From the human T2T-CHM13v2.0 reference genome, Homo sapiens, in assembly GCF_009914755.1 (NCBI RefSeq), contig NC_060929.1: a stretch of DNA of 64,000 bases. The stretch is one strand, 5' to 3'. Below are positions 1-64,000 of the stretch, piece after piece. The notes under the pieces were generated by a model. That model saw only the letters and a program-made list of their open reading frames with translations. It was not told the DNA's origin and did not search any database. Numbering within the stretch: the first letter of the stretch is position 1; the number at the start of each line of letters is the position of its first letter. The translations under genes were made by a program, and so were the position numbers.

Positions 1-249
1 GTAAAATTTCTCAGTTTACTTTTAGCTGAGATTCAGGCTCAAGGATATAGAGGCCTGAAATGTCAGTAGAGATGGGTTTAGTACTCTCAAAGAGTTATTT
101 ATTGTACTGTCTGGCAGTGCTTGTAGTAGGCAAATAATTTTGTTCTACTTGGATTCTAATTCTAAAATACTATTTGAAAAATGTCCTAAATTCAAATTAT
201 ATTGTGGTTTGGGTTCATGAGACTAGAATTAAGAATATTAAGAATATTG

Positions 250-1278
<1,029 letters not shown>

Positions 1279-1423
1279 GATTTCTTTATTTCTTAGTGAA
1301 TACTGGTGAAAGGAAAATATGATGTAAAACACTGAATTATTATGAATTATCAAATATATTCTGTCAGAATTTGTTTTGAGATCTGTGACTCAGTATGATT
1401 TTTATTCTTTTTAACAATTTCAG

Positions 1424-14849
<13,426 letters not shown>

Positions 14850-15261
14850 GTTAGAAGGTCTTTACTCTTTAGCCTTGTTTAAGAAACCTATGACCTTGGA
14901 AGAACCATGGGGATTTTTTTTTAATGTGCCTAAGAAATTTTCTCTGAGGCTTTAGCAATGGAAATTTGATTGCCCATTGTATAAGAACAAATTGATTTCC
15001 TATCCACCTGATTATGTTCTCTGGTTAGTTTAGCCATTTTGAACTTAAGATCATATGACCTTAGTGCTTTTGGCTAAACATACAGAATACTACTTGTATG
15101 CAGAAGAGAATTAGTTGATTACATGTTTCAACCTTTTAGGGTGATAAATACATGTATAATTGTTTACATACTTAAAAGGAAAAAGTTGAGTAAATTTCTT
15201 GTCATATAGTGGCTCTACGTAATGTAGCCTGTATTAATGTGAAATATTTACCAGAATATTC

Positions 15262-15267
15262 AATAAA
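15262..15267 (+). terminator. ANKHD1: ANKHD1 polyadenylation signal
   Basis: AATAAA ~410 nt after the stop, with GT-rich sequence downstream. Confidence 0.75.
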
Positions 15268-17602
15268 AAGATGAACAGTCTTTAGAAGTGGGGTGTGATC
15301 CTTTCAGTGGTCATGCAGGTACCACTCAATCCACATTATATTGAACCAGATGGTTAATACTATATTTGTAACAGGCTTCTCACATTTAACACTTGAGTCC
15401 CTTCTTAGACTGCCTTAAAAAAGCACTTTTAAGACTATTTACCTATTTATTCTGTGTTAAACATTCCTTGTTCCCTTGTTGTCTTCCATAATCCTTTAAC
15501 ATATGAGAAAGTTTCAAGCTCTGGCAATGTGTCTTATCTGACTTTAGCTAGCAGATAGGCCACTGATAGGTTTTTTCTCTATGGATCATGAGAATGTCAA
15601 TAAGAACAATTGGATTTAAATCAGATGACACTAAACAAATGTAGGGACACCCAAATTATCAACTTCAGGTTCCTTCTGTGCTTCCTGACCTTTTTTATCT
15701 GAAAGATTTGTCTGGTTATAGATATTTTAAGCTTTATATGAGTTGGGACATAAGGAGGTGACTCCTGTCATTCTGTTGTATTATTGAATCAGCTGAGTAA
15801 TATTTATAAATATGTGAGTAATTCCAGGCTTAGTTCCATGGCCCTAAGCATGGAGAGTCAATATGTTTAACAAGCTAAACAGAGGAACCCTGGAATGGGC
15901 TGCTTTGGCCAAACCATAGGCTATGCCGAGAATCAGCATAGAGAAGGAAAAGTTATCCCACTGAAAAGTATAGTCATCAACTTATTTGTGTTTTAATATA
16001 GCTGAATTTTTCCTGGTCAGTATAGGCAATACAGAAAAGAAAACAAGAAAATGTTTGGAGCTGATGGAGAAGCCAAAACTCATATCAAGGCAAAGAAGGA
16101 TGCACAGAGAAAGAGTAGTAACTAGGGACAGAACTATATTAGCAGCACCTTTCTACACTTATGCCAACAGGAATTCTTAATTTTCTCTGCCCAGGTCCTA
16201 AAGCCAGGACCACATCAGACACACCATGTTTGTTCTGTGTCAGATATACCTGCTTCTTTAATCTTCTATATCATCTTACATATGAGAAAGCTTCCTTAAT
16301 TAAGCTTATGTCTTATGTTTTGTTTTGAATGGATTTTGAAAGTGTTGTTTATTGAAGCTACTACTTTGTAGTGATTGATAACCACATCAAGTATCATTAA
16401 GGGGCCCCTTGACCTTTGTGGGGGCAGTTGGGTGGGGCACAAAAGACTCCTTGGATCACCTGTGTATCTTGCTGTTTCCACTTACCATTAACAGCAACAA
16501 GAAAAATCACCTAAAATTGGTGAAATGAATGAAACTACTCTTGATGAAATATATACTAGTGAGAAATAATATTAAATAAATTATTCAGTGGGACAAAAAG
16601 GTGAGTTTTATTCTATCTTAACTGTCTACAATACATTTGAATTGTCTGGAGGAGCCTTAAGTCCATATTCTGCACCTTGAGGACAACCAAATGAGAAATT
16701 TTATTTCAGGTCAGTAAGTAGAATTTATGAAGAGAAAGGAGATAATTATGAGGAATCCCTAGGAAAATTGGGAGGAAAACAACAGTTGTATAGTTGGGAG
16801 TAGTTCTTTAGGATACGCTCCTCCCTTCCTTCTTACCAGCACTTCCTTCCTTTCTTTCTGACTATTTGGATCCCAGTAGCCTGCTCCCAACCTCATTTCA
16901 CCTGCTAAATCTCTTCTTCCTCTGCCTGCCTCTTCCTGGCACTACTTTACTGCTATTTTACCAACCTGAACATTTGGATAAAACCTAGCTCAGGTAAGAA
17001 CTTAATTACTTTCAAAATATACAAGGGATATGGGAGGAGACAGCATGGATACAGTGGAGCAGTAGTCAGTAGTCAGAGCCTAAATTCTATTTTCATTTCT
17101 GCCGCTTGAAGCTTTATGGCCTTAGGCAAATCATCTCACCTTTCTGGGTTTCACTTTTCTCATCTGAAATTGAACTCAAGAGTCTTCTAGTTCTAACACA
17201 GGATTTCTTCTTGTGAATGAGAATATAAGATATGGAAATATTTGAAGCCATTAGATTGTTTACAGTGCTGAGATTTGAGAGCCCCTAGCATTGGTTCTGA
17301 TAAGGAATCGAAATAAATCCTGCCATTATTATGGGGGCCAGTATTGAGATTTTAGTGGAGGCAGAAGAAGACCTTGCACATCTTTAGTGAGCCTTCAAGT
17401 TGTGAAGAAACATCCTGCTAAGGTATAGATCAAACCCAGTGAAATGAAACTATAGGAATGAAACTACATCATCAAGGTTTCTGGACCCACTTATTTCAAC
17501 TTGTGTTCAATGTAATAAAATTCCGCTACCAATAAAATTATTAATGTTTGAAGACCCTTTAAACCTATTGTGGCTACAGTGTGCTGACTTGCCCTTTTAT
17601 AG

Positions 17603-17712
17603 GCCAGTCTGCTTCCTTCAGTCCCTGCTCTCAAAGGGGAAATCCCATCACCTCAGCTAACCAGACCGAAGAAGAGAATTGGACGGCCGATGGTGGCCTC
17701 TCCTAACCAGAG
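17603..17712 (+). CDS. ANKHD1-EIF4EBP3: Intergenic exon of the ANKHD1-EIF4EBP3 (MASK-BP3) read-through transcript
   Basis: cccttttatag| acceptor, AG|gtaaga donor. Phase-0 entry from 14514 gives ASLLPSVPALKGEIPSPQLTRPKKRIGRPMVASPNQR, continuing into EIF4EBP3 exon 2 in an alternative frame to TGA 24665-24667. Confidence 0.9.
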
Positions 17713-17832
17713 GTAAGAAATTTCAGGACTTGGAACTACGGTTTCCCTCTCTTCATGTAGATTCTGGCCAAGTCCTCCCCACAATCCGAAAACTAGTGCA
17801 AGAGAGGACCATCCTTAGTTTAAGTTAACTTA

Positions 17833-22638
<4,806 letters not shown>

Positions 22639-22949
22639 TTGTACTGTTACTGTTTATGGGAGGCAGTACACAGCTGGGCTTAAGGGCACAGTCCTGGAAT
22701 CAGATGCAGTCAGATTTGAATCCCAGCTTCCCTTCCTGCAAGATGTGTGACTTTGGCTAATCATAGTGCTTTACTATCCAAAAGTTGGCAAGGAATGGGT
22801 GAACTAATACAGGATAAAAACGCTTGCCCTACTTCACCTGCCCCCAGCTCCCGGCTATAAACAGTAAATAGCTGAGCTGCTGCAGCACTCAGGCAGGTTG
22901 GCCAGCGCTGGGCCAGCAGGAACTGGAAGCTGGTGTGGGGCCTGGGACT

Positions 22950-23760
22950 TTGGACGCATTTCCAGCTTTCTCTGAACCGGGCTGGCTTCCTAGCAGATAG
23001 GGCGGGACCGTCGGGTTGAGTGACGGCCGGTGGCCCGCCCTGGGCGTGACGTTGTTCTAGTGTTGTTGCCAGCAGCTGCACGTGGTCGGCTGAGTCCGCC
23101 TCAGACTCAGAGCTGCGCTCCTCGACCTCAACGCCAGGCGGTTACTTTGCTGCTCCTCCCGCTCGCTATGTCAACGTCCACTAGCTGCCCGATTCCCGGG
23201 GGCCGGGACCAGCTGCCCGACTGCTACAGCACCACGCCGGGGGGCACGCTATACGCCACTACCCCCGGAGGTCAGCGGGCCGGGCAGGGGTCCGCAGGCT
23301 GCGGACATATTAGCGCGTGCGTGTTGTTGCGGGGCGGGGGTAGGGGAGGGACAGACCTAAGACTTGTCCGCAGGCCCCTCTACAGGTTGTAGCTTTGGGG
23401 GAGAATGTTTGGAGCGGAAGCTCAGTTCCCAAAAACTTCTAAGTGATGCAACAAGGCCATGAGCCTAGCTTCCGGGTGTTTGGGCTGTAATCCTTCACTG
23501 TGGCCTGGGTTCTTGGCGCCTTACACACGCTCCTTACCCCTCGCGACTTTGCTTCCTAGGAATAGGGGCCAGGGCCCCCTACTGAGCGTGACCTCAGCCG
23601 GAAGCACCGGGTCTTGAGAAGTGGAGTAGTTAGAACAGTTGGGGCAGTTGCTCCGTTTTTGTGCTGCTGGCTGGCGTCTGTTTGGTTGGGCGAGCAGCCT
23701 GGGATCACGAGCTGCTGGGCTCCCGACCCAGGGATTCCTGCCACGCGGAAGCGGAGGGGA
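22950..23760. promoter_or_regulatory. CpG island / promoter of EIF4EBP3
   Basis: CpG-dense; GC boxes; E-box CACGTG at 23079-23084; spans the first exon; limits approximate. Confidence 0.75.
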
Positions 23761-24692
23761 GGAACAGGGCAGGACCCTTTGAGGACATTATGCGGGCCAA
23801 GTTCCTCTGAGCTAGTGTGAACCTTATAGGACCTGGGAGGGGTCAGGATTAGAACAGTACGTTTCTCCTCCCTGCAGGAGATAGCCCAGGTAACAGCACT
23901 GGGTGGAACCCTTCACAACTGCTATTTCACTTCTTGAACCACCTGAGGCTGTTAGTCTAGGTCTCACCTTCATTGGTGAGACCAAAGCAGAGGTTTCAGA
24001 GTGGTAGAGGAGCAGCATGAAGTACCTGAACTCAAAGTTTGGTGTTCCTCTTAGAGCCAAGATCTGAAGCTCTCCCAAACATAAAGCCCCTGCCTATACC
24101 AGCTGGGATGCCCCCCTTGCTTTATACCCACATCTTGGTTAGGTCTGGAAGATTTTAAGCACTATGAAGGCTTGTCTGCTGAGAACCTAGCTGGGCTTCA
24201 GAGCCGATGTCCTTTGATACACAGGGAAATTTGACACCACCCTCACCTCCAGGCCCCAAAAGGCCTGAGTCTGGGACCCCAGTCACCTCGGTACCCAAGC
24301 TCCTGACTCTTACCTCAGTCCCAACCCCTTGACAGGCACCAGGATCATCTACGACCGAAAGTTCCTGCTGGAGTGCAAGAACTCACCCATTGCCCGGACA
24401 CCCCCCTGCTGCCTCCCTCAGATTCCCGGGGTCACAACTCCTCCAACAGCCCCTCTCTCCAAGCTGGAGGAGCTGAAGGAGCAGGAGACAGAGGAAGAGA
24501 TACCCGGTAAGGAAAGCAGGAATTAAGAATTGTCCCAGCCTTTGAGTTCAAATGCCACTGTGACACAGTGCGGGGGTTCAGTTCCAAGAGGGGTTTCTGC
24601 ACTGATGCTGAGCCTGCAGATCCTCAGACCAGCAACCTGTCTTCCTGCCTTTTCTCTCTCCAGATGACGCACAATTTGAAATGGACATCTAA
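23168..24692 (+). CDS. EIF4EBP3: eIF4E-binding protein 3 (4E-BP3), 100 aa
   Basis: Exons 23168-23270, 24336-24506, 24664-24692 total 303 nt. Contains TTPGGT phosphosite motifs, eIF4E-binding YDRKFLL and C-terminal TOS motif FEMDI. Confidence 0.97.
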
Positions 24693-24988
24693 TCCAGTGC
24701 AGATGACCTGGCATGTGGAGTTACAGAGGGATCCCTCATGCCACTGCTGCCACCACCTCTTCCTGGGGCATCCAAAGGCCAGCTGGCCTCATCTAATCTG
24801 GAAGGGAGTGACTTGTTAGTTCCAGGCCTCCTTTAGTTCTGAGGCAGCTAGACCAGGGATAGGAGTGGGCAACTTGCCAAGCCCTTAACTCTACTTCCTC
24901 TTCAGTCTGTGGTACTCCTCCTAACCCTAAACCCTCTATGCTCAGGGGCTGGAACTGGGGAATGGAGTAAGTCACCTTCTGACTGCTT

Positions 24989-24994
24989 AGTAAA
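24989..24994 (+). terminator. Probable EIF4EBP3 polyA signal (variant AGTAAA)
   Basis: AGTAAA ~300 nt after the stop; no canonical AATAAA nearby. Confidence 0.5.
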
Positions 24995-25950
24995 CATTCA
25001 AAGAAATGCCTTGGCTCCAGTGTTCTCCTCAATGCTGATTTTCTCATCTCAGCCACACAGCTGAAGGCCCTGGCAGGCCTGGTTAAGCTCAGAGGCCTCA
25101 GATCATTCCCAGCTCCCACCAGGCCCACTTCCAGCAGCAATTAGAACCTGAGGCACGCTACAGTGGCAGGTTACATGAGCCTCCAAACCATAAACAGCAA
25201 TAGCTTGGCCACTGCCAAGGGCTGTTCCTGTCTTCCCAGGAAGCAGCCTTCCTGGAACCAGGGCCCCCCAGCAGCCCCTCCCCTATCCATTCCAAAGCAG
25301 GACTCTTGGAAAAGAGGTGCTGTCCCAGCCTATAGCCATCCTGTCTCTCCCTGTGCCTTTTCTGCTTCCCACCTCTAAGCACCAGTTCCTCTATTCCAAC
25401 ACCAAAAACCTTGTACCCTTCTCACAGCATGATAGTCCACCAAGTACCTCTCTCAAAGGGTTACAAGAGACCTTAGAGTTCACACTGAAACCCAAAATGA
25501 GGCAGCAGTTTGTTTGGCAAGTCAGAGTTACAATCCCCAATCTCAGTAATCTGGTCTTTTTCTCCTTCGATTTACACAGAAAACCCCACTCAATGTGGTT
25601 CTAATCTCTGTAACAGTAGTATCTCAAGGGTGATACAGTGCAAATAGGACTGTCTTTCCTTTTGTTGAGGGAAAAGTCTCCCCGTTCTATTTGAGTCTGT
25701 TCTCATGCTGAAATGAAACCATCCAAACACAGCTGCTCCGCCCAGCACAGGATGTGCTTTCAGTCTACTTTGGGAAAAAGTGGTAGGCAGTAGTCTGACT
25801 TTACCCAGCAGATCCCTTCCTGATGAATGGAGAAGGGAGAACAGAGGTTTGCAGATACACAGGGAGCAGGGCAGTCGAGGACACCAGAGGGGACTAGCTT
25901 GGCACCGGAAGGGTTCATCTCTCCTACCCAAGGCCCACCGCAGAGATGTT

Positions 25951-25956
25951 TTTATT
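25951..25956 (-). terminator. SRA1: SRA1 polyadenylation signal
   Basis: tttatt on + (AATAAA on -) ~175 nt past the stop. Confidence 0.75.
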
Positions 25957-26129
25957 GAAATGCATGTTATGAGTAACACATGAACTCCCTCTGGCCCAGG
26001 TGGGACTTCTTCCCTCATAGGTGGGTCAGGCCCAGTGGGACAGTCTTGGTGGTGGTAAGAAGGGAGCCAAGTGACAGAAGGTCTCCAAGGCATAGGAGAT
26101 GGTGTCCGGTGAGTCTGGGGAACCGAGGA

Positions 26130-32883
<6,754 letters not shown>

Positions 32884-33716
32884 CTCCACTTCCGCTTGGC
32901 CAGCGGGGCAGCGCGTCATTTCCGGGGCGGCCCCTCACGCGGGCCAGTTGAGACACGTCCAGGGCCAGGCGGGTTGCCGGAATCCGTGGAGGATGGATGC
33001 TGGTTCACAACCGTCGGGAGCCGCTGTGGGGACCCTGCGGCAACTCCCTAAGACTCGAAGGCTCCATCTAATGAACCATCAGGGCCCTGGTCACAAGGCA
33101 CCAAAGGAGGTTGCTGTCCAGGAGCCAGTGCTCTAGGAGGCCTCATCCTCTCAGGAGCAAATTCAAACAAAGAAGCTCCTGCCCCACATACACCCCGCTG
33201 TGATCTAGCCAGGTTGACTTCTACAGCCTCCTCTTGCATTGCCCTGCACAATCTCCACATTCACGTCCGGTAGCCTCACTAGTACTCATCTTCCTTCAGT
33301 TCTCAGTTCAGATGTCAGTTCTTCAGGAGGCCTTCTGGAATGTCTCAGGCCAGGTTAAGTGTCTCACTTGAGCTCCCACGACCCTACAACCCTCTGAGAT
33401 TTCGTAGGTGTATTACATCACATCTTCTGCCTTATTTGACTCTTGTTCGTTTCCCTGTCGGACAGTCTTAGAAGGTGGGACCTTGACTATTTTATTACAT
33501 TCCCAGTGCCCAGCTTAGTGCCTGGCACAGGGAACTCCTTAGAAAATATGTTTGTTGAATGAAGTCAGATCTCCATCACACCCATGCTGTCATGTGACTA
33601 CAGAGAGCCACCAACATCAAGCACAGACACAAAGACACTCATCTCACACAGGGTGTTAGCCCCCAGCCCTGTCCCAGGCCCAATATACTCACATCCAGTG
33701 AGGTCACTGAGGGATT

Positions 33717-33722
33717 TTTATT
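33717..33722 (-). terminator. APBB3: APBB3 polyadenylation signal
   Basis: tttatt on + (AATAAA on -) ~300 nt past the stop. Confidence 0.75.
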
Positions 33723-34015
33723 TGCACTGATTTTGCTATAAAGTGTTACTGAGGTAGAGCCAACTGTCCAGGGTTGGACAGGGGCAAGGAACACAAGGAC
33801 CCAAGGAAAGGGGAGCCAGGGTCCTACGTTGTGGTGCAGTGCCTCCCAGTCATCCGTATAAACAATAAATTGGGCAATAAATAGACGGTGGACAAGGATC
33901 GGAGGGACAGGCAGAGAAGGCTTCAAGGAGTGACAGGCTATAGGCCTTGAGGAATAAAACGGTACAGAGTTAGGCATGGACCCAGAGCCTACTTCCCCAG
34001 CCTTCCCAGATAAGT

Positions 34016-39676
<5,661 letters not shown>

Positions 39677-40274
39677 AACCCCGGCTGCTCCCCGCCAGCC
39701 TCTGCCGGCCCGCACTCTCAGCCCAGCGCGACCTCTGGAGCTACTGCGCCTGCAAGCCCAGCCTCTCTGCGCCGCAGGCTGCGGGGCCAGCTGGCGCCGC
39801 ACAAATACGGGGCGGGACACGGGGCGGGACACGGGCCGGTCCCGGGGGAGGGCCTGAGCCGCACAGCCCGCCCAGGGGTGGTGCGTGTAAACGGGCGTCT
39901 GGATCCCCGAATGGTTGCGTGTTTCCGTGTGTGGGTCCGGGGGAGGCCCACGAACGCCAGCGAAACCGCTGACACCACCGCCCAACTATGAACTCATCAG
40001 GCGCCTGAAGACCGACACGCCGAACATGCGCCGCGCGCACTCGCGCACGAGTGAGATCATCGCGCCCCGGTCGTGAGTGCGCTCACACGCAGCCTGAGAC
40101 TCGACGGGAGGGGGTCACGTGGAAGTATCTGAGAGAGGCGTACTTGGCCACTAGGAAAGCACCTCCCCCTTTCCAAAAATGCTCCGGAAGTGCCTTCGCC
40201 CTCCGTAAAGATGGCCGGGGCAGTCGGCACGAGGGAGGCGGGGATGCGCCTGCGCAACAAGTTCGGCGGGGAAG

Positions 40275-42193
40275 ATGGCGGATGACAAGGTGAGTGGCCG
40301 TGGGGGTGATCTGCAGCCGGGCGTGGTCTTCACTCTCCTTGACCTTTTTAGTTCCGGGGAGAAGCGACTCTGGAGCGGCTCAGGAGTGAGGATGTCCCTT
40401 GTTTCTTCTGCGGCTCCTGTCAACTGCCTCAACAGTGTGGAGTGGTGTGGGGAGAGCATTCGGCGAGGCGGGAGGAGCCGTGGATCCCCCAGATGTCCCC
40501 TCCTGGGAACCATCACGAACCCGTTACTAGCACAGACTCAAAAACATTCACCCTTAAACACTCCTGACTTTACCCCATTCCCTAGCTCCCGAAATTTTCT
40601 TCCCAGTGACACGATGTTTCCAATCACACGGACACTCACACCACCCTCATTCAAACACTCCTTTGCATACACTCTGAATTTCATACTTATATGCGATCAA
40701 AATCACTCAGTCCATTTACTTACACACTTGCCGACAGTCTTTTTTGTCATTCTCAGTCACATCCAGTCACTCACATTCAGTTTGGGATGTCCTTGGGAAG
40801 AAAGAGGTAAAGCCCATCCAGGAACCAAGACAATAAAATTGTCCAGGAAACTGCCTCGGTCCATTACTCACCATTGGTCTAGAAGCTCAGCATTACCCAC
40901 ACATTTACTAAATGTCAGGCACTAGAACATAGTAGCCAAGACAGACTGGTCACGACTTTCAAGGAGCTCATAATGGAGTCAGTAGTGGTTTCCTGATGGA
41001 CCTAATTAAAGGTCCCTAGCTGTCCCTCCTGCCTTTCCTACATACTGCTTGCTATATAAAATTCTTGTCAAGGTTGATGTAAGTTACTGGTTCAGATCCC
41101 ATCTGTCAGTCCCTTCCTGGCCCTCATTTGAATTCTGTGCTTTTCAATGCTTTTCTTTCTTTGCCACTGCCATCTCAGGAAGCTTTTATAGGAAAAGGTC
41201 TTTCTGGCTCACCCCATCCCCTCCCAATTCCCAGCTTCTGATGGAATTGAGCAAGGGGTGGGGCTTAGTCAGACTGCTGGAGCCAGCCTCTCGCTTGTCC
41301 TAGGATTCTCTGCCTAAGCTTAAGGACCTGGCATTTCTCAAGAACCAGCTGGAAAGCCTGCAGCGGCGTGTAGAAGACGAAGTCAACAGTGGAGTGGGCC
41401 AGGTAAGGACTGTCCCACCCCACCCCTGCCTTAGGCTTTATTGCCCAACATGCTCTTGAGAGTGTTAAATGGATGGTAGAGATTTCTTCAGCAAGTGATT
41501 ATTGAGGGCCTATTCTCAGTCACCCTAAGGACAATTTTTCTGAATGGCACATGAACTAATATCTTAAGTAGTGGTTAAGTAGGTGAAGAGGGGAGGAAAG
41601 AACATTCCAGGCAGAACAGCATATGTAAAGGCCTTGTGGTAGGAAGTAGCATTATAAACATGAGGGGTGAAAGGAGGTCCATTTGGCTACAGTAGTTGGG
41701 GAGCATGCTAGGAAATGAGGCTGGAGAAACCGGCAGGGCTAGGGGCATCTCTGACCTTGTGTGGCGGTGGAGTTCTATGGTTGGAGCTTTCTGACCCCAG
41801 GGTTCTGAGATTGTGTGATCAGAACTGCTTGGTTCTTTTTCTGGCCCCAGAACCTTGGGAAAAATCTGGAGAAAATACCACGGTTGTCCAGGGTGAGGAG
41901 GAGCTGGTGGTGGAATGCTCTAATCCCAGCTTGAGTAGCCCCTGGACAGTCAGGAAGGAGCCTAGCTAAGTTTCCTTCTGCATTTTTCTCTGCAGGATGG
42001 CTCGCTGTTGTCCTCCCCGTTCCTCAAGGGATTCCTGGCTGGCTATGTGGTGGCCAAACTGAGGGCATCAGCAGTATTGGGCTTTGCTGTGGGCACCTGC
42101 ACTGGCATCTATGCGGCTCAGGCATATGCTGTGCCCAACGTGGAGAAGACATTAAGGGACTATTTGCAGTTGCTACGCAAGGGGCCCGACTAG
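40275..42193 (+). CDS. SLC35A4: SLC35A4 upstream-ORF microprotein (SLC35A4-MP / AltSLC35A4), 103 aa, spliced
   Basis: Exons 40275-40289, 41304-41402, 41996-42193 total 312 nt, all phase 0. Strong Kozak aagATGG. MADDKDSLPKLKDLAFLKNQLESLQRRVEDEVNSGVGQDGSLLSSPFLKGFLAGYVVAKLRASAVLGFAVGTCTGIYAAQAYAVPNVEKTLRDYLQLLRKGPD*. Confidence 0.9.
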
Positions 42194-42600
42194 CTCTAGG
42201 TGCCATGGAAGAGGCAGGATGAGCAGCTCAGCCTTCAGGTGGAGACACTTTATCTGGATTCCCCAGCTGTCATCCATTTGCTATCTCCAACTTTCCTGCC
42301 ACCTTCATCCTTGCCTCCCTTCCTGCAGATTGTGGACAGTAGTTCCTCAGCCTGCACCCTGGATTCCTTCTTCCCCTTCCTAGCTCCATGGGACTCGCCC
42401 CAAGACTGTGGCTTCAAGGACCACCAGCCCCTTACTCTTCAAGCCCTGACTGTGGAGTTGGTAGATGCCTCTGATCCTCAGTATTCTCTCTGGCAATGTT
42501 CCACGGCTTCTCCTTCCTGGGAGCTGGCTCCATAACTTGATTTTCCCCAAACGTGTTGCAATCCCTGCTGCCCCTTAGCCACCCAGGGTCTTGTGTGGGT

Positions 42601-43575
42601 ATGAGTGTAGAGGATGGGGGTATGCCAGGCCTGGGCCGTCCCAGGCAGGCCCGCTGGACCCTGATGCTACTCCTATCCACTGCCATGTACGGTGCCCATG
42701 CCCCATTGCTGGCACTGTGCCATGTGGACGGCCGAGTGCCCTTCCGGCCCTCCTCAGCCGTGCTGCTGACTGAGCTGACCAAGCTACTGTTATGCGCCTT
42801 CTCCCTTCTGGTAGGCTGGCAAGCATGGCCCCAGGGGCCCCCACCCTGGCGCCAGGCTGCTCCCTTCGCACTATCAGCCCTGCTCTATGGCGCTAACAAC
42901 AACCTGGTGATCTATCTTCAGCGTTACATGGACCCCAGCACCTACCAGGTGCTGAGTAATCTCAAGATTGGAAGCACAGCTGTGCTCTACTGCCTCTGCC
43001 TCCGGCACCGCCTCTCTGTGCGTCAGGGGTTAGCGCTGCTGCTGCTGATGGCTGCGGGAGCCTGCTATGCAGCAGGGGGCCTTCAAGTTCCCGGGAACAC
43101 CCTTCCCAGTCCCCCTCCAGCAGCTGCTGCCAGCCCCATGCCCCTGCATATCACTCCGCTAGGCCTGCTGCTCCTCATTCTGTACTGCCTCATCTCAGGC
43201 TTGTCGTCAGTGTACACAGAGCTGCTCATGAAGCGACAGCGGCTGCCCCTGGCACTTCAGAACCTCTTCCTCTACACTTTTGGTGTGCTTCTGAATCTAG
43301 GTCTGCATGCTGGCGGCGGCTCTGGCCCAGGCCTCCTGGAAGGTTTCTCAGGATGGGCAGCACTCGTGGTGCTGAGCCAGGCACTAAATGGACTGCTCAT
43401 GTCTGCTGTCATGAAGCATGGCAGCAGCATCACACGCCTCTTTGTGGTGTCCTGCTCGCTGGTGGTCAACGCCGTGCTCTCAGCAGTCCTGCTACGGCTG
43501 CAGCTCACAGCCGCCTTCTTCCTGGCCACATTGCTCATTGGCCTGGCCATGCGCCTGTACTATGGCAGCCGCTAG
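42601..43575 (+). CDS. SLC35A4: Nucleotide-sugar transporter family protein SLC35A4, 324 aa, CDS within one exon
   Basis: MSVEDGGMPG...RLYYGSR*; multi-TM; NST motifs ELTKL, YQVLSNLKI, SGLSSVYTELLMK, GLLMSAVMK. Confidence 0.96.
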   Translation: MSVEDGGMPGLGRPRQARWTLMLLLSTAMYGAHAPLLALCHVDGRVPFRPSSAVLLTELTKLLLCAFSLLVGWQAWPQGPPPWRQAAPFALSALLYGANNNLVIYLQRYMDPSTYQVLSNLKIGSTAVLYCLCLRHRLSVRQGLALLLLMAAGACYAAGGLQVPGNTLPSPPPAAAASPMPLHITPLGLLLLILYCLISGLSSVYTELLMKRQRLPLALQNLFLYTFGVLLNLGLHAGGGSGPGLLEGFSGWAALVVLSQALNGLLMSAVMKHGSSITRLFVVSCSLVVNAVLSAVLLRLQLTAAFFLATLLIGLAMRLYYGSR

Positions 43576-44486
43576 TCCCTGACAACTTCCACCCTGATTC
43601 CGGACCCTGTAGATTGGGCGCCACCACCAGATCCCCCTCCCAGGCCTTCCTCCCTCTCCCATCAGCAGCCCTGTAACAAGTGCCTTGTGAGAAAAGCTGG
43701 AGAAGTGAGGGCAGCCAGGTTATTCTCTGGAGGTTGGTGGATGAAGGGGTACCCCTAGGAGATGTGAAGTGTGGGTTTGGTTAAGGAAATGCTTACCATC
43801 CCCCACCCCCAACCAAGTTCTTCCAGACTAAAGAATTAAGGTAACATCAATACCTAGGCCTGAGAAATAACCCCATCCTTGTTGGGCAGCTCCCTGCTTT
43901 GTCCTGCATGAACAGAGTTGATGAAAGTGGGGTGTGGGCAACAAGTGGCTTTCCTTGCCTACTTTAGTCACCCAGCAGAGCCACTGGAGCTGGCTAGTCC
44001 AGCCCAGCCATGGTGCATGACTCTTCCATAAGGGATCCTCACCCTTCCACTTTCATGCAAGAAGGCCCAGTTGCCACAGATTATACAACCATTACCCAAA
44101 CCACTCTGACAGTCTCCTCCAGTTCCAGCAATGCCTAGAGACATGCTCCCTGCCCTCTCCACAGTGCTGCTCCCCACACCTAGCCTTTGTTCTGGAAACC
44201 CCAGAGAGGGCTGGGCTTGACTCATCTCAGGGAATGTAGCCCCTGGGCCCTGGCTTAAGCCGACACTCCTGACCTCTCTGTTCACCCTGAGGGCTGTCTT
44301 GAAGCCCGCTACCCACTCTGAGGCTCCTAGGAGGTACCATGCTTCCCACTCTGGGGCCTGCCCCTGCCTAGCAGTCTCCCAGCTCCCAACAGCCTGGGGA
44401 AGCTCTGCACAGAGTGACCTGAGACCAGGTACAGGAAACCTGTAGCTCAATCAGTGTCTCTTTAACTGCATAAGCAATAAGATCTT

Positions 44487-44492
44487 AATAAA
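44487..44492 (+). terminator. SLC35A4: SLC35A4 polyadenylation signal
   Basis: AATAAA ~910 nt after the stop, with GT-rich downstream element. Confidence 0.75.
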
Positions 44493-47400
44493 GTCTTCTA
44501 GGCTGTAGGGTGGTTCCTACAACCACAGCCATGATTGTCTTGTGTCTTCTGTCTGCGCAACTCCCCTCAAACAATTTTGTTCCTCTGGGGTCCTGAGTAT
44601 CTTAATTCTGGGATAACTTTTAGACTAAGAAAAAATTGTTTTCTCCAGGCTGTTGCCAGTGGCATTATTTCCTGTGAGAGTTCCATGGAACTGAGACATT
44701 TCCCTGTCATAGAGCTTTTGAAATTTCCCTGGAGCACAAAACTTGGGCCCAGGGGAATGCGGAGAGAGTCTTGGGAACAGCAGGTGCTGGGCCGAGCAGG
44801 ACAAACTAGACTCTAGGCCAAAAAACTCTTAAGAAAGCCGATGTGGTTTCGGTTTTCATTTCCTCTGGTTCCCTTACAATTTCTGCCTGTCATCTGTCTT
44901 AAAATCATGGCCAGGGGAATGTCAGGCCCTGATTCTATGATAGAATATGTGGTGAGTTTCTAAAAAAAACCAAGGGGGTTGGGGGGGGGCCCTAGGCCTA
45001 TCTTAGACCTATTAAAGCAGAATCTTAGGGAGTAGTGTTTGGGAATCTTTTTCTTCTTTCTCTTAAGCTCCCTAGGTGGTTCTGATGCACACAGAAGCTT
45101 GTAAGCCACTACTGTGCAGTGTAGAACTATGGACAGACTTGAATTTGAATTCTGGATCTTCCACTTAGCTGACTGTTCTTGGGCAGTTATTTAACCTCTC
45201 CTAGCTTTAGTTGCCTTATCCCTGAAATAAGGATCAAATGGTACCTACTATATGTGGTAGCTGGAGAGGCTAAATAAAATAATATTAGGCACTTAGTAAG
45301 GACTGGAACAATGAGACATGGTTTGTGTTATTAATTATCCATAATAAGGATCAGCTTGGTTTTGTCTCACCTTTTTCTCCCTTCTAGGACCCTCCAGAAT
45401 GAGGAGACAAGAAACTTCCTCTAAAGGGTTCCTGTTAAGGTTTCTCCCCAGGACAGGTCCAGCATGACTACCCCCAGCCTAGTCTGCACCCTGCTGAAGC
45501 TGCTGGTTCTCAGCTTGGAGCTCCTGATTCTGTGTGGCCAGGTTGATGGTTTCTTCCAGGGTGCCCGCCAGCAGGCTGCAGTGATGATGCTCTGTGGTCA
45601 TGGCCCCCTCCTCCCACTGGCCCTGCCAGGCTCAGAATACCTGTGCCCAGATTCAGAGATGCCTGTCACTCAGCCAGCCTTGGAGCCAGCTCAAGGCCTA
45701 CCCTCCATCCCCACTGATGGGCAGCACATGGTGTGTCTGAGCTCGGGTGGCCTGCACATGCAGGTCATAGAGGGCTGCCAGGTCCTGCTCTGCTGTGTTC
45801 CGCTCTTCCTGAAGGGCCTCCAGCTGGAATCTCAGCACCATCTGTTCCTGCTGCCATCTCTGCCTCTCCTCGCAGGCCTTCAGTGATAACACATACTCTT
45901 TGGAGTGCCACCTGTGTGCCAGGCTCTGTGCTAAATACTTCAGGTGTATTATTTTATCCAATAACAACCATATGTGGCATTGCCATCTTACAGATTTGGC
46001 AACAGTGGATCAAAGAAGTGACCTAACTTGCCCAAATTCTCATGGCTAGTAAAGGTCAGAGCTGACATGGCACATGCCTTTCAATGGTTTGCAGCTCTCC
46101 TTGGGGTAAAGTCCAAAGCCAGAGCTGTGGCACACACTTGTCTCTTTAGCCTTGCTTCTGACTACGCACCTGTTCAGCTCCAGCCAGACTGGAGAATTTG
46201 CAGTTCCCAGACCCACTTTGCCATTGCTTCCCTCTGAACTTTTGCTTATACTGTTTTGTCTTCTCTAAGAACATGTCCCCACTCCACCCACCCCCCATCA
46301 GTTACTGATGAGCAGTAACTGCCCTTGTTAAGCTCAGTGTCCAGTGAATTCCCCTGGCTGATCTCTGCCTGTCCTTTGAGGCTCAACTTAGATTCCATCT
46401 CCTCTGATCCACTCCAGCCTGGGTCAGATATGCCTTTTTGGTCCCACACAACCCTAGATCCCCCATCCCATCACTTAGCACTGAGAATTGCCTCATCTAT
46501 CCCTGACAAGGCTGTGAGGGCCATGAGAGAGGGTATGAACTGGTCGGTTGTGATTGATGATGGATCCTAGCCCCTAGCACAGTGCCTGGACCAATTAGAG
46601 CCTCAAGTCCCCTATTTGACCCTCCTTACCTCCTCTTCAGCCACCAGGCCTTTGACCTGGTCATCTGCCACCTCCTCCTTCTGTTCCAAATGCTTCAGCT
46701 TCTCTCGAATCCAAATTTGGTGCTGCTCCCTCAGTCTCTGCCTCTGGGCCTGGGCCAAGAAGAGCGGCCGGGCCACATCTGGTATCTGCTGGGCTTGGTC
46801 AGAAGTTCATGTGTGTGCACGGATTTAGGACCAGAGCCCAACTTTTCCAATAGAACCTCATCACCAGGGCTGCTCCCAGAACAACATCCAGGACCTAACT
46901 AGCCTGGAAGAGCTTGTAGCCTGGGCAGAGACTCAGGAGGCCATGGTGGGGAGAGGAAGGTAGTGGCTCTGCCAGGAGGTGCCATAGTGCCTCTAAGGAT
47001 CCTATACCCTTAATCCAATAAGTAGGAAAACAGTCCCTCCCCATGGCCTTGCCTTAGGGGTCTAGTCACCTTCAGGTCCTTTATTTGTCAAAAACTTCAT
47101 ATTTCTCCCTGATATTGGGGCAGGGTAAGCAGGGGCACATTAGCTGGGCTCTGCAGCTCTTCACTCCCCCTACAGCTTCTAGTCGTTCCTGGGGTACATG
47201 AGGTATTACCTATTCCTTAGGGTGCCTGAGAGGATTCTTTTGGTGGAGCCACGCCTTAGAGTTGCCATTCTTCCTGCCACTAGAGGAAAATGTAATTAAT
47301 CACACCAAAGGCAGGGAAGACGTCCCACTCCCAGCTCATCCCCAAGTCCCAGACCCACCTTGGGGCTCTCCCTCGAGGCATGGGCTCTGGTTTACTGGTG

Positions 47401-47924
47401 ACTCTATCACCTGCTGAGAAGATATTAGAAGTGATCGTTCCACACCTTTCCTCCCAGTACAGTGTAGGTTAAGATCAGGGCTTGGAAATCAGACAGATCA
47501 GGGTCCCAGCCCCTCCTCTTCTTAGCTGAATGACCTCGAGCAGGTGACTGGCCTAGTCTCCATGTGCTTCTCTATCAAATCGAGCTGATAAAAGTTGTGG
47601 AGAGAATGAAATGAAGTACTGCACCGAAAGCACTGGGCAGTAAGGCACTTGCTCAATAAATAGGAGCTACCATGCCTGATTCCCAAGCCCCAAGGCTGTA
47701 AAAACAAGTTCTAAGCAACTATGAAAAAAGAAGAGAAAGGCCAGGAGAGGCTGGACAGGGACAGGGTTTCAACCACCCTGTGATAAATCATGGAAGACCA
47801 GAAAGGCCATGCAGCCTAAGGAGATGAAAGAGCACTAGATTAGGAGTCTAAGGACTTGAGTGTGATTATACTTCTGCTGCTCCTGATTATGCCTGTGACC
47901 CCAGGCTCACAGGTCTCACATCTT

Positions 47925-48566
<642 letters not shown>

Positions 48567-50163
48567 TGAAAAGGGCACAGTGCTCTTTCCTGCTTAAAAT
48601 ACTTCTGTGGCTCACCTGTGACCTTTAAGACAAAGTCCAAACACCTCTGTTTTGCAAAGCCCTGTGTGACCTGGCCCCTGCTGTCCTCTCCAATACTTCT
48701 CTCCTGACTCTTCCTCAAGTTCTGTTCTTCAATAAATTGAGCTACTTGCACTCCCTCAAGGGGACCAAGCACTTTCTTGCCTCTGAGTCTTTGCCTGTCA
48801 TTCTCTCTGCCTTCAGGTTCTTCACTCATCTTTGTTGACCTCCTTCAGGAATCACTTCCTCCATGAAGTCTTCCATCCCTCTCTTGCCAAGGCTAACTTA
48901 GATGCCCCACAGAATTCTGTGTTTATAAGCCTTTCAGAGCACCGATTATGGTGGTGCAATTGTTTCCTCCCAGGAGATTATAAACTCCATGAGGGCAGGG
49001 AATTCCCAGGGCCTATGTGGCACTGGGCCCAGCACACAGTGGGTGGTCAATAAGTGTTTGGGAATCAATAAGTCAATGAATGAATGGAGGTCTTCCTCAA
49101 AGTGCTTTGGAAAGAGGACAAGAAGGCAGACTGCTCCTTGGAGCATCTGGCTTCTTGGGTGCTGGCTCCACGCTTTTACCACCTATGGAGAAAGGGTTCA
49201 AGGTGGGTACTGGCCATGGCTAGCCCAGGTGCCCTCAGGCTTCACCTTGCTCACCTCTAGCTCCCGCAGTGCCCTTCCCAGCTGGCTTAGCCCACTGTCC
49301 GTCAGGGTGTCCTCAAGGAGGCCTAAACGCAGGGGCCTCAGGCCAGCCCGGCGGGCCCGAGCCTCTTCTACTGCATCCCACAGGGTGGGCCTCACCTGTT
49401 TCACCTGCATCCTCCTTCCTGAGGCCCCCAACAGAGCAGCCTGGAGCAAACTGAGGGAGCTACCTAGTAAAGGGACACTCCAAGTGAATTACTCCTTCCT
49501 GTGGACTCCAAAGCACGCTGCTTGTGATACTTTTACTTTTTATTAGTAGTACTATTCATAAAAATATCTAACTCCCACTAGACTTTTACATATGCTTGAT
49601 GGCACTTCACTAAGGCTGTTCATGGATTGCCTCTTTTTATCCACACAACACTCCAATCAGGCAGAAGCTCTAATCTATCCTGCCTCCCCCGACATTTTCC
49701 AGATGAGGCAATAGAAGCTCAAAGAGGTCAAGCAACTTCTTGGCAAGTGGCAGAGCCTAAACTCAAGCCCATGCCCTTCAACATGATACCAAACTGGCCT
49801 GAAGATAAACACGTCTGGCCCTCACTGCTTTATCCTTGTGGGTGTGAACTGCTGTAACCTATCTTCCTCATTCCAAGGGACCTCCCACAGCGGAGGTCTG
49901 GGAACTTGCTAGCCAAATGAATGTGGGTTTGTTGATTTTGGAGATGAGGGCCAGACATTTTTTTACTCTTTTATTATGGAAAATTTCAAACATATACAAA
50001 GTATAGGAAATCCTGTCTACCTGTCACCTAGCTTTGACAGTTATCAACTCATGCCATTTCTGTTTGATCAATACCCCCACCTCGACCTCCCCCAAATCCC
50101 TGACATCATAACATTTCAGAGGCTTGATTTTTTTTTCTTTTTTTCCACCAGCATCTACATTAA

Positions 50164-50496
<333 letters not shown>

Positions 50497-51197
50497 TAAT
50501 GGGTGTATGAAAATAGGAGACTCCCTTCTCTTCTCTTATCCTCTCTATTCTCATCTATAAATTAGGCCTGCCTCTCTTTCCTTATTTGTAAATTATATCT
50601 GCCTCATGGGGTTGTGGTAAGAATCAAAGGCATTTGTGCAAAAATGCTTGGTAAGTGGTTTAAGGTCTCTGAAGGGTGAGGGGTTACTTTCACTATTGAC
50701 CTTACTTTGCCTCTCCAGTCTCTGTCAGCCTAGGCACTCTGGGGCCCTCTTGGAGGGTCAGACGCTCTCTCTGGGCTGAGGTTGGGGCTGAGGCCGGTTG
50801 CGTGATGGGTGAGGCAGGCCTAAGGACAGATCTCAGAGCTTCCCAAAGAACTCCACACTCTCCCCCTGGCCACCTTGGGGGTCCAGGCGAAGAAGTAGGC
50901 CACTGTAGTTGTTTCCTTCCAAGAGCCATGAGACAATCCAGGGCAAAGAGCCCTCCGCCTCCTCACCAACAACTTCACCAGCCAACACCCGCAGCAGGGG
51001 GCAGTCTCTGCAAGAGGGAGAGGAAGAAAGGCGACGTCCACTGGTGGATGGGGAAAGAAACTGGACAGAGTTACACTCTGATGGAAAGGGCAACTATTTC
51101 CAGAAACTTTTGTGTATCACCAGACAGATTTGAAACATTGTACAGATCTTTATTTTATTACTATTATTTTTTAAATTACAAAAGTAATACATTCTCC

Positions 51198-51516
<319 letters not shown>

Positions 51517-52750
51517 TCATGGTAAAAAATTTAAATTGTGTACCTGACAAGTGACTTGTACCCAGAATATATAAAGAGCTCTTACAACTCAATAATAAAA
51601 AGACAACCCAATTTTAAAATGGGCAAAAGAAGATGACATCAGTGAAAATGGCAGAGTAGGGAACTCCAAGAGTCCGTTCATCCCCAGAAACACCTAGCAA
51701 AAACAGCCAGAAACAACCTTATTTTAACTCTGAAAGATAGAGGTTTACAGCAACCAATGCTTAACCAGGAGAAAGGCAACTTAAATATGGTAAGAGATCT
51801 CTGTGGTGTTTTAACTTACCCTAGCTCCAACCCCTCCCCAGCACAGGGCTAATCTTGAAGACAGCAGCCCAAATTTCTGGTGGGGGTTCCTGGTTAGGGA
51901 GGGAGCAGAGAAGATCTTGATCCCAATGAATTGTGTTTATCTTTTTTGACTGTCTGGAATTTCCCTTGAAGAACTGATGAAAGGGAATTCTCTTTGCTTC
52001 ACGAATCTCAGAACTCTCTCAAGGCAGAGCAGCTACACAGAGGATGTTCCCTGAAAACTGCTAAAGAACAAAAGAACAAGGAACTGCTGCCTGAAGCAAA
52101 AATAACAGTTGAGGCAAACAACTGATACCCTGAAAGACTGGGAAAAGTTTGGAAGTGATATTTTTGGGAGAATAAGGGCTTCAAAAAGTTCCCATGTGTA
52201 CTAGAGAGAGCAGAAAGCACACCCAGGGTAGGACTCATGTGCAGAAAAGGCCCAATAAGACAATAAGCTTTCATCTCTGTCTGGTCTTTGGGCTCAGCAC
52301 AAGCAGGAAGTGAAGGCTAAAACAGAGCTGTAAATTGCCTGGCTAAGCTTAGGAGTGACTCCACACAGAGCCAATCTGCAAAGACCTAGAAAATTCTTTC
52401 TTTTTCTTTTTTCCTTCCTTCCTTCCTTTGTTTTCTTTTTCGTATTCTTCTTTATTCTTTTTGTTTCTTTTTTTATTTGTTTCTTTCTTCTTCCTTTTTA
52501 AAAAACAAAACAAAACTTTTTTTTTAGTCGCAGGCATTTAAGGAATTCTATGTTAGGTCACTGGCTGACTACTAAAATAACAAAATGAAGCCTTCAGTGA
52601 ATACAAAGAATACAGTCTTCAAAAAAAAAAAAACCCACAAAGATAAAGAGAGAATCTTGAAAACAGCAAGAGAGAAGCAGCTTATTATGTGCAATGGATC
52701 TTCAATAAGACTAAAAACAGACTTATCCCCAGAAACCATGGGATAACTTA

Positions 52751-53862
<1,112 letters not shown>

Positions 53863-54650
53863 GGTATTTAAAGTGCTTTAAAAAATCCTGCCAATCAAGA
53901 ATTATATATCTGGCAAAACTATCCTTCAAAAATGAAGGCAAAATTATGACACTCCCAGATCAATCAAAGCTGAAGTAATTCATTGTTAGTAGACTTGCCT
54001 TACCAAAAATGCTAAAGGGAGTCCATCAGCCTGAAATGAAAGGACACTAGACAGTAACTTGAAGCCATATAAAGAAATAAGGAACAATAATAAGGTTCCT
54101 ACATGTGTAAATATAAAAGCCCATAATATTGCATTTTTGGTTTGTAACTCCTCTTTTTTGCCTATATGATTTAAAAAACAAATGCATAAAACAATAATTG
54201 TAAACCTATGATAATGGGCACACAATATATACAGATATAATTTGTGACATTAGCAACATAATGGGAAAATATGCAGATGTATGGGGTAAAATCTTTATAG
54301 ATATTGAAGCTAAATTGGAATTAATTCAAGCTGGATTGCTATGTGGTTTTTGTTTTGTCTTTTTTTGTTTGTTTGTTTGTTTGTTTGTTTTTAGATGAGG
54401 TCTCACTATGTTGCCCAGGCTGGTTTCAAACTCCTGGGTTCAAAAGATCCTTCTGCCTCAGCCTCCTGATTAGCTGGGATTACAGGTGCATACCCTTGTG
54501 CCTGGTGAGACTGTTTTAAATTTAAGATATTAGCCGGGCGAGGTGGCTCACGACTGTAATCCCAGCACTTTGGGAGGCTGAGGCAGGCAGATCACGAGGT
54601 CAAGAGATCAAGACTATCCTGGCCAACATGGTGAAACCCCATCTCTACTA

Positions 54651-54821
<171 letters not shown>

Positions 54822-56917
54822 TTAATTAATTAATTAAAATACATTTAAGATATTAATTGTAATCTCCAAGATGGCCACAAGGAAAATAAGTGGGGTTTTT
54901 TTGTTTTGTCTTGCTTTTTTAGACAGGGTATCACTCTGTCACCCAGGCTAGAGTGCAGTGGCACGATCATGGCTCACTGCAGCCTCAACTTTCCAGACTC
55001 CAGTGATCCTCCCACTTCAGCCTCCTGAGTAGCTAGGACCACAGGCCTGTGCCACCATGCCTGGCCAATAGAAAAATAACCGTTAAAAATATGGAAAAAC
55101 CCCTGTTCACTTTGCCAAATGGATTTGTGTCTTTATTGCTCATTAATTGGGGCAAAGGAAATATCCTTTTAAAACTCAGGCAAACTGAGTGTTTGTCTTG
55201 TATCCTGTCAGAGGAAAGAAATTGAAAAAGAATAAAAAGGAAAAAAATATCAAAAAGGTAATGCGAAAAAAATCAACACAGCACATTGCAAAAAATCAAT
55301 TAAATACAAAAGGCAATATTAGAGGAATTAAGAAACAAAAATATATAGCCAAATAGCAAGATGGCAGGAGTTAGTGTTTGTTATCAGTGATTACTTTAAA
55401 GGTAAATGGAATAAACTCCCCGATTAAATAATAGAGTTTGGAAGAATAGTTTTTTTTTTTTTGGTTGGAAGAATAGATTAAAAAAAAAACCCTTAATTTA
55501 TCTATGTGTTGTCTACAAGAGACTCATTTTATTTTCTTTATTTTTTTAAGAGACAGGGTCTCACTGTGTTGCCTAGGCTGGAGGTACAGTGATGTGATCA
55601 TGGCTCACTGCAGCCTCAACCTCCCAGGCTCAAGTGATCCTCCTGCCTCAGCCTCCAAGTAGCTGGAACTACAGATGTGTGCCACCATACCTACTTATTT
55701 TCATTTTTTTGTAGCTATGGGATCTTACTATGTTGCCTAGTCTGGTTTCAAACTTCTAAACTCAAGTGATTCTTCCACCCTGGCCTCCGAAAGTGTTGGG
55801 ATTACCGGCATGAGCTGCCGTGTCCAGCCAAGACCCACTTTAGATCCAAAGACACAAATAGGTTAAAAGTAAGAAGATGGAAAAAGATACAAAAGAGTCT
55901 GTGGTGGCTATATAAGTATCACACCAAATAGACTGTAAGTCAAAAATTGTTACAAGAGACAAAGAAGTATATTATATATTCATAAAAGGTTCAATTCATC
56001 AAAAAGATAAAACAAATATAAACACGTATGCACCTGACAATAGACCAAATATGTGAAGCAAAAATGGACAGAAATGAAGGGAGAAATAGATAGTTCTACA
56101 GTAATAGTTGGAGACTTCAATACTCTACTTTCTTTTCTTTTCTTTTTCTTTTTTTGAGATAAGATCTCACTATATTGCCCAGGCTGGTCTTGAACTCCTA
56201 GGCTCAAGCAATCCTCCTGCCTTAGCCTCCTGAGTAGTTGGGAATTACAGGTGCATGCCACTACACCCAGCTTCCCCAGTTTCAGTACTAAGTAGAACAA
56301 GTAGACAAATGATCAATAAGGAAGTAGAGGACTTAAGTAATACTAAACAATTTAGACCTAAGAGACATGTTTAGAACACTCAATCCCAAAATAACAGAAT
56401 ACACATTCTTCTCAAGTGCTTGGAACATTCTCCAAGGTAAACCATATGCTAGGCCACAAAGCAAGTGTCAATCATATTTAAAAGTTAAAATCACACAAAG
56501 TATCTTCTCTAGCCATAGTGGAATAAACTAGAAATGAGTAACAGAAGAGAAACTGGAAAATTCACAAATATGTAGAAATTAAACAACCAGTGGGTCAGAA
56601 GAGAAATCACATGGAGAATTAGAAAATACTTTCAGAGAAATGAAAACAAAAACACAACATATCAATACTTATGTGATGAAGCAAAAGTAGTGCTTAGAGG
56701 GAAATTTGTAAGTATAAACATCTACATGAAAAAGGAAGCTCTGAAACCAATAATTTAACTGGACACCTCAAGGAACTAGAAAAAGAGAAAAATAAACCCA
56801 AAGCTAATAGAAGAAAGAAAAGAATAAAGATCCAAACAGAGATAAATGAAAAAGAGAATATAAAATAATAGAAAATCAATGAAACCAAAGTTGATTCCTT
56901 GAAAAAAAAATTTTAAA

Positions 56918-58288
<1,371 letters not shown>

Positions 58289-58702
58289 AAAAATTTTAAA
58301 ATGGACAAACCTTTAGCTAGATTGACTAAGAAAGACAGAAGATTCATATTACTAACATTAGAAATGAAAGTGAGGGCATTGCTACCAACCTTACAGAAGT
58401 AAAAAGGATTACAAGAGAATGCCACAAACAATTATATACCAACAAATTAGAGAACTTAGATGAAATGGACAAATTCCTAGAAACACACAAATGATCAAAA
58501 CTGACTCCAGAAGAAATAGAAATTCCGAATAGACCTATACCAGGTAAAGAGATTGAATCGGGCTGGGTGCAGTGGCTCACGCGTGTAATCACACTTTGGG
58601 AGACCGAGGCGGGTGGATCATGAGGTCAGGAGTTTGAGCCCAGCCTGACTAACATGGTGAAACCCCAACTCTACTAAAAAAAATACAAAAATTAGACAGT
58701 CA

Positions 58703-58879
<177 letters not shown>

Positions 58880-59883
58880 TCAAAAACCTCCCAACAAAGA
58901 AAAATCCAGGACCAAATGGCTTCAATGGTGAATTCTAGCAAACAGTTGAAGAATAAGTAACACCAATTCCTCTCACACTGCTCCAAAAAATGGAATAAGA
59001 AGGAAGACTTCCTAACTCATCCTATGAGACCAACATTGCCCCAATACCAAAACCAAAGACAACACAAGAAAATAAAATTACACACCAATATTCTTTTGAA
59101 TGTAGACTCAAAAGCTCTCAACAAAATACTAGCCAATGGAATCCACTGAGTATTAGAAGTATACATCATGACCAACTGAGATTTATCCCAGGAATGCAAG
59201 GGTAGTTCAACATGAAAATAAATCAATATATAATATACCACATTAATAGAATGAAGAAAAAATATGATGATCATTTCAACTGATGCAGAAAAGCCTTTGA
59301 CAATATCCAACATCCTTTCATAAGAAAATGCTCAACAAAATAGGAATAGAAGGGAAATTTCATAACATGATTAAGGGCATATATAGAAAAACCCACAGCC
59401 GATATCACAAGCAATGGTGAAAGACTAAAATCTTCCCCCTCAGATCAAGAACAATATAAGTATGACTACTATCACCACTGCCATTCAACCTTGTATTAAA
59501 AGTTCAAGCCAGAACAATCAGGCAAGAAAAAGAAACAAAACTATTGAAATAGGAAAGGAAGAAATAAAACTATCTCAATTTGCAAATGATATAATTTTAT
59601 ATACAGAACATCCTAAAAAATCCACATCCAAAAAGAACTATTAGAACTAATAATCAAATTCAGTAAAGTTGCAGAATACAAAATCAACACGCAAAAATCA
59701 GTTGTATAGCCGGGCATGGTGACTCACGCCTGTAATCCCAGCACTTTGGGAGGCCGAGGCAGGTGGATCACGAGGTCAGGAGTTCAATACCAGCCTGGCC
59801 AAGATGGTGAAACCCCGTCTCTACTAAAAATACAAAAAAATTAGCCAGGCATGGTGGCAGGGGCCTGTAATCCCAGCTACTCA

Positions 59884-60039
<156 letters not shown>

Positions 60040-60159
60040 CTAGCTATGTCACCAAGGCTGGTATGCAGTGATGTGATCAAGGCTCACTGCAGCCTAGACC
60101 TCCCATGTCAGCCTATTGAGCAGATGGGAGTACAGGCATGCACCATCATGCCCAGCTAA

Positions 60160-60645
<486 letters not shown>

Positions 60646-60887
60646 TAAATTCCACTTATAATAACATCAAAAATAATAAAATGCTAAGAAATAAATTTAA
60701 CCAAGGAAGTGTAAATCTTATACCCTGAAAACTGTAAAACACTGCTGAAATAAAGAGAACCTAAATATATGAAAAAACAGCCTGTGCTCATTGTTCATGA
60801 ATTGGAAGACTTCATATCATGAAGATGACCGTATTCCCCAACAAATCTAGAGATTCAATACAATGCCTATCAAAATCCCAATGGCCG

Positions 60888-60918
<31 letters not shown>

Positions 60919-61520
60919 ATGGAAAAGCCAAATCCTAAAATTCCTATGGAATTGCAAGGAGCCCTGAATAGCCCAAACAATGTTGAAAAAAAGAATAAAG
61001 TTGAGGGCCGGGCGTGGTGGCTCACGCCTGTAATCCCAGCACTTTGGGAGGCCAAGGTGGGCGGATCACGAGGTCAGAAGTTCGAGACCAGCCTGACCAA
61101 CATGGTGAAACCCTGTCTCTACTAAAACTACAAAAATTAGCCGGGAGTGGTGGCGTGCGCTTGTAATCCCAGCTACTCAGAAGGCTGAGGAAGGAGAATA
61201 CTTAAACCCAGGAGGCAGAGGTTGCAGTGAGCCAAGATCACGCCACTGCACTCCAGCCTGGGAAACAGAGCAAGACTCTATCTCAAAAAAAAAGAAAGAA
61301 AAGAACAAAGTTGAAGGACTTACACTTTTCCATTTCAAAGCTTACTACGAAGCTACAGTAAATAATATAGTGTCAGGCTGGGCCCAGTGGTTCACCCCTG
61401 TAATCCCAACACTTTGGAAGGCCAAGATGGGAGGATAGCTTGAGCCCAGGAATTTGAGACCAGCCTGGGCAAAGTAATGAGACCTTATTTCTACAAAAAA
61501 AAATTTTTTTTAATTAGCTA

Positions 61521-61682
<162 letters not shown>

Positions 61683-63029
61683 TTAAATTAAAACAGTATG
61701 GTATTGCCATGAAGATAGCCTTTGACAAGAACTGACACCTTTTCATGATTAAAAAACATTCAAGAACGTAGAAATAAAAGAGAAGTTTCACAATATGGTA
61801 AAGGCTATATAAATCAATGTAATATCATTGAGCGTCGTGACATAAATCCATATATATGTGGCCAACTGATTTTTGACAAGGGTGCCAGGACCAGTCAATT
61901 GGAAATAATAGTCTCTTTAGCAAATGGTGCTGGGAGAACTGGAGAGAATGAAGTTGGACCATTACTCCATACTAATACAAAAAATTAACTCAAAATGGAT
62001 CAATGACCTAAATGTAAGAGACAAAGCTATAAAACTATTAGAAGAAAACCTAGGGGTGAATCTTCCTGACCTTGGATTTTGCAATGGTTGCTTAGGTATA
62101 ACACCAAAAGCATGAGCAACAAAAGGAAAAACAGATAAATTGGGCTTCATAAAAATTTTAAAGTTTAGTGTATCAACGGACACTATCAAAAAAGTAAAAA
62201 GATAGCCAGGCAGGGTGGCAGGCACCTGTAATCCCAGCTATTTGGGAGGCTGAGGCAGGATAATTTCTTGGACCCAAGAGGCAGAGGTTGCCAATGATGC
62301 CGTTGCACTGCAGCCTGCGCAACAAGAGCAAAACTCCATCTTAAAAAAAGAAGGAAAGAAAGAAAGTGAAAAGATAACCTACAAAACAGAAGAAAATGTT
62401 TGCAAATCACGTAGCTGATAAGGGTCTAGTATACAGAATATATAAAGAACTCATAACACACAAGAAAGACACAAATAACCCAATTTAAAAATGGGCAAAG
62501 GATTTGAATAGACGTTTCTCCAAAGAAGATCTAGAGATGGGCAACAACCACATGAATAGATGCTTAATATAACTAGTCATTAGGGAAATGCAAATCAAAT
62601 AAAAATGAGATGCCACTTCAAAACCACTAGGTTGGCCATAATCAAAAACATGGAAAATAACAAATGTTGGTAATTATGGAGAAGTTGGAACCATCGTACA
62701 TTGCTGGAGGAAATACAAAATGGTGCAGTGCTGTAGAAAGCAGTGTGGTAGTTCCTTAAAAGTTAAACATAGACTTACCATATCCATATGACCCAGCTAT
62801 TCCACTCCTAGGTAAATACCCAAAATAATTGAAAAGAGGTATTCAAACCAATACTTGTACATGAATGTTCGTAGCAGCACTATTCACAATAGCCAAATGA
62901 TGGAACTAGATAGTTCCACAACATTGTGAATGTACTAGGAGTCACTAAATTGTACATTATAAAATGGCTAATGGTTAATTTTATATTATGTGGACTTTAC
63001 CTCAATAAAGACAAACATACAAACAACTT

Positions 63030-64000
<971 letters not shown>

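What the first reader, a model, noticed from the sequence alone, without database searches (positions are those of the whole stretch)
40275..43575. SLC35A4 mRNA is bicistronic: a spliced 103-aa upstream protein precedes the transporter
Seen: the first two exons and the start of exon 3 form a 312-nt ORF with phase-0 junctions and a strong Kozak (aagATGG). The 324-aa transporter ORF starts ~400 nt further down in exon 3 with weaker context (ggtATGa). All introns interrupt the small ORF and none the transporter ORF. Established: this uORF product has been reported as a mitochondrial inner-membrane microprotein, and SLC35A4 as translated under eIF2 stress. Inference: the transporter ORF may have landed, e.g. 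as a retrocopy, in the 3'UTR of an older small gene.
Basis: partly seen in the sequence, partly recalled or inferred. Interest (0 to 1): 0.7.

Follow-up and report, generated by a model that had tools for sequence, protein, structure and literature searches.

The report
Known two-protein SLC35A4 messenger RNA
This human gene makes one messenger RNA carrying two separate proteins, a small mitochondrial protein followed by a sugar transporter; the arrangement is real but is already annotated and published, including the idea that the transporter arrived as a retrocopy.

Summary
ATG 40275 (aagATGg) opens a 312-nt ORF spliced over three exons with phase-0 GT-AG junctions (103 aa). The intronless 324-aa transporter ORF starts 407 nt after its stop, at 42601 (ggtATGa).

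It is also already known. RefSeq annotates both ORFs. Papers describe the upstream product (SLC35A4-MP / AltSLC35A4 / STREMI) as an inner-mitochondrial-membrane microprotein and the downstream ORF as induced by the integrated stress response.

My own checks agree:
- Pfam assigns DUF4535 to the small ORF and Nuc_sug_transp to the transporter.
- The microprotein is 72-100 of 103 residues identical in 18 jawed vertebrates.
- SLC35A1/2/3 are split at shared profile positions where SLC35A4 is continuous.
- A chr4 processed pseudogene copies the whole spliced bicistronic mRNA.
- Polarising parent-pseudogene differences with orthologues shows purifying selection on both ORFs: 19 vs 2 and 56 vs 11.

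One small unreported detail: the microprotein's start lies in a TISU-like element (11 of 12 bases) 16 nt from the cap.

No direct retrocopy hallmark survives.

The parts
39600..40400 (.). CpG island serving as a head-to-head promoter region shared with APBB3. APBB3 exon 1 ends at 40029 on the minus strand and the SLC35A4 TSS is at 40259.
   Evidence: In one search, CpG observed/expected is 0.67-1.14 only in 39600-40399. It is 0.07-0.14 in 42200-42599, just upstream of the transporter ORF. Gene positions come from the hub's annotation table.
40259..40289 (+). Exon 1: a 16-nt 5' leader plus the first 5 codons of the microprotein.
   Evidence: The chr4 processed pseudogene begins at mRNA position 1, which corresponds to 40259.
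40271..40282 (+). TISU-like / YY1-like element GAAGATGGCGGA around the microprotein's start codon.
   Evidence: In one search it matches SAASATGGCGGC with 1 mismatch. The window holds 3 such matches against 0.58 expected. The consensus and the short-leader rule were read. Function was not tested.
40275..40289 (+). Microprotein CDS part 1 (codons 1-5).
   Evidence: The five residues are identical in 16 of 18 orthologues.
41304..41402 (+). Microprotein CDS part 2 (codons 6-38), phase 0 at both ends.
   Evidence: 20-31 of 33 residues are identical in 18 orthologues.
41996..42193 (+). Microprotein CDS part 3 (codons 39-103 plus TAG). It holds the hydrophobic segment and the DUF4535 match.
   Evidence: 19-residue windows with mean Kyte-Doolittle hydropathy of 1.4 or more span residues 51-70; 46-64 of 65 residues are identical in 18 orthologues. 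PF15054, 37.5 bits against a 28.3 cut-off.
42194..42600 (+). Intercistronic spacer of 407 nt with five further AUGs (42205, 42219, 42388, 42465, 42496). None of their ORFs overlaps the transporter AUG.
   Evidence: It has no unusual fold (z = -0.44), no Rfam match, no poly(A) signal and no Pfam match for the 54-codon ORF.
42601..43575 (+). Intronless transporter CDS, SLC35A4 (324 aa plus TAG).
   Evidence: PF04142, 104.5 bits against a cut-off of 27. One search lists the orthologues.
43576..44531 (+). 3'UTR. The only AATAAA between the first stop codon and the mRNA end is at 44487.
   Evidence: The pseudogene alignment runs to mRNA position 2662 of 2666.

Best explanation
This is the known human SLC35A4 locus. 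One capped, spliced, polyadenylated mRNA of about 2.7 kb carries two non-overlapping protein-coding ORFs.

The cap-proximal ORF is spliced from three exons and has a strong, TISU-like start 16 nt from the cap. It encodes a 103-aa single-pass inner-mitochondrial-membrane microprotein of family DUF4535, published as SLC35A4-MP, AltSLC35A4 and STREMI. This is the main product under basal conditions.

Translation of that ORF, helped by ten further upstream AUGs, keeps ribosomes from the downstream intronless ORF. The downstream ORF encodes a 324-aa nucleotide-sugar-transporter homologue.

When eIF2 is phosphorylated, fewer ribosomes start at the first AUG and more reach the transporter AUG. I infer that this happens by bypass of the cap-proximal AUG rather than by reinitiation after a 103-codon ORF.

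The arrangement most probably arose in an early jawed vertebrate, when a cDNA copy of a multi-exon SLC35A4 gene was inserted in or just after the microprotein gene and came to be co-transcribed with it. The parental copy was later lost.

Basis of each part:
- Shown here: anatomy, family membership, conservation, constraint on both ORFs, and a full-length bicistronic mRNA fossil.
- Taken from papers: localisation, knockout phenotypes, stress response, and gene structures in lancelets and cyclostomes.
- Inferred: the bypass mechanism and the retroposition.
For: Anatomy.

Families: the exon-3 part matches PF15054 DUF4535 (E 1.8e-9, 37.5 bits, cut-off 28.3). The transporter matches PF04142 (E 7.9e-30, 104.5 bits, cut-off 27).

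One transcript:
- Only one CpG island lies at the 5' end, and only one AATAAA (44487) lies between the first stop codon and the mRNA end.
- A chr4 locus aligns to the spliced mRNA from position 1 to 2662 of 2666 at 82.4% identity, with the exon 1-2 junction joined exactly (exon 2-3 follows from the unbroken alignment) and an 11 of 14 flanking direct repeat. The whole bicistronic mRNA was therefore reverse-transcribed in the germ line.

Conservation:
- 296 of 297 scored candidates match at E <= 0.001.
- Human versus 18 chosen vertebrates gives 72-100 of 103 identical residues, and sharks and rays give 76-78.

Constraint since the pseudogene split off:
- Of 22 amino-acid differences in the small ORF, orthologues side with the functional copy at 19, with the pseudogene at 2, and 1 is unclear (binomial 2.2e-4).
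- Of 69 differences in the transporter ORF, the counts are 56 vs 11 with 2 ties (2.1e-8).
- Non-CpG divergence is 0.099 and 0.100 in the two ORFs against 0.137 and 0.139 in the spacer and 3'UTR.

Intron loss: the PF04142 profile hits SLC35A1, A2 and A3 exon by exon, with breaks near profile positions 60-64 and 115 in all three. SLC35A4 is continuous over 85-314.

Literature:
- Andreev 2015, passages.
- Guo 2026, passages, section 11 and supplements. The uORF AUG is necessary and sufficient for the stress response. The retroposition model is stated. Lancelet homologues are multi-exon. Cyclostomes have the microprotein gene alone.
- Rocha 2025, passages.
Against: - Rocha et al. 2025 state that the SLC35A4 transporter protein is undetectable by proteomics. 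'Two proteins' therefore rests on ribosome profiling, tagged constructs and the sequence constraint that I measured, not on detection of the native protein.
- No retrocopy hallmark survives at the transporter ORF. There is no A-rich 15-mer in 42194-45500, and I did not look for target-site duplications around the ORF. No multi-exon parent remains in the human genome.
- SLC35A2 and SLC35A5 already carry the C-terminal two thirds of the domain in one exon. Fewer introns therefore had to be lost than the phrase 'intronless versus multi-exon' suggests.
- The non-CpG divergence deficit of the small ORF alone is not significant (Fisher p = 0.08).
- The bypass mechanism is my inference. Guo 2026 report that mutating the Kozak context did not abolish the stress effect on the microprotein's translation.
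Confidence: 0.9

Rival explanations
1. The upstream ORF is only a regulatory uORF. Its translation matters but its peptide does not.
For: It does repress the downstream ORF in reporters. Most uORFs act in this way.
Against: - 40 of 103 positions are invariant across human and 18 vertebrates from mammals to sharks.
- Since the chr4 pseudogene split off, 19 of 22 amino-acid differences lie on the pseudogene lineage against 2 on the functional copy.
- The ORF is a Pfam DUF4535 member.
- Knockout phenotypes and inner-membrane localisation are published.
Confidence: 0.02
2. The small ORF arose de novo inside the 5'UTR of an existing SLC35A4 gene, with no gene joining.
For: Many uORF microproteins are young. 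The two ORFs share no sequence similarity.
Against: - The small ORF belongs to an older family. DUF4535 scores above its cut-off, and the C-terminal part is 45% identical over 29 residues to another human DUF4535 ORF.
- Guo 2026 report lamprey and hagfish orthologues with no SLC35A4 nearby and homology to STMP1.
- All introns lie in the small ORF.
Confidence: 0.03
3. The two genes were joined by a DNA-level rearrangement or plain read-through of neighbours. The transporter lost its introns by another route, such as stepwise loss or conversion by cDNA at its old locus.
For: - No poly(A) relic survives, and I did not search for a target-site duplication.
- SLC35A2 and SLC35A5 show that the family tolerates large merged exons.
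- The published case for retroposition is circumstantial.
Against: - Complete absence of introns in the CDS, which Guo 2026 say holds whenever the gene lies next to the microprotein gene.
- Lancelet homologues are multi-exon.
- A retrocopy has no promoter of its own. That explains why the ORF depends on the host transcript, and I found no CpG island in front of it.
Confidence: 0.2
4. The transporter ORF is reached through an internal ribosome entry site or an internal promoter in the spacer, not by ribosomes coming from the cap.
For: Eleven upstream AUGs make cap-dependent access look hard. Andreev 2015 saw a reporter with this leader keep producing luciferase under arsenite.
Against: - The spacer folds no better than shuffles: z = -0.44, and 31 of 100 shuffles fold at least as well.
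- No Rfam family matches at E <= 1 in 39900-44700.
- There is no CpG island in front of the ORF.
- Removing all AUGs relieves repression, and restoring only the first AUG restores both repression and the stress response. That is scanning-type behaviour.
Confidence: 0.04

Closest known systems
SLC35A4 upstream ORF protein (RefSeq LOC131768270; SLC35A4-MP / AltSLC35A4 / STREMI) with SLC35A4
   Same: It is this very locus. The coordinates equal the RefSeq coding parts in the hub's table. The function, stress regulation and retroposition model are in print.
   Different: Nothing differs in kind. My additions are the chr4 full-length retro-fossil, the lineage-polarised constraint test on both ORFs, and the TISU-like start context.
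MIEF1 upstream ORF (the other candidate bicistronic mRNA of Andreev 2015)
   Same: A conserved uORF encodes a protein with a Pfam domain, upstream of a main ORF. The ratio of the two translations shifts on eIF2 inactivation.
   Different: It belongs to a different family (LYR, PF05347) and has a 70-aa product. I did not examine that locus.
ATF4-type delayed reinitiation
   Same: The leader represses the main ORF, and repression is relieved under the integrated stress response to a degree similar to the ATF4 leader in reporters.
   Different: The first ORF is 103 codons long rather than a few. No upstream ORF overlaps the main AUG; the last ones end at 42578 and 42540. The first AUG alone suffices for the response.
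STMP1 and other DUF4535 proteins
   Same: They share Pfam family PF15054. The C-terminal part is 45% identical over 29 residues to a 46-aa DUF4535 ORF on chr2. Guo 2026 report the homology.
   Different: The SLC35A4 microprotein has an extra conserved N-terminal half (exons 1-2). It is restricted to vertebrates and is reported not to act on complex III.
[quoted passage not shown]
   Same: It has an AAG-ATG-GCGG core, a leader of 16 nt, and a product that acts in mitochondria.
   Different: The match is 11 of 12 bases (the last C is A). YY1 binding and scanning-free initiation are untested. TISU mRNAs are not known for feeding a second ORF.

Membership tests
Pfam DUF4535 (PF15054) | Profile score above the curated cut-off. 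| tested here: met
   37.5 bits against a cut-off of 28.3, E 1.8e-9, residues 28-58 of the exon-3 part; the same locus scores 37.5 bits in the genome-wide scan.
Nucleotide-sugar transporter (PF04142, SLC35A) | Profile score above the curated cut-off, and a multi-pass membrane protein. | tested here: met
   104.5 bits against a cut-off of 27; multiple hydrophobic segments along the 324 aa. Transport activity was not tested; Guo 2026 say it is still unconfirmed.
Bicistronic mRNA with two functional proteins | Both ORFs lie on one mature transcript. | tested here: met
   Annotation, plus the chr4 processed pseudogene that covers mRNA positions 1-2662 of 2666 with spliced junctions. There is one poly(A) signal and one CpG island.
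Bicistronic mRNA with two functional proteins | Both ORFs are under purifying selection at the protein level. | tested here: met
   19 vs 2 of 22 differences for the small ORF, and 56 vs 11 of 69 for the transporter ORF.
Bicistronic mRNA with two functional proteins | Both proteins are made in cells. | not testable with these tools
   Papers support the microprotein well. [quoted passage not shown]
Retrogene (processed retrocopy) for the transporter ORF | The CDS lacks introns that relatives have at conserved positions. | tested here: met
   SLC35A1/2/3 break near profile positions 60-64 and 115, while SLC35A4 is continuous over 85-314. Lancelet homologues are multi-exon according to the review file of Guo 2026.
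Retrogene (processed retrocopy) for the transporter ORF | A poly(A) tract relic at the 3' end of the insert. | tested here: not met
   no 15-mer with 12 or more A in 42194-45500. This is expected for an event as old as jawed vertebrates, so it is weak evidence.
Retrogene (processed retrocopy) for the transporter ORF | An intron-bearing parental gene elsewhere in the genome. | tested here: not met
   apart from the locus itself, only the chr4 pseudogene and the distant paralogues on chrX and chr3 match. Guo 2026 propose that the parent was lost.
TISU element | Sequence SAASATGGCGGC around the initiating ATG. | tested here: inconclusive
   11 of 12 bases at 40271-40282, with the last position A rather than C. 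The consensus was read.
TISU element | A very short 5'UTR (median 12 nt), with the element close behind the TSS. | tested here: met
   The leader is 16 nt from the RefSeq TSS at 40259, and the pseudogene's 5' end falls at the same base. Andreev 2015 extended an older RefSeq version of the leader by 11 nt, so TSS usage may vary.
TISU element | YY1 binding and leak-free initiation from a short leader. | not testable with these tools
   This needs ChIP or EMSA and reporter assays.
ATF4-type delayed reinitiation | A short permissive first uORF and an inhibitory uORF that overlaps the main start. | tested here: not met
   the first ORF has 103 codons and no upstream ORF overlaps 42601.

The most novel reading that the evidence does not exclude
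The microprotein's start codon is a working TISU/YY1 element on a 16-nt leader. The microprotein would then be made by the scanning-free, cap-proximal initiation typical of respiration genes. The stress switch to the transporter ORF would be a regulated failure of this cap-proximal start (bypass), not reinitiation. That would make this the first case in which a TISU start gates a second cistron. No paper in the searched library holds both 'SLC35A4' and 'TISU'.
Probability: 0.35. Interest if true: 0.35.

Novelty: already known. Interest (0 to 1): 0.12.

Why it matters
The locus is a textbook-grade exception to 'one mRNA, one protein' in vertebrates, and it shows how a retrocopy can survive by riding on a host gene's transcript. 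All of this is already published and annotated, so the finding adds nothing new as stated.

This check adds three things:
- A within-genome fossil showing that the full bicistronic mRNA, with the same ends and splice junctions, existed tens of millions of years ago.
- A simple polarised test showing that the rarely detected transporter ORF is also under purifying selection in the human lineage.
- A pointer to a TISU-like start that could be tested as the basis of the stress switch.

Tried and rejected
- Earlier findings of this scan were not open to the session.
- IRES or structured-spacer idea: the fold z-score is -0.44 and there is no Rfam match at E <= 1. Rejected as unsupported.
- Internal promoter: there is no CpG island in front of the transporter ORF. 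I ran no promoter scan beyond that.
- Retrocopy hallmarks at the transporter ORF: I found no A-rich tract or extra poly(A) signal. I did not search for target-site duplications around so old an insert.
- The 54-codon spacer ORF (42219-42380) and the exon-2 part on its own have no credible Pfam match.
- The region-by-region divergence test reached significance for the transporter ORF (p = 0.007) but not for the small ORF (p = 0.08). I therefore rely on the polarised counts.
- I could not fetch Rocha et al. 2024, J Mol Biol. I know it only from the reference list and introduction of Rocha 2025.
- I could not examine gene structures or synteny in other vertebrates, cyclostomes or lancelets myself. 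The tools hold no such genomes, so those points rest on Guo 2026 and its supplements.
- I ran no structure prediction and no complex prediction, because the topology is published and would not change the verdict.
Full report
**1. Observation**

I read the three stretches directly and rebuilt the mRNA from the annotated exons in a script.

- The first AUG of the transcript is at 40275, 16 nt behind the annotated start at 40259, in the context gggaagATGg.
- The coding pieces 40275-40289, 41304-41402 and 41996-42193 are 15, 99 and 198 nt long. Both junctions fall between codons.
- Both introns are GT-AG: AAG|GTGAGT ... CCTAG|GAT, and CAG|GTAAGG ... CTGCAG|GAT.
- The spliced ORF has 103 codons plus TAG.
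- The second ORF runs uninterrupted from 42601 (gtgggtATGa) to 43575, giving 324 codons.
- It starts 407 nt after the first stop and is in another frame.
- Eleven AUGs precede it. Three of them, including the first, have both A/G at -3 and G at +4.
- No upstream ORF overlaps the transporter AUG; the nearest ones end at 42578 and 42540.

**2. What the two ORFs are**

- The exon-3 part of the small ORF matches Pfam DUF4535 above its cut-off (37.5 against 28.3 bits).
- The long ORF matches the nucleotide-sugar transporter family (104.5 against 27 bits).
- The exon-2 part and the 54-codon spacer ORF match nothing credible.
- The small protein has hydrophobic 19-residue windows spanning residues 51-70. 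The long one has many hydrophobic segments.

**3. Already in print**

A search for 'SLC35A4' plus 'uORF' finds 48 papers, of which 25 were listed.

- In passages of Andreev et al. 2015 (eLife, PMC4383229), the mRNA is among six that are preferentially translated under arsenite. Its leader is said to hold 11 AUGs, and one conserved AUG opens a 102-codon uORF with DUF4535 and a protein-coding pattern of conservation.
- In passages of Rocha et al. 2025 (Sci Adv, PMC12396333), the product is a conserved 103-aa single-pass inner-mitochondrial-membrane microprotein whose knockout disturbs brown-fat mitochondria. The same paper says the transporter itself is undetectable by proteomics.
- Guo et al. 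2026 (EMBO Rep, PMC13303939) I read in passages, in section 11 in full, and through a term search of its supplements.
  - They name the product STREMI and tie it to MICOS/MIC10.
  - They show that removing all AUGs relieves repression, and that the first AUG alone restores both repression and the stress response.
  - They propose that an intronless SLC35A4 retrocopy was inserted at the microprotein locus in jawed vertebrates.
  - Their review file states that lancelet SLC35A4 homologues are multi-exon, and that lamprey and hagfish have the microprotein gene without a nearby SLC35A4.
- A 2026 preprint mentions the locus as a known dual-ORF gene.

**4. A fossil of the whole mRNA**

- Searching the window's own genome with the transporter protein, the exon-3 peptide and the exon-3 DNA turned up a locus on contig C4 (74.64 Mb, minus strand).
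- That locus aligns with the spliced mRNA from position 1 to 2662 of 2666 in one piece: 82.4% identity over 2727 columns with 139 gap columns.
- The exon 1-exon 2 junction is joined exactly, and homology begins at the base that RefSeq gives as the transcription start.
- The 3' end lies 4 nt before the annotated poly(A) site. It is followed by a short CA/A-rich remnant.
- The insert is flanked by a direct repeat beginning AAAGTGCT, with 11 of 14 bases alike by my reading.
- Both ORFs are broken by frameshifts and stops.

This is a processed pseudogene of the entire bicistronic mRNA. It shows, without any expression data, that a transcript with these ends and junctions carried both ORFs in the germ line when the copy was made.

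With K2P distances of 0.16-0.17 in the spacer and 3'UTR, that was tens of millions of years ago. This is only a rough figure resting on assumed neutral rates.

Four papers hold 'SLC35A4' and 'processed pseudogene', of which three were listed. Of the three listed I opened two. In Guo 2026 the passages shown for 'pseudogene' are a general remark and a reference title. The TOGA2 preprint names SLC35A4 only once, in a figure legend on dual ORFs. I did not open the PeptideAtlas audit or see the fourth. I did not check whether genome annotation names the copy.

**5. Conservation and constraint**

The database search with the exon-3 peptide gave 296 matches at E <= 0.001 among 297 candidates, with 120 listed. 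The source names span mammals to sharks and rays.

I chose 18 of the 120 listed hits: named, 102-105 aa, and spread over vertebrate classes.
- Identity to the human protein is 72-100 of 103 residues, and 76-78 for the three cartilaginous fishes.
- Forty positions are invariant.
- All three exon parts are conserved.

I then used the pseudogene as a clock. For each codon where parent and pseudogene differ in amino acid, I asked which state the orthologues carry. Gapped codons were dropped: 3 in the small ORF and 20 in the long one.

| ORF | Differences | Side with the functional copy | Side with the pseudogene | Other | Binomial p |
|---|---|---|---|---|---|
| Small ORF | 22 | 19 (majority of orthologues) | 2 | 1 unclear | 2.2e-4 |
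| Transporter ORF | 69 (including 4 stops) | 56 | 11 | 2 ties | 2.1e-8 |

The transporter counts use 13 named orthologues chosen from the 120 listed of 204 hits. None of them is a fish, because no fish appeared among the top 120.

Both ORFs have therefore been under purifying selection on the human lineage. The small one is under roughly twice as much.

Cruder measures point the same way.
- Non-CpG divergence is 0.099 and 0.100 in the ORFs against 0.137 and 0.139 in the spacer and 3'UTR. This is significant for the long ORF (p = 0.007) but not for the short one (p = 0.08).
- Across species the transporter also evolves faster: 187-196 of 324 identical residues in the four reptiles (turtles, crocodile, anole), against 86-89 of 103 for the microprotein in the turtle, lizard and bird chosen for it.

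**6. Test of the retrocopy idea**

- The PF04142 profile run over the human genome hits the paralogues exon by exon. The gene names below are recalled from their positions.
  - chrX locus (SLC35A2): profile pieces 2-64, 64-115 and 113-315.
  - chr1 locus (SLC35A3): six pieces, with breaks near 60, 115, 160, 220 and 252.
  - chr6 locus (SLC35A1): five pieces, with breaks near 58, 115, 172 and 250.
  - chr3 locus (SLC35A5): one piece, 128-315.
  - SLC35A4: continuous over 85-314.
- At least the shared break near 115 is missing from SLC35A4. The break near 60-64 lies within the same open frame.
- This fits cDNA-mediated intron loss. It is softened by the large terminal exons of SLC35A2 and SLC35A5.
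- No direct hallmark is left. There is no A-rich tract in 42194-45500, only one AATAAA (44487) between the first stop and the mRNA end, and no intron-bearing parent in the human genome.
- The absence of any CpG island in front of the transporter ORF (observed/expected 0.07-0.14, against 0.67-1.14 at 39600-40399) fits a promoterless insert that depends on the host gene.

Whether the insert landed in the host's 3'UTR or just behind it cannot be told from this sequence.

'Older small gene' is true of the locus only. Guo 2026 find SLC35A4-type genes in lancelets, but find the microprotein only in vertebrates, as an offshoot of the STMP1 family. In line with that, the DUF4535 profile finds three other unsplit copies above its cut-off and weaker hits. 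The microprotein's C-terminal part is 45% identical over 29 residues to a 46-aa ORF on chr2.

**7. How it probably works**

- Shown in papers: the first AUG is necessary and sufficient for stress-dependent access to the second ORF, and the other AUGs add repression.
- Seen here: the architecture is not that of ATF4. The first ORF has 103 codons and there is no overlapping inhibitory ORF.
- The spacer shows no sign of a structured entry site. Its fold z-score is -0.44, with 31 of 100 shuffles folding at least as well, and there is no Rfam match.
- The first AUG lies 16 nt from the cap inside GAAGATGGCGGA, which matches the TISU consensus SAASATGGCGGC at 11 of 12 positions.
- The window holds 3 such one-mismatch matches against 0.58 expected. 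One of the other two lacks the ATG.
- The consensus, its YY1 link, the 12-nt median leader and the enrichment in respiration genes are from passages of Elfakess and Dikstein 2011 and 2008.
- No paper in the library holds both 'SLC35A4' and 'TISU'.

From this I infer the following. Under basal conditions nearly all ribosomes start at this cap-proximal site. When ternary complex is scarce a larger share passes it, and some of these reach 42601. This fits the reported modest fall in microprotein translation as transporter translation rises.

This step is inference. The Kozak mutant of Guo 2026 kept the stress effect, and that may count against a simple context-dependent bypass.

**8. Verdict**

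The finding is real, correctly described and correctly interpreted, but it is already annotated and published, including its evolutionary reading. My additions are minor and confirmatory: the chr4 fossil of the full bicistronic mRNA, the polarised constraint on both ORFs, and the TISU-like start.

Noticed in passing
L014:1501-4153 (minus strand) = G000:C4:74641556-74644208, computed from L014's offset: A processed pseudogene of the whole spliced SLC35A4 mRNA. It covers mRNA positions 1-2662 of 2666 at 82.4% identity. Both ORFs are broken, and it is flanked by a direct repeat of about 14 nt beginning AAAGTGCT. I used it as a fossil and as an outgroup-polarised clock.
   Followed up: yes
L015 (C7:56829862-56829945), L016 (C2:202720618-202720737), L018 (C23:46300966-46301052), L020 (C7:136980052-136980105): Three unsplit DUF4535 matches above the Pfam cut-off, plus a weaker partial match at C7:136.98 Mb. 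These are probably STMP1 retrocopies and one exon of the STMP1 gene itself; that name is recalled and was not checked. The chr2 ORF is 45% identical over 29 residues to the microprotein.
   Followed up: partly
Proteins P0125 (Galemys, 400 aa) and P0161 (Podargus, 427 aa, marked 'LOW QUALITY'): These database entries carry both PF15054 and PF04142 in one predicted protein. They are evidently gene models that fused the two ORFs. As a by-product they show that the two ORFs are linked in a mole relative and in a bird.
   Followed up: no
Proteins P0020 and P0143 versus P0026 and P0141 (raccoon dog); P0021 versus P0022 (degu): The raccoon dog has two contigs that each carry a microprotein and a shortened transporter-like protein. 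The degu has microprotein entries on two contigs. These may be further retrocopies of the bicistronic mRNA or assembly duplicates.
   Followed up: no
window 39600-40400: SLC35A4 and APBB3 lie head to head, 230 bp apart, within one CpG island. This is probably a bidirectional promoter (and the hub's table).
   Followed up: partly
window 19176-19187 (minus strand): A second one-mismatch TISU-like match with an intact ATG (CAACATGGCGCC), inside the ANKHD1-EIF4EBP3 read-through intron. It is probably chance or a repeat.
   Followed up: no
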